Source: an uncultured bacterium | GTDB lineage: Bacteria; Krumholzibacteriota; Krumholzibacteriia; JACNKJ01 | Length of the DNA: 64,000 bases | NCBI GenBank assembly: GCA_963695095.1 | Contig: CAVOFT010000001.1 | Coordinates: 2,176,001 to 2,240,000 of the forward strand | Direction of reading: 5' to 3' | Shown: piece by piece, positions 1 through 64,000 of the stretch | Numbering within the stretch: position 1 is the stretch's first letter | How the letters are laid out: every line of letters starts with the position of its first letter | The notes under the pieces: generated by a model | Seen by the model: the letters and a program-made list of their open reading frames with translations, nothing else | Database searches by the model: none | What the model was told of the DNA's origin: nothing | Program-made: the position numbers and the translations under genes

Positions 1-64
1 CGCTGGGGCGGGGCCGCTCAATGCCGGAGTGCCCAGCCGCCGGCGGCGATTCGCCGCTTTCGTA

Positions 65-93
65 TTGCGGAGGGCGAGGCCCTGTGCTAAGTT
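65..93 (+). promoter_or_regulatory. sigma70-like promoter of ppiD-like gene
   Basis: TTGCGG (65-70), 17 nt, TAAGTT (88-93), with extended -10 TG at 85-86. Confidence 0.55.
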
Positions 94-187
94 ATGCCGC
101 CTCAGCGAATTGACCGCCTGCTTCCGCTGCGGTCGCGTCCGTTTTCCCCATCAGCCGTCTTCGCCGGAGCGCAGGGAGGGGCCTTCC

Positions 188-2011
188 ATGTTGAGCAAGA
201 TGCGCCAGGGGCCATTCATCAAGACCGTCCTCTGGGTGGTGGTCGTCGCCTTCGTCGCCACGATGGTCTTCGTCTGGGGCGCCGATCTCCAGGGCGTCGG
301 CTGCAGCCAGGGCGCCCCTCAGGGGCAGCAGTGGGTGGGCAAGGTGGGCCACAAGGGCCTCAGCCTCGTCGACTACGATCGCCGCCTGCGCCAGGCCATC
401 AGCCAGCTCGCCCAGGGCCGCGAGCCCGGCCAGGTGATCAGCGAGGACGAGCGCCTGCGCGTGGCCGATCAGGTCTTCGAACAGATGGTGAACGAGCAGC
501 TCTTCGAGATGGAAGTCTCGCGCTTGAAGCTGACGCCCAGCGATGCCGAGGTGGGCGACATCCTCCAGTTCGATCCGCCCGAGATCCTGCTCCAGCAGTT
601 CCGCGACGCGCAGGGCAACTTCGATCGCGGCGCCTACGAGCTGGCCCTCAACAATCCGAACGTCGACTGGACGCCCTTCGAGCAGTACGTGCGCGCCAAC
701 CTGCCGGCCGAGCGTTTGCAGCAGATGCTGATCAGCAGCGTGCACGTGGGCGAGGGCGACGTGCGCCAGGAATACGAGCGCCGCTTCCGCAAGATGACCG
801 TCCTCTATGCCGGCCAGGCCTGGCGCGAGGTGAAGCTGGCGAACGACACCCCCACCGACGAGGTCCTGCGCGCCTACTTCGAAGAGCACAAGGACAAGTT
901 CGCGGTGGAGGAGCGCTACCGCATCGAGGCCATCCGCCTCTCGCGCGAGCCCAGCCCCGCCGATGCGGACTACGTGCGCGGGCGGCTGGATGCCCTGCGC
1001 AGGGAGATCGTCGCCGGCGGCAAGACCTTCGCCCAGATGGCGAAGGAGTGGTCGCAGGACCTCGCCAATGCCGAACTCGGCGGCGACCTTGGCTGGTTCG
1101 GCAAGGGCCGCATGGACCCCGCTTTCGAGGCGGCCGCCTTCGCCCTCGCCGCGGGACAGGTCAGCCAGCCCGTGCGCAGCGCCTTCGGCTATCACCTGAT
1201 CCAGGTGGACGAAAGGCGCAAGCAGGCGGGCGCGGACGAAGTCTCGGCCCGGCACATCCTGCTGCGCGTCGAGCCCAGCTATGCCACCCTGGACAGCCTG
1301 AACAGCCTCGCCGACTCCCTCTACGCGAAGGCGGAGGCGAGCGGCTCCCTGGCCGACGCGGCCCGGGCGCTCGGCCTGGCGCCGATCAGCCCGCCGCCCT
1401 TCTCCAAGCGCGAGTCGATCGCGGGCCTCGGCTTCAACAGCGCCATCAAGGCCAAGGTGGAGCACATGAAAGCGGGCACGGTGAGCAAGGTCTTCCAGGC
1501 CCGCGACGCCGACTACCTGGTCCAGCTGCTGGAAGTCCTACCGGCCGGAGCCGCCGACTTCGCCAGCAAGCGCGACGAGGTGCTGCGCGCCTGGCGCGAG
1601 ACCGAGCAGCGCGGCCTCGCCCGCCAGCAGGCCGCGGCCCTGAAGACCGCCATCGACAGCGGGCGCGGGCTGCGTGATGCCGCCACCGCCCTGGCTCTGA
1701 CGCCCGTGCAGAGCGAGCCCTTCAGCCGTCGCGACTACGTGCCCGGGGTGGGCCGCGAGGGCGCCTTCCAGATCGCAGCCTTCCTGCTCAATCCGGGCCA
1801 GGTGAGCGGCGTCATCGAAGCGCAGGAGGGCGCCTACGTGCTGCAAGTGCTGGAGAAGCCCGAGTCCGACAAGGAGAACTGGCTCACCGAGAGCAAGAGC
1901 ATCCGCGAGCGGCTGCTCGGCAACGCCCAGCAGCGCTACTTCGTGAGCTGGATGACGGCGCTGAAGAAGCGCTTCCCCGTCGAGGACTATCGGGACCGCT
2001 TCTATAATTAG
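188..2011 (+). CDS. PpiD/SurA-like membrane-anchored periplasmic chaperone, parvulin-type peptidyl-prolyl isomerase
   Basis: ATG at 188 after AGGGAGG; N-terminal TM (VLWVVVVAFVATMVFVWG); SurA_N-like region; rotamase motifs FAQMAKEWSQD, GGDLGWF, VSQPVRSAFGYHLIQV, ARHILL. Confidence 0.9.
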   Translation: MLSKMRQGPFIKTVLWVVVVAFVATMVFVWGADLQGVGCSQGAPQGQQWVGKVGHKGLSLVDYDRRLRQAISQLAQGREPGQVISEDERLRVADQVFEQMVNEQLFEMEVSRLKLTPSDAEVGDILQFDPPEILLQQFRDAQGNFDRGAYELALNNPNVDWTPFEQYVRANLPAERLQQMLISSVHVGEGDVRQEYERRFRKMTVLYAGQAWREVKLANDTPTDEVLRAYFEEHKDKFAVEERYRIEAIRLSREPSPADADYVRGRLDALRREIVAGGKTFAQMAKEWSQDLANAELGGDLGWFGKGRMDPAFEAAAFALAAGQVSQPVRSAFGYHLIQVDERRKQAGADEVSARHILLRVEPSYATLDSLNSLADSLYAKAEASGSLADAARALGLAPISPPPFSKRESIAGLGFNSAIKAKVEHMKAGTVSKVFQARDADYLVQLLEVLPAGAADFASKRDEVLRAWRETEQRGLARQQAAALKTAIDSGRGLRDAATALALTPVQSEPFSRRDYVPGVGREGAFQIAAFLLNPGQVSGVIEAQEGAYVLQVLEKPESDKENWLTESKSIRERLLGNAQQRYFVSWMTALKKRFPVEDYRDRFYN

Positions 2012-2063
2012 CGCCGGCTGAGCCGGCTGCGGCAATTCGCGCCGGCGCTGCCGGCCGCGACGA

Positions 2064-2543
2064 TCAGGAGGCGGATCCGGACTTGTCCGGGTCCGCTTCC
2101 TGCGTTGGGGGCGGACCCTCCTCGGCGGGCGGCTCGGTTGCCGGCGGCGCGCTCGGAGGCGGGGTGGCCGGCGGGGGCGAAGCGGCCACGAGGCCCGCGC
2201 GCTGCAGCTCGGCCTCGGCGTCGCGGTAGGGCGCCTCGAAGTCGCTCGCGGCGGCGGACGGAGCCGCCAACGCGCCTTGCTCGATGTTCCGTGCGGCCGG
2301 CCGCGGCGCGTCGACGCCGCTCTCCAGTTCGCTGCCGCGCGCAGGGCCCACCGCCGGGGGCGGCTCCAGATTGCTGTAGAGCTCCCGCTTCAACTCGCGA
2401 TTGGCGTCCCTGAGCCGGCTGCTCACCTTGCCGAACTGGCGAGCGATCTCCGGCAGGCGCTTGGGCCCCAGCAGCACGAGGGCCGCGCCGAGGATGAGCA
2501 GCAGCTCCGTGCCGCCGATGTCGAGGAAGGCTACCATGACCAT
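2064..2543 (-). CDS. tatB: Twin-arginine translocase subunit, TatB/TatA family
   Basis: DIGGTELLLILGAALVLLGPKRLPEIARQFGK signature, then Pro/Ala-rich tail; start could be 2537. Confidence 0.8.
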   Translation of the reverse strand: MVMVAFLDIGGTELLLILGAALVLLGPKRLPEIARQFGKVSSRLRDANRELKRELYSNLEPPPAVGPARGSELESGVDAPRPAARNIEQGALAAPSAAASDFEAPYRDAEAELQRAGLVAASPPPATPPPSAPPATEPPAEEGPPPTQEADPDKSGSAS

Positions 2544-2800
2544 TTCAGCAACTGGATCATCACGAAGATGCCCAGCACCGATAGCAGATTGAAGGTGAGG
2601 CTGAAACCGAAGGTGAAACTGCAGATGAGCAGGTCCACCGTGAAGGGCGCCAGCGTGAAGCTCTTGGCATAGGTGAGCACATCGCGGGGAACGCCCGGCG
2701 GCAGGATGATGCCCAGCAGTTCGCCCAGCAGCGTGCCCACGGCGATGCCGAGCAGGATGCTGAGGACAATCGTGCGGAAGGACTTTCGATGCAGGGCCAT
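2531..2800 (-). CDS. Small membrane protein, DUF4321-like
   Basis: ATG at 2800 after GAGGTGAGG; GIAVGTLLGELLG and DLLICSFTFGFSLTFNLLSVLG patterns. Confidence 0.7.
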   Translation of the reverse strand: MALHRKSFRTIVLSILLGIAVGTLLGELLGIILPPGVPRDVLTYAKSFTLAPFTVDLLICSFTFGFSLTFNLLSVLGIFVMIQLLKWSW

Positions 2801-2834
2801 CGCCTCACCTCGCCGGCGTTGCCGCTGGCCGGAC

Positions 2835-3356
2835 TCAGGGCTCCGGCCAGCGATAGTCTTGCCAATCATGCCCCAGGACGAGCGTGGCGTCCAGCATCAG
2901 ATCCTCGCGCCGCTGGACGATCACGGGCACGCCGCCCATGCGCTCGGCGAGGGCGAGCGTCGCCGCTCGGCACCCCTCGCGCCCGCTACGCACGACAAGC
3001 AGGGTCTCCGGGAAGGGCCAGCCGGGGGCGTTGGTCTTGTCGAGGGTGTCCACCCCCCAGTGGCGCAGCGCCTCGCCCCGCTCCAGGGCGAGGCGGCTCA
3101 CCCCGGTCGCGTTGAGAATCTGCAGGCGCAGCGGGATCGTCGGCAGGGCGGCGATCTCCGGCTCGCCCACGGCCTCGGGCGCGACCGCCTCGCCACCCGT
3201 CAGACGCCCCCGGCTCCAGTCCCAGGCGCGGCCCAGGCCCTCGCCGAGATCCGAGGCGTAGCGCAAGGCCAGGGAGAAGACGAGCAGGACGAGGAAGGCG
3301 ACCAGCAGCCAGCGCCCCCGGGCGGACTGCCTGGCCGCGCGGCGCGCAGCGCTCAT
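2835..3356 (-). CDS. LytR C-terminal domain protein with N-terminal TM
   Basis: LQILNATGVSRLA...DATLVLGHDW matches the LytR_C pattern. Confidence 0.8.
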   Translation of the reverse strand: MSAARRAARQSARGRWLLVAFLVLLVFSLALRYASDLGEGLGRAWDWSRGRLTGGEAVAPEAVGEPEIAALPTIPLRLQILNATGVSRLALERGEALRHWGVDTLDKTNAPGWPFPETLLVVRSGREGCRAATLALAERMGGVPVIVQRREDLMLDATLVLGHDWQDYRWPEP

Positions 3357-3357
3357 T

Positions 3358-3840
3358 TCAGGACTCGCCTTCCGCGGCCAGGGCGGCCTCGAGGCGGGCG
3401 AAGCTGTCGGCGGGATCCTCGGGCACGACGCGCAGGCCGCCGACGGTGCTCATGAAATTCGTGTCGCCCCCCCAGCGCGGCAGCAGGTGAATGTGCAGGT
3501 GGCCGGGGATGCCGGCTCCGCCCGCGACGCCGAAGTTGATGCCGACATTCATGCCTTCCGGCCGGTAGGCCAGCCGCAGCGCCGCCTCCACGCGCGCGAG
3601 CAGGGGCGCCAGCTCCGCGAGGGCCAGCGCCGGCAGCTCCCCCAGCCAGCTCTTGTGCGCGCGGCTGATCAGCATGACGTGCCCGCTGCAGTAGGGAAAG
3701 GCGTTGAGGGCCAGGTACCAGTGCGGCGTGGCCAGGAGCTGCTCTGCCGGCTGCTCGGCCAGGCGGCAGAAGACGCAACCCTCCTCGCGCTGGCCCTCCA
3801 TCACGTACTGCCGACGCCAGGGCGTGAACAGAAAATCCAT
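3358..3840 (-). CDS. HIT family protein (Ap4A phosphorylase/FHIT-like)
   Basis: PWR..Y, CVFC, NAFPYCSGH, GAGIPGHLHIHLLPRWGGDTNFM. Confidence 0.9.
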   Translation of the reverse strand: MDFLFTPWRRQYVMEGQREEGCVFCRLAEQPAEQLLATPHWYLALNAFPYCSGHVMLISRAHKSWLGELPALALAELAPLLARVEAALRLAYRPEGMNVGINFGVAGGAGIPGHLHIHLLPRWGGDTNFMSTVGGLRVVPEDPADSFARLEAALAAEGES

Positions 3841-4631
3841 CAGGTCCCCCCGGCCAGGCGCGCTTCCAGCGCGGCCAGCTGCTCGCGGTCGTTGATGCCG
3901 GCAATCTCGATGGGGTCCTCGCAGCGGCGCGCCGCCACCCGCTCGCCGCGCGCGCGCAGGATGGCCAGGGTGTCCGTGAGGTAGTACTCGCCCTGGTCGT
4001 TCTCGGGCCGCAGGGCGTCCAGGGCCGTGAGCAGCGCCGGCAGCCGGAAGCAGTAGATGCCCGAGTTGATCTCGCCCACGGCGCGCTCGCTCGCGCTCGC
4101 GTCGCGGTGCTCGCGAATGGCCGCCACGTCGCCCGCCCCATCGCGCAGGATGCGCCCGTAGCCCGTGGGATCGGCCAGCTCGGCGGTGAGCACCGTGGCC
4201 GCGGCCTGCCGCTCCCGATGCTCGGCGAGCAGCCCGCTCAGGGTCTCGGCGCGGATGAGCGGCACGTCGCCCGCCAGGACCAGCAGGTCGCCCGTGAGTT
4301 CGGCCAGCTCGGCCCTGGCGACCTGCGCCGCGTGTCCCGTGCCGTGCTGCTCGGCCTGCAGCACGAAGCGCAGGTCGCCCGCATCCTCAGCCGCCATCGC
4401 CTCGCGTACCCGCTCGTGCTGGTATCCCACTACAAGCACGAGAGGCGCCAGCTGCGCTGCGCGTGAAGCCTCGATCACCCAGAGCAGCAGCGGACGGCCT
4501 CGCAGGGTGTGCAGCACCTTGGGCAGGTCGCTCTTCATGCGCGTGCCCTTGCCGGCGGCCAGGATCAGGGCCGCGCAGCCCAGGCCGCCGGCCCCGCGCT
4601 CCGCGGGCGCCTCAAAAAAGCAGGGTTTCAT
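3840..4631 (-). CDS. Sugar-1-phosphate nucleotidyltransferase, GlmU N-terminal (uridyltransferase) domain only
   Basis: LAAGKGTRMKSDLPKVLH, GTGHA, GDVPL, PTGYGRI, EINSGIY, NDQGEYYLTD, GINDREQL; ends with no hexapeptide acetyltransferase domain. Confidence 0.85.
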   Translation of the reverse strand: MKPCFFEAPAERGAGGLGCAALILAAGKGTRMKSDLPKVLHTLRGRPLLLWVIEASRAAQLAPLVLVVGYQHERVREAMAAEDAGDLRFVLQAEQHGTGHAAQVARAELAELTGDLLVLAGDVPLIRAETLSGLLAEHRERQAAATVLTAELADPTGYGRILRDGAGDVAAIREHRDASASERAVGEINSGIYCFRLPALLTALDALRPENDQGEYYLTDTLAILRARGERVAARRCEDPIEIAGINDREQLAALEARLAGGT

Positions 4632-5505
4632 GCACCGCCTCCCCATCGATGGCGAAGGTCAAGTTGTCGATCAGGCGCGTGCGGCCGAGCCGCGCCGCGC
4701 AGGCGACGAGCAGGGTACCGGCCGCCGGTACCCGCAGCGGGGGCGCCAGCGTGGCCGGATCGACGACCGCGAAGTACTCGGGGACCAGGCCCGGCGCGGC
4801 GGCCAGCCGGGCCAGCCCGCCCGCGGCCAGCCGCTGCGCATCGCGCTCGCCGGCGCGCAGGGCTTCGCCGGCCGCTGTGAGGGCCGCGAACAAGGCACTC
4901 GCCTGGGTCCGCTCCGCCGGCGCGAGATAGCGGTTGCGGCTGCTCATCGCCAGGCCGTCCGCCTCGCGCCGCGTGGGCGCCAGACGCAGGGCGAGCGGGA
5001 AGTGCAGGTTCTCGACGAGGCGCCGGACGATGAGCGCCTGCTGGGCGTCCTTCTGGCCGAAGACCGCCTCGTCCGGCTGCGCGAGATTGAAGAGCCGGAC
5101 CAGCACGTTGGTGACGCCGTCGAAGTGCCCCGGCCGGCTGGCGCCGCAGAGCGCGTCCAGGCCCCAGCCCACGCTCACCGTCGTCCTGTCGCCGGGCGGA
5201 TAGACGGTCTCGGCCGCCGGGGCGAAGCAGGCCACGGCGCCCAGGCTCGCCAGGAGGGCGAGGTCCGCATCGAGATCGCGCGGATAGGCGGCGAAATCCT
5301 CCTGCGGGCCGAACTGGGCGGGATTGACGAAGATCGAGACCAGCAGGCGATCGTTGTGCGCGAGGGCCAGCCGCGCGAGATCCAGGTGCCCTTCGTGCAA
5401 GCCGCCCATCGTGGGCACGAAGCCGAGGCGATGCCCGTTGGCGCTGAGGACGCGCCGCCAGGCACGCAGCTCGGCAGGGCTGCGCAGGAGCAGCGGCCGG
5501 CTCAC
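4612..5505 (-). CDS. panC: Pantoate--beta-alanine ligase
   Basis: GFVPTMGGLHEGH, SIFVNPAQF, RPGHFDGV, FGQKDAQQ, READGLAMSSRN, RLIDN. Confidence 0.97.
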   Translation of the reverse strand: MSRPLLLRSPAELRAWRRVLSANGHRLGFVPTMGGLHEGHLDLARLALAHNDRLLVSIFVNPAQFGPQEDFAAYPRDLDADLALLASLGAVACFAPAAETVYPPGDRTTVSVGWGLDALCGASRPGHFDGVTNVLVRLFNLAQPDEAVFGQKDAQQALIVRRLVENLHFPLALRLAPTRREADGLAMSSRNRYLAPAERTQASALFAALTAAGEALRAGERDAQRLAAGGLARLAAAPGLVPEYFAVVDPATLAPPLRVPAAGTLLVACAARLGRTRLIDNLTFAIDGEAVHETLLF

Positions 5506-6347
5506 TGGCCGCCCCCGCCTTCGCGGCCCTTGGCCGGCGGCGTGGCCTCGAAGCGGTGCTCAGGACCGGGGAAGCGGCCCGCGCGCACGTCGGCGGCGTA
5601 GGCGCCGACGGCGGCGCGCAGCGCATTCTCGATCTCCGCGTAGCGCTTGACGAAGCTGAGCCCGCCCTCGCCATAGCCCAGCAGGTCGTGGAGGACGAGG
5701 ATCTGTCCGTCGCAGTGCTCGCCGGCGCCGATGCCGATGGTCGGCACGGCGACGGCCGCGCTCAGCTCGCGGGCCAGGGTCCAGGGAATGCCCTCGAGCA
5801 CGATCGCGAAGACGCCCGCCGCGGCGAGCGCGCGCGCTTCCTCGATGAGGCGCGCAGCGGCCGCCGGCTCGCGGCCCTGGACACGGTAGCCGCCCAGGGC
5901 GAGATGGCTCTGCGGCGTCAGGCCGAGATGGCCCATCACCGGAATGCCGGCGGCGAGGATGGCCTCGATGGCCGGCAGGGTGCGCAGGCCGCCCTCGAGC
6001 TTGACGCCCCCCGCGCCCGCCTCCTTCACGAAGCGGCCGGCGTTCTCCAGCGCCTGGGCCGCGCTCACCTGGTAGCTCATGAAGGGCATGTCGGCGACGA
6101 CCATGGCCCGCTCGGCGCCGCGGGCCACGGCCGCGGTGAGCACGAGCATCTCGGTCATCGTGACGGGCAGGGTGGACTCGTAACCGAGCACGACGTTCGC
6201 CGCGCTGTCGCCGACGAGCACGATGTCGACGCCGCAGGCATCGAGGATACGGGCGCTGGGGTGGTCGTAGGCGGTGAGGGCGACGATCCGCTCGCCCTTC
6301 GCCTTCATGGCCGCGAGCTGCCGCGGACCGATGCGCTTGGTGGCCAT
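5502..6347 (-). CDS. panB: 3-methyl-2-oxobutanoate hydroxymethyltransferase
   Basis: LTAYD, LVGDS, DMPFMSY, VKLEGG, GHLGLTPQ, TIGIGAG, DGQILVLHDLLG. Confidence 0.97.
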   Translation of the reverse strand: MATKRIGPRQLAAMKAKGERIVALTAYDHPSARILDACGVDIVLVGDSAANVVLGYESTLPVTMTEMLVLTAAVARGAERAMVVADMPFMSYQVSAAQALENAGRFVKEAGAGGVKLEGGLRTLPAIEAILAAGIPVMGHLGLTPQSHLALGGYRVQGREPAAAARLIEEARALAAAGVFAIVLEGIPWTLARELSAAVAVPTIGIGAGEHCDGQILVLHDLLGYGEGGLSFVKRYAEIENALRAAVGAYAADVRAGRFPGPEHRFEATPPAKGREGGGGQ

Positions 6348-7015
6348 CAGCGCTCCCAGTTGGGCACGTAGTAGAGCGTGCCCTCGAAGGGGGTGAGGAC
6401 GCGCCGCACGAGGTCTTCGAAGTGCTCCGGATGGGCCACGAAGTTGACGTGGTCCGTGTTCACCACGAGCAGCGGCGACTCGCGGTAGTGGAAGAAGTAG
6501 TGGTTGTAGGCCTCCGCCAGCGTGCTCAGATAGCGCGGCTCGATGTCCTTCTCCATCCGCCGTCCGCGGCGAGCGATGCGCTCGAGCAGGCTCTCCACCG
6601 AGGCCTGCAGGTAGATGACCAGCTCGGGCTGCGGCACGCGATGCGCGAGCACGCCCGCCACCTGCTTGTAGAGGGCCAGCTCCTCGTCGCTGAGCGTGAT
6701 GTTGGCGAAGATGAGGTCCTTGGCGAAGTGGTAGTCCCCCACCACGCGGCGCTGGAAGAGCTCGCCCTGCAGCAGCTCCTGTTGCTGGCGGAAGCGCGAG
6801 AGCAGGAAGAACATCTGGGTCTGGAAGGCGTAGCGCGCCGGATCCGCGTAGAAGCCGGCCAGGAAGGGGTTCTCCTCCACGGCCTCGAGATTGAGACGCG
6901 CGTCGAAGCGCTCGGCGAGCAGGCGGGCGAGGCTGGTCTTGCCCACGCCGATCACGCCCTCGACGACGAGGTAGCCGGGCAGTTGGCCTCTAGTGGCCGT
7001 CGGACGCATGCCCAT
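6347..7015 (-). CDS. Deoxynucleoside kinase (dAK/dGK family)
   Basis: VEGVIGVGKTSLA P-loop, ENPFL..FY, FQTQMFFLLSR, RIARRGR; start 7015 or 7009. Confidence 0.9.
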   Translation of the reverse strand: MGMRPTATRGQLPGYLVVEGVIGVGKTSLARLLAERFDARLNLEAVEENPFLAGFYADPARYAFQTQMFFLLSRFRQQQELLQGELFQRRVVGDYHFAKDLIFANITLSDEELALYKQVAGVLAHRVPQPELVIYLQASVESLLERIARRGRRMEKDIEPRYLSTLAEAYNHYFFHYRESPLLVVNTDHVNFVAHPEHFEDLVRRVLTPFEGTLYYVPNWER

Positions 7016-7544
7016 CGTCAAGGCGCCACCACCCTTCTCGCGCCGCGGCGCCGGGAGGGTCGAGCCGCCGCAGCGCCTGCTCTTCGCCGAGCGCGGCCAG
7101 CATCTCGTCCACGCGGCGGCCATCGCCCGGATGCACCCAGTCGGGCCGGAGTTCGGCGAGCGGGGCGAGCACGAAGCGCCGCCGCGGCAGGCCCGGATGC
7201 GGCAGCGTGAGACCCGGCCCGCTCAGCTGCAGGCGGTCGTAGTAGAGCAGATCGATGTCCAGGACGCGCGGGCGGCGAGGTCCCCCCGCAGGGCGGCCGG
7301 CAGCGCGCTCGAGGGACCGGCAGCCGGCGAGCAGGCGCGCGGGACTGAGCGCGCAGTCCCCCACCGCGCACAGGTTGAGAAACGCGGGTTGCGGCTCGCC
7401 CACCTCGACCGGCGCCGACTCGTAGAGGCTGCTCACGCGCAGGCCCGTCAGAAGATCGGCCTCGATCCCGCGCAGCGCCGCCGCGAGCTGGCGCCGCCGA
7501 TCACCCAGGTTGCTGCCGAGGGAAAGGGCCACTGCGCCGCTCAC
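6990..7544 (-). CDS. folK: 2-amino-4-hydroxy-6-hydroxymethyldihydropteridine diphosphokinase
   Basis: LSLGSNLGDR, SSLYESAP, FLN, PRVLDIDLL, LTLPHP, RRFVLAPL. Confidence 0.95.
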   Translation of the reverse strand: MSGAVALSLGSNLGDRRRQLAAALRGIEADLLTGLRVSSLYESAPVEVGEPQPAFLNLCAVGDCALSPARLLAGCRSLERAAGRPAGGPRRPRVLDIDLLYYDRLQLSGPGLTLPHPGLPRRRFVLAPLAELRPDWVHPGDGRRVDEMLAALGEEQALRRLDPPGAAAREGWWRLDDGHASDGH

Positions 7545-7930
7545 GCCGGCCGCTCCCGCCGCTCCCGATGGAGGCGCACCTCGACCTCGCGGCAGGTGTT
7601 GGGAAAGGGGAGGTTCATCTTGCGCAGGGAGACGCCCACGCCGCCCAGGCGCGGGAAACGGGCGAGGAGGCCGTCGATCACCGTCTGCGCGAGATGCTCC
7701 AGCAGGCGGCAGCGCGTGCCGCCGGCGAGCTGCTGCGCGGCGACGTAGATCTCCTCGTAGCTCACCGTGTGGGTGAGCGAGTCGGTCTCGGCCGCCTGAC
7801 TGAGGTCGATGCTGAGATCCAGGTCCATGAGCAGGCGCTGGCCGATCTGGCGCTCGGGGTCCGAGGCGCCGTAGTAGCCGTAGACGATGATGTCGCGCAG
7901 GCGAATGCTGTCCATGAAAGTCCTTGGCAT
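7541..7930 (-). CDS. folB: Dihydroneopterin aldolase
   Basis: YGYYGASDPERQIGQ, DSLTHTVSY, LLEHLA; directly upstream of folK; start may be 7915. Confidence 0.9.
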   Translation of the reverse strand: MPRTFMDSIRLRDIIVYGYYGASDPERQIGQRLLMDLDLSIDLSQAAETDSLTHTVSYEEIYVAAQQLAGGTRCRLLEHLAQTVIDGLLARFPRLGGVGVSLRKMNLPFPNTCREVEVRLHRERRERPA

Positions 7931-7984
7931 GGAATCAGTTGCAGGTGAACGCCGGTCCCGGCAGGCGCGTCGCGACGCGGGCAG

Positions 7985-8013
7985 AGACTACGGGCAGCGC
8001 CGCGGGCTGTCAA
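7985..8013 (-). promoter_or_regulatory. sigma70-like promoter of folB operon
   Basis: Minus strand TTGACA, 17 nt, TAGTCT. Confidence 0.75.
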
Positions 8014-8083
8014 GGCGGGGAAGTGACGGGCCGGCAAGGCCCCCGCGCCGACCCGCCCGCCGCACAGGAGCCATGTCCCCGGG

Positions 8084-8599
8084 CTACTCGCTCGCGACGC
8101 GCAGGTAGCGGCGCGGCTTGGCGGTCGCGTTGCCGAAGCCCCGCAGGGTGTCCTGCGCCACGCGGGCAAGGAGGCTGCTCCTCGCCGTGCCGCCTGCCGT
8201 GGGCGAGCAGCCCTCGGGCAGGGGCCCGCTCACCCAGATCGCGAAGCCCTCGTCCGCAAGCTGCCAGTCGCTGCGCGTAAGCGGCGGCGTACCTTCGGCC
8301 GCGAGCGCGCCATAGCCGAGGCAGATGCCCGTCACACGCACGGTCAGGCCGACCAGGCTCGAGTCCGCGAGGATTTCCCGCACGCTGGCCGTACGAAGTG
8401 CGGTGTGTTCGACCAGCCCGGGCGCGGGTGCTGCGACGCTTGCCGGAGCCTTCACCTCGATCGGCGCCGCCGGCGCCGGCGCGGCCAAGGCAGTGTCACC
8501 GGTCGCGAGTTCGCCGTGCTCCCTCTCCGCGGCAGGCTCGTCCTTGCAGGACAGGCCGGCGACGGCGCAGGCCGCCGCCAGCACGATCAGCGCGCGCAT
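8084..8599 (-). CDS. Putative lipoprotein, unknown function
   Basis: ATG overlaps the upstream stop (TGATG); MRALIVLAAACAVAGLSC signal/lipobox; short beta-rich C-terminal domain. Confidence 0.65.
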   Translation of the reverse strand: MRALIVLAAACAVAGLSCKDEPAAEREHGELATGDTALAAPAPAAPIEVKAPASVAAPAPGLVEHTALRTASVREILADSSLVGLTVRVTGICLGYGALAAEGTPPLTRSDWQLADEGFAIWVSGPLPEGCSPTAGGTARSSLLARVAQDTLRGFGNATAKPRRYLRVASE

Positions 8600-10884
8600 C
8601 AGTGCCCCCTCCCGTTCAGCATCGCACGCAGGCCCGCCATGTCGGCTTGCCGCGGCGCTTCCCAGCCGAGATCCCGGTGCTCCTTCACGATCGCCCGCGC
8701 CCTGGCCAACTGCAGCGCCGTTGGGCGCGCCAAGGGCCCGGCCGGAGCGGCCGCGGACGACTCGGGCCGCGCCGCTATCAGCTCCCGCGGGGCGCGCCGT
8801 GGACTCACGTTCATGCTGGCCGCCCACTGCAGGTCGCTGTAGGCGCCGGCGTCCACCTCCTCCCAGGTCGGCGTGGGATCATCCTCCCATGAGAAGTCCC
8901 GCGTGAGTACCGGAAAGTTCGGCGCGTAGAGCGAGTGCAAGTCGTCGGTCTGATCGGCGCGCCAGAGAATGTCGTACTCCGGCCCGAAGTCGAAGGGGTC
9001 CGTGTAGAGATTCGCGTAGAAGCGGTACTCGCCCGGCTGGATGTAGCGGTTCGTGAAGTAGCCCTCGAAGGCCACCTGGTCGGTGTAGGAATCGGCAGTG
9101 AAGTGCCCGTTCGGTGTCACGCTGCCAAGGTAGGGAATGTAGAGCTCGCCGTCGGGCTCGATCACCCACAGATCGATATCCGCGTTCTGGTTGATGGCAG
9201 CGGGATCCCAGGCCAGATAGACCTCCACCCGCTGATCGCCCTGATCGACGTAGTCCAAGGGCAGCTGGCCGCTATCGTTCAGCCAGGCGGCGAGGAACGC
9301 TGACCAGGCCGCGCCGGGCAGCAGAGCAGAATAAGCCGCGAAGCTGCGCGGTCCCTCGTCGGCGAACTGGTCACCTCCGCTGCCGGCCGGCAAGACGACG
9401 CTGAGGCCATGCGAGTCGCCGACCTCGCTGGCGTCGGCTTCCGTGCCGGTGCGGGCGTGATTGCGCAGTCGGAAGGTACCTGTGACCTGGCTGCGCAGCG
9501 CGGCAATCTGGCTCTGGATCGTCGCGTCCGCGATCATGGGGGCCAGCGTATCGAGAAAGTCGACCAGGTCCTTGATCTCGAGCATCGCGTAGGCCTGTGT
9601 CTGGGGAATCGCGGCGCCGAGCGCGCCGCCGAGGTCGCCGATGCCGGCCGTGAGGCTCGTCGCCAGCGCGTCCAGCGCCGCCGCGAAGGCAGCGTAGCCC
9701 GCCATGTCGAAGGCGGAGATCGTGGTCGATGCGCGATCACCGTTATAGGCGGCGTGGAACTCGTCGGCGATCACCGCCGCCGCCGCGGCCGGGCCCATGG
9801 CGCTGTTCGCCTGCATGGCGGCAAGGATCTCGGTGTAGGGATTCCCGTCCCCGGGCACCACCTCCTCGGAGAAGACCACGTAGTCCGCGTAGCCCGGCAG
9901 CAGCGCCAGCGTCTCGTAGGCGCCCATCAGGCACATGTCGAAGTCGAGGATGTCCACCCCACCCGCAGCCGCCAGCGCCCCGGGGAGATCGCCTAGCGCC
10001 ATCAGATCCGTTGCCGAACTCTGATCCTCGATGAGGCCGACATAGCCCCCGCCGTGATTCCAGAGGACGAGACAGTAGTGCTCCGCCGGGTACTCGTCCT
10101 TCGCCCAGTTGACGAACTCAGCCAGCTGCGCCGGATCGGTCATGTCCCGATTGCCGATGTCCGTGGCGTCGCCATTGGGCCCGTAGCTCTCTGAACCCTC
10201 CCCCCTGTAGGCGTAGCGGAAGGTGTTCCAGTTCGGACGGTTGAAGCAGCTCGGGTCGCCGCAACCCGCCTGCGCCAGCGCGGTGGGACTGAACTCCGCC
10301 TGCACGAGCACCTGCACGTCCGCATCGAAGCCCGCCGCCTCCATCTCGTCGATGTCGAGAATGCCAGCCACGGCCAGGGTGTTGTCCGCGGCCATGTACA
10401 CCATGACGGTCCACCGCCGCAGACGCGCGGTGGCGGTCAGCGTCGTGCTCAATTCGGGATGGCCGACCACCGTCGCCGTCAGCGTGTTCGTTCCCTGGTC
10501 CAGGCCCAGGATCCACTGGCCCGGTGAGGCAATGCCGCTGGTGTTCGTGCCCTGCTGGGCGCTCGCAATCGCGCCACCGCCGCCAGCAACCGCGAAGCTG
10601 ACCTGGATACCCGGCACCGGATCTCCCTCCGCGTCGGTGACCCGGAAGGCGGGGTTGATGGCCAGGGCGCCGCCCGTGGGCGCGCTCTGGCCGGCGCCGG
10701 CCTGCACGGCGATCGCTGCCGGTGTCGTGCCAGGCGTCTGTGTTCCGGTCGGGCTCGAATCGCCCGAGCAGCCGCTGAGAGCTGCAATCGCGAATAGCAC
10801 CGGCGGCAGGACGAGCGCGGCCAGTCGGGAGGGCAAAGCTGCGGCGCAGATCGCCGACGCGCTCCGGACACGGAATACAGCCAT
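8599..10884 (-). CDS. Clostripain-family (C11) cysteine peptidase lipoprotein with Ig-like (Big_1) domain and YfaP/DUF2135-like C-terminal domain
   Basis: Lipobox ALSGC; Ig-like VTDAEGDPVPGIQVSF...WILG; WTVMVYMAADN, LVLWNHGGG (His), DFDMCLMG (Cys); C-terminal LAW...DIDLWVIEPDG; RBS AAAGGGG before ATG 10884. Confidence 0.88.
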   Translation of the reverse strand: MAVFRVRSASAICAAALPSRLAALVLPPVLFAIAALSGCSGDSSPTGTQTPGTTPAAIAVQAGAGQSAPTGGALAINPAFRVTDAEGDPVPGIQVSFAVAGGGGAIASAQQGTNTSGIASPGQWILGLDQGTNTLTATVVGHPELSTTLTATARLRRWTVMVYMAADNTLAVAGILDIDEMEAAGFDADVQVLVQAEFSPTALAQAGCGDPSCFNRPNWNTFRYAYRGEGSESYGPNGDATDIGNRDMTDPAQLAEFVNWAKDEYPAEHYCLVLWNHGGGYVGLIEDQSSATDLMALGDLPGALAAAGGVDILDFDMCLMGAYETLALLPGYADYVVFSEEVVPGDGNPYTEILAAMQANSAMGPAAAAAVIADEFHAAYNGDRASTTISAFDMAGYAAFAAALDALATSLTAGIGDLGGALGAAIPQTQAYAMLEIKDLVDFLDTLAPMIADATIQSQIAALRSQVTGTFRLRNHARTGTEADASEVGDSHGLSVVLPAGSGGDQFADEGPRSFAAYSALLPGAAWSAFLAAWLNDSGQLPLDYVDQGDQRVEVYLAWDPAAINQNADIDLWVIEPDGELYIPYLGSVTPNGHFTADSYTDQVAFEGYFTNRYIQPGEYRFYANLYTDPFDFGPEYDILWRADQTDDLHSLYAPNFPVLTRDFSWEDDPTPTWEEVDAGAYSDLQWAASMNVSPRRAPRELIAARPESSAAAPAGPLARPTALQLARARAIVKEHRDLGWEAPRQADMAGLRAMLNGRGH

Positions 10885-10975
10885 TGGCGGCAACCCCTTT
10901 CATCGCGGAAATGGGGCGCACCGCCAGCGTTTGGCCGTGCCCCGCGCGGCATTGGGAGCGAGCCGAGCGCGCGCG

Positions 10976-11004
10976 ATCCTAGTGGAGACCTCGCTGCATT
11001 TCAA
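10976..11004 (-). promoter_or_regulatory. sigma70-like promoter of clostripain gene
   Basis: Minus strand TTGAAA, 17 nt, TAGGAT. Confidence 0.65.
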
Positions 11005-11034
11005 CTGATCAAATCAAGGGTAGCCGCAGTTCTG

Positions 11035-11061
11035 GATTTCCAAGACAGCTATTTGGAATTC
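11035..11061. promoter_or_regulatory. Palindromic operator-like site TTCCAA-N9-TTGGAA
   Basis: Perfect 6-bp inverted repeat (11038-11043 / 11053-11058) with extra flanking pairs, in an AT-rich patch. Confidence 0.45.
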
Positions 11062-11075
11062 ATCTACGATGCGGC

Positions 11076-12737
11076 TCAGCGGCCGCGCAGGCGCAGGGCC
11101 GGCGGCGGCAGCATCCCCTGGCGGGCCGGCTGCCCGGCGGCGGCCGGCTGCCAGTAGCGCCCGGCCGCGCTCGCCGCCTTGGCGGCCTCGGGGACCAGCG
11201 GGTGCTGCGCGGCCCAGGCGTCCTGGCGCGCGCCCGTCACCTGCCAGCAGACCTTCAGGCCCGGCCTGCCGCCGGCGATCCGGAAGCGGCCGTCGGCGAT
11301 CTCGCTGGCCACGTAGACCGGTGCATGGCCGCCCACGCAGGTGAGCTGGTAGCGGAAGTCGCCGCTCAGCGCCGTCGTCCAGGCGGGCAGTTCCACCCAG
11401 GCGCTGCCCGTCGCATCGAGCAGGACGCTGCCGTCGTAGACGCTCTTCATCTCGTCGCTCTGGACGAGCGCCTGCGTGAGCGTCATCGTCGCCGGCGCCA
11501 GCGGATGGTCGATGCGCGTGGCCAGACCGGCCGAGTAGACGTAGCCGTCCACCTGGATGTCGCCCAGGAAGTAGCCGGCGTAGTTGGCCGTGCCGCCGTC
11601 CGCGTAGCCCAGGATGCCGACGTTGACCTCGGGACCCTGGGCGTCGCCCGTGGCGCCATAGGCGAAGCCGCCCGCGCCGCTGGTGGCCTGGCCGTAGGCG
11701 CCGTAGTACTCGCCGTTGCTCGCGCCCTCGCTGAGCGCCCAGGCGCCCACGTACCCGCCCAGGAACTGCCCACCCACGCCGTAGGCCTCGCTGGGCACGG
11801 CGATGCCCTCGACGCCGATGTAGTCGATCTGCCCCGTGGCGGTCACCTCGCCGAGGATGGCGTCCCCCGCTGCCGCACTGGCGACGAAGAGGCGGTCCGG
11901 GCTCGCGGTACCGAGGCCGATCGCGCTGCCGCTCTGGAACAGGGCCGAGTTGCCCAGGGCCGTCGCGCCCGTGAAGCGCGGCAGGTAGTTCAGCGTGCCG
12001 CTGCCCGTCAGGCCCCCGCCGGCGCCGCTCGCCGCGATGGTGATCGTGTTCGCCGCATCGTCGGCGGTGATCGTCACGTTCGCGCCGGCGACGAGATCGA
12101 TGTTGCCGCCGTCGTTCGTCACGCCATCGAGGCTGGACACGATGGCGGGCCCGATGTCGGCGGCGCTCACCGCGCCGTCGGCGATGGCCGCCGAGGTGAC
12201 GGCGCCCGCCGCCAGCTTGGCCGCGCTGACCGCGCCGTCGGCGAGCTTGGCCGCGCTCACGGCGCTGTCGGCAAGCTTGGCCGTCGTCACGGCGCCATCC
12301 TGGATGGCCGCCGTGTCCACGGCGCCCGGGCCGAGCCCACCCGTGGACAGGGCCACGTCGGCAGTGGCGGCGTGGAAGGCATAGGCGGTGGTGCCGAGCG
12401 GGATGGCCGCCAGTTCCTCGCCGCCGACCGTGAGCACGAGGGCGCGCTCGCCGCCGGCGATGAAGGCGCCGGCCGGCATCGGCGCCTGGCCGCCGCCGTC
12501 GTTAGCGCCCAGCATCAGGCTGATCACGCCGTCCACCGGCGTCACCACGTAGATGGCGCTCCAGAGCGTGGCGCCCAGGCCGTCGCGCAGGCTGAAGGTG
12601 ACCGGCGTGCCGGCGGCGATCGGCTCGCCCGCCGCATCGGTGAGGATGCCCTGGAAGGGCATCGTGCTCGGCGTGGTCGCCGCCGCGGGCAGGGCCGTCA
12701 GCAGGAGGCCGAGGGCAACGAGGATGCGCGCGTTCAT
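11076..12737 (-). CDS. Secreted fibre-like protein (tail-fibre-like repeats, Gly-rich beta region, conserved C-terminal IDHPL domain)
   Basis: Signal peptide; N-domain PSTMPFQGILTDAAGEP...LWS...VDGVISLMLG; 10-aa AVxxAKLADG repeats; GxxG-rich segment; RIDHPL...VELP.W...FRYQLT...IAGG.PGLKVCWQVTG.RQD. Confidence 0.75.
   Translation of the reverse strand: MNARILVALGLLLTALPAAATTPSTMPFQGILTDAAGEPIAAGTPVTFSLRDGLGATLWSAIYVVTPVDGVISLMLGANDGGGQAPMPAGAFIAGGERALVLTVGGEELAAIPLGTTAYAFHAATADVALSTGGLGPGAVDTAAIQDGAVTTAKLADSAVSAAKLADGAVSAAKLAAGAVTSAAIADGAVSAADIGPAIVSSLDGVTNDGGNIDLVAGANVTITADDAANTITIAASGAGGGLTGSGTLNYLPRFTGATALGNSALFQSGSAIGLGTASPDRLFVASAAAGDAILGEVTATGQIDYIGVEGIAVPSEAYGVGGQFLGGYVGAWALSEGASNGEYYGAYGQATSGAGGFAYGATGDAQGPEVNVGILGYADGGTANYAGYFLGDIQVDGYVYSAGLATRIDHPLAPATMTLTQALVQSDEMKSVYDGSVLLDATGSAWVELPAWTTALSGDFRYQLTCVGGHAPVYVASEIADGRFRIAGGRPGLKVCWQVTGARQDAWAAQHPLVPEAAKAASAAGRYWQPAAAGQPARQGMLPPPALRLRGR
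12150..12325 (-). repeat. About six degenerate 30-bp coding repeats (AVxxAKLADG)
   Basis: AVDTAAIQDG AVTTAKLADS AVSAAKLADG AVSAAKLAAG AVTSAAIADG AVSAADIG; boundaries approximate. Confidence 0.85.
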
Positions 12738-12806
12738 CAGTACCTCCGCGGCCGGCTGAGTCGCCGGTCCGAGACATCGCGCGCCCGCGGCGCGCGGGGA
12801 TGCGGA

Positions 12807-14684
12807 TCAGTGCAGCAGCACCAGCTTGCGCACGGCGACGAGGCCCGGCGCCTCGGCGCGAATGAAGTAGACGCCGGCGGCCACCGGCGCGCCGCGCTCG
12901 TCCTCGCCGCGCCAGGTGAAGCGGGCCAGGCCCGGCGCGACGGGTCCCTCGTGCAGGCGGCGGACGAGGCGCCCCTGCACGTCGTAGATGCGCAGCAGCA
13001 CGGTGCCCGCCCGCGGCGCGGCGAGCGCGATCACCGTGCCCTCCGCGCGGCGGCTGGGATTCGGCAGCGCCGGCCAGAGCGCGAAGCCGTCCAGGCCGGC
13101 GGCGAACTCCGCGGCGATGGCCATGCGCTCGGTGGCGAGGTAGGCGGCTCCGCCGGCGAGCAGGTGCCAGCGGCGCGTGCCGCCGCCGGTGGGCAGCCTG
13201 CCCGCGAGCAAGGGCGCGCCCAGCAGCTCCTGCTCGCTCAGCGTGCGGGCGTCCACGGCCAGGAGGGACCAGCCCGGCGGCAGTTCGCCGTCGAGCAGGC
13301 AGTCCACGCGGTAGCCCGCGCCAGCCTGGTCCGCGTCAAGCTGCAGGCTCCAGCGCTCGCCGGCTGAGGCGAGCGCGCGGTAGTCCGTGGCCAGGCGGCT
13401 GCCGGCGGGGTCCAGCCAGGCCAGGCTGAGATAGCCCCGGGGCGGCGAGGGCGGCTCGCCGTAGTCGAAAGCGTCGCGCTGGGCCGTGGCCCCGCTGCGC
13501 TGGCCGCAGCGCGCGCGGGCCGTGCCCACGGAACCCGTCGTCGCGCGCAGCTGCAGGCTCCAGCCGGGCTCACCCGGCGGGCGGGCGGGCGCGGGCAAGG
13601 GCGGAGCCGGCGGCATCTCCTGCGGGCTCACCGGGACCTGGAGCACGAGCGGGCCCGTTCCCCGGTTTTCCACCCAGTAGCCTTCACCGGGCGCAAGCGC
13701 CGTCAACCCGCCGCCGGCCGCGTCCACGTAGTCGGCCAGGGCGCTGGGGCGATAGGCATGGAGATTGTGCGGCTGGCCGTCGCTGTAGCGCAGGCCGGCC
13801 ACGGCGACGGGAAAGGCGAAGGGACTGGCAATGGCGTTCCAGCCGGGTGCCAGGCTGAGCTCCAGGTCGGCGCTCAGCTCGGCGCTGCGCCCATCGAGGG
13901 TCACGAAGGCCGCCTGCGCGCTGCTCAGCCAGAAGCCGCGGCCCGGGGCGAGCGCCGCCGCGGCCGGTCCCTCGCGGTAGGCGCCGGTCGCCGTCTCGTA
14001 GGTGAAGAGCTGCCAGCGCGGCGCGCCGTAGTCCCCGAGGGGCTCGCCGAAGATCAACGCGGGATCGCCGCTGGCCGGCGCGAGCGGCAGGCCGAGGAAG
14101 TAGCTGCGCGGGTTATCCCCGAGCGCGAAGGCTTCGTGGTCGGCCACGGGGACGGCGAAGCTCCCGTGCCCCGCGGCGGGCGCCCCCGCGGGCAGGCGCA
14201 GCGCAAAGGGCGGATCGGCGACCTCGATGAAGTACTGGATCCCGCGCGCGCCCAGCAGCTCGGCAGGGAGCTGCGCGCTCCAGGCCTGCCCGCCGCCTGC
14301 CGGCTGCATGGCGAGCTGGGCGTAGCCCAGCTCCCCGCCGCGGCGATGGAAGAGCGTGGCCGCGCTCACGCCCTCGGCCAGCTCGAGGCGCAGCGCGCCG
14401 AGCTGCCCGTCCACGCCCTCGCTGAGCGAGATCACGCGGGGCGCGCCGAACTCGCTGCCGACGAGCAGGCCCGCGCCGCCGCCGGGAGCCGACCAGGCTC
14501 CGCCGCCGGCGGGTTGGCCCAGGCAGAGCAGCAGACGGTACCGGGCACTGGCTGCGTAGCCGCCCGCGGCGGGCAGCGCGACGCGGGCAGCGCCCGCGGC
14601 CAGCGGCCAGGAAGCGACCAGCAGCAGGGCAATCCCTGGCCAGTGGCGCCGGCGCGGGACGGGGACGGTCGCGCAAACTCGCAT
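12807..14684 (-). CDS. Secreted protein with C-terminal FlgD-Ig/T9SS type A-like sorting domain
   Basis: AGGAG before ATG 14684; signal peptide; N-terminal AASARYRL..LGQP motif; LAPGRGFWL, LAPGWNAI, PGEGYWV repeats; C-terminal PNP...LRIYDVQGRLVRRL...WRGEDERG..VAAGVYFIR...KLVLLH. Confidence 0.8.
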   Translation of the reverse strand: MRVCATVPVPRRRHWPGIALLLVASWPLAAGAARVALPAAGGYAASARYRLLLCLGQPAGGGAWSAPGGGAGLLVGSEFGAPRVISLSEGVDGQLGALRLELAEGVSAATLFHRRGGELGYAQLAMQPAGGGQAWSAQLPAELLGARGIQYFIEVADPPFALRLPAGAPAAGHGSFAVPVADHEAFALGDNPRSYFLGLPLAPASGDPALIFGEPLGDYGAPRWQLFTYETATGAYREGPAAAALAPGRGFWLSSAQAAFVTLDGRSAELSADLELSLAPGWNAIASPFAFPVAVAGLRYSDGQPHNLHAYRPSALADYVDAAGGGLTALAPGEGYWVENRGTGPLVLQVPVSPQEMPPAPPLPAPARPPGEPGWSLQLRATTGSVGTARARCGQRSGATAQRDAFDYGEPPSPPRGYLSLAWLDPAGSRLATDYRALASAGERWSLQLDADQAGAGYRVDCLLDGELPPGWSLLAVDARTLSEQELLGAPLLAGRLPTGGGTRRWHLLAGGAAYLATERMAIAAEFAAGLDGFALWPALPNPSRRAEGTVIALAAPRAGTVLLRIYDVQGRLVRRLHEGPVAPGLARFTWRGEDERGAPVAAGVYFIRAEAPGLVAVRKLVLLH

Positions 14685-14792
14685 CGCGGGCGGGACTCCT
14701 GGGCTCGGGGATCCACCGGTAGCCGCCCAGCAAGCCGCGCGCCGTTCGGAGCGCGGAAGCGCCGGGACAGGCAGCGGGCGGCGCATTGCAGC

Positions 14793-14826
14793 AATGGAAA
14801 GCCCGGCCCCCTGTCGGGGACCGGGC
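14793..14826 (-). terminator. Intrinsic terminator after groEL
   Basis: Minus strand GCCCGGTCCC-CGACAG-GGGGCCGGGC followed by TTTCCATT. Confidence 0.7.
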
Positions 14827-14851
14827 TCGATCGAGGCGAGTGGACGGAAGC

Positions 14852-16552
<1,701 letters not shown>

Positions 16553-16838
16553 CTAGAGCACCGCGAGGACGTCGCTCTCGCGCAGGATGATGTACTTCTC
16601 GTCGGTCGATGGTCACCTCGGAGCCGGAATACTTCCCGTAGAGCACCGTGTCGCCCTTCTTGACCTCGAGCGGCAGGCGATCGCCGGCGTCCGTGAGGCG
16701 CCCAGGACCGACGGCGATGACTTCGCCCTTCTGCGGCTTCTCTTTGGCGGTGTCGGGGATGATGATGCCGCCCTTCTTGACCTCCTCCTCATCGAAGGCC
16801 TTGACCAGGATGCGGTCAGACAACGGCTTGATGGACAT
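16553..16838 (-). CDS. groS: Co-chaperonin GroES, one extra base near 16604-16605
   Basis: [12 protein letters not shown]...[14 protein letters not shown]...[10 protein letters not shown]; removing one C (GAC C GAC) gives [16 protein letters not shown], 94 aa; GGAGG RBS. Confidence 0.93.
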
Positions 16839-16922
16839 GCTCCAACCTCCAGAGATCGTGGTCCGCGGCGCGCCCCCCACGGCGGCTGGCCGCGTCGGCT
16901 ATCGCGTGACATTTCAGTGGGT

Positions 16923-16949
16923 TTGGCACTCGCGTGTTGCGATTGCTAA
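16923..16949. promoter_or_regulatory. CIRCE element (HrcA operator)
   Basis: Minus strand TTAGCAATC-N9-GAGTGCCAA, two mismatches to TTAGCACTC-N9-GAGTGCTAA, upstream of groES. Confidence 0.92.
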
Positions 16950-16961
16950 TTCGTCCCCGCG

Positions 16962-16990
16962 AATATAGCCAGGCCCTCCGGGGGACGCAA
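16962..16990 (-). promoter_or_regulatory. sigma70-like promoter of groES-groEL
   Basis: TTGCGT, 17 nt, TATATT, 12 nt upstream of CIRCE. Confidence 0.75.
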
Positions 16991-16993
16991 GGG

Positions 16994-17506
16994 CTATCCG
17001 GCGGCTTTTTCGACCTCGGGCAAGGGCAACAGCGGCGAAGGCTGGAAGGCCCGCCGCCTCAGGGGGTGCGCGTAGGCCCGGCCCGGATCCACCCGGAAGC
17101 GGCCCGCGAGGTCGGCGCGGCCGAGGTGGAGGAAATACTGCCGTCGGCTGGGCACCAGGGCCAGCTCGGCTTCCCAGGCCAGGTCCCCCAGCGCCAGAGC
17201 TGTGCGCACCACCATGCAGCGGCCCAGCCCTTCGCCCAGGCGCGTCCGGCGCCGGTAGAAGGCGTAGACCTGCTTCACCCGCTGCCGGCCCCGACCCATC
17301 GGCACTTCCAGCCGCAAGACCAGGCGCAGGCGTCCTTCGTCGTCACGCATGCGCCCCACGCGCTCGACCCGCTCCACGGCCAGGGTGGACAGGGCCGAAA
17401 CCGGATCGACCAGGGCCTTGAGCGTCAGGCCCCAGGCCGGCAGCGCCACGCGCTCCTTCCAGCCGAGGACGGGGGCCTCCTGGCGCCCCTGCTCGCTTTT
17501 CGCCAT
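16994..17506 (-). CDS. RimK-associated putative Zn-protease / retropepsin-like family protein, degenerate active site
   Basis: LGWKERVALP...LKALVD, LHLGR..LAGRFRVDPGRAY match the family pattern; the expected DTG reads DPV; GGAGGGAGAGG RBS. Confidence 0.7.
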   Translation of the reverse strand: MAKSEQGRQEAPVLGWKERVALPAWGLTLKALVDPVSALSTLAVERVERVGRMRDDEGRLRLVLRLEVPMGRGRQRVKQVYAFYRRRTRLGEGLGRCMVVRTALALGDLAWEAELALVPSRRQYFLHLGRADLAGRFRVDPGRAYAHPLRRRAFQPSPLLPLPEVEKAAG

Positions 17507-17646
17507 CGCCCTCTCCCTCCGGCGCGGCCGCGGCGCCCCTGCCCCTCCAGGCGAGATAGCCCTCAAGCTCCGCGCCCGCTTGCCGATACTGAGTTTGCGC
17601 GGGGGCCCGCGACGCTTCTCCCTGTGGGCCGCCGCTGCATGCTCCA

Positions 17647-17718
17647 CTGTCCCCGTCGCTGCGGGGGCAGGCTTCTCCCGGGATCCCGGCTCCTTTCATC
17701 AAGGGGCCGGGATTCTTT
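17647..17718. other. Two adjacent stem-loops in an intergenic region
   Basis: CTGTCCCCG-6nt-CGGGGGCAG (17647-17670) and 15-bp GGATCCCGGCTCCTT-TCATC-AAGGGGCCGGGATTC plus TTT (17681-17718). Confidence 0.55.
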
Positions 17719-17854
17719 AGCCGTCACTATAGCCGATCGGCGAAGGTGAGTGTAGGGGCGGCCCGCCAGGACTGCCCATCACCCAGGTGACGAGCGCCCG
17801 GTCCAGCCTTCCTCGGCGGCGGCTGCCAGGGCAAAGGGCCGGGCGGCGATGGCT

Positions 17855-18601
17855 TCAGTCCCGCGGCGCCAAGGCGTAGATGCCCTTGAGCGTCCACCCC
17901 GGATCCCAGCGCAGGGCGCCTTCCACCCAGCGCTCGACCAGGGCCGGCGCCCCGCCACCCGTGAGCAGCACGGCGGCTTCCCGGCCGCTGTCGGCGCGAT
18001 AGCGGCGTGCGAGGCCCTCGAGAGCGGCGAGACCGCCCCAGAGCGCGCCCGCGGCCAGAGCGGCGGCGCTGTCCTCGCCCCAGGGCGTGGGCGGCCAGAG
18101 GGGCGGCGCGGCGAAGAGCTGCTCGCCGCCGCGAGCCAGCGCTTCCAGACAGAGGCCGGGGCCCGGCAGGATGGCCCCGCCCCGATAGCGGCCCTCGGCA
18201 TCGACCCAATCCACGGTGACGGCGGTGCCGGCGTCGATGAGCAGGGCCGGGGCAAGACCCTCCGCCCAGGCCGCCGCCGCGTTGCAGAGGCGATCGGCGC
18301 CCAGCGTGTGGCGCCCCCCGACGAGCACGGGAAAGGGGACCGGGCTTTCGCCCCGGATGCAATGGACGCGCGCGCCCAGCGCGCTCAGGCCGGCGAGCAG
18401 TTCAGGGTCCTGGGAAGGGCGCACGCTGCACAGGGCCGCGCGCCCGCCCGCGGCCGCCAGCAGCGGGGCGAGCTGGGCGGGCCACTGCTCGGCGACCGCC
18501 GCGGCCAGGATCAGGATCTCGCCGCCGCCCTCGCCGTCGCGAAGCTGCGCCTTGAGACGGCTGTTGCCGAGGTCGAGACAGAGACAGCTCCCGCTCGCCA
18601 C
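17855..18601 (-). CDS. coaX: Type III pantothenate kinase
   Basis: LDLGNSRLK, LGADR, IDAGTAVTVD, GGAILPG, TGGGA; GTG overlaps the birA stop. Confidence 0.92.
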   Translation of the reverse strand: MASGSCLCLDLGNSRLKAQLRDGEGGGEILILAAAVAEQWPAQLAPLLAAAGGRAALCSVRPSQDPELLAGLSALGARVHCIRGESPVPFPVLVGGRHTLGADRLCNAAAAWAEGLAPALLIDAGTAVTVDWVDAEGRYRGGAILPGPGLCLEALARGGEQLFAAPPLWPPTPWGEDSAAALAAGALWGGLAALEGLARRYRADSGREAAVLLTGGGAPALVERWVEGALRWDPGWTLKGIYALAPRD

Positions 18602-19449
18602 TAGCTTTCCTCCTCGCTCCCGCCTGGGGACTCCGCCTCGATCTGCAGCTTGACCCCGGCATGCAGGCTGACCTCGCCCTGCGTAGCGGCGACCCGCAGC
18701 GCTCCGTCCTCGGCGATGCCGAGCAGGTGCAGCCGCTGTCCCGCCTCGTCCCGCGCCCAGCGGCCCGCATGAGCCCAGTGCGCCGTCCACTCCGCGCGCA
18801 GCGCGGCGGCGGCGGCCGAATTCAGGCCGGCCGCCAGGGCGGGCAGCCGCCCTTCGAGGGCGGCCAGGAAGTCGGCGCAGAGCCCGGCCCGGTCGAGTCG
18901 GCGGCCGGCCAGCAGATCCAGGGACGTCGCCTCCGCCTGCAGTTCGGGCGGGAAGCTCTCGCGGCCCTGGTGCACGTTGACGCCCAGTCCCAGCACGAGC
19001 TGGCGATAGCCGCCCGCGCTGAGCCGCGCTTCGCTCAGGATGCCCGCCACCTTGCGCCCGCCGCCGAGCAGGTCGTTGGGCCACTTCAGCGCCAGGCGCA
19101 GACCCTGCGCGGCGGCCGCATCGAGCGCGGCGAGCCCGCCGGCCAGGGCGAGCAGGCCGCCCGCCGCCGGCTCCCAGTCCGGGCGCAGCAGGAGCGCGAG
19201 CAGCAGGCTCTCGCCGGGCCGATCGTGCCAGGGGCGCGCCTCGCGGCCGCGCCCCCGGCGCTGATGATCCGCGACGACGCAGGTGCCGGCGGGCGCGCCC
19301 GCCTCGCCCAGCGCCTGGGCCTGATCCATCGCGCTGTCCAGCTCGACGTGGAACTCCAGGGGCCGGCCCAGACTGCCGCGCAGCCGCGCAGACCAGGCCG
19401 CCTCGCGGGCGGGCAGGCGGCCCGCCGCCTCTGCGGGGCGGAGGCTCAC
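18601..19449 (-). CDS. birA: Biotin--protein ligase (no N-terminal HTH)
   Basis: QRRGRGR, LKWPNDLL, KVAGILSE, LGLGVNV. Confidence 0.92.
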   Translation of the reverse strand: MSLRPAEAAGRLPAREAAWSARLRGSLGRPLEFHVELDSAMDQAQALGEAGAPAGTCVVADHQRRGRGREARPWHDRPGESLLLALLLRPDWEPAAGGLLALAGGLAALDAAAAQGLRLALKWPNDLLGGGRKVAGILSEARLSAGGYRQLVLGLGVNVHQGRESFPPELQAEATSLDLLAGRRLDRAGLCADFLAALEGRLPALAAGLNSAAAAALRAEWTAHWAHAGRWARDEAGQRLHLLGIAEDGALRVAATQGEVSLHAGVKLQIEAESPGGSEEES

Positions 19450-20377
19450 GCCTCGATCTCCAGCGCTAGGTCGAGGGCGCCGGCGCCATGGGTGATACTG
19501 CCCAGGCTCGCGACCTCGACCCCCACGTAGCGCGGATCGGCGAGGTCGGCGGCGACGAGACCGCCCGAGATCTCGAAGGCGGGACCGCCGAGCTGCGCGC
19601 GCAGCGCGACCGCGGCGGCCACGGCCGCCGGCGGGAAGTTGTCCAGCAGCACGCGCTCGATGCGCCGGCGCTCCGCATGCTCCAGCAGCAGGCGCAGTTC
19701 GTCAAGGCTGTCCACCTCGACGATGAGCGGCAGCTCCGGCGGCAGGCTCGCCAGGCGGGCGAGCACGGCAGCCAGGCCGCCCAGAGCTTCCTTGTGGTTG
19801 TCCTTGACGAGCAGGGCATCATGAAGGCCCAGGCGATGATTCTGGCCGCCCCCCATGCGCACGGCGTACTTCTCGAGCAGGCGGAAGCCCGGCGTCGTCT
19901 TGCGCGTGTCGAGCACGGCCGGTCCGCAGCTCGCCGCGACGGCCCGGGCCGTGGCTCCGGCCACGCCGCAGAGCCGCTGCAGGAAGTTCAGGGCCGTGCG
20001 CTCGCCGGCGTGCAGGAGCGAGGCGGGCGCGGCCAGCCGCGCCAGGGTCTCCCCCGCCGGGAAGTGCAGTCCCTCGGGCGCCGTCTCGAGCAGCTCGAGC
20101 GCAGCGCAGGCCAGGGGCGCGGCGGCGTCGCGGGGCAGGGGCGCTGCGAGGGCGAGCCGGGCCGCGGCGGCGCGGAAGACGAAGAGGAAGAGCGGCAGGC
20201 CGGCCAGCACCCCCGCCTCGCGGGCGACGAGGCGGGCTCGCGCTCGGCCGTCGCCGGCATCGAAGTAGCGCGCCGTGAGGTCGCCCGCCGCGCCGAGATC
20301 CTCCGCGAGGGCCAGCTCCACCAGCGGCAGGGCCGCTTGCCTGAGCTCGACCGGCCAGGCCAGCCAGGGATCGCGGG

Positions 20378-20381
<4 letters not shown>
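19446..20381 (-). CDS. nadC: Quinolinate phosphoribosyltransferase
   Basis: [45 protein letters not shown]. Confidence 0.95.
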
Positions 20382-22390
<2,009 letters not shown>

Positions 22391-22425
22391 GCGGGGCTCC
22401 GGGGGCTGAGGAGGGCCGAGCGGGA

Positions 22426-22455
22426 AGCCTAGCGCCGGGACAGGGGCAGCGTCAA
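22426..22455 (-). promoter_or_regulatory. sigma70-like promoter of uvrB operon
   Basis: TTGACG, 18 nt, TAGGCT. Confidence 0.6.
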
Positions 22456-22474
22456 CCGCGGCGCTAGGCCAGCC

Positions 22475-24358
22475 CTACTTGACGCCGTTGACGGCCGACC
22501 AGTCGCGCCAGCGGCCCTCGGAGATCTTCAGCCGGCGCAGCATGGGCGTCTTCTTGTGGTTGTGGTCGCGCATGCGCATCATGATGTTGTCGAGGAAGCG
22601 CACGGCGTCCACCACGAAGGGCCCCTTGTTGAGCATCACGCATTCGGCCCGGGCGCTCATCGCGGCGTCGCTGACCTCGCTGCGCGTCGGCGTGCCCGTC
22701 TTGGTCAGCGTCTCCAGCACCTGCGTCGCCCAGATCACGGGCAGGTGCGCGGCCTCGGCCAGCCAGAGAATCTCCTCCTGCACCTCGGCCATGCGCTCGA
22801 AGCCCAGCTCGACGCCGAGATCCCCGCGCGCCACCATGACGCCGGCCGGCGGGCGGCCGAGCGCGGCCAGCAGGAGCGTGGGCAGGTTCTCGAAGGCCTG
22901 CCGCGTCTCGATCTTGAGGACGACCCCGAGCGTCTCGCCCCCGCGCTGCGCGAGCTCGGCGTGCAGGGCGGCCACGTCCTCGGGCCGCCGCACGAAGGAC
23001 ATGCCCACGAGATCCGCATGGCGCACGGCGAAGTCGAGCGTGGCCAGATCCGCCGCGGTCAGCGGCGTCAGCGAGAGATCCGTGTCGGGCAGGTTGATGC
23101 CGCGATCCGCCTGCAGGCGGGTGCCCGTGGCCGCCGCGCGGCGGACTTCGACGCGCAGGAAGCTGGGCGTCGTCTCGCGGATCACGCCCTCGATGCGGCC
23201 GTCGTCGAAGAGGATGCGCTCGCCCACGCGGGTGTCGGCGAAGATCTCGGGCAAGGTGCAGGGAACGCGCGCGGGCTCGAGCAGCGCGCCCTCGCTGTCG
23301 CGGCGAGCGGGCGCCCCCGGCTCCTCGCCCGCGGTGACGAGCAGCGTGTCGCCGGGCGCGAGGAGCAGGCGCTGCTGGCGGGCGGGCAGGCTGCCGATGT
23401 GGCCCGCCCACAGCTCGACGCCCTGGCGGTAAAGCCGCAGAGGCAGGCCGCTGCTGAAGTAGAGGCCGCGCCGCGTCTCGATCCAGAGGCTGCCGCCTGG
23501 GCCATCCGCCACGCGCAGCCGGCGCGCGCGCCCGGGCAGGTCGCGCAGTCGCAGCTCGTCGCCCGCACGCAGGAGCCCGTAGAGGGCCTCGTCGACGGGC
23601 AGCACGCGCTCGCCCTGAGCCTGGGGCTCGGCGCCCTCGCTGACCAGGCGCAGGCGAGCGGGCTGGCCGATGCGGCCGCAGTCGTCGCGCTCGGGGCGCA
23701 GACGCAGCACCTCGGGCCCCGGCGCCAGTGGCCCCGTGCGCAGCTTCGGCCCGGCGAGATCGAAGAGGACCCGGCAGCTGCGGCCGGTGTCGCCCTCGGC
23801 GCGGCGCACGCGCTCGATCATCGCCTGCCAGGCCTCCGGCCCATCGTGGGCGCTGTTGATGCGGGCGATGTTCATGCCGCTGGCCACGAGGTCGCGCACG
23901 AGGCCGTAGTCCTGCGCCGCTTCGCTGGGCAGGGTGACCATGATGCGCACGATGCGGTTGGGCGCTTCCGGGCCGAAGAGGTCACCGGCGTGGCGGGCAA
24001 GGCGCTCGTCGCCCTCGCGGAAGCGAGCGGGCTGCACGCCCGTGGGCGCTTCGCTCAGGGGCTCGCCGGTCATGCTCTCGAGCGCCGCCAGCACGGATTC
24101 GAGGGCGGCCACCACGTGGGCCTCCATGCGGCCCAGGGAGCTGAGCCCCAGTTCGCCGAGCTGGATCTGCAGGGCGCGGATGTCGTGGCGGCGCACGGCC
24201 AGGTAGTGCAGCAGATTGCGCGCGCTGGCAGCATAGTCCGGCGGCATGGCGGCGAGCAGGCCCGCCTGCTCCTCGGCGAGGGCGAGCGCCGCTCCGCGCA
24301 AGGCAAGCAACTGCGCGTGCAACTGGCGGAGGAGTTCAGCGGAGTAGCGGGCTGGCAT
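22475..24358 (-). CDS. pyk: Pyruvate kinase, long atypical form
   Basis: GMNIARIN, DLAGPKLRTG, GINLPD, KIETRQA, MVARGDLGVE, WATQVLE, PTRSEVSDA, CVMLNKG. Confidence 0.9.
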   Translation of the reverse strand: MPARYSAELLRQLHAQLLALRGAALALAEEQAGLLAAMPPDYAASARNLLHYLAVRRHDIRALQIQLGELGLSSLGRMEAHVVAALESVLAALESMTGEPLSEAPTGVQPARFREGDERLARHAGDLFGPEAPNRIVRIMVTLPSEAAQDYGLVRDLVASGMNIARINSAHDGPEAWQAMIERVRRAEGDTGRSCRVLFDLAGPKLRTGPLAPGPEVLRLRPERDDCGRIGQPARLRLVSEGAEPQAQGERVLPVDEALYGLLRAGDELRLRDLPGRARRLRVADGPGGSLWIETRRGLYFSSGLPLRLYRQGVELWAGHIGSLPARQQRLLLAPGDTLLVTAGEEPGAPARRDSEGALLEPARVPCTLPEIFADTRVGERILFDDGRIEGVIRETTPSFLRVEVRRAAATGTRLQADRGINLPDTDLSLTPLTAADLATLDFAVRHADLVGMSFVRRPEDVAALHAELAQRGGETLGVVLKIETRQAFENLPTLLLAALGRPPAGVMVARGDLGVELGFERMAEVQEEILWLAEAAHLPVIWATQVLETLTKTGTPTRSEVSDAAMSARAECVMLNKGPFVVDAVRFLDNIMMRMRDHNHKKTPMLRRLKISEGRWRDWSAVNGVK

Positions 24359-24366
24359 GGTCGGCG

Positions 24367-24395
24367 AGTCTAGGGCCGAGGCCGGCGAGCGTCAA
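24367..24395 (-). promoter_or_regulatory. sigma70-like promoter of pyk (probably leaderless)
   Basis: TTGACG, 17 nt, TAGACT, then 8 nt to ATG with no SD. Confidence 0.7.
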
Positions 24396-25265
24396 CCACC
24401 GCCAGCGGAGTCGGCGGCTGGCGGTGCGTCCAGGCGCAGGGCCAGGGGTTCGCCCGCGGGCAGGTCCGGCAGCGGGTAGGCCTCGCCGTTGAGGCGCAGG
24501 GCGAGACCTTCGGCGTTGGCGACGCTGAGGACGACGAAGCGCTCGGCCTCGACGCGCCAGCTCTCCCCGGCGGCGAGAGCTCGCACCAGACGGCGGCGGT
24601 CATCGACATTGAGCTGGAGCTGGATGGGCGCCACCGCGTCCAGCTCCAAGCGCAGGGCGACGGCTCCCGGGGCAGCTTCAGCGGCCGCCGCGAGCGCTCC
24701 CGCAGGGTCAGCCGCCGGCGCCAGCGGCCCGGCGGCCCAGGCGGCCAGGGCTTCCGGATCCGGTGGCCGGGCTGCCTGGGCCAGGCTGTCCTCCTCCGGC
24801 GGCGGCGCCTCCACGGGTCCCAGCGAAGCGTCGACGCTCGGGCGCAGGGGCTCGGGCTCCGGCAAGGCCGGGGGCGACTGGGCGCGGAAGGCCCAGAGGA
24901 CGGCGCCGATGAGGGCGCCGGCCACGACGATGGCGCCCAGGCCCAGCCAGAGGCCGCGGCCGGGGCGCCAGCCCTCCAGGCGCGTCTCCGGCACTTCCTC
25001 GCGCCAGACCCTTTCGGTCGCCGCCGCTGGGGGCGCCGCTTGACCGCCCCGATAGCTGGCCAGGAGCTCGCCACGATCGAGATCGAGGGTGTCGGCGATC
25101 ATGCGCAGGGCATTGGCGACGTAGAGCTCGCCGGGCAGCTCGGCCCGGCGGTCCTCCTCCAGCGCGCGCAGGACGGACAGCGCGAGCCGAGTCTCGCGCC
25201 CGACGGCCTCCAGGCTGAGCCCGCGCGCCTCGCGCGCCTGGCGGATGCGCTCGCCGAGGGTCTGC

Positions 25266-25276
<11 letters not shown>
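24392..25276 (-). CDS. rodZ: RodZ-like protein (HTH_25, TM, DUF4115-like C-domain)
   Basis: [22 protein letters not shown]....ALEE...LPG..Y; single TM; C-terminal [14 protein letters not shown]. Confidence 0.8.
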
Positions 25277-28013
<2,737 letters not shown>

Positions 28014-28072
28014 CGCCGATGCTCCTCACCCCTGCCCGCCCCGGCGGGTGGCCGGCTGTCGATGAAGCAGGT

Positions 28073-28101
28073 ATCCTAGGTCAAGGCCGGAGACCGGTCA
28101 A
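28073..28101 (-). promoter_or_regulatory. sigma70-like promoter of valS
   Basis: TTGACC, 17 nt, TAGGAT. Confidence 0.7.
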
Positions 28102-28115
28102 GGCGAGCGCGCCGA

Positions 28116-29249
28116 TCAGCCGCTGGCCGCGCGCGCGGCTGGACGATGGCCGAGGGCCTCAGCCTGGCGGTAACGCTGCCGCGCCGCCTCCGCCTGACCG
28201 AGCTGGTCGTGGATGATACCGAGGTAGTAGTGGCTGCGCGCGTCCTCCGGATGCAGCTCGATCACCTTGAGGAAGCAGGGCAGGGCCTGTGCGAACTCGC
28301 CCAGGTTCACCCGGCACAGGCCGAGGTAATACTTGATGCGCGAATCGGCGGGTTCCGCCAGCTCGGCCCGCTCGAGCTCGGCCAGGGCCTTCCGGTGGGC
28401 CCCCAGCCGCAGGTGGCAGAGCGCCGCGTAGAAGCGCGCGTCGCCGAAGGGCGGGCGCAGGGCCAGCACGGCCTCGAATTCGGCCAGGGCCTCGCCGTAG
28501 CGGCTGCTATTGTAGAGGGCCAGCCCCAGGCTCATGCGGCCCTCGACGCTGTCGGGGGCCAGCTCGACCGTCTTGCGGAAGAGATGGATGGCCTGCTCGT
28601 ACTCGCCGCGCTCGCCGTAGAGCGCCCCGAGATTCAAGTGCCCCATCGCATTGCTGGGATCGAGCTGGATCGCCCGCTTGAAGTGCAAGATGGCCTCATC
28701 GCGCTCCCCGCGGCGGTCGAGGCTGAAGCCGAGGTTGGTGTGCGCTTTGGCCAAGCGGGGATCGAGGCCGAGCGCTCCGCGGAAGGCCTCCTCGGCCTCG
28801 AGCGTGCGATTCTCGCGCAGCAGGGTGCAGCCGAGCTGATAGCGGCTCTCGGCCGCGTCCGCAGGCATGGTCAGGGCCAGGCGATGCAGCTCGTGGGCCT
28901 GCTCGAAGCGGCCGGCCAGGCTGTGCAGACGCGCGGCCTGGTTGAGCGGGCGCGGCGACTCGGGCTCGCGCCGGCGCCAGGCGGCGGCCAGGCGCAGCCC
29001 TTCCTCGAAGAGCTCCGCCCGGAAGCTCGCCTCGATGAGTTCGCTGTAGCTTTCGGCCGGCAGGGAGAGCGGGTCGGAAATCTCCTCGAAGAAGGCCTCG
29101 AGCTCTTCGCGCTCGCCGCGGGCGATGCGCTCGTCGAGCCAGCGGCCCACGGCCTCCGGATCGTGCGCGGCCTCCGAGCAGAGTGCGTCGATGAGCGTCC
29201 GTCGGCGCGAGCGCCGCTGCAACTTGCGGTACCAGTTCCAAGGACCCAT
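28116..29249 (-). CDS. Cytoplasmic tetratricopeptide repeat protein
   Basis: Several TPRs (AHTNLGF...A..HFKRAIQLDP; HLNLGALY...YEQAI..FRK..ELAP); no signal peptide. Confidence 0.9.
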   Translation of the reverse strand: MGPWNWYRKLQRRSRRRTLIDALCSEAAHDPEAVGRWLDERIARGEREELEAFFEEISDPLSLPAESYSELIEASFRAELFEEGLRLAAAWRRREPESPRPLNQAARLHSLAGRFEQAHELHRLALTMPADAAESRYQLGCTLLRENRTLEAEEAFRGALGLDPRLAKAHTNLGFSLDRRGERDEAILHFKRAIQLDPSNAMGHLNLGALYGERGEYEQAIHLFRKTVELAPDSVEGRMSLGLALYNSSRYGEALAEFEAVLALRPPFGDARFYAALCHLRLGAHRKALAELERAELAEPADSRIKYYLGLCRVNLGEFAQALPCFLKVIELHPEDARSHYYLGIIHDQLGQAEAARQRYRQAEALGHRPAARAASG

Positions 29250-29289
29250 GCGCAGCCCACCTCTCCTGCTTGCCGGTCTGAACGGCGGC

Positions 29290-29319
29290 AGGATAGGTGG
29301 GCCTTCAAAATTCGGTCAA
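29290..29319 (-). promoter_or_regulatory. sigma70-like promoter of TPR gene
   Basis: TTGACC, 18 nt, TATCCT. Confidence 0.6.
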
Positions 29320-29334
29320 GACAATGTTAGGCGA

Positions 29335-29826
29335 CTAGTCGTCACTACCCAGCGGTTTGTCGCGCAGGGGCGACAGGAGTCCGCCCGAACGCCAGCCGAA
29401 GGGCGCGAGGGGATCGTAGAGACCGCCGCCCTGCCCCACCTCGAGGCGCAGGAGGAAGTTGTCGCCGGGTCGCCAGTCGAGCGCGGCATAGGGCAGCACG
29501 AGGCGGGCGCCGCCATCCTCGCGGCCCCACTGCTGGTCACCGGGTGAGAAAGCGAGACCGAAGCGGGCGTTGAAGTCGAGCTGCGCGCCCAGGGGAATGC
29601 GCAGATCGCGGGTCAGGAGGCCGAGAGAGCGACTCTCGCCGCCGCCCCAGGACTGGCTGTAGCTGAGCGCGCTGGGCCCCCATTGCAGGCGATCGAGCCC
29701 AAGGCCCAGTTGGGGGCTGCTCGAGATGGGCGCCACCAGGGCGAGCGGGTTGGCGGCCGTCTCGGCCAGGGCCGGCTGAGCCAGCGCGAGCAGAAGCAGG
29801 CAGGCGATGAAGCGGCGAGTCGACAT
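29335..29826 (-). CDS. Exported hypothetical protein
   Basis: Signal peptide MSTRRFIACLLLLALAQPALA; alternating beta-strand-like segments. Confidence 0.65.
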   Translation of the reverse strand: MSTRRFIACLLLLALAQPALAETAANPLALVAPISSSPQLGLGLDRLQWGPSALSYSQSWGGGESRSLGLLTRDLRIPLGAQLDFNARFGLAFSPGDQQWGREDGGARLVLPYAALDWRPGDNFLLRLEVGQGGGLYDPLAPFGWRSGGLLSPLRDKPLGSDD

Positions 29827-29864
29827 GGTCATCCCTTCGGCCGGCGCAGGCCGGCGTCAATGCT

Positions 29865-30233
29865 TCAGTCGGTGAGCAGTTCCCGGACCTTGGCCTTCAG
29901 CGGGTCGAGGTCCGAGGACTTGACCAGGTAGGCCTCCGCCGACCACGAGGCGAAGTCATCCTTGTAGCTGTGGTAGGCGCTGCTGATCAGCACCCGCAGG
30001 CCGCGGTGGACCTGCATCACTTCCCGCAAGTAGCTCAGGCCGTCCTTGCCCGGCAGCTCGATGTCGAGGATGAGCAGGTCGGGGCAGGCGCGGGCCAGGA
30101 CCTCAGCCGCCTCCTCCGCTGAGGCCACCGCCTCGACGAGGTAGCCCTCGTCCCGAAGCTCCTGGCTGTAGAGGGTGCGGATGCTGGCCTCGTCGTCGAC
30201 GACGAGGATTCGCTTGCCTGCGCTCGCGGTCAC
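29865..30233 (-). CDS. Single-domain response regulator receiver
   Basis: ILVVDDE, DLLILDIELPGKDG (phospho-Asp), SAY, YLVKS; AGGAGG RBS before GTG. Confidence 0.92.
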   Translation of the reverse strand: MTASAGKRILVVDDEASIRTLYSQELRDEGYLVEAVASAEEAAEVLARACPDLLILDIELPGKDGLSYLREVMQVHRGLRVLISSAYHSYKDDFASWSAEAYLVKSSDLDPLKAKVRELLTD

Positions 30234-30253
30234 GGCGGCCTCCTGACCGCGGG

Positions 30254-30282
30254 AGCCTAGTTGCGCTTCCCCGGGCTGTCAA
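30254..30282 (-). promoter_or_regulatory. sigma70-like promoter of response regulator gene
   Basis: TTGACA, 17 nt, TAGGCT. Confidence 0.72.
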
Positions 30283-30288
30283 GCGCCG

Positions 30289-31971
30289 CTACTCCAGAGG
30301 CACCAGCTCGCCATCGCGGAGCGCGAAGCGCATCCCCGCGCCGGCGGGTCGCGACGGCGCACTGGGAGCGCGCCCCGCCGCCACCGGCGCCGACTCGGGA
30401 GAGGCACCGGCCTGCGCCTCGCTGGCCATGCCGCGCGTGGCCGGGATGCCGGGCGCTGCTTCGCGGATGGGAGCCGCCGTCGCCATCCAGCCGGGCGCGC
30501 TGCCCCCCTCCGCCGAGAGGCCGCCGCTCGGAGGCGCCGGCGGAGCCGGAGCGTCCTCGAGTACGAGACGCAGAACCAGCTCGCCGCCGCTCAAGGCGCT
30601 GCGGGGAATGCGCAGGGTGAATGGCTGCGAGGCCCCGACCGGGGCCGGCGGCGCGGCGTGCTCCCCCCGACTAGCCGGCGGCGCCGCGGCCGCCCGCTCG
30701 GGCGGCGCAGCGGGGCCGCTGCCCTCAGGCGTGGCCGCGGTCGGCGGCATCGAGGCCCAGAGCGCCACCGACGGCGGGGGCGCTGCGCTCTCGGTCGGCG
30801 AAGCGACGGGCGGCGGCGCCGAATCCATCGCCGCGGGCGGGATTGGCACGGAGGGCGCCTGCAGCGGCGGCTGCGAGGCCCAAGGCGCTACCGGTCGGCT
30901 GGGGGCCGGCCGCGGTGCCGCGCTCGGCAGCTCCTCGAGCTCGACGATTTCAGGCACCACGCGGGACATCGGCACCGGCGGCGGCGAGGTCCCAGCGGTC
31001 ATGCGCTCCAGGGCCGAGGCCCCGGGCGCCGGCGGCGCGGCCTTGGGCGGGCTCGGCAAGGGTAGCGTATCGGCGAGGGAGCGCAGCGGCGAGGCCTCGA
31101 TGGAGGTCTCCACCTCGCGCAGGGCTCGGCGGACATCGCCGGCCTCCATCAAATCGGCGATCGGCGTGCCCGGGCTGGGGTGCGGCGTCCGCAGTTCGCC
31201 AGGCGTCAACTCGACGACGCGCGGATCGGGCAGGTGGTCGAGGTTGAGGCCGGAGCGCGGCGCGGGCGGCTCAGGACGCTGCGGCGCGGATGTTGCCAGA
31301 TCCCGCGGAGGCAGCGGCGCGGGCGGCGTCGAGCGGCTCGGGCTGGCGCTGGGGGCGCTGCGCAGGGACTCGCCGAGTTCCTTCTCGACGAGGGCGCGCA
31401 GCCGGGGCCGCAAGTGCTCGGTCACGCCGAGCAGGGTCTCCTGCACCCCTTCGCCGCGCGGGGCGACGGCGCTGAAGCTGGGCACCTGCGCCGGATTCAG
31501 GGCCTGCTCGAGTTCCTGCACGCTGAGCACGTCGGGCAGGTCGCGCTTGTTGTACTGGATCACCCAGGGCAGATCCTCGAGCTTGAGGTTCATGTCCGCC
31601 AGGTTCGAGCGCAGGTTCTCCAGGCTCTCGAGGTTCTCCTCCATCTTGCCGCGCTGGCTGTCGGCCACGAAGACCACGGCGTCGACGCCCTTGAGCACCA
31701 GGCGCCGCGTCGCGTTGTAGTAGACCTGGCCTGGCACCGTGTAGAGCAGGATGCGCACGTTGAAGTCGAGAATGGAGTCGCCGCTGAGCGGCAGCAGGTC
31801 GAAGAAGAGCGTGCGGTCGGTGCGCGTCTTCATCGAGATCATCTTGCCGCGCTGGTCTTCAGGCACCTGTCGGAAGAGCACTTCGAGATTCGTCGTCTTG
31901 CCGCTGAGCCCCGGGCCGTAGTAGACGACCTTAGCGCTGACTTCCTGCCCTGCACGGTTGATGAGAGCCAC
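30289..31971 (-). CDS. MglA/SofG-family small Ras-like GTPase with long Pro/Ala-rich C-terminal extension
   Basis: KVVYYGPGLSGKTTNL (G1), TDRTLFFD (G2), YTVPGQVYY (G3), FVADS, QYNKRDL (G4); ~360 further low-complexity residues. Confidence 0.93.
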   Translation of the reverse strand: MALINRAGQEVSAKVVYYGPGLSGKTTNLEVLFRQVPEDQRGKMISMKTRTDRTLFFDLLPLSGDSILDFNVRILLYTVPGQVYYNATRRLVLKGVDAVVFVADSQRGKMEENLESLENLRSNLADMNLKLEDLPWVIQYNKRDLPDVLSVQELEQALNPAQVPSFSAVAPRGEGVQETLLGVTEHLRPRLRALVEKELGESLRSAPSASPSRSTPPAPLPPRDLATSAPQRPEPPAPRSGLNLDHLPDPRVVELTPGELRTPHPSPGTPIADLMEAGDVRRALREVETSIEASPLRSLADTLPLPSPPKAAPPAPGASALERMTAGTSPPPVPMSRVVPEIVELEELPSAAPRPAPSRPVAPWASQPPLQAPSVPIPPAAMDSAPPPVASPTESAAPPPSVALWASMPPTAATPEGSGPAAPPERAAAAPPASRGEHAAPPAPVGASQPFTLRIPRSALSGGELVLRLVLEDAPAPPAPPSGGLSAEGGSAPGWMATAAPIREAAPGIPATRGMASEAQAGASPESAPVAAGRAPSAPSRPAGAGMRFALRDGELVPLE

Positions 31972-32161
31972 GCTGCACCTCGTTCTCGCGTTTCAGGTCG
32001 GTGTCCACGGACACCGCCTGCGTTCCGATCGCACCGGCCAAGGGCCCAGGAGGGCGTCGCCGCCAGCGGCCGGCCTTGCTCAGGAGGAGGGAATGCAAGA
32101 TCCGTTCTCGCAAGGGCCCGAGCGCGCACGCGATGTCGCGTTGGGCGGACGCGCTGCAAGT

Positions 32162-32177
32162 CGGCGCAGATCTTGCA
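32162..32177 (+). promoter_or_regulatory. sigma54-like -24/-12 promoter motif
   Basis: CGGCGC-AGATC-TTGCA: GG-N10-GC spacing, upstream of the 32254 ORF. Confidence 0.4.
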
Positions 32178-32253
32178 AATCCGAAGCCGCGCCTGCCTGC
32201 GCGGGATGGCCGAGGCACGCAAGCCCCACCCTGGCAACGAGGTATTGAGGCCG

Positions 32254-32700
32254 ATGGCGGAGACCCGGAAAGTCGTGGCGGAAATGTTCTCCCGGTTCTT
32301 GAACATCGAACTGGGCGAGGAATCCGCCGAGCGCCTGGTCGCCCTCGTCGACAAGGTCGAGAGCAGCATCGACGGCGATCTCGACCTGAGCACCGTCCAG
32401 GGCCGCAACACCCTCAAGGTGCTTCTGGGCACCTTGCTCGCCTACGGCTGGGGCATCGGCATGCACCCCTACCACAATCCCGATCAGGACCTGGACGGCC
32501 GCCTGCTCGAGGTGCGGGCGAGCAAGGACATCCTCGTCACGCTCAAGGACCTCAAGGCCCTGCGCTACCTGAAGAAGGATCAGTACGGCCGGGTGAAGAA
32601 GGCCCTCTTCGAGCCGGATCAGAACGCCCGCGTGCGCAGCCAGATCGACGGCCTGCTGGGCGACATCCACTCGAGCAAGTGGCAGGAAGAGGAGTTCTAG
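32254..32700 (+). CDS. Hypothetical cytoplasmic protein (148 aa), divergent from the MglA-like gene
   Basis: Genome-typical codon bias and normal amino-acid composition (MAETRKVVAEMFSRFLNIELGEE...); GAGG RBS; no family recognised. Confidence 0.8.
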   Translation: MAETRKVVAEMFSRFLNIELGEESAERLVALVDKVESSIDGDLDLSTVQGRNTLKVLLGTLLAYGWGIGMHPYHNPDQDLDGRLLEVRASKDILVTLKDLKALRYLKKDQYGRVKKALFEPDQNARVRSQIDGLLGDIHSSKWQEEEF

Positions 32701-33551
32701 TCCGCGTCGCGCCGCAGGGTGAGCAGGACGACGCGACCACCTTCCCGATAGTCGACCCGATCCACCAGCTCGCGCATCAGGAGCACGCCGCGGCCGCCGC
32801 CCTGACGCAGGCCGGCAGCGCTGAAGGGATCGGCCACCTGCTGCGGATCGAAGCCGGCGCCGGGATCCTCGATGCGCACGCGCAGGCGCCGAGGGCCGAA
32901 ACGGGCGACAACGCGCACTTCCTTGCCGGGATCCAGGGCGCAGCCGTGGCGGATGGCGTTGACGAGCGCCTCGTCCAGCGCCAGGGGCAGGGCCTCGGCC
33001 CAGACGCGGGGAGGGAAGCCGTGTTCGCGGGCGAGCCGGCACAGGAAGGCGGCCGCCGGGGCGACAAGGCGCAGTTCGGCCGGCAGGCGGAAGGCGACCC
33101 GGCTGCGGACCCGGCGTTCGAAGTCGGGCAACCGGCGATTCAGGGGCAGCCTGCGTTCGGACTCGGCGAAGAGCAGCTCCAGGTCCAACCCGGTGAAGGG
33201 CGGACCCAGAACCTCGTGCGCGCCCCGGCTCAGGAGACGGCGCCAGCAGCGCTCGTCGCAGGCGGGCAGCAGGATCACGAGCCGAGCACCCGCGGCGGTC
33301 AGGGCAGCCAGATCGCCGGCCGGCGGCAAGGACTCCTCCCCGTCGGCAGCGAGCAGGACGCCGAAGGGAGCCGCCGGCAAGCACTCGCTCCACTGCTCGG
33401 AAGCGGGCAGCGGCTGGAGGCGAGCGCGGGGCGGCCCGATCTCCGCCATCGCCTGGGCAGCCAGGACCGGGTCCCAGGCCCAGAGGAAGAGCGGGAAGCC
33501 AGGCGGAGCCGTGGCCTCAGAAGAGTGGCTGGCCGTCGGCGACGATCTCAT
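32697..33551 (-). CDS. RsbW/SpoIIAB-type anti-sigma/Ser kinase (HATPase_c_2) fused to a degenerate receiver-like domain
   Basis: LALDEALVNAIRHG, IEDPGAGFDP, GGRGVLLMRELVD; N-terminal GAHEVLGPPF resembles GAxDYLxKPF; start uncertain. Confidence 0.82.
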   Translation of the reverse strand: MRSSPTASHSSEATAPPGFPLFLWAWDPVLAAQAMAEIGPPRARLQPLPASEQWSECLPAAPFGVLLAADGEESLPPAGDLAALTAAGARLVILLPACDERCWRRLLSRGAHEVLGPPFTGLDLELLFAESERRLPLNRRLPDFERRVRSRVAFRLPAELRLVAPAAAFLCRLAREHGFPPRVWAEALPLALDEALVNAIRHGCALDPGKEVRVVARFGPRRLRVRIEDPGAGFDPQQVADPFSAAGLRQGGGRGVLLMRELVDRVDYREGGRVVLLTLRRDAD

Positions 33552-34041
33552 TGAACGCATCTCTGAAATGGGATGAGCTTCGGGCGACATCCTCGCCCAC
33601 TTTATCGACATAGAGACGCCAAGCCATGCTCAGCTCGGCTCGGAATTCCTGGAGCAGGCGCCCCTCGGCCAGCGCGCGATCGCGGCGCTCGCGCCGCCCG
33701 GGGCCCTGCAGGACGCTCTCGGCCAGCGCCCTTGCGAAGCGCTTCGCGCGCCGCGCCTCCTGGGGACTCGACGCCTCGCCGCTTGCGCCCCGCGTCGGAA
33801 TCGCCGCGGGCGGAGAAGGTGCCTCTCCCGGCGGGGGCGTGGCCGCCGGCGGTAGCACCGTCTCGCCCTGGGCAGCAATTGCCGCCTCCGGGGCCGCCGC
33901 GGCGCCACCGGGCCGCCAGCGCAGGTGATAGCCGCGCTGACAGCTCGGGCAGCGAACGTGCAATTCGCCTTTTTCCATCAGGATAGGAGGAAGCTCGTAA
34001 GTACTTCCACATCCTGGACAGCGAAAGGTCTGAGCCCCCAT
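33517..34041 (-). CDS. Zinc-ribbon (MJ0042-like) protein with RomX-like C-terminal helical domain
   Basis: CPGC...VRCPSC; Pro/Ala linker; AKRFARALA...EL....LY...V......F..AFNEIV, resembling Myxococcus RomX as recalled. Confidence 0.75.
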   Translation of the reverse strand: MGAQTFRCPGCGSTYELPPILMEKGELHVRCPSCQRGYHLRWRPGGAAAAPEAAIAAQGETVLPPAATPPPGEAPSPPAAIPTRGASGEASSPQEARRAKRFARALAESVLQGPGRRERRDRALAEGRLLQEFRAELSMAWRLYVDKVGEDVARSSSHFRDAFNEIVADGQPLF

Positions 34042-34080
34042 GCAGCAACCGTCCTGAGCCCCGAAGGCTCCAGGGGTGAC

Positions 34081-34096
34081 AGCAATCGGCATGCCT
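34081..34096 (-). promoter_or_regulatory. sigma54-like -24/-12 promoter motif
   Basis: Minus strand AGGCAT-GCCGA-TTGCT, GG-N10-GC, ~40 nt upstream of ATG 34041. Confidence 0.5.
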
Positions 34097-34106
34097 GCCA
34101 GGAGTA

Positions 34107-36209
34107 TCAGCCCACCCCGGCCAGGACCAGGCGCTCCTTGTAGACCCGCTGCAGCAGCTCGCGCAGGGGACGCAGATCGGCCGCGGCCAGCTCGGAATCG
34201 CGCTCGGCGAGCTGGGCCGCTCGCTCCCGGGCCAGGGCCACCAGGCGGGCGTCGGCCAGGGGATGGGCCAGGCTCAGCTCGGGCCGACCGTGCTGGCGCG
34301 AGCCGAAGAGCTCGCCCGGCCCGCGCAGGCGGAGATCCTCCTCGGCCAGCCGGAAGCCGTCGCGATGGCGCACGAAGATCTCCAGGCGCGCCCGGCTGGC
34401 GCCGCCGAGTCCGGCCGGAGCCACGAGGATGCAGTAGCTCTTGCGCCGGCCGCGGCCGATGCGGCCGCGCAGCTGGTGGAGCTGGCTGAGCCCATAGCGC
34501 TCGGGGTTGTGGATCAGCATCAGCGTGGCCTCGGCGACATCGATGCCGACCTCGACCACCGTGGTGGCCACGAGCACCGGCTTCTCGCCGCTGCGAAAGG
34601 CCGCCAGCGCTTCGTCCTTGCGCTGCGCGCTGAGGCGGCCGTGGATGAGCCCGCAGCCGATCCCCGCCAGCGGGCCCGCCACCAGGGCCGCATAGGCCTC
34701 CGTCGCGGCCGCCAGCTCGGCCTGATCCCCCTCCTCGACGAGGGGATAGATGAGAAAGGCCCGCTCGCCGGCGAGCACGCGCTCGCGCAGGAAGGCGAGA
34801 ATGCGCGGGAGCTGCTCCTCGCCGGCGAGGCGCGTCACCACGGGCGGCCGGTCGGGCGGCAGGGCATCGATGCTGCTGAGCTCGAGGTCGCCGTAGACCG
34901 TCATCGCGAGCGAGCGCGGAATCGGCGTCGCACTCATGACGAGCACATGGGGCGCGCCCCGCTCGCGCAGGCCCGCCCGCTGGAGGACGCCGAAGCGGTG
35001 CTGCTCGTCGACCACGGCCAGGCCCAGGCGCGCGAAGTGCACGCCCTCCTGGATGAGGGCCTGGGTGCCGATGGCGAGATCCAGGCTGCCGTCCGCCAGG
35101 CCCGCGATCACGGCGCGCCGCTCCTTCGCCGGTTGGCTGCCGCCGCCCAGGAGGAGGCCCACGCGCAGGCCGCGTGCTGCCAGTGGCGGCGCCCAGTTCG
35201 CATGGTGCTGGCGGGCCAGAGCCTCCAGCGGCACCATGAAGGCGCCCTGCAAGCCGCCCTCGACGGCGAGCAGCAAGGCGGCCAGGGCCACCACCGTCTT
35301 GCCGCAGCCGACATCGCCCTGGAGCAGGCGGTTCATCCGCCCGCCGCTGGCCAGGTCCGCGCGAATCTCCGCCAGCGCCCGCTCCTGGGCCGCCGTCAGC
35401 CGATAGGGCAGCTCGGCCAGGAAGGGCGCGAGCAGGCGCTGATCGGCCGCGAGCACCGGCCCCGCCTCGCGGCTGCGGTGCCGGCGGCGCAGCGCCGCCA
35501 GGAGCTGCAGGAGGAAGAGCTCCTCGAACTTGAGCCGCTCGCGAGCCGCCTCGAGCTCGGCCTGATCGGCGGGGAAGTGGATGCTGCGCAGGGCCTGGGC
35601 GCGGAGGGGCCAGCCCTCCGCGGCCAGCCAGGCGGCCGGCAGGATCTCCGGCAGGGCGGCGGCCAGGCCCGGCTCCGCGAGCAGGCCATCGAGGAGGCGG
35701 CGCAGCCAGCGCTGGCCCAGACCCCGCGTGAGGGGATACAGGGGCAGGATGCGCCGCGCCAGGAGGCGCGGCTCCTCGGCCTCGCCGAGGATCTCCAGTT
35801 CGGGCGACTGCATCTGCAGCTGGTCGCGATAGCGGGTCAGCTCGCCGCTGGCGAGCACCTGGACGCCGGTTGCCAGCTGCTGCCGCAAGTAGGGCTGATT
35901 GAAGAAGACGAGCTGCAGGCGGCCCTCCTCGTCGTCGATGAGCACGGTCAGGATGCTCAGGCCCTGGCGGGGGCGGCGCTCGGCGCTGGCCAGGACCTGC
36001 CCGCTCACGGTGGCTCGCTGGCCGGGCACGAGGCCCGCGAGCGGCACGCGATCCCCCAGATCCAGGTAGCCGCGGGGGAAGTGCAGGAGCAGATCCTCGA
36101 CCGTCGCGATGCCCAGGCGCGCCAGATCGCCGGCCCGCCTGGGCCCGACGCCCTTCAGGTACTGGACCGGCCGCTGGAGGCCCTGATCGCGCGAGTTGTC
36201 GGCGTGCAT
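34107..36209 (-). CDS. recG: ATP-dependent DNA helicase RecG
   Basis: LKGVGP, RLLQGDVGCGKT, VDEQHRFGV, MSATPIPRSL, GLSQLHQLRGRIGRG, DLRLRGPGE. Confidence 0.98.
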   Translation of the reverse strand: MHADNSRDQGLQRPVQYLKGVGPRRAGDLARLGIATVEDLLLHFPRGYLDLGDRVPLAGLVPGQRATVSGQVLASAERRPRQGLSILTVLIDDEEGRLQLVFFNQPYLRQQLATGVQVLASGELTRYRDQLQMQSPELEILGEAEEPRLLARRILPLYPLTRGLGQRWLRRLLDGLLAEPGLAAALPEILPAAWLAAEGWPLRAQALRSIHFPADQAELEAARERLKFEELFLLQLLAALRRRHRSREAGPVLAADQRLLAPFLAELPYRLTAAQERALAEIRADLASGGRMNRLLQGDVGCGKTVVALAALLLAVEGGLQGAFMVPLEALARQHHANWAPPLAARGLRVGLLLGGGSQPAKERRAVIAGLADGSLDLAIGTQALIQEGVHFARLGLAVVDEQHRFGVLQRAGLRERGAPHVLVMSATPIPRSLAMTVYGDLELSSIDALPPDRPPVVTRLAGEEQLPRILAFLRERVLAGERAFLIYPLVEEGDQAELAAATEAYAALVAGPLAGIGCGLIHGRLSAQRKDEALAAFRSGEKPVLVATTVVEVGIDVAEATLMLIHNPERYGLSQLHQLRGRIGRGRRKSYCILVAPAGLGGASRARLEIFVRHRDGFRLAEEDLRLRGPGELFGSRQHGRPELSLAHPLADARLVALARERAAQLAERDSELAAADLRPLRELLQRVYKERLVLAGVG

Positions 36210-36216
36210 GAGCCGC

Positions 36217-36245
36217 AGGGTAGAGGCTGGCCGGGCCGCTGACAA
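36217..36245 (-). promoter_or_regulatory. sigma70-like promoter of recG (probably leaderless)
   Basis: TTGTCA, 17 nt, TACCCT, then 7 nt to ATG 36209. Confidence 0.6.
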
Positions 36246-36290
36246 GCGCGGGCTCCCCCGCCGGCCGCTGCCCGGGCGCGATCGGCAGCG

Positions 36291-37976
36291 CTAGGGCGCG
36301 GTGGCCTCACCGGATAGCTCGCCATCCTCGAGAGCGAGGATGGGGAAGTGCTCGCCCAGGAGGTGGCGCAGCTCGAGGCGATCCGGGTGATCGGCCACGA
36401 GCGGCGCCAGCAGAGCCCTCGCCTCCTCAGCTCGTCCCTGGTTGCGCAGGGCGAGCGCGAGCGCGAGTTCGGCCTCCAGGTAGCGAGGGGCCAGGGCCAG
36501 CGCCTGGCGATAGTCCGCCTCCGCGCGGGAGTAGTCGGCCCGCTTGAAATGGAGGTCGCCGCGCAGCTTGAGCAGATCGGGGAAATCGGGGTGGGCGGCG
36601 AGGGCCGGGGCCAGCAGGGCTTCGGCCTTGGCGACGCGGCCCAGCCGCAGCTCGCAGCGCAGGCGGCCGCGCAGCGCATACAGACTCGCCGGCGCCAGCT
36701 CGAGGGCCCGGCTGAAGGCGGCCAGGGCGGCCTCCAGATCCCCCCGCGACAGCAGGGTCTGGCCCAGGAAGGCCTGCAGAGCCGCGTCGCCGGGGTGGCG
36801 CTCCTGCAGGCGCCGGAAGTGCGGGTCCGCGCTCTGCCACTCGCCCCGCTGGGCGTGCAGCAGCGCCAGATCCAGCTCGGCGGCGCCGAGCATGGGGCTC
36901 TTGCTCAGGGCCTCGCGCAGGAGGCGCAGCGCCTCCTCGTCTCGGCCTTCGAGATGCCGCAGCAGGCCGAGCAGGTAGCGCGCCTGGCTGGATTCCCCGC
37001 GGCGCTCGAGCAGCTCCTCCAGCAACAGGGCCGCCTCCTCGTGGCGCCCGAGCTGGAAGCGGGCCTGGGCGAGATAGAGCAGCAAGTCGCTGCCCTCGCC
37101 GCCCAGGCTGCGCGCGTAGGCGAGCGCCTCTTCGGCTTCCAGGGCCCGGCCGGCCTTCAGCAGGGCGAGCCCGAGGAAGTAGGAGGCCTCCATGAAGCGC
37201 GGATTGACGGTCAGCGCGCCGCGCAGGGCAGAGATCGCCTCCTCGGTGCGTCCGCTCTTGAAACGGGCGAGGCCAAGCTGGCACTGGATGTCCGCGTAGT
37301 GCGGCTTCATCGCCGCGGCGCGCTCGAGCAGGTCGGCAGCCAGGGGGTGGTTGCCCAGGTTGAACTGGGCGATGCCCTCGCTGTAGAGCTCGCGGAACTC
37401 GGCGCCGCTCTCCAGCAGCTCCAGCACGGGTCCCACCTCGGGCAGGACCGTCTCGCGTTCCTTCAGGTGCACGAGCAGGAAGCGGTTGACCTGGATGGGG
37501 ATCTCCGACTGCAGGGTGGCCGCCTGCCGCAGCTCGCGCCGGGCGCCCTCGCCGTCGCCGCCGGCCTCCAGGGCGACGGCCAGGAAGCAGCGCGCTTCGA
37601 TGTAGTCGGGATTGATCGCCAGTGCCCGTTCGAAGCAGAGCAGCGCCGCCTCGCGCTGGTCGCCCATGAACAGGGCTACGCCCAGGCAGTACTGGATGTC
37701 GGGAAAGCTGGGGGTCTCCTGCAGGGCCCGCTCCAGATGGGCGCGAGCCTCTTCGTAGCGCTCGGCCTTGAGCAGGGTGCGACCGATGTTCGCATGGGCT
37801 TCGGCCGCATAGAAGATGCCGAGCCGGTAGGTGGTGCTGCTCTTGGCGGCGCCGGCCACAGCCGCCTCGAAGCGGGCGATGGCCTCCTCGAAGCGGCCCT
37901 CGTTGTACAGGGCGATCCCGGCGCTGTAGTCCTCGTCGCGACGGCCGCCGAATAGACGCCTCAGCAGCGAGGGCAT
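36291..37976 (-). CDS. Large cytoplasmic TPR protein directly downstream of ftsZ
   Basis: Repeated P.F/YPD/AD..LG...AL.INP.Y/F.EA TPR units; starts 9 nt after the ftsZ stop. Confidence 0.9.
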   Translation of the reverse strand: MPSLLRRLFGGRRDEDYSAGIALYNEGRFEEAIARFEAAVAGAAKSSTTYRLGIFYAAEAHANIGRTLLKAERYEEARAHLERALQETPSFPDIQYCLGVALFMGDQREAALLCFERALAINPDYIEARCFLAVALEAGGDGEGARRELRQAATLQSEIPIQVNRFLLVHLKERETVLPEVGPVLELLESGAEFRELYSEGIAQFNLGNHPLAADLLERAAAMKPHYADIQCQLGLARFKSGRTEEAISALRGALTVNPRFMEASYFLGLALLKAGRALEAEEALAYARSLGGEGSDLLLYLAQARFQLGRHEEAALLLEELLERRGESSQARYLLGLLRHLEGRDEEALRLLREALSKSPMLGAAELDLALLHAQRGEWQSADPHFRRLQERHPGDAALQAFLGQTLLSRGDLEAALAAFSRALELAPASLYALRGRLRCELRLGRVAKAEALLAPALAAHPDFPDLLKLRGDLHFKRADYSRAEADYRQALALAPRYLEAELALALALRNQGRAEEARALLAPLVADHPDRLELRHLLGEHFPILALEDGELSGEATAP

Positions 37977-37985
37977 GGGTGCCCC

Positions 37986-39302
37986 CTAGTCGTTTTGCTT
38001 CCGAAGAAAGGTCGGCACTTCCAAGTCCTCAAGGGCCACCCCCATCAGATCCTGCCGGGCCTCTTCACGCATGGCCGCCACTTCGCGGCTCAACTCGCGC
38101 TCAACTTCGCTGCCACCGGGGAACTCCGCCGCCGGCTCCGCCTCGGCCAGCGACTCCCGCTCACCTGGCGCAAACGCGCCTGAGGGCGATCCCTCCGGCA
38201 CGATCTCGATGATGCGCGAGCCCGCCCCGGCGCCCGCCGCCGCGGCCAGCGCGCGCGGTGCCCGGCTGGCGGCTACCGCCGCCGCCGCGGCCGCCGCGGC
38301 ATCCCGCCTCGCCTCCGAAATCCGCTTTTCGCCGAAGCCCGTGGCGATCACGGTGATGCGCAGTTCATCCGTCAACGCGGGATCCAGCACGGTGCCGAAG
38401 ATGATGTTGGCGCTGTCGCCCACGCTCTCGGTGATGAGGTCGGTGGCCGTGGTCACTTCGCGCAGGGTCAGCGAATCGCTGCCCGTGATGTTGATCAGCA
38501 CGCCCTGGGCGCCGGCGATGTCCTGCTCCTGAAGCAAGGGACAGCTGATGGCGGCCCGGGCGGCCAGCTCGGCGCGATTCTCGCCGCGCGCGCTGCCCGT
38601 GCCCATCAGGGCCGGCCCCATGCCGGCCATGATGCTCTTCACATCGGCGAAGTCGAGGTTGATGAGGCCGGTCACCGTGATCAGGTCGCTGATGCCCCGC
38701 GTGGCCTGCAGCAGCACGTCGTCGGCGATGCGGAAGGCTTCGGCGAAGGGGGTGTCCGGATCGACGACCTCGAAGAGGCGCTGATTGGGAATCGTGATCA
38801 GCGTATCCACTTCGGCGCGCAGCGCGGTCATGCCCTCCTCGGCCACGCGCATGCGCTGGCGGCCTTCGAAGCTGAAGGGCTTGGTGACCACGCCCACCGT
38901 GAGGGCCCCGCTGGCGCGGGCCAGGCGGGCCACGGCGGGCGAGGCGCCCGTGCCGGTGCCGCCGCCCATCCCCGCGGTGACGAAGACCATGTCCGCGCCG
39001 CGCAGCATCTCCTCGATGCTCTCGAGGTCCTCCTCGATGGCGGCCTTGCCCACACCCGGATCGCCGCCGGAGCCCAGGCCCTTGGTCAGCTTGCGTCCAA
39101 TCTGGATGCGATGGATCGCCTTGCTGGCGTAGAGCACCTGCGCATCGGTGTTGATATTGATGAAGTCGACGCCGACGAGGCCGGCATCGATCATGCGCGC
39201 GACGGCGTTACCGCCTGCGCCCCCGACGCCGACGACCTTGATCGAGGCGGCGTCGGAGAAGTCCGAGTCGAAGTCGAACTTCACCCTTGGCATATCGGAC
39301 AT
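37986..39302 (-). CDS. ftsZ: Cell division protein FtsZ
   Basis: [32 protein letters not shown]-terminal VPTFLR. Confidence 0.99.
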
Positions 39303-39355
39303 TTTCTCTCACCTCCGGCGGCAAGCTAGCGCGGGCCTCGCCGAAGCGTCCAGCG

Positions 39356-40585
39356 TTATTTTCCCCGCCGGCCCATGGCCTTGAAGAGACGCTTCAGACC
39401 CCCGCGCGGCGGGGCCTCGCTCTCCTCGGCGCCGACCAGGCGCTCGTAGCCGTAGCGCAACAGACCCACCACCGGCGAGTAGCGCGGATCGGCCAGCTCG
39501 GCAATCAGGCCCTGCTGCTCCAGCGGCGCGCCCAGGCGCACGCTGCGTTCGAAGAGCTGCGCGGCCAGGCTCGTCAGCCCGGGCAGCAGGGCGCCGCCGC
39601 CGCAGAGCACCACGCCGCAGCCGGCGCTGCGCGCGGCCGGCGCGCGCTGCGCCCGGTCCCAGGCCAGCTCGAGCAGCTCGCGCACGCGCGGCTCGACGAT
39701 GGAGCGCAGGGTGCGCGCCGTCAGGGTGCTGTCGGCCTCCGCCCCCACCTGGCGCACGCCGATCTGGGTCTCGGCATCGGCCTCCGTGAAGGGACCCACG
39801 CTGGCGTGGTCCAGCTTCAGGCGCTCGGCATCGGCCAGGCTGAGCCCGAGGCCGATGGACAGGTCACGCGTGACATTGCTGCCGCCCAGGGGCAGCACCT
39901 CGGCGTGGCGGGCCGCGCCGTCGGCGACGACCAGCACCTCGGTGGTGCCGCCGCCGATGTCGATGAGCACCACGCCCTCCTCGCGCTCGGACTCCTGCAG
40001 CGCGGCCATGGCCGCCGCCAGCGGCGAGAAGACCAGCCCCTCCACTGCCAGTCCGGCCTTCTCCACCACCTTGGCCGTGTTCTCGAGCACGCTGCCGTCC
40101 CCCATCAGGAGCAGCACCTCGGCTTGCAGGCGCACGCCGTCCATGCCGACGGGGTCCTTGATGCCGCCGCGATTGTCGAGGATGAAGTCCACCGGCAGCG
40201 TGTGCAGGATGCGGTAGCCGGGCGGCAGCTGCAGGCTGCGCGCGACGCGGATCACCTGCTCGACGTCATCGGCCGTGATCTCCCGCTCGCGGCCCTCCTT
40301 GGCATGCACGCCCTGGCTCGGAATCGCCCGGAAATGCTCGCCGCTCACGTTCGGAAAGACCGCGCGGATGACCAGGCCCGAGGCCCGCTCGGCCTCGGCC
40401 ACGGCCTCACGCACGGCGTCCACGGCGGGTTCGAAGCCGACGACGACGCCCTTGCGAATGCCCTGGCTGGGCACGGTGCCCAGGCCCAGCACGCGCAGGC
40501 CGCCACGGCCATTCAACTCGGCGACGAGGGCCGTCACCCGATGGCTGCCCAGATCCAGTCCGACGACGATGCGTTGTTCGCTCAT
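39356..40585 (-). CDS. ftsA: Cell division protein FtsA
   Basis: GLDLGS, GIRKGVVV, IDIGGGTT, AERLK, LCGGGA. Confidence 0.96.
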   Translation of the reverse strand: MSEQRIVVGLDLGSHRVTALVAELNGRGGLRVLGLGTVPSQGIRKGVVVGFEPAVDAVREAVAEAERASGLVIRAVFPNVSGEHFRAIPSQGVHAKEGREREITADDVEQVIRVARSLQLPPGYRILHTLPVDFILDNRGGIKDPVGMDGVRLQAEVLLLMGDGSVLENTAKVVEKAGLAVEGLVFSPLAAAMAALQESEREEGVVLIDIGGGTTEVLVVADGAARHAEVLPLGGSNVTRDLSIGLGLSLADAERLKLDHASVGPFTEADAETQIGVRQVGAEADSTLTARTLRSIVEPRVRELLELAWDRAQRAPAARSAGCGVVLCGGGALLPGLTSLAAQLFERSVRLGAPLEQQGLIAELADPRYSPVVGLLRYGYERLVGAEESEAPPRGGLKRLFKAMGRRGK

Positions 40586-41364
40586 GGTTTCTCCAGCGTT
40601 CGGCGCTCTCTGGCCACGACCTGGTCCCGGTAGCGCAGATCGAGCTCGCCGGGAAAGGTGTCCGCTGCAATCTCGGCGAAGACATCCCGGTAGCAGCGGG
40701 TCCGGGCGCCGAAGTTCTCCCAGCCCATCCGCACGCGGGTGGGCGAGTCGTTCCGATAATAGACGATCCCCGTGGAATCCGCAGTCATTTCGCTCACCTC
40801 GCGGGCGATGTCGAAGTCCGCCCGGCGCAGCGCGTCCAGGGCCGCCAGCGCCAGGGGCCGCAGGCTGTCCGGCCCCAGTGTCGGCGAGGGGCGGATGATC
40901 GGCAGATCCGGCGCCGCGTCGCCGAAACGCTCCAGGGCCAGCCCGGCAGCGTCGATCTCCACGAAACTGTCCTCGAGCCAGAGGGCGACGCCCGCCGCCT
41001 CGGCAACGCGGCATTCCAGGGTGCCCGGCAGCCGACGGGAGAGGTCGATCCGTCGCACGCGGGGCAGGTCCGCCAGGGCCACCCGCAGCGAATCGATGTC
41101 GATGCCGCCCCGGCCGTAGAGCGGCCGGCCGAGCAAGGGCTCCAGCCGCTCGCGCACGCGCGCGACGGGCAGCACGCGGCAGCCTTCGATGCGCAGCTCG
41201 CGCAGGCGCAGCCAGTCGCTGCCGAGCAGGGCCCTCACCCCGCGCCAGCTGCCATAGCCGGCCAGGGCGATGGCGAAGACGCCGAGGGCGAGCAGCACGC
41301 GCCACCACGGCCCGCGGCGCTTGACGGCCATCGGCCGCCGCCGGCGGGGATCAAGCCTCGCCAT
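40582..41364 (-). CDS. ftsQ: Cell division protein FtsQ/DivIB
   Basis: TM, POTRA-like region (RRLPGTLECRVAE), C-terminal LDLRYRDQVV; dcw position; start may be 41331. Confidence 0.88.
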   Translation of the reverse strand: MARLDPRRRRPMAVKRRGPWWRVLLALGVFAIALAGYGSWRGVRALLGSDWLRLRELRIEGCRVLPVARVRERLEPLLGRPLYGRGGIDIDSLRVALADLPRVRRIDLSRRLPGTLECRVAEAAGVALWLEDSFVEIDAAGLALERFGDAAPDLPIIRPSPTLGPDSLRPLALAALDALRRADFDIAREVSEMTADSTGIVYYRNDSPTRVRMGWENFGARTRCYRDVFAEIAADTFPGELDLRYRDQVVARERRTLEKP

Positions 41365-42253
41365 AGATCCGGATCTCCGCGTCCAGGTGCACGCCCGTCT
41401 GTTCGGCCACCGCGGCCGCCACCCGCTGCATCAGGGCCTCGACGTCGGCGGCCCGCGTGCGGGCGGGCTCGGTCACGATGAAGTTGGCGTGGCGCTCGCT
41501 GACGGACGCGCCCCCCACGCGCAGGCCCTTGAGACCGCAGGCCTCGATGAGGCGGCCGGCATGGTCCCCGGGCGGGTTCTTGAAGGTGCTGCCCGCCGTG
41601 CCGATCCCCCCGGGCTGAGTGGCGGCGCGCTGGGCGAGGATCTCGCGGAAGCGCGTCCGGGCCGCGGCCAGTGCCGCCGGCTCCAGCTCCGGCAGATGCA
41701 GGGTGAGCGCAGTAACCAGGGCATCGGCAGGCAGGCTCGAGCAGCGGTAGCCGAACTCCAGCTCGCCGCGCCCAAGAGCGAAGGGGCTGCCGTCCAGGCG
41801 CCAGCCGCGACAGGCGAGAAAGGCGGCGGCCATGTCCCCGCCGAAGGCGCCCGCGTTGCCGCGGAGGGCCCCGCCGAGCGTGCCGGGCAGGGCCGCGGCC
41901 CAGACGAAGCCCCCGCGTCCCGCGGCAAGAGCCCGCCGCGCCAGCCGGGCGCTCGCAAGCCCCGCGCCGCACTGCGCCTCCTCGCCCGCGAAGGCGAGCC
42001 CGCCCAGCGCGCGCCCGATGCGGATGACCGCGCCGCGGATGCCGCCGTCGCGAATGAGCACGTTGCTGCCCTCGCCGAGCACGGTGACCGGCAGGCCGCT
42101 GGCGGCGAGGACGGCGAGCAGGGGGCCGATCTGCGCATCGCGCTCGGGCGTGAAGAGCCAGTCGGCGGGTCCGCCCAGGCGGAAGTTCGTCAATTCCGCC
42201 AGGGACGCCCGGCGCGCACAGGGTCCGTCGTAGGCGGCGGCGAGCCCCTCCAT
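41351..42253 (-). CDS. murB: UDP-N-acetylenolpyruvoylglucosamine reductase
   Basis: LGGPA, GEGSNVL, PGTLGGA..GNAGA, AGSTFKNP, HANFIV. Confidence 0.95.
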   Translation of the reverse strand: MEGLAAAYDGPCARRASLAELTNFRLGGPADWLFTPERDAQIGPLLAVLAASGLPVTVLGEGSNVLIRDGGIRGAVIRIGRALGGLAFAGEEAQCGAGLASARLARRALAAGRGGFVWAAALPGTLGGALRGNAGAFGGDMAAAFLACRGWRLDGSPFALGRGELEFGYRCSSLPADALVTALTLHLPELEPAALAAARTRFREILAQRAATQPGGIGTAGSTFKNPPGDHAGRLIEACGLKGLRVGGASVSERHANFIVTEPARTRAADVEALMQRVAAAVAEQTGVHLDAEIRIYGEA

Positions 42254-43638
42254 CAGTGGGCTCCCCGCGTCTCCCCGAGCCGCCGCACGAGATCCTCGGC
42301 GAAGCGATTGAGGTCGCCCGCGCCCAGCGTGAGGATGAGGTCGCCCGGCTGCGCTTCGGCGAGCAGCAGGTCGGCGATCTCGGCTTGCTCCGCGAAGCGG
42401 CGCACGGGGGTGCGCCCGCGCGCTGCTACGGCGCTGGCGATCAGCCCCGCGTCGACTCCCGGTTCGGGCGCTTCGCCGGCCGCGTAGATCTCGGTGAGGA
42501 TCAACTCGTCGGCCGCGTCGAAGGCGGCGCCGAACTCGTCGGCCAGCATGCGCGTCCGGCTGTAGCGATGCGGCTGGAAGACCACGCGCAGGCGGCGGCC
42601 GAAATGCTCGCGGGCGGCCTCGAGGGTGCGGGCGATCTCCGTCGGATGGTGGCCGTAGTCGTCGATGACGAGTACGCCGTCCACCTCGCCCCAGAACTCG
42701 AGCCGGCGGCCCACGCCCCGCGAGGCCGACAGGCCGCGCTGGATGGCCTCCGGCGCGATGTCCAGCTCGAGGCCGACCGCGATCGCCGCCAGGGCATTGA
42801 GAACGTTGTGCCGACCCATCAGCGGCAGCTCGAGCTCGCCGCTCTTGCGGGCGCTGCGCCAGCGAAAGCGCGTACCCCGGGCGTGCTGCTCGAGGATCTC
42901 CCCGCGCAGGGCGCAGTCCTCGCTCCAGCCGTAGCCGATCACGCGGCCGCGCAACTCGGGCAGCATGCCGCGCAACACGGGGTCCTCCAGACAGACGATG
43001 GCAGCGCCGTAGAAGGGCACCCGGTTGAGGAAGTCCATGAAGGCCGCGCGCAGGGTGGCAAAGTCGCCGTAGTGGTCCAGGTGCTCGTGGTCGACATTGG
43101 TGACGACCGCCCAGGTGGGCGCCAGGCGCAGGAAGGAGCCATCGGACTCGTCGGCCTCGGCCACCATGTGCGGACCGGCGCCGAGCCGCGCATTGCTGCC
43201 GAAGCTGAGCAGCCGTCCGCCCACGACGGCCGTGGGATCGAGGCCGCCGGCGTTGAGCACCTCGGCGACGAGGGAACTGGTGCTCGTCTTGCCGTGGCTG
43301 CCGCTGATGGCGATGCCGCGCTTGAGGCGCATCAGCTCGGCCAGCATCTCACCGCGGCTGATGCAGGGGATGCCCAGCCGCCGCGCCTCGCCGAGCTCCG
43401 GATTGTCCATGGGCACGGCGCTCGAGTAGACGACGACGTGGGCGCCGGCCACCTGCTCGGCGCGATGGCCCACCGCGCAGCGCACGCCGAGGCTGCGCAG
43501 GCGCTCCAGGGCCGGGCCTTCCTTCAGGTCCGAGCCGGTCACGGTGAAGCCGGAGTTGACGAGGATCTCCGCGATGCCGCTCATGCCGACGCCGCCGATG
43601 GCGACCAGGTGCAAATGGCGCGTACGGCCAAGGTGCAC
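42253..43638 (-). CDS. murC: UDP-N-acetylmuramate--L-alanine ligase
   Basis: IGGVGMSG, GSHGKTST, EADESD, DDYGHHPTE, FQPHRYSR; GTG after GAGGAG. Confidence 0.96.
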   Translation of the reverse strand: MHLGRTRHLHLVAIGGVGMSGIAEILVNSGFTVTGSDLKEGPALERLRSLGVRCAVGHRAEQVAGAHVVVYSSAVPMDNPELGEARRLGIPCISRGEMLAELMRLKRGIAISGSHGKTSTSSLVAEVLNAGGLDPTAVVGGRLLSFGSNARLGAGPHMVAEADESDGSFLRLAPTWAVVTNVDHEHLDHYGDFATLRAAFMDFLNRVPFYGAAIVCLEDPVLRGMLPELRGRVIGYGWSEDCALRGEILEQHARGTRFRWRSARKSGELELPLMGRHNVLNALAAIAVGLELDIAPEAIQRGLSASRGVGRRLEFWGEVDGVLVIDDYGHHPTEIARTLEAAREHFGRRLRVVFQPHRYSRTRMLADEFGAAFDAADELILTEIYAAGEAPEPGVDAGLIASAVAARGRTPVRRFAEQAEIADLLLAEAQPGDLILTLGAGDLNRFAEDLVRRLGETRGAH

Positions 43639-43715
43639 GGCAATCTCCTCGCGGGAAGGGGCCGCTGGGGGCGGCGTGGAGCGGCCGGGACGCGCGCGGC
43701 CTCGTTGCGGGCTGT

Positions 43716-44825
43716 TTAGCATCGGCCCCGAGGGCCAGCAAGGCTTTTCTCCATCGCGGCGAGGATGTCCGCCGTGGCCTGCGGCCGGCCCAGGGCGGCG
43801 CTCGCCGCGGCCATCGCCGCCTCGCGCGCCGGGTCGCGCCAGAGCGCGGCCAGGGCGCCGGCCAGGCGCGGGCCGTCCAGCTCCTCGTCGGCGATGACGA
43901 GAGCGGCGCCGGCCGCGGCCAAGGCGCGCGCATTGGCGCTCTGGTGATCGTCCACCGCATGGGGAAAGGGCACGAGCAGGGCCGGCAGGCCGAGCACGGT
44001 GATCTCGGCCAGGGTCATGGCGCCCGCGCGGCAAAGCACCCAGTCGGCCCCGGCCATGCGCGCGGGCATGTCGTCCAGATACCCGGCGACCTCGACGGCC
44101 GGCGCGAGCGAGGCCAGCGCCGCTGCCGTCGCCGCCGCTTCGGCATCGCCGGTCTGGACCAGGGCCGCGAGCGGAAACTCGCGCGCGAGCAGGGGCAGAC
44201 CCGCGCGCAGCGCGGCATTGAGACTGCGCGCGCCGCGACTGCCCCCGAAGGCCAGCAGGCGCCGCGGGGCGCCGGGGGCGCGCGGCGGCCGCGGCCCGGC
44301 CAGGCTCAGGAATTCCTCGCGCAGGGGATTGCCCGTGAGCTGACAGCGGACGCCGTGGCCCAGGCGCTCCGCCGCCTCGGGGTAGGCGATGAAGACGGCC
44401 CGCGCGCGGCGCGCGAAGAGGCCGATCACGCGGCCGGGCACGCTGTTCTGCTCCTGCAGGAAGATGGGTCGCCGGGCCAGCCGGGCGGCGATGAGCAGAG
44501 GCAGACTCGCGAAGCTGCCCGTGGCGAAGACGGCATCCGGCCGGAAACGCGCCAGAAGAGCCAGCGCCTGCAGGGTGGACAGGGCGAGCTCGGGCAGGAA
44601 GAGCAGGCGCTCGACGAGTCCCTTGCCGCGGAAACCGCGCATGGGCAGGGCGCGAAAGGGGATGCCCGTGGGCGGCACCAGGCGCGCTTCGAGTCCGCGT
44701 CGCGAGCCCACGAAGCCGACGCTCCTGTCGCTGCCCCCGGCGAGGAATCCCCTCGCCACGGCCAGGGCCGGATAGATGTGCCCGCCCGTGCCGCCGCCCG
44801 TGACCAGGAGCCGGCGCATCGCCAT
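43716..44825 (-). CDS. murG: Lipid II N-acetylglucosaminyltransferase
   Basis: GGGTGGHIYP, EQNSVPG, GNPLR, GGSRGA, RAGAMT, HQSANA. Confidence 0.96.
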   Translation of the reverse strand: MAMRRLLVTGGGTGGHIYPALAVARGFLAGGSDRSVGFVGSRRGLEARLVPPTGIPFRALPMRGFRGKGLVERLLFLPELALSTLQALALLARFRPDAVFATGSFASLPLLIAARLARRPIFLQEQNSVPGRVIGLFARRARAVFIAYPEAAERLGHGVRCQLTGNPLREEFLSLAGPRPPRAPGAPRRLLAFGGSRGARSLNAALRAGLPLLAREFPLAALVQTGDAEAAATAAALASLAPAVEVAGYLDDMPARMAGADWVLCRAGAMTLAEITVLGLPALLVPFPHAVDDHQSANARALAAAGAALVIADEELDGPRLAGALAALWRDPAREAAMAAASAALGRPQATADILAAMEKSLAGPRGRC

Positions 44826-46027
44826 CAGAGCTCCGGCGGCAGGCGGCGGGCGCGCTGCAAGCCGCGGCCGAAGAGATCCTCGGCCACGGGCTCCTCGACG
44901 CGCCCGCGCCGGAAGAGCGAGCGCCGCCGCGCCTGGGCCACGCGCAGGGGCTCCTCGCGGCTGACGGCGAGCACGAGACCGAGGGCCACCAGGTTCATCA
45001 CGAGGGCGCTGCCCCCGTGGCTGATGAGGGGCAGCGGCACGCCGGTGAGGGGAAACAGCCCCAGGGCCACGGCGAGATTGATCGCCGTGTAGACGAAGAG
45101 CATCCCCCCCATGCCGGCCGCCAGATAGCGCGCGAAGTGATCGGCCTGGCGCCTGGCGATGCGCAGCGCGCGCAGGGAGAGCGCCGTGAGCAGCCCGATG
45201 AGCACGAGCCCGCCCACGAAACCGTACTCCTCGCCGACGATGGCAAAGATGAAGTCCGTGTGGTGATCGGGCAGGAAGATGCGCTGGCGATTGCGCCCCG
45301 CCCCCTGGCCGAGCGCGCCCCCGGCGCCGATGCCGATCAGCGACTGGCGGAGCTGGTAGTTCTCGGCCGAGTTCTCGGTGGCGTCGAAGTTCCGCGTGAT
45401 GTCCACCCGCTGGCGCACGCGGCCGCTGGCGAGGTAGAGGCTGCCGGCCACGAGCAGGGCCGCCAGCAGCGCGGCGCCCAGCCAGCGCCAGGGCAGGCGC
45501 GCGGCGATCAGCACGCAGGCGCCGCTGAGCCCCAGGGCCAGCGCGGAGCCGAAGTCCGGCTGCAGGAGGACGAGCAGCACGGCGGCGCCCAGGGCGATCA
45601 CCGGCCACTTGAAGCGCCGCCAATCGGGAAGCTCCTCGCCACGGGCCAGCCGATCGGCCATGAAGAGCAGCAGTCCCACCCTGGCCGCGTCCACCGGCTG
45701 GATGCTGAAGCCCGCGATCGACAGCCAGCCCCGCGTGCCCTTGATCATCGGCGCGCTGAGCACCCAGAGCAGGAGCCCCCCGCAGGCGAGGGCGGCGACG
45801 GGCGCCGCCCGGCGGATCCAGCGCAGGTCGCTCATGGCGACGAGGATGAGGCCGGCCATGCCCAGGGCGATCTGCACCAGGCGCCGCACGATGTAGTCGC
45901 CGCCCCCGCCGCCCACGCCCGGCGGACCGAGTTGCGCGCTCGCCGAATAGAGGATGACGATGCCGGCGAGCAGGAGCAGCAGGGTGAGGCCGAGCAGGGG
46001 GCGATCCACGCCACGCAGCACTCTCAT
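44825..46027 (-). CDS. ftsW: SEDS peptidoglycan polymerase FtsW
   Basis: Multi-TM; SIQP, QPDFG, LPDHHTDFIF, EEYG, GVPLPLISHGGS. Confidence 0.94.
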   Translation of the reverse strand: MRVLRGVDRPLLGLTLLLLLAGIVILYSASAQLGPPGVGGGGGDYIVRRLVQIALGMAGLILVAMSDLRWIRRAAPVAALACGGLLLWVLSAPMIKGTRGWLSIAGFSIQPVDAARVGLLLFMADRLARGEELPDWRRFKWPVIALGAAVLLVLLQPDFGSALALGLSGACVLIAARLPWRWLGAALLAALLVAGSLYLASGRVRQRVDITRNFDATENSAENYQLRQSLIGIGAGGALGQGAGRNRQRIFLPDHHTDFIFAIVGEEYGFVGGLVLIGLLTALSLRALRIARRQADHFARYLAAGMGGMLFVYTAINLAVALGLFPLTGVPLPLISHGGSALVMNLVALGLVLAVSREEPLRVAQARRRSLFRRGRVEEPVAEDLFGRGLQRARRLPPEL

Positions 46028-47355
46028 GCGCCGGCCTCCTGGACGAGGCGTCGAAAATGAGCGCCGCGCTCCTCGAAGTTCCGGTACTGGTCGTAGCTGG
46101 CGCAGGCCGGCGAGAGGACGAGCAACTCGCCTGCGCGGCCGTCGGCCCTGGCCGCCGCCACGGCCGCATCCAGGGTGCCCAGCTCGCGGCCGCGGGCCCC
46201 GAAGGCGCGGGCCACGGCCCCGCCCGCCTCGCCGATGCCGTAGGCCAGACGCACGCCGGGCAGCCCGGCGGCCAGCGCGGCGAAGTCGCCTCCCTTGTCG
46301 CGGCCGCCGGCGATGAGCAGCACCGGGGCGCCCAGGCCGGCCACTCCGGCCAGGGCGGCCTCGACGTTGGTGGCCTTGGAGTCGTTGAAGCAGCGCAGGG
46401 AACCCAGGCGGCCGACCTCCTCCATGCGATGGGCAAGGCCGCGGAAGCTGGCCAGGCCGGCGGCCAGCACCTCGGCATCGTCGCCGAAAGGCAGCACCAG
46501 GGCGAGCGCTGCCAGGGCATTGGCCAGGTTGTGGCGACCGGGAATCGGCAGGGCCTCGGCGGCCAGGAGCCGGCGCTCGCGGCCGCCGTAGCGGAAGGCC
46601 AGCTGATCGCCGGCCAGGAAGCTGCCCTCGGCGCCGCCGGGCGGCGGGCCGTCGAGGCGGAAGGGCAGGCGCCGCGCGGGGCAGGCAACCAGCCGGCGGG
46701 ACGCCTCGGCGTCCTCGCCGAGCACCAGGGTGTCGGCCGGGCCCATCGCCGCGAAGAGCTTGAGCTTGGCGGCGTAGTAGTCCTCCAGGCGCCCGTAGCG
46801 GTCCAGGTGGTCGGGGCTCAGGTTGAGCAGGGTGGCGCTACGCGGATGAAAGCGCGAGAAGGTCTCCGCCTGGAAGCTGCTCACCTCGACGACGTAGAGC
46901 TCGGCGTCCGGCTCGTCCACGAGCAGTTCGGCCAGGGGTCGCCCGAGGTTGCCGCCTGCGGGCGCGCGGCGGCCCTGGGCGGCGAGCAGGTGGGCGGCGA
47001 GGCTGGTCACCGTGCTCTTGCCGTTGCTGCCGGTGACGGCGATGAGCGGCACGGGGCAGCGCAGATAGGCCTCTTCCAGCTCGCCCGTGATGGGCAGGCC
47101 CCGCGCCTGGCAGGCGCGCAGGGCGGGGCTCGTCGGCGGCACGCCGGGACTGATCAGCACGCGCACGACGCCGTCCAGCCAGTCGGGCTCGAAGGCGCCA
47201 GCATGGCGCTCGGCGCCCATGAGCTCGCCGGGCAGCAGCTCCGGCAGGGCCTTCTCGTCGGCCAGGCGCACGGGCTCGCCGGCGGCGACCAGCAGCCGCG
47301 CGGCGGCGATGCCGCTGCGCCCCGTGCCGAGGATGAGCGTGATGCCCGCGGCCAC
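46024..47355 (-). CDS. murD: UDP-N-acetylmuramoyl-L-alanine--D-glutamate ligase
   Basis: SPGVP, TGSNGKST, GNLG, EVSSFQ, DHLDRY, NDSKATN, SPACASYDQY. Confidence 0.96.
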   Translation of the reverse strand: MAAGITLILGTGRSGIAAARLLVAAGEPVRLADEKALPELLPGELMGAERHAGAFEPDWLDGVVRVLISPGVPPTSPALRACQARGLPITGELEEAYLRCPVPLIAVTGSNGKSTVTSLAAHLLAAQGRRAPAGGNLGRPLAELLVDEPDAELYVVEVSSFQAETFSRFHPRSATLLNLSPDHLDRYGRLEDYYAAKLKLFAAMGPADTLVLGEDAEASRRLVACPARRLPFRLDGPPPGGAEGSFLAGDQLAFRYGGRERRLLAAEALPIPGRHNLANALAALALVLPFGDDAEVLAAGLASFRGLAHRMEEVGRLGSLRCFNDSKATNVEAALAGVAGLGAPVLLIAGGRDKGGDFAALAAGLPGVRLAYGIGEAGGAVARAFGARGRELGTLDAAVAAARADGRAGELLVLSPACASYDQYRNFEERGAHFRRLVQEAGA

Positions 47356-47363
47356 GGCCCCCC

Positions 47364-48451
47364 CTAGCGCAGCTTGAGCGTGCTCAGGCCGACCATGGCC
47401 AGCAGCACGGCGAGGATCCAGAAGCGCACGACCACCTTGGACTCGTGCCAGCCCGTCAATTCGAAGTGATGGTGCAGCGGCGCCATGCGGAAGATGCGCT
47501 TGCCGCGGCGCTTGAAGCTCCAGACCTGCAGGATCACGCTGGCCGCCTCGATGACGAGGACACCACCGAGGATGAGAAGCAGCAGTTCCTTTTTGATCAG
47601 GATGGCCACGGTGCCCAGCGCCCCGCCGAGGGCGAGGCTGCCCGTGTCCCCCATGAAGAGCTCGGCGGGATGCGCGTTGAACCAGAGGAAGCCCAGGCCG
47701 GCGCCGACTACCGCCGCGCAGTAGATGGTCAGTTCGCCCGCTCCCGGCAGATAGACGATGTTGAGGTAGTCGCTGAAGACCTTGTGGCCGCTCACGTAGA
47801 CGAGTCCCGTGAAGGCGACGAAGACGATGCTGACGACGCCGATCGCCAGGCCGTCCAGGCCGTCGGTCAGGTTCACCGCGTTGCTGAAGCCCGTGATCAC
47901 GAGCACGACCAGGGGCACGTAGAAGAGCCCGAGGTTGAGCAGCACGCCCTTGAAGAAGGGCAGCTCCATGGTGACGCCCGGGCGGCTCGACTCCAGCGGC
48001 AGGTAGTAGAGCACGAGGCCGAGGGCCAGGCCGAGCGCCACCTGCCCCACCAGCTTGTAGCGCCCGACCAGCCCCTTGCTGCGCTTCTTGACCACCTTCA
48101 GGTAGTCGTCCATGTACCCGAGCAATCCCGTCCCGAGTGTCACGGCGACGACGAGCTGGATGTAGCGGTTCGTGAGGTCGGCCCACAGCAGCGTGGGCCC
48201 GAGCACGCTGGCCAGGATCAGCAGGCCGCCCATCGTCGGCGTGCCCGCCTTGGCCTTGTGCGAGGCGGGCCCCTCGGGACGGATCTGCTCGCCGAGCTGC
48301 AGGCGGCGCAGGCGCCGGATCAGCCAGGGACCCATCAGGAAGCTGATGGCCAGGGCCGTCACGAAGGCATAGGCGCTGCGAAAGGTGATGTAGCGGAAGA
48401 CATTGAAGCCGCCGAACCAGTCCAGCAGGAGGAAGTGCAGATGGTAGAGCA

Positions 48452-48452
<1 letters not shown>
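47364..48452 (-). CDS. mraY: Phospho-N-acetylmuramoyl-pentapeptide transferase
   Basis: GTPTMGG, DDYLK, NAVNLTDGLDG, FMGDTGS, MAPLHHHFE. Confidence 0.98.
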
Positions 48453-49863
<1,411 letters not shown>

Positions 49864-49867
<4 letters not shown>

Positions 49868-51345
49868 GCTCCCCCGCTTCGTTCGGCCCAGGCCTCCTGC
49901 AGCGCCTGGGCATCGTCGAAGGGATGCCGGACGCCGGCGATCTCCTGCGTGCGCTCGTGCCCCTTGCCGAGCAGGGCGATGAGATCCTGCGGACCGGCCG
50001 CGGCCAGGGCGATGCGGATGGCGCGCGCGCGGTCGGGCTCTTTGTGCCAGCTTCCGGCGGCGCGGTCCATCCCTGTTTCGATGTCGGCGAGAATCGCGAG
50101 CGGATCCTCGCTGCGCGGATTGTCGCTCGTGAGGATGACCAGATCCGCGGCCGCCTGCGCGGCGGCGCCCATCAGCGGCCGCTTGCCGCGATCGCGATCG
50201 CCGCCGGCGCCAAGGACGGCGATCAGGCGGCCCGCGCAGAGCGGCCGGAGCGCCGCGAGCACGCGCGCGATGGCGTCCGGGCTATGGGCATAGTCGACGA
50301 GGGCCGCCGGCCCGCCGGCGAGCGGCACGCGCTGCAAGCGTCCGGGCACGCCGGCGAAGGCGGCCAGCCGCTCGGCAAGGGCCGCGGGCGCCTCGCCGAG
50401 GGCGAGCGCGAGGGCCAGGGCCCCCGCGCAGTTGCTCACGTTGAAGTCGCCGACGAGCCCGGTGGCGAACGACGCCTCGCCGTCCGCCCAGCGCAGGCGC
50501 CAGCGGCTGCCCGTGGCCGCGAGCCGCTCATCGACGATGCGGAAGTCCGCGCCCGCCGCCCGCCCGTAGCTCAGCACGCGCTCGCCATCGCGCAGCGGCG
50601 CGAAGGCGGGATCGTCGGCATTGACCAGGGCCGGCGCCCCGGCCCGGCGCAGGTCGAGCAAGCGCAGCTTGGCCGCGCGATAGCTGGCCATGTCGCCGTG
50701 ATAGTCCAGGTGGTCGCGGCTGAGGTTCGTGTACAGGGCGCCCGCGAAGCCGAGACCGGCCACGCGCTCCTGGTCCAGCGCGTGGCTGCTCACTTCCATC
50801 GCGAGACCGGCCAGGCCCGCCGCCAGGCCCTCGGCGAGCAGGCGCGCGAGGCTGACGGGATCGGGCGTCGTGTGCGTGGCGGGCGCGGGCGAGCCGCCCG
50901 CCTCGACGTAGATGGTGCTCAGCACGCCCCAGCGCGCGGGGCCACCCATCAGCGCCTGCAGCAGCAGCGCCGAGCTGGTCTTGCCGTTGGTGCCCGTCAC
51001 GCCGAGCAGCGCGAGCCGGCGGGCAGGGTCGCCGGCCAGGCGCTGGGCGACGAGGCCCACGGCCCGCCGGGGCTGGGGGCAGAGGAGCAGCGGCATGCCG
51101 GCCGGCGCCTCGCTGCCCGCGGGCAGGAGCAGGGCGACGGCGCCGGCGCTCAGCGCCGCCGGCACGAAGTCCCGGCCATCCCGGCGGCTGCCCGGCAGCG
51201 CGGCGAAGAGGCAGCCGGGCACGACCTGCCGGCTGTCGATGGCCAGCGCGCTCACCGCGAGATCCGGCCCGCGTCGCTCGCAGCCGCCGGCCTCGCTCGC
51301 CAGCAGACGCTCGAGTTCGCTGAGTGGGATCGCGCCTGCGCTCAT
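49864..51345 (-). CDS. murE: UDP-N-acetylmuramoyl-dipeptide--meso-DAP ligase
   Basis: TGTNGKTS, TTPD, EVSSH, DHLDYH, DYAH, DNPR (DAP-type), GKGHE. Confidence 0.96.
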
Positions 51346-53741
51346 GGGCAGCGCCCCGGCATCGCCTTCGCACCCTGCTTCGCGCCCGGCTTCGCACCCG
51401 GCTTCGCCGCCGGCTTGGTGCCGGGCTTGGTGCCGGGCTTGGCTGCGGGCTTCGCCGCCGGCTTGCTCGCCGGCTTGGTCGCGGGCTTCGTAGCGGGCTT
51501 CGTAGCGGGCTTGGTCGCCGGTTTGGCGCCGGGCTTGGCGGCCGCCTTGCCCACGGGCTTGGCCGCGCGCTCCGTCGCCACCTTCGCTGGCGGCAGGGCT
51601 GCCAGCTCCTGCGCGCCGGCCGCAGCACTGTCGCCCGGGGCGGCGGCCGGCGGCGCTTCGCCCGGCGCGCCCAGCCAGATGGGAATCGCCCGGCCACGAC
51701 TGGAGTCGGGTGGGCCCTGCGCGAGCACGATGCCCAGGCCCGACGGCAGCACCTCGAAGCCGCGTTCGAGCGCCTGGCGCCGCGCGTCGCGCAGACTGAG
51801 GCCGAGCAGGGCGGGCGGCTCGACACTGGGCGTCGGCGGATCGCCCAGCACGAGCTCGACGGGGCTGTCCGGCCGCTGGCGACAGCCGGGACCCGGCTGC
51901 TGGGCGACGACCCGGCGGCCGCGCCCGCGCAGGCGCAGCGTCAGGCCCTCAGCGTGGGCCAGCTCCTGGGCCTGGGGCAACTCGAGCTCCAGGAAGGAGG
52001 GCACAGGCCGCCCCTCGCTCGTCGCCAGGGCCGGCGCCTGCGCGCTGGGCTGGAAGAGGTAGGGCGTGGCGACAGCCAGCTTCTCGACGACGCGCGCGAA
52101 GGCCGGCGCCGCGCTCTGACCGCCGTGGCCGAGCCCCGCGCGCGGCTCGTCCATGAAGACCCCGATGACCACCCGCGGCTCGGCCAGCGGCGCCACGCCG
52201 ACGAAGCTCGCCATGTACTTGCCCGCCTTCACGCGCCCGGCCTCGAACTTCTGCGCCGTGCCGGTCTTGCCGCCCACGGTGAGGCCCGGCACCTTCGCGC
52301 TCTTGCCCGTGCCGGCCTCCACCACCTCGCCCATCAGGGTGAGCAGCGTGGCCGCCGTCTCCTCCTTGCAGACGCGGCGCAGGAGCGTGGGACCCACCTC
52401 GCGCAGATCGCGGCCATCGCCGTCGCAACTGCCGCGCAGCAGGCGGGGCTTCATCAGGAGGCCCCGGTTGGCGATGGCCCCCACCGCCGCCGTGATCTGC
52501 AGCGGGGTGGCGCTGATCTCCTGGCCGAAGATGAGGGTCATCTTGCTGCGGCCGGACCAATCGGCGGGCCGGCGCAGGATGCCGTTCTCCTCGCCGGGCA
52601 GCTCGAGGCCGTAGGCGTTGCCGAAGCCGCAATCTTGCAGCGTGCGATAGAGGTCTTCCTTGCTCAGCCGGCGCGAGAGCTTGGCGAAGCAGATGTTGCT
52701 GGAGAAGGCGAAGGCCTCGCGGAAGGTGAGATAGCCCGGATGCGGCTTGTCGTCGCGCACCTTGAAGCCGTCGACCTCGGCCGTGCCGTCCTCGGCGTCG
52801 GTCTGGGTACTCAAGGTCACCTGCCCGCGCTCGAGCAGGGCGGCGCTGGTCACGGCCTTCAGGGTGGAGCCCGGCTCGTAGAGCGCCTGCACGGGCAGCA
52901 GCCGCCACTGCACGGGATCGAAGCGCGCCTCGTCGCGCTCGGTCACGGCCGGCCAGCTCGCGAGGGCGAGGATCTCCCCGCTCGTGGGATCGAGGATGAC
53001 GATCGCGCCCGCGCGGGCCCCGCAGGCCGTGGCCGCCCGCGCCAGCTCGATGTCGGCAATGGCCTGGGCCTTGTGATCGAGCGTGAGGTAGACGTCGCGG
53101 CCGCGCTGGGCTTCGACGAGCACGCGGTTGAGCGGCGAGATGAGCACCTGGCCGCGATCGTCCTTCTGCACCAGCTCGCGGCCGGGCTGGCCGGCCAGTT
53201 CGCGCTGCAGGCCCGCCTCCAGGCCGCAGACACCGGCATCCTCGTCGTCGACGAAGCCGATCAGGGGCGCGGCGAGCGCGCCCATCGGATAGAGGCGGCG
53301 GCTGCAGGCCTGCAGGTGCACGACGCCGGTGGCGCGCAGGCGCTCCCGGTCTTCGAGGCCAAGGGCCAGGCCGTCGTGCAGGAGCGTATAGCGACCCTTG
53401 CCGCCTAGCTTGCGGCGCAACCGGCTCTCGCTCTGACCGAGCTGCCCGGCGAGCAGGCCGAGCAGGAGCTGCCGATCCTTGGCCGGCCGCTTCTGGAAGG
53501 CCTCGGGATCGGCCGTCACCTGGTAGCGGAGCGTGCCCACGGCCAGCGGCGTCCCCGCGCGGTCGAAGAGGCTGCCCCGCGGTGCGGGCAGGGCCTGCTC
53601 CTTCTGCCACTGCTGCACGGCGAGGCCGAGGAAGCGCTCGTGGTCCAGGATCTGCAGCGCAAAGAGCCGCCAGCCGAAGGCGAGGGCCAGGGCCAGGGCC
53701 GAGACCTCCAGGAGGCGAATGCCGGGGGCGGCAACGCGCAT
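51342..53741 (-). CDS. ftsI: Class B penicillin-binding protein FtsI with PASTA-like domains and Lys/Pro/Ala repeat tail
   Basis: RG...DR, GLE, EPGSTLK (SxxK), SSN (SxN), GKTGTAQK; dcw position. Confidence 0.93.
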   Translation of the reverse strand: MRVAAPGIRLLEVSALALALAFGWRLFALQILDHERFLGLAVQQWQKEQALPAPRGSLFDRAGTPLAVGTLRYQVTADPEAFQKRPAKDRQLLLGLLAGQLGQSESRLRRKLGGKGRYTLLHDGLALGLEDRERLRATGVVHLQACSRRLYPMGALAAPLIGFVDDEDAGVCGLEAGLQRELAGQPGRELVQKDDRGQVLISPLNRVLVEAQRGRDVYLTLDHKAQAIADIELARAATACGARAGAIVILDPTSGEILALASWPAVTERDEARFDPVQWRLLPVQALYEPGSTLKAVTSAALLERGQVTLSTQTDAEDGTAEVDGFKVRDDKPHPGYLTFREAFAFSSNICFAKLSRRLSKEDLYRTLQDCGFGNAYGLELPGEENGILRRPADWSGRSKMTLIFGQEISATPLQITAAVGAIANRGLLMKPRLLRGSCDGDGRDLREVGPTLLRRVCKEETAATLLTLMGEVVEAGTGKSAKVPGLTVGGKTGTAQKFEAGRVKAGKYMASFVGVAPLAEPRVVIGVFMDEPRAGLGHGGQSAAPAFARVVEKLAVATPYLFQPSAQAPALATSEGRPVPSFLELELPQAQELAHAEGLTLRLRGRGRRVVAQQPGPGCRQRPDSPVELVLGDPPTPSVEPPALLGLSLRDARRQALERGFEVLPSGLGIVLAQGPPDSSRGRAIPIWLGAPGEAPPAAAPGDSAAAGAQELAALPPAKVATERAAKPVGKAAAKPGAKPATKPATKPATKPATKPASKPAAKPAAKPGTKPGTKPAAKPGAKPGAKQGAKAMPGRCP
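51366..51560 (-). repeat. Sixteen degenerate 12-bp coding repeats (KPAT/KPAA/KPGA/KPGT)
   Basis: KPVG KAAA KPGA KPAT x4 KPAS KPAA x2 KPGT x2 KPAA KPGA x2 KQGA K at the FtsI C-terminus. Confidence 0.92.
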
Positions 53742-53752
53742 CGCGCGCCGCT

Positions 53753-54202
53753 TCAGCGGTTTTCGCCGGCGAGGGCCGGCGCAACGCCGAGGCCCACGCT
53801 GGCCAGCCAGGTGTCGCTCGTGCCGGTGCTCGCCTGGTCGCTGCCCAGCTTGCCGACGAAGACCCGGCCCTCGAGGTCGCTGAGGGCGAGCTCGCCCTCG
53901 CGCGGAGCGCCCTCGCTCTCCTGCGCCAGCGCGGCGGGTTGCCGCCTCTGGGCCACGAGCACCGCCTGCTCGAGAATCTGCGTGCGCAGGGCCTCGCGCC
54001 GCAGCTCCAGGCGCGCCACCTGGGCGCCGAGCTGCATGCCGCGGCTCTGCTGCCAGACGACGAAGAGCAGCACGAGCAGGACGGCCAGCGCCAAGAAGAA
54101 CCAGACATCCTTGCGGCGGAGCGCGGTCTCGCGGCTGCGCATTTCGCCGCGCTGGCAGTGCGGATTCCAGGTGCGGGCGGGCTGACCGGAGAAGCTCATC
54201 AT
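53753..54202 (-). CDS. ftsL: FtsL-like cell division protein
   Basis: Short N-terminus, single TM, coiled coil (VARLELRREALRTQI), located between rsmH and ftsI. Confidence 0.7.
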   Translation of the reverse strand: MMSFSGQPARTWNPHCQRGEMRSRETALRRKDVWFFLALAVLLVLLFVVWQQSRGMQLGAQVARLELRREALRTQILEQAVLVAQRRQPAALAQESEGAPREGELALSDLEGRVFVGKLGSDQASTGTSDTWLASVGLGVAPALAGENR

Positions 54203-55115
54203 GCGGGTCTCCTGGCCGCGCGCAGGCGGGCGCTGCGCGCACGGGGGTTGGCGGCGATCTCCGCAGCGCCTGGCCTCAGCGCGCGCGGGGTGAGCACTTC
54301 GAGACGGGCCTGCCGGTCGCAGGCGCAGACGGGCAGCTCGGGCGGGCAGATGCAGGCGCGGCTCTCCTCGCGGAAGCAGCGCTTGACGCGCCGATCCTCC
54401 AGCGAGTGGTAGCTGATGGCCACCGCCACGCCCCCGGGGGCGAGCAGCGCGGGCAGCGCGGCGAGCAGGGCGTCGAGGGCGCCCAGCTCGTCGTTGACGG
54501 CGATGCGCAGGGCCTGGCAGACGCGCGAGAGCTCGGCGTTCAGCTCGCGGCCGGCCAGGGGCTCGACCACCGCGCGCAGGTCCGCCATGCTGGCGAGGCG
54601 CCCGGCGCCGCGGGCGGCGACGAGACGCCGCGCGAGCGGGCCCGGGCGGCGCACCTCGCCGAGCTCGGCGAGCAGGCGGCGCAGCTCGCCCGCGTCCAGG
54701 CGCGCGAGCAAGTCGGCGGCGCTCTCGCCCCGCGTGGGATCCATGCGCATGTCCAGGGGGCCGGCGAGCCGGTGGGCGAAGCCGCGCTCAGGCGCGTCGA
54801 GCTGCATCGAGCTCACCCCCAGGTCCAGGAGCAGACCGGCCGCGCCCTGCGGCGCGCGCTCGGCGAGCGCCGCGGGGAGCGAACGGAAGTCGGCGTGCAA
54901 AAAAAAACCCGGTCGCCGCAGCCCGCGAGGCGCTCTCGCGCGAGGGCGAGGGCGCTGGGGTCGCGGTCGACACCGAGCAGTGTGGCTTCGGGAAGGGCCG
55001 CCAGCAGGGCGGCGGCGTGGCCGCCCGCGCCGAGGGTGGCATCCACGTAGAGCCCGGGTCCTCCGCGCCGCAGCAGGGCGACGCTTTCTTCCCGGAGGAC
55101 CGGCTCGTGGGACAT
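54199..55115 (-). CDS. rsmH: 16S rRNA m4C1402 methyltransferase, frameshifted at a T9 tract (54899-54907)
   Basis: [17 protein letters not shown] in one frame; [41 protein letters not shown] in another; frames meet at the homopolymer. Confidence 0.93.
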
Positions 55116-55179
55116 CGTCGTACTCCCCATCCATGGCCGCGCGCGGGCGGGGCCGGCGCGCAGCACAAGGGGGAGCGGC

Positions 55180-55608
55180 CTAGAACACGAGGCCGCTCCC
55201 CCTGCTCTCACCCTCTTGCGGAACCAACGAAAAGGCGGCGGAAGTGTGACGGATGCCCATGGCCGCACTCGCCTCTGAAGGGTAGACGGGAATGGAACGG
55301 GGAACGTCTCCCGCCGCCAGGATCTCCATCAGATAGAAGCTGGGCGAAGCCAGGACCAGCTCGCCGCCCGCGCGGCGCAGCTCGCGATGCAGGGCGAGCA
55401 GCAGTTCCAGCACCCGATAGCGGATGTGGATGGTGCCCGCCAGGTCCACCACGAAGCCGCGGCTGCCGGCGGCCAGCGCGCCGCGCAGCGTGCGCGCGAG
55501 TTCGCTCTGCATGCGCTCGTCCCACTCGTCGGCGGGACGCAGCAGCAGGTAGTCGCCTCGCTGTTCGCAGATCAGGGCCACGCGTCCATGCTCCTTCGTT
55601 TCTCTCAC
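55180..55608 (-). CDS. STAS-domain (anti-anti-sigma-like) protein
   Basis: [11 protein letters not shown]...[15 protein letters not shown]....IL; located between mraZ and rsmH. Confidence 0.78.
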
Positions 55609-55645
55609 CCACCTGCGACGCTGGCCGGCGCGCGGCCAGCGCGAT

Positions 55646-56080
55646 CTAGAGCAAGCGCTCCACCTGGCGGAGCGCCGCGTCCACGTTCGCCAGCTCGCCC
55701 GCGAAGTCGGCCGGATTCCAGAGCTCGATGCGATCCAGGGCGCCGACGAGCACCAGCTCGCCCGGCGCGCCGAGCAACTCGAGGAAGGTCCTGGGCAGAC
55801 TCACGCGCCCCTGCTTGTCCACCAGCAGGGAGGCGCTGTTGGCGCTGAAGTAGCGGATGGCCTTGCGCTTCTCGGGACCGGGGGGCAGGGTCTGCAGCTT
55901 GCCCTGGAAGTCCCGCCAGCCCTCGGGGGCGAAGAGCAGGAGCCCCTTGTCGAAGCCCTTGCTGAGGACGAAGGTCTCGCCGCCTTCCAGCCCCAGGCTG
56001 CGCCGGAAGCCAGCGGGCACCTGCAGGCGCCCCTTGCTGTCCAGCTTGCAGCGCTGAGTGCCGATGAAGTCGGCCACCAC
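55646..56080 (-). CDS. mraZ: Transcriptional regulator MraZ
   Basis: LDSKGRL.VP..FR, DKQGRV.LP, VGALDRIELW. Confidence 0.95.
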   Translation of the reverse strand: MVADFIGTQRCKLDSKGRLQVPAGFRRSLGLEGGETFVLSKGFDKGLLLFAPEGWRDFQGKLQTLPPGPEKRKAIRYFSANSASLLVDKQGRVSLPRTFLELLGAPGELVLVGALDRIELWNPADFAGELANVDAALRQVERLL

Positions 56081-56125
56081 GATCTCCCCCCGATGCAGGC
56101 TCTGTGCTGGTGATTAGGGGAGCCA

Positions 56126-56151
56126 CTCCATTCTCCCCCACAACGCCCCAC
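56126..56151 (-). promoter_or_regulatory. MraZ-binding direct repeats
   Basis: GTGGGG-N4-GTGGGG-N4-ATGGAG with 10-bp period, overlapping and just downstream of the -10. Confidence 0.8.
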
Positions 56152-56178
56152 TCTATCCCTGGACATGGGGGACGTCAA
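56150..56178 (-). promoter_or_regulatory. sigma70-like promoter of the dcw cluster
   Basis: TTGACG, 17 nt, TAGAGT. Confidence 0.78.
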
Positions 56179-56229
56179 GGGCCTTCTGGGAAATGTCGCC
56201 ACTAATCGCGGAGCCCAGGCAGGGACCCG

Positions 56230-56239
56230 TACAAATGTA
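56230..56239. promoter_or_regulatory. TACA-NN-TGTA palindrome (BlaI/MecI/CopY-type core)
   Basis: TACAAATGTA in an isolated AT-rich patch ~50 bp upstream of the dcw -35. Confidence 0.35.
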
Positions 56240-56315
56240 TAGAACATGCCGGTGGACCCCGGCGAGGGAGACGGCGGAGGCCGCTGCGCGGGGGGCAAGA
56301 CCGGAGGCGCGCGAC

Positions 56316-56786
56316 TCAGCGCCCTTCGAGGATGGACAGCAGGCGCGCCCGGGGGCGGGCGCTCACGAGGGGTCGGGGATCGTACTCGGGACTGCCCACG
56401 AGCAGGAGTAGGCCCTCCTCGCCGGCGGGCGGCAGGGGCTCCCTGCCGAGCACGAGAAGCAGGCGCCAGGCGGCCAGGGAGTCGCCCGTCGCGGTGGCGA
56501 AGCGCTGGGCCGCGGCGAAGCGGAACTCCAGGGCCCCGCGGGCCAGGGCGAGGGAGACCTCGCGGCGGCTCAGCGAGCCGGCAGCCGGCCTGGCCGCGGC
56601 CATCAGCGACCCCGCCTCCGCGAGCAGGGCCGCGCCGCGCGCATCCGCCGCGGCGATGGCGAGAACGCCGTGCTCGCTGTGTACGCGAATCTCCGTGTCG
56701 GGGGGAAGAGGCGCGGGGCGCCCGCAATCGATCGCCGCCAGGCCGAGGAGGCCGATCAGCCGGAGGATCAGCGGGGCAGCGCTCAC
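56316..56786 (-). CDS. Hypothetical exported or lipoprotein
   Basis: GTG overlaps the upstream stop (GTGA); hydrophobic N-terminus ending in Cys; no family recognised. Confidence 0.5.
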   Translation of the reverse strand: MSAAPLILRLIGLLGLAAIDCGRPAPLPPDTEIRVHSEHGVLAIAAADARGAALLAEAGSLMAAARPAAGSLSRREVSLALARGALEFRFAAAQRFATATGDSLAAWRLLLVLGREPLPPAGEEGLLLLVGSPEYDPRPLVSARPRARLLSILEGR

Positions 56787-59700
56787 TTGAGCAGCAGCAG
56801 CCGCCGGCTCTCGGCGCCGCCGGCCCAGCGGAACTGGGCCAGGTAGACGCCGCTGGCCTGCACGCGGCCCTCGCTGTCACGGCCGTCCCAGATGCGTTCG
56901 TGGCGGCCCGCGGCGAGCGGACCGTCGACGAGGCGCTGGAGTCGCCGGCCGTCGATGCCGAGGATATCCAGCGTGACGGCGCCGGGCGCCGCCAGGCTGA
57001 AGGCCAGGGTGGTCGCGGGGTTGAAGGGATTGGGATAGCTGCCGACGAAGCCGCTGCGCAGGGCGAGCGCAGGCACTTCCAGGCGCCCGAGCAGCACGCG
57101 CAGGGCGGGCGCGCCGGCCCGATGGCCGATGGCCGTGTACTCCAGCTCGCCGCCCGCCGGCAGATCCTCCTCGCGCCAGAGGCACCAGCCGCCGGGACCG
57201 GGCAGGAGGCCCTCGGCCAGCAGGCGCGGCGCTTCCCAGTCGCCGCCGGCCCTCCGGCGCCGGCCTTCGAGATCCCAGCGCGCGAAGGCCGTGTCCGCCA
57301 CCTGCCAGGCGATGCGCGCGGCGGCGCCGCCCGCCTCGATGCTCAGGTCCACCTGGCTCACGGCCGCAGGCACCGCGTCCCAGAGGCCGGCCACGCCGCG
57401 CCTCAGCGCGCTGCCGGAGAGCGTGGGCCAGGGCACGGTCTCCGGCGCGAAGGGCCCCGCGAAATCCCAGGCGAGGACGCGCTTGTTCCAGGTGGAAACC
57501 ACGAGCTCGCCGTCGCCGTCCCCGTCGAGGTCCGCGATCGCGGGCGTGCCGCGCACCTCGCCGCCCACGGCGATGGGGAAGCCCGGCTGCACGCTCCCGT
57601 CCGCGCGGAAGCCGTAGATGATGCCCTGCTCGCTGCCCTGCACGAACTCCAGCGTGCCGTCGCCGTCGAGGTCCCCCACCACCGGGCTGCACTCGGCGTG
57701 CATGGCCAGATCGATGGGCCAGCCCGGGAGCGGGCTCCCGTCCAGCTCGATGAGATGCAGGGTCGAATTGTAGCCGCCGCGGATCGCCACCACGAAGAGC
57801 TCGAGGTCGCCGTCGCCGTCCGCGTCCACCGCCACCGGACCCGGACCCACGCCGCCGTTCGTCGTGGCGAAGTGCAGGGGATAGCCCGGGTAGCGGCTGC
57901 CGTCGATCCGGAAGACGTAGAGCGAGTCGGCCTCGCTGTGCAAGACGATCTCGAGCGTGCCGCCCGGGTCGCCGTCGAGATTCGCGAGCAGGAGCGGGCA
58001 GCTCTCCTTGAGGCTCGGGTACTCGTTCGTCGGATCCAGGTCCACGGGCCAGCCGGGCAGCTCGCTGCCGTCGCCGTTGAAGACGTGCAGGCTGCGCCGC
58101 CCCACGCCGCCCATCACGACCAGCTCGTCGCGGCCGTCGCCGTCCAGGTCGGCCGCGGCCGGCGAGCCGTCGGCGAAGGTCCCCAGGTTGCGCTGGAGAA
58201 TGCCGATCGTGCTCGGGTTGTCGTCGCCGTCGATCAGCTCGCTGCCGTCCAGGTGAAAGGCGTAGAGGTTGCCCGCGCGGTCCAACCCGGCGATCTCGTG
58301 CTCGCCGTCGCCGTCCAGATCGGCCGCCACGAGATTCGCCCAGATCCACTCGATCGTGCTGCGGGGCCAGCCGGGCAGCGGCTGCCCGTTCTCCCCGAAC
58401 AGGAAGATGCGCCGCGCGGCGCTGCCGCCGAGGTGCCGCGTCGCCACGGCGATGGCCCGGTAGGGACTGCCCGGACGCGGCACCAGCGTCACCGCGCCGA
58501 CGATGTCGCGCGGGGCCGTGCTGTAGACGCCGATGGTCTGGGCGTCGAGATCGCCATCGCGGGGTTCGCTGCCGTCGGCGTGCCAGACGTAGAGGAAGTC
58601 CGCGCCGGCCACCAGCTCGAGTCCCTCGTCGCCGGCCACGTTGCCCACGGCCACCGGGCAGGAGCTGGCCGCGAGCGTCGCCTGCGGGAAGCCGGCGAGC
58701 TGGGCGGAGTTCGTCGAGGTGTGCAGGGTGTCGCTGGGCGCGCTCGCCATGCCGCCCCGATCCACCGCCCTCACGTAGGTCCAGATCTGGCTGTTGTCGG
58801 CCAGACCCTCGAGCGTGATCCCCGCATGCGGCAAGGGCAGGAGCGTGGCGCGGACGAAGGCCACCGGGGCTCCCTCGGCGACGTAGACCAGGTAGCCGGC
58901 CAGATCCGGCGCGGCCACCGGCGCCCAGCTCAGCTCGAGGCGGCCGGCCACCTCGCTGAACTGGGTGGCGAGATCGGTGGGCGCCGGCGGCGGCGCGAAG
59001 TCCAGGGTGTCCTGGCGCGAGCGGCCGAAGGCGTCGGTGAGGCGTAGCACGGCCGTCGAGGGCTGGCTCGCATTCGCGCGCCGCAGCAGGAAGCCGGGCG
59101 CGGGCCGCCCCTCCTGCAGGAGCTCCAGCGCGGGAAGCATGACGCTGCCCTCGTCCACGACGAGATCGGGATCCAGCGACCAGAGATCGCCGGCGAGCTG
59201 ACCGCCGCTGCCGCTGCCCAGGTTCACCCAGCGCGGCGCGCCGCGCCAGGCTTCGCTCTCATCCCAGATGCCATCGCCGTTGCCCACGTCCGTGAACTGC
59301 CAGTCGGCCAGCCGCGGCGCCGGCGCGTGGACGACGAGCGCCAGCGTGTCGCTGTGCAGGGGCTGCTGGGCGAGATCCTCGGCGCGCAGCTCGACGCGCA
59401 GGCGCCGGCCGTCCGCGCTGCCGACCGCGCTGCGCAGCCTGAGCGCTCCCGTCGCCGTGACCTCGCCGCCCGGGGCGAGGCTGGCGAAGGTCTCCGTGGC
59501 CTGCACGACGGCGAGCGAGTCGTCCAGGGCCGTCAGGCGCAGGCGGAAAGTGCCCGAGGCCGCGAGGCCGTCGTTGGCGAGAGTCGGCCGCAGCGCGATC
59601 GTCTCGCCGGCCTCGAAGCGGCCGTCGCCGTCATTGCGCGGATCGAGAGCGGGGCCATCGGCGAGCGACCAGCCCGCGAGGTGCAGCAGGGCCTGGGCCG

Positions 59701-61265
59701 GCGCGTTCACGGCGATGGCCGCCTCGGCCACGAAGGCATTGGCCGCCCAGACCTTCAGGGCCAGCGTGCCCGCGCTCAGCGGATGCGCGGGCAGGCGGCA
59801 GAGCCCCGCCGCGTCGCTCAGGCCGCTGGACCAGACCTCGCCGTCCTTGCCGAGCGTGACGCGGGCGCCGGCCAGGGGGTTGCCGCCGCTGGTCACGCCG
59901 ATCGTCAGCTCCTGCCAGCCCGTCGCGACGGCGCCGGGGTGACTGAGCGCGAGGGCGCGCGGGGTTCCCGCCCACAGGTCGAGCAGGGGATCGCCCAGGA
60001 AGTTCATGATCAGATAGGTCCAGCGGCCCGAGCCCTCGTTGTCGCTGGTGGGCGCGAGGGCCAGGCGCAGGGCCTGCAGCGCCGCGCCCGGCTGGGTGAT
60101 GCCGTCCTGGAACAGGCGCCGGTAGTAGAAGTCCGGATAGCGCCAGCTGCTGAAGGGATAGCTGTCGCGCGTGGCGCCGAAGACGGCCATCGCCCCGCCC
60201 GTCGGATTGCGCAGGAAGTTCTCGCCCAGGCAGTCGAAGTCGAAGGCGTTGGAGCTGCAATTCATCAGGGTGAGATGGAAGGGCATCGTGTTGTGGAGGG
60301 CGAGCACCTGCGCGACATCCACGCTGCCGTCGCCCACGGACATGTTGTAGCGAAAGCCATGGCCGTTCTGATCGACGAAGGCCCAGTTGCCCAGGTCCAG
60401 CGAATCGAGCGCCGCGCCGATGCTGAGGGGCAGGGGCGTGGCCGCCGTCGCGGTCCAGAAGGGATTCTCCCAGCTCTGGAAGAGCTCCCTGTGCTCCATG
60501 GCCGGACCCAGGGCATTGGCGATGAGATCGGCGTCGAAGTGGCCGCCGTCGACGAGGATGTCGGCGAAGTCGTCGCCCGGCTCCCAGCTCGAGGGGGTCA
60601 GCACTTCGGCCAGGAAGAGCATGCGCTCCTGGAAGTCGCTGCGCGCCGTCTCGCGATAGGCGATCAGCTTGCTGACCAGCGCCGTGGCCGCGGCCGGCGT
60701 GCTGACGGGCAGGCGCCCCACCCACAGCTCGGGCACGAGATCCGCCCCATCGCCGGGCTGACTCACGTAGGCGGCCTCGCACCAGTGAGCGTCGCCGTCG
60801 GCGTTCCAGTTGCCGTCCAGGCAGGCGTAGTAGAGGTCGGTGGGCACTGCCTTCGCCGGCGGCGCCGTGGAAGTAGCTCCAGGCGTAGCGCACCGGCACG
60901 ATGTCCGTGTCGCCGCCGAGGATGACGGCGCTGAGCCCCCAGCGCGCGTGGGCGTCCTGCAGGAAGAAGCGGATGTTCTCGGCGCGATCCCGGCCGGGCG
61001 GGTAGCTGGCCGCGATCCAGTCCAGGTCGCGCACCACGCAGCGGGTGCCGCGAGCGAGGTGCCAGTCGGCCAGCACCTGGAAGGCCGGCGCCAGCGCGGC
61101 GCTGGTGACGATGACCGCGTCCACCGGGCTGCCCTCGCTCGCGGGATGCTCGCGCGGACGGAAGGGCCCCCCGTCCTGGCCCCGCGCCGCACCCGCGGCC
61201 AGGGTGGCCAGGCCGGCCACCAGGCAGGCCAGAGCACCGAATCGCCGCCGGGTTGCCGCGCTCAT
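56783..61265 (-). CDS. Gingipain-family (C25) cysteine peptidase with FN3-like, FG-GAP repeat and FlgD-Ig/T9SS-like C-terminal domains; one extra base near 60850
   Basis: First frame: VIVT, IRFFLQ, VILGGD..IVP. Second frame: TDLYYACLDG, VGRLP, NGHG (His), MNCSS (Cys), LGDP, DLDGDG repeats, YPNPFNP...WDGRD..G...ASGVY. Span 4483 nt = 3n+1. Confidence 0.9.
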
Positions 61266-61334
61266 GCTGATCTCCTCGCACCGGCCCTTGCCGGTGGCCC
61301 GCTCCCCGGGGGCGAGCTGCGCCCCGGGACCTTG

Positions 61335-61363
61335 ATCATACCCGGCGCCGGCCGCGCGGGCAA
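61335..61363 (-). promoter_or_regulatory. sigma70-like promoter of C25 protease gene
   Basis: TTGCCC, 17 nt, TATGAT. Confidence 0.65.
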
Positions 61364-61370
61364 GCTGCCG

Positions 61371-62957
61371 TCAGGGCGCCTGGCCGGTCGCCGGCGGCGC
61401 CGCGGGCGCCGGCGCGGCGGGCGGCCCGATGCGGTCGGGCGGCCCGATGCGATAGAGCGTGTAGACCACGGGGCCTGGCGCGCGCAGGCCCAGGCCCTGC
61501 ACTTCACGGCTGATCAGGGGCAGCAGCATGCGCCCATCCGGCCGCCGCCCCGCGAAACGCGCGGCCACGGGCGCCCGATCGACCAGGTAGTCGGCGGGGT
61601 GCAACTCGAGGAAGGCGAGGCTGCTCACCATCGCCTCGTAGCCCATCCGCTGCCAGAGCTCGGCGATCTCCGGATGGATGAGCCCGCCCAGGTCCACGAT
61701 CCTGCAGTCCGAGTTGAGGCCGAGCACGCCGATGTCGGGAGCGGCCACCCGGCTGCCGGCCGGCGCGCGCAGGGCGAGGTAGTCGGCGATGCGCCCGAGG
61801 CCGGAGTCCAGTTCGGCGCCGAAGCGGCGGGCGTAGGGCTGGACGCGCGTGAAGTAGAGCCCCAGGTTGGGCGCCAGGTGGAGCAGGATGAGCAACGGCA
61901 GCAGGCGCGAGAGGGCCGGCCGCCGCTCGCACCAGAGTTCGAAGCAGTAGATCGCGCCCAGGGGCAGCAGCGGCGTGACGACGAGCAGGTAGCGGCTGAT
62001 CACCTGGACATCGCGCGCCAGGAAGACGACAGGGAGCGCAACGCCCCAGGCCAGCGCCAGCGCGGCGTAGAAGCGCAGGCGCCCGCGCGGGGCCGCCCCC
62101 GCCAGGCTGTGGCGCTTGCGCAGCAGGTCCCGGCAGCGGCCGCCGATGAGGCAGGTCGCCAGACCCAGGCCCGCCACGCCGAGCAGCGCCGCCTGGCTGG
62201 AAACGGGAACGCGCAGGAGACGTCCAGCCTGGACGAGCAGATGGCCCAGACCCTGCCACTGGCCGCTCTTGGCCGCCGCCGTGTGCGGTAGCGCTTCCCC
62301 GAACTGCCACTGGGCGAAGAGCAGCCAGGGGATGACCGGCAGCGCCATGCCGATCGCCAGGGCGAACCAGCGCCGTCGCCAGCGCGCGCTGAGGAGGGCC
62401 GCGCCCAGCAGGAGCGCCGCCAGCAGGTAGAACTCGGGCCGGACCAGGCAGGCCAGGCCGGCGAGCAGGCCGATGGCCAGGACGCCGCCGCGATAGGGCG
62501 CCGCCGCCAGGCGCTCGAAGAGCGCGAGCAGGAGCAGCACGGCCAGGCTGGTCTCCATGCCGGAGGCCGCCCAGCGCAGGAACCAGACCTCGGTGGCGAA
62601 GAGCAGCGTGGCCGCGAGGCGCAGGGTCTCGCTGCGGATGGAACGCGCCGCCAGCCGGTAGAAGACGGGAATCGCGAGCAGGCCGGCGCCCACGGCGAGC
62701 AGCCGCGCCGCCAGCAGGCCCGCCGCCTCGCCGCTGGCGAAGGGCGCGAGCAGCAGCACCCAGAGCGGACTCGTGCTGCCGTAGGAGGGCTCGCCGATGT
62801 TGAAGACCCAGCCGTCGCCCAGCAGCAGATGGCGGGCGTAGACGAGATGGATGTAGGTGTCGTCGGTGACATAGCCCCAGAGCGGCCACTGCGCGAGCAG
62901 GTAGAGCAGGCCGATCGCGAGCAGGTAGCGGCGGGCGGAGCCGGCGGCGATGGTCAT
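61371..62957 (-). CDS. Polytopic GT-C-fold membrane glycosyltransferase-like protein
   Basis: DDTYIH..YARHL..G.G.VFN.GE...GSTSPLW, SGMET, LVRPE, DIGVLG...VDLGGL. Confidence 0.8.
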   Translation of the reverse strand: MTIAAGSARRYLLAIGLLYLLAQWPLWGYVTDDTYIHLVYARHLLLGDGWVFNIGEPSYGSTSPLWVLLLAPFASGEAAGLLAARLLAVGAGLLAIPVFYRLAARSIRSETLRLAATLLFATEVWFLRWAASGMETSLAVLLLLALFERLAAAPYRGGVLAIGLLAGLACLVRPEFYLLAALLLGAALLSARWRRRWFALAIGMALPVIPWLLFAQWQFGEALPHTAAAKSGQWQGLGHLLVQAGRLLRVPVSSQAALLGVAGLGLATCLIGGRCRDLLRKRHSLAGAAPRGRLRFYAALALAWGVALPVVFLARDVQVISRYLLVVTPLLPLGAIYCFELWCERRPALSRLLPLLILLHLAPNLGLYFTRVQPYARRFGAELDSGLGRIADYLALRAPAGSRVAAPDIGVLGLNSDCRIVDLGGLIHPEIAELWQRMGYEAMVSSLAFLELHPADYLVDRAPVAARFAGRRPDGRMLLPLISREVQGLGLRAPGPVVYTLYRIGPPDRIGPPAAPAPAAPPATGQAP

Positions 62958-64000
62958 GGTCGTCTCTCCCTGCGCGAACCCGCCAGGGGTTCGTCGCCGC
63001 TGGCGGCGACAAGCTCATCGAAGAGCGCCGCCATCGCGCGGGCCTGCTCGCGGCGGCTGAAGGCGGCCGGCGCCGGGCGCCGCGGCCACCCCGCGGCCAG
63101 CGCGGTCAGGGCGCTCAGCAAGCCGGCTTTCACGCTCGCCGCCTGCGGCCGGCAGACCCAGCCCAGCGCATGCTCGGCGATCAGGCTCTCGATCTCGCCC
63201 GGCGGCGTGACGGCGAGGATGGGCGGCCCCGCCGCCGCGTACTCGTAGAACTTGCCCGGCACCAGGTCCCGGTAGCGCTCGTCGTCGTGCTTGATGAGGA
63301 GCAGGAGGTCGGCGCCGGCCTGGCGCGCCACGCTCTCGGCGTGGGTGACGGGCGGCTCGAAGCGGACGAGATCGGCGACGCCCGCGGCCTCGGCAGCGGC
63401 CTCGTTGTCGCTCTCGCGCGGGCCGAGAAAGACGAAGCGCAGACGCGCGGCCAGCGCCGGCTGCTCCGCGCGCAGGGCCGCGAGTCCTGCCAGCACGGGC
63501 CGGGCCGAGCGCGTGAGACTGAGCTTGCCCGTGTGCAGGATCTCGATGGTGTCCTTCGGCGCCTGTGGCGCCGACGTCGCCGCCGGCGTCGTGTGCGAGG
63601 GCAGCGCGAAATCGGCCGGATCGAAGCCGTTGCGAATGAGCCGCGGCGGGCGGGCGGCCCGGCGCGCATAGTGCGCCCGCCAGGCTTCGGTGACCGCCAC
63701 CACCTGAGCCCGCGAGAGCAGGGCGGCCTCCATGCGCGCGTGCAAGCGGGCGTGCAGAGGCGTGGGCGGCGTCTTCAGGTGCAGGTTGATCCAGGGATCG
63801 CGGAAGTCGGCCACCCAGGGCAAGCCGCTGGAGGCCGCCAGGCGCTGCGCCACGCGATGGCCGCTGTCGGGCGGGCTGCTCGAGTAGATGAGCTGGATGT
63901 CCCCCGCCGCCAGACGGCGGCGGCCGGCGCGGGTGGCGGGACCGATCCAGCCCGCATAGGCGTCGGGCAGGAGGAAGAAGTCCCCCAGGCGCCGGAGCCG
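62954..64000 (-). CDS. Glycosyltransferase family 4 (5' end outside the window)
   Basis: Frame open to the window edge: LPDAYAGW, SSSPP.S.H, WVADFRDPW, IRNGFD, PGKFYEY...G.PIL. Confidence 0.88.
   Translation of the reverse strand, partial: RLRRLGDFFLLPDAYAGWIGPATRAGRRRLAAGDIQLIYSSSPPDSGHRVAQRLAASSGLPWVADFRDPWINLHLKTPPTPLHARLHARMEAALLSRAQVVAVTEAWRAHYARRAARPPRLIRNGFDPADFALPSHTTPAATSAPQAPKDTIEILHTGKLSLTRSARPVLAGLAALRAEQPALAARLRFVFLGPRESDNEAAAEAAGVADLVRFEPPVTHAESVARQAGADLLLLIKHDDERYRDLVPGKFYEYAAAGPPILAVTPPGEIESLIAEHALGWVCRPQAASVKAGLLSALTALAAGWPRRPAPAAFSRREQARAMAALFDELVAASGDEPLAGSRRERRP

Follow-up and report, generated by a model that had tools for sequence, protein, structure and literature searches.

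The window analysed here is a 64,000-nucleotide stretch of the genome of an uncultured Krumholzibacteriota-type bacterium. Seven genes that an earlier note had described in it were all found in place. The gene for an MglA-like GTPase (30289-31971, reverse strand) encodes 560 amino acids, of which residues 1-195 form the G domain (31387-31971, reverse strand) and the remaining 365 a C-terminal tail (30289-31386, reverse strand) that is rich in Pro, Ala and Ser (P 22%, A 19%, S 10%). The G domain matched the solved structure of Myxococcus xanthus MglA (6hjh) with an E value of 2.4e-66, gap-free over residues 1-186, and T. thermophilus MglA with an E value of 2e-59. Every catalytic motif is present (G1, GPGLSGKT, at 19-26; TDRT at 51-54, with R53; VPGQ at 79-82, with Q82; NKRD at 141-144), and the assignment of an MglA-family GTPase with intact catalytic residues was thereby confirmed. 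In 38 relatives with a complete gene, the intact tailed MglA is 339-591 amino acids long. Short motifs recur among the tails of 18 aligned relatives: ..ALREV.., GRVVxLD, EFITDP and, at the end, a stretch some 30 residues long. In the protein encoded here the ..ALREV.. motif lies at residues 280-288 and the terminal-stretch motif at residues 451-473 (30553-30621), and an extra end motif at residues 547-560 is shared with the related locus L002.

Only one MglA-family gene was found in the 3.64-Mb genome. A search of this whole genome (93.5% complete) with Roadblock/LC7 (PF03259) gave 0 matches at E <= 1, so the absence of MglB that had been noted for the window extends to the genome sequence. 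Across the phylum, the tailed MglA and a canonical mglB-mglA pair occur together in 62 of 81 good genomes, and the short canonical MglA is nearer to Myxococcus MglA than the tailed paralogue is (294.7 versus 226.2 bits). The GTPase at this locus is a second, long-tailed MglA paralogue and not "the" MglA rewired; the canonical mglB-mglA pair has been lost in the family of the window genome and kept by most of the phylum.

The Zn-ribbon/RomX-like gene (33517-34041, reverse strand, within an open reading frame of 33517-34092; start at 34041 taken from homologues) encodes 174 amino acids arranged as a Zn-ribbon, with its CxxC pairs at 33937-34020 (reverse strand), a Pro-Ala linker and a C-terminal RomX-like domain (33517-33768, reverse strand). 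The match of the window protein to Zn_ribbon_4 (E 2.8e-6) is under the Pfam cut-off here and over it in relatives; 14 of 18 family members are matched, and the family profile of the ribbon also matches the ribbon of GltJ/AgmX (7zok, E 0.011). Compared with RomX (8ZNA), the C-terminal domain gave an E value of 0.13 as a single sequence, 4.2e-5 as a profile of close relatives and 5.7e-15 as a family profile of 30 sequences, the last covering RomX residues 3-75. The domain is a RomX homologue, and the previously proposed fusion to a Zn-ribbon was upheld. In the alignment R101 and R104, numbered on the 174-aa protein, fall on R11 and R14 of RomX, which are contacts of MglA-GTP according to the available part of the RomX structure preprint (10.1101/2024.02.20.581209). 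Most relatives carry RLARxLVSDIxxYN, close to the aligned RomX sequence, and the window protein has Ser at the position aligned with RomX D19. It stops about six residues past RomX position 76 and the W87 region is missing; in RomX, W87 contacts RomR, and the same text describes the RomX fold beside receiver and zinc-finger domains (10.1101/2024.02.20.581209). Members of the RomX-like family are numerous (3296 representatives at E <= 0.001), and four of six multi-repeat members scanned contain a receiver domain.

The start of the kinase gene overlaps the end of the RomX-like gene, as it does in L007 and L021. This gene (32697-33560, reverse strand; open reading frame to 33611, likely start near 33560) encodes a pseudo-receiver at about residues 23-132 and an RsbW/SpoIIAB-type domain at about residues 150-287 (PF13581, E 4e-25). 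In its AF2 model (pLDDT 85.2) the N-terminal domain is a (beta-alpha)5 fold, and the best Foldseek match, over the full length, was the receiver-kinase LvrC (9qih, E 1.1e-14), followed by SpoIIAB (2.4e-9) and then RsbW (1.5e-8). The ATP-binding boxes are invariant (N box, DEAxxNAxxHG; G1, DxGxGF; G2, GRG) and the phosphorylation residues of the receiver domain are not conserved, so that "pseudo-receiver" was an apt name for it. No STAS or PP2C gene was found beside the kinase gene, the nearest STAS match being about 22 kb off; canonical STAS/PP2C sets are present elsewhere in the genome. Since no such partner adjoins the kinase, partner switching is here only a family resemblance: of the link to partner-switching signalling made in the earlier note, the likeness to RsbW stands and the pathway is at most putative.

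The orphan gene (32254-32700, forward strand; 148 aa, the likely start at 32254 being short of the longest open reading frame) separates the gene row of mglA from that of the RomX-like and kinase genes; it is divergent from mglA across an intergenic gap of 282 bp and convergent with the kinase gene, with which it shares 4 bp at the 3' ends. An alignment of 27 orphan sequences (A2) had a mean column identity of 67%, with WGxGMHP, KDIL and RYxKKDxxGRVKxALFEPDQNxR invariant. Within the phylum the gene was detected in 198 of 208 genomes, and a count restricted to good genomes gives 124 of 125. Its family comprises 804 members, and the 120 listed are all annotated as hypothetical protein, with no Pfam family. 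The sequence had no match in the PDB, and the structure model, of middling quality (pLDDT 72.8), had none in Foldseek at E <= 0.001. Among the 50 rows listed by a wider structure search, 11 are sigma factors, and ShbA, one of these, stands first (Z 6.3, with 70 residues aligned at rmsd 3.2); all Z values were below 8, a range that the search tool flags as possibly meaningless where models are helical. No Pfam sigma match was found in the 27 orphan members even at E <= 10.

Three further genes lie on the mglA side. The single-domain receiver (29865-30233, reverse strand; 122 aa; PF00072, E 4.2e-20) is phosphorylatable by its sequence, which shows the canonical residues for this (a DD pair, the Asp in LLILD and the Lys in LVKS); among solved structures it comes closest to a stand-alone response regulator (3a0r_B, E 2.5e-26) and not to RomR. 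Where the tailed MglA is intact (29 loci), a receiver homologue of at least 40% identity accompanies it at 13. The exported protein gene (29335-29832, reverse strand; 165 aa) encodes a hydrophobic, signal-peptide-like N-terminus and had no Pfam or NCBIfam match. By tblastn it was found in close relatives only (48-53% identity in L002 and L003, 39-43% in L088-L091), and L021 has at this position a 185-aa open reading frame with an N-terminal hydrophobic stretch. Last in the row is the TPR protein gene (28116-29249, reverse strand; 377 aa), which matches TPR_1, TPR_2 and other TPR families at E values of about 1e-36. Its product, with no signal peptide visible in the sequence, is cytoplasmic and is a candidate effector.

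Conservation of the cluster in related genomes

A related locus counted as informative if its sequence continued for at least 7.5 kb on the downstream side of the RomX-like gene, and 48 loci did so, from genomes that are related and not independent. A full set of orphan, kinase, intact MglA and TPR gene was present in 27, the orphan and an MglA-family gene in nine more, and none of these genes in 12. In 36 of the 48, the RomX-like gene is therefore accompanied by both the orphan and an MglA-family gene. In all 36 cluster loci with enough flank an MglA-family gene lies within a few kb, and 34 of them also have a TPR homologue on the downstream side of the GTPase gene. The clustering is not a matter of chance, which answers the doubt raised earlier that it could be coincidental. 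By the record titles of its relatives, the lineage falls in the FCB superphylum (Krumholzibacteriota/Latescibacterota), as had been guessed for the host. Genes around the cluster (FtsZ, a second TPR gene called TPR561, RecG and ValRS) are also syntenic over the same loci, so the conserved order in the phylum is partly inherited and not all functional.

The components are not always kept as a set. The kinase gene is missing from all seven informative loci with a degenerate GTPase, in which the orphan is kept, and at L063 the kinase gene is missing beside a tailed MglA that is intact. Four sister genomes (96-100% complete) gave no MglA match at E <= 1e-5; they are also without the receiver gene and without the pseudo-receiver domain of the kinase. 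What remains in these four is the RomX-like gene, with R, R and D of helix 1 intact, together with the orphan, the kinase domain and the genes for the TPR and exported proteins. The role of the RomX-like gene thus cannot be only to serve MglA, and the neighbouring parts kept in these sisters work without any MglA.

The 12 loci that have no cluster belong to 16 loci without an orphan match, 14 of which have record titles that name Gemmatimonadota lineages. In four of four Gemmatimonadota loci picked from these 16, the RomX-like gene directly follows a GGDEF gene. The N-terminal part of the GGDEF gene had weak receiver matches in three of the four (E 3.6e-6, 0.049 and 0.064).

A candidate signalling module and its alternatives

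The best explanation of the whole, to which we give about an even chance, is that Krumholzibacteriota-type bacteria have a conserved signalling module specific to their lineage, with parts that are related to the Myxococcus polarity switch and wired differently. The rewired MglA switch of the earlier note survives in part: MglA- and RomX-type parts are conserved together, but the GTPase is a tailed paralogue and the RomX-like gene persists without MglA. By analogy with M. xanthus, helix 1 of the RomX-like domain would bind the GTP form of the tailed MglA. Helix 3, which is highly conserved, may dock on a receiver fold, with the pseudo-receiver of the kinase in the place of RomR, and the adaptor would thereby connect the nucleotide-bound state of the GTPase with an output of the serine-kinase or anti-sigma type. 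A role as effector of MglA-GTP, like that of SgmX, could fall to the TPR protein, possibly acting on type IV pilus or flagellar genes. The genome has PilB/PilT-type ATPase and PilM genes, which are type IV pilus candidates, and flagellin genes, and these are possible targets of the module. The zinc ribbon might provide localisation or self-inhibition, as in GltJ and ZitP. Since there is no MglB, GTP hydrolysis must be intrinsic or aided by another protein.

It is less probable, though a reading with some weight, that the RomX-like protein is a general receiver-fold adaptor with no direct tie to MglA, its partner being only the kinase here and a receiver-GGDEF protein in Gemmatimonadota, with the tailed MglA, receiver and TPR genes a separate unit. 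Retention of the RomX-like gene and kinase domain in the MglA-less sisters is consistent with this, as are the GGDEF gene before the RomX-like gene in all four loci examined and the 12 informative cluster-less loci, which belong to the mostly Gemmatimonadota set of 16, with no MglA within 10 kb; many of the 3296 RomX-like representatives may sit in MglA-less genomes. However, the kinase of the MglA-less sisters has no receiver-fold domain, so that the supposed docking partner is gone and the adaptor kept. The only RomX ligands documented in the available part of the RomX report are MglA-GTP and the RomR receiver domain (10.1101/2024.02.20.581209), and the presence of a nearby MglA-family gene in 36 of 36 cluster loci also speaks for a tie to MglA.

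An inherited gene order with no common function, in a chromosome region (ftsZ, recG, valS) that is stable in the phylum, is very unlikely to account for the cluster. FtsZ, TPR561 and RecG do hold their upstream place (RecG in 37 of 43 orphan-bearing loci with at least 3 kb upstream), at least three transcription directions or units are present with only two promoter-like sites, before the TPR gene and before valS, and in many relatives three unrelated lipid/sugar genes (acyltransferase, GT4 and MFS) are inserted between the orphan and mglA. Against this, the adjoining genes are homologues of RomX and MglA, which are known physical partners, and the 3.6-Mb genome has a single MglA gene; loss of mglA went together with loss of the receiver gene and of the pseudo-receiver domain, the kinase gene was lost where the GTPase decayed, and neighbouring genes overlap. 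We also regard as highly doubtful the proposal that the kinase is a genuine enzyme of the anti-sigma or partner-switching type, that its target is the orphan, with N-terminal helices forming a sigma-region-2-like domain, and that the RomX-like protein and MglA only modulate this pair: the orphan always has its 3' end facing that of the kinase gene or, at loci with no kinase, that of the RomX-like gene, sigma factors led by ShbA recur among its structure matches and the kinase domain resembles SpoIIAB and RsbW, but the low Z values, the lack of any Pfam sigma match, the middling orphan model and the persistence of the orphan in seven informative loci without a kinase gene argue against it.

Comparison with known systems

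The proposed lineage-specific module resembles the MglA/MglB/RomR-RomX system of M. xanthus in having a GTPase of the MglA family that carries the intrinsic Arg53 and Gln82, a RomX-type domain with helix-1 arginines, a TPR protein encoded nearby (SgmX is an MglA effector in M. xanthus) and a receiver-fold protein beside the RomX-type gene, comparable to the pairing of the RomR receiver with RomX as described in the available text (10.1101/2024.02.20.581209). In contrast to M. xanthus, the GTPase here has 560 residues with a disordered tail and is a paralogue of the canonical short MglA, the window genome has no MglB, and the RomX-type domain, joined here to a zinc ribbon, is without the C-terminal region that holds W87. 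The candidate receiver-fold partner is a pseudo-receiver joined to an RsbW-type kinase and not RomR.

GltJ (AgmX) and ZitP share with the protein here a small MJ0042-type CxxC...CxxC ribbon (PF13717/PF13719), which in GltJ precedes a linker that binds MglA-GTP, according to the portion of the GltJ report available (PMC11135422). GltJ is a gliding-machine membrane protein with a GYF domain and its ribbon recruits MglB, whereas the protein here has neither a GYF domain nor a membrane segment, its ribbon is followed by a RomX-type domain and the genome has no MglB. LvrC of Leptospira (LvrB paper, PMC13269768) consists of a receiver and an RsbW-like domain, and this architecture is shared over the full length, as the match to 9qih indicates; unlike LvrC, the protein here has a receiver domain from which the phosphorylation residues have been lost. 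Its kinase domain resembles those of RsbW and SpoIIAB, with intact ATP-binding boxes, but differs from these systems in that no STAS antagonist or PP2C phosphatase adjoins it.

SofG of M. xanthus and the MglA of Bdellovibrio are, like the GTPase here, members of the MglA family that act with no MglB adjacent to them. The Bdellovibrio protein works together with a TPR protein and carries a P-loop substitution, whereas G21 is kept here (GPGLSGKT). The extension of SofG is N-terminal, and the one here is a 365-residue C-terminal tail with conserved motifs. Orphan MglAs without an adjacent MglB made up 59 of 449 MglA homologues in one survey, by the portion of it available (Wuichet and Sogaard-Andersen 2014, PMC4316618). 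The GTPase gene described here differs further from both SofG and Bdellovibrio MglA in sitting with a RomX-type gene.

Gene order at the locus and its retention in relatives

Seven genes lie within 28116-34096 of the window, in two minus-strand rows with a plus-strand gene between them. The upstream row, which comes after recG, begins with the gene for a zinc-ribbon protein with a RomX-type C-terminal domain (open reading frame 33517-34092, minus strand, with the start placed at 34041 by its homologues; 174 aa), hereafter called the RomX-like protein. The end of this gene overlaps the start of the gene for a pseudo-receiver kinase (32697-33560, with the open reading frame extending to 33611, minus strand; about 287 aa, HATPase_c_2 match at E 4e-25). 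The plus-strand gene at 32254-32700, its start also set by homologues, encodes a 148-aa protein of no known family, hereafter called the orphan. It converges on the kinase gene, the two 3' ends sharing 4 bp, and diverges from the gene for a 560-aa GTPase (30289-31971, minus strand), hereafter called the tailed MglA, across a gap of 282 bp. The minus-strand row that starts with the GTPase continues with a single-domain receiver of 122 aa (PF00072, E 4.2e-20), a putatively exported protein of 165 aa with a signal-peptide-like start, and a 377-aa TPR protein encoded before valS. The single-domain receiver was considered as a RomR-like protein and does not especially resemble one; among solved structures, a generic stand-alone regulator is closest to it. 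A promoter scan returned two sigma-70-like sites, one before the TPR gene and one before valS, with a consensus that may not suit this lineage, and a terminator scan of the window returned one weak terminator-like site. Genes for PilB/PilT-type ATPases and for PilM lie 52-63 kb upstream of the window, with flagellin genes farther off, and these are possible targets of a TPR effector.

Relatives of the zinc-ribbon protein were sought in species-representative genomes, where 251 were found and 79 loci were kept. These loci are named as Krumholzibacteriota, Latescibacterota, one Chitinivibrionia and Gemmatimonadota lineages. Co-occurrence was counted in loci with 7.5 kb or more of downstream sequence, 48 in number, which come from related and not independent genomes. 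The full set of orphan, kinase, intact tailed MglA and TPR gene was found in 27 of the 48 loci. The TPR match alone was missing from one locus, the kinase alone from one other (L063), and seven loci carried a degenerate GTPase and no kinase. Across ten loci with degenerate GTPases these proteins show 28-36% identity, and the switch-1 TDRT motif has been lost. All four genes were absent from 12 loci, which fall among 16 without an orphan match; 14 of those 16 are named as Gemmatimonadota lineages.

The co-occurrence calls for caution, as the genes upstream of the cluster are likewise syntenic at related loci. In the window, ftsZ and a 561-aa TPR gene (36291-39302, minus strand) stand immediately upstream of recG. 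This order of ftsZ, a TPR gene other than that of the cluster, and recG is retained in most relatives and shows the chromosome region to be generally syntenic in the phylum. Many relatives have acyltransferase, GT4 glycosyltransferase and MFS genes between the orphan and mglA. At such loci, among them L007:11908-15495 and L021:11912-15209, the lipid A-type acyltransferase, GT4 and MFS genes lie on the same strand as the orphan and upstream of it, and the orphan appears to be the last gene of the row.

The tailed MglA and the RomX-like protein

The G domain of the tailed MglA (residues 1-186) aligned without gaps to M. xanthus MglA (6hjh) at E 2.4e-66 and matched T. thermophilus MglA at E 2e-59. 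It carries the P-loop GPGLSGKT at 19-26, TDRT at 51-54 (R53), VPGQ at 79-82 (Q82) and NKRD at 141-144, and the P-loop, R53, Q82 and NKxD are invariant across 20 relatives. By full-length G-domain homology, the GTPase is assigned to the MglA family (group 1, Ras superfamily). Its size differs from that of the single-domain MglA of about 195 residues, the remaining 365 residues forming a Pro/Ala/Ser-rich tail. Intact relatives with a complete gene are all tailed, with total lengths of 339-591 aa, and the tails have short motifs in common, together with a segment of about 30 residues that is conserved close to their ends.

No match to Roadblock/LC7 (PF03259), the family of the GAP MglB, was found in the genome of the window at E <= 1, and none was found in the nine genomes of its own family (G000 included), which have the tailed MglA only, or no MglA. 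Across the phylum, a Roadblock gene was present in 62 of 81 good genomes, and in 61 of these 62, as read from the coordinates, it adjoins a short canonical MglA of about 196-210 aa and not the tailed MglA, which is located by the orphan. Most of the phylum carries two MglA genes, one short and one tailed. The short MglA is the closer of the two to Myxococcus MglA (294.7 bits, versus 226.2 bits for the tailed MglA). An example of the canonical mglB-mglA pair is seen at the related locus L081 (Roadblock at about 1501-1770, short MglA at 1963-2538); the pair is absent also from several genera in which the cluster GTPase is degenerate.

Four sister genomes, 96-100% complete, gave no MglA match at E <= 1e-5. 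Their loci, L088-L091 (genomes G012, G013, G016 and G014, from sister genera of the window's family), have the order ftsZ, TPR, recG, RomX-like protein, kinase domain without the pseudo-receiver, orphan, exported protein and TPR gene. The flanking genes keep their order, and only about 180 bp separate the orphan from the exported-protein gene. The joint absence of mglA, the receiver gene and the pseudo-receiver domain ties these three parts to each other. In the sisters the RomX-like protein retains R, R and D in helix 1, and its persistence without any MglA argues against a role limited to MglA.

When the C-terminal part of the RomX-like protein was searched alone as a single sequence, the M. 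xanthus polarity protein RomX (PDB 8ZNA) was ranked top of 177,635 sequences, at only E 0.13. A profile of 18 of 24 homologues of the zinc-ribbon protein, from which the window's own entry and five partial-coverage matches were omitted, matched RomX at E 4.2e-5. A profile built on the final 84 residues of the protein at 30 diverse loci matched RomX residues 3-75 at E 5.7e-15, and none of the next-best PDB sequences was better than E 0.0025. On the strength of these profile comparisons, the C-terminal domain is identified as a homologue of RomX, a three-helix bundle. In the RomX preprint (10.1101/2024.02.20.581209), R11, R14 and D19 are given as contacts to MglA-GTP, and helix 3 and W87 as the contact to the RomR receiver. 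R101 and R104 of the RomX-like protein align with R11 and R14, and the D19 column holds S109 in the window, with E108 adjoining, and D in most relatives. Helix 1 reads RLARxLVSDIxxYN in most relatives, near to RomX, and RFARALAESVLQ in the window's clade. A counterpart of W87 is missing, as the protein stops about six residues past RomX position 76. The best-conserved segment of the family is the helix-3 motif ALNEILADGxxxF. The complex of the G domain, GTP, Mg and the RomX-like domain was predicted from the alignments of the two domains, with scores of 0.23 and 0.20 where the mark is 0.32 and without controls, which speaks neither for nor against binding.

Unlike the small stand-alone RomX, this domain forms one protein with a zinc ribbon and a linker N-terminal to it, and the zinc-ribbon-first architecture was observed in 20 of 30 family representatives scanned, taken from the best 150. 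The ribbon is of the MJ0042 type, and its profile matches the solved ribbon of GltJ at E 0.011. The GltJ study describes a ribbon and linker that respond to MglA-GTP and recruit MglB (PMC11135422). The RomX-like domain family comprised 3296 representatives at E <= 0.001 among 1.84 billion. Several metagenomic members (P0025, P0026, P0027, P0034, P0041, P0042, P0130 and P0132; 597-987 aa) contain three to five tandem RomX-like stretches. An N-terminal receiver domain was found in four of six scanned proteins with such tandem stretches.

The pseudo-receiver kinase and the orphan

The kinase matched PF13581 with 88.7 bits, against a curated cut-off of 27.4, and its N, G1 and G2 boxes (DEAxxNAxxHG, DxGxGF and GRG) were invariant in 20 kinase sequences. 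The kinase domain is classed by its sequence as RsbW/SpoIIAB-type (HATPase_c_2). An AF2 model based on 20 sequences (pLDDT 85.2) placed a (beta-alpha)5 domain of five strand-helix units at residues 24-132 (pLDDT about 90), followed by the kinase domain. The best Foldseek match of this model, over the full length, was the receiver-kinase LvrC of Leptospira (E 1.1e-14), after which came SpoIIAB and RsbW. No PF00072 match was found in the N-terminal domain, and the kinase alignment showed no conserved column for the acidic pair, the phospho-accepting Asp, the Thr/Ser or the Lys of receivers. The Lys position is occupied by P or G (ILLPPF) and the Thr/Ser position by a near-invariant Cys. The earlier note had proposed a pseudo-receiver joined to an RsbW-type kinase, and this description was right, since the protein combines a predicted receiver fold that lacks the phosphorylation residues with invariant ATP-binding boxes. 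No STAS antagonist, sigma factor or PP2C gene adjoins the cluster kinase, though the whole genome has seven STAS and eight SpoIIE-type matches, with canonical kinase/STAS/phosphatase sets at other places. The nearest STAS match (window 55264-55566, minus strand, E 3.5e-9) is about 22 kb from the cluster kinase.

Of the phylum's 208 genomes, 198 have the orphan, and so do 124 of the 125 rated good, in most cases in one copy; it is very conserved, an alignment of 27 sequences having a mean column identity of 67%. Its family has 804 members, and the 120 listed are all annotated as hypothetical protein, without a Pfam family. Searches with the orphan gave no match to PDB sequences at E <= 10, nothing meaningful in Pfam even at E <= 10, nothing in the PDB at E <= 0.001 when its model was compared by Foldseek, and no usable match in the protein atlas. 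In a wide structure search (VIA), the N-terminal three helices gave a best Z of 6.3, in a range that the tool rates unreliable. Sigma factors, matched at ECF-type region 2, made up 11 of 50 rows of this search, within the tool's stated noise range, and are curious beside an anti-sigma-type kinase. A Roadblock-like fold for the orphan was set aside because the succession of secondary structure predicted for it, with three helices followed by four strands and a last helix, is unlike the Roadblock topology.

A possible adaptor role and comparison with the Myxococcus switch

In all four of the Gemmatimonadota loci examined (L019:4662-6178, L033:2392-3836, L060:5526-6979 and L072:8668-10225), the RomX-like gene comes directly after a GGDEF gene and often abuts it. 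The product of this upstream gene is about 330 aa long with a partial GGDEF match, and its N-terminal part gave a weak receiver match in three of the four loci. Genes for RNase R and lysyl-tRNA synthetase were also seen near the Gemmatimonadota RomX-like loci. The arrangement reads as a recurring theme in which a RomX-type gene stands beside a gene for a protein of receiver fold. That neighbour is RomR in Myxococcus and a receiver-GGDEF protein in Gemmatimonadota; in the phylum of the window it is the pseudo-receiver kinase, whose gene the RomX-like gene overlaps. As helix 3 is the most conserved part of the family and corresponds to the face given for RomR binding in the RomX preprint, and as the receiver-fold neighbour is recurrent, an adaptor function is suggested. 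The RomX-like protein would bind the tailed MglA in its GTP form and link it to the pseudo-receiver kinase, and the TPR protein would act as an effector.

A broader proposal is that the RomX-type domain serves widely as an adaptor, connecting a small GTPase to receiver-fold proteins whose outputs differ (RomR, the pseudo-receiver/RsbW-type kinase, or receiver-GGDEF), and that the Krumholzibacteriota module represents Ras-like GTPase signalling through a protein kinase or anti-sigma output, with an MglB-independent, tail-bearing MglA and with the phylum-wide orphan as a core part new to such switches, which might be the missing GAP or the target of the kinase. Taken jointly, with all of its parts, this proposal is considered unlikely to hold, and it is offered as a speculative framework.

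Several elements have precedents. In a survey of MglA homologues, group 1 MglA is reported from Fibrobacteres and Gemmatimonadetes, and 59 of 449 homologues had no nearby MglB (PMC4316618). The RomX preprint raises an effector role for RomX and describes, from a structure search, the RomX fold with receiver and zinc-finger fusions (10.1101/2024.02.20.581209), and the abstract of one preprint states that the functions of polarity regulators are questioned by recent results. Literature searches found no paper naming MglA with Latescibacter*, none with both MglA and Krumholzibacteri* among the matches listed, none with both "RomX" and "zinc-ribbon", and none on this module in these phyla; the structure-search hits of the RomX preprint may include members of the family.

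The MglA, MglB and RomR-RomX proteins constitute the best-understood bacterial Ras-like polarity switch, and knowledge of it comes almost entirely from one organism. In that switch RomX binds MglA-GTP and promotes nucleotide exchange in concert with RomR. The module offers testable proteins for the questions of whether RomX acts in nucleotide exchange or as an adaptor/effector, and of how an MglA that lacks MglB is switched off. Set beside the Myxococcus switch, the loci analyzed here show that true homologues of RomX occur well beyond the myxobacteria, that these are usually fused to a zinc ribbon, and that an intact MglA can persist without any MglB.
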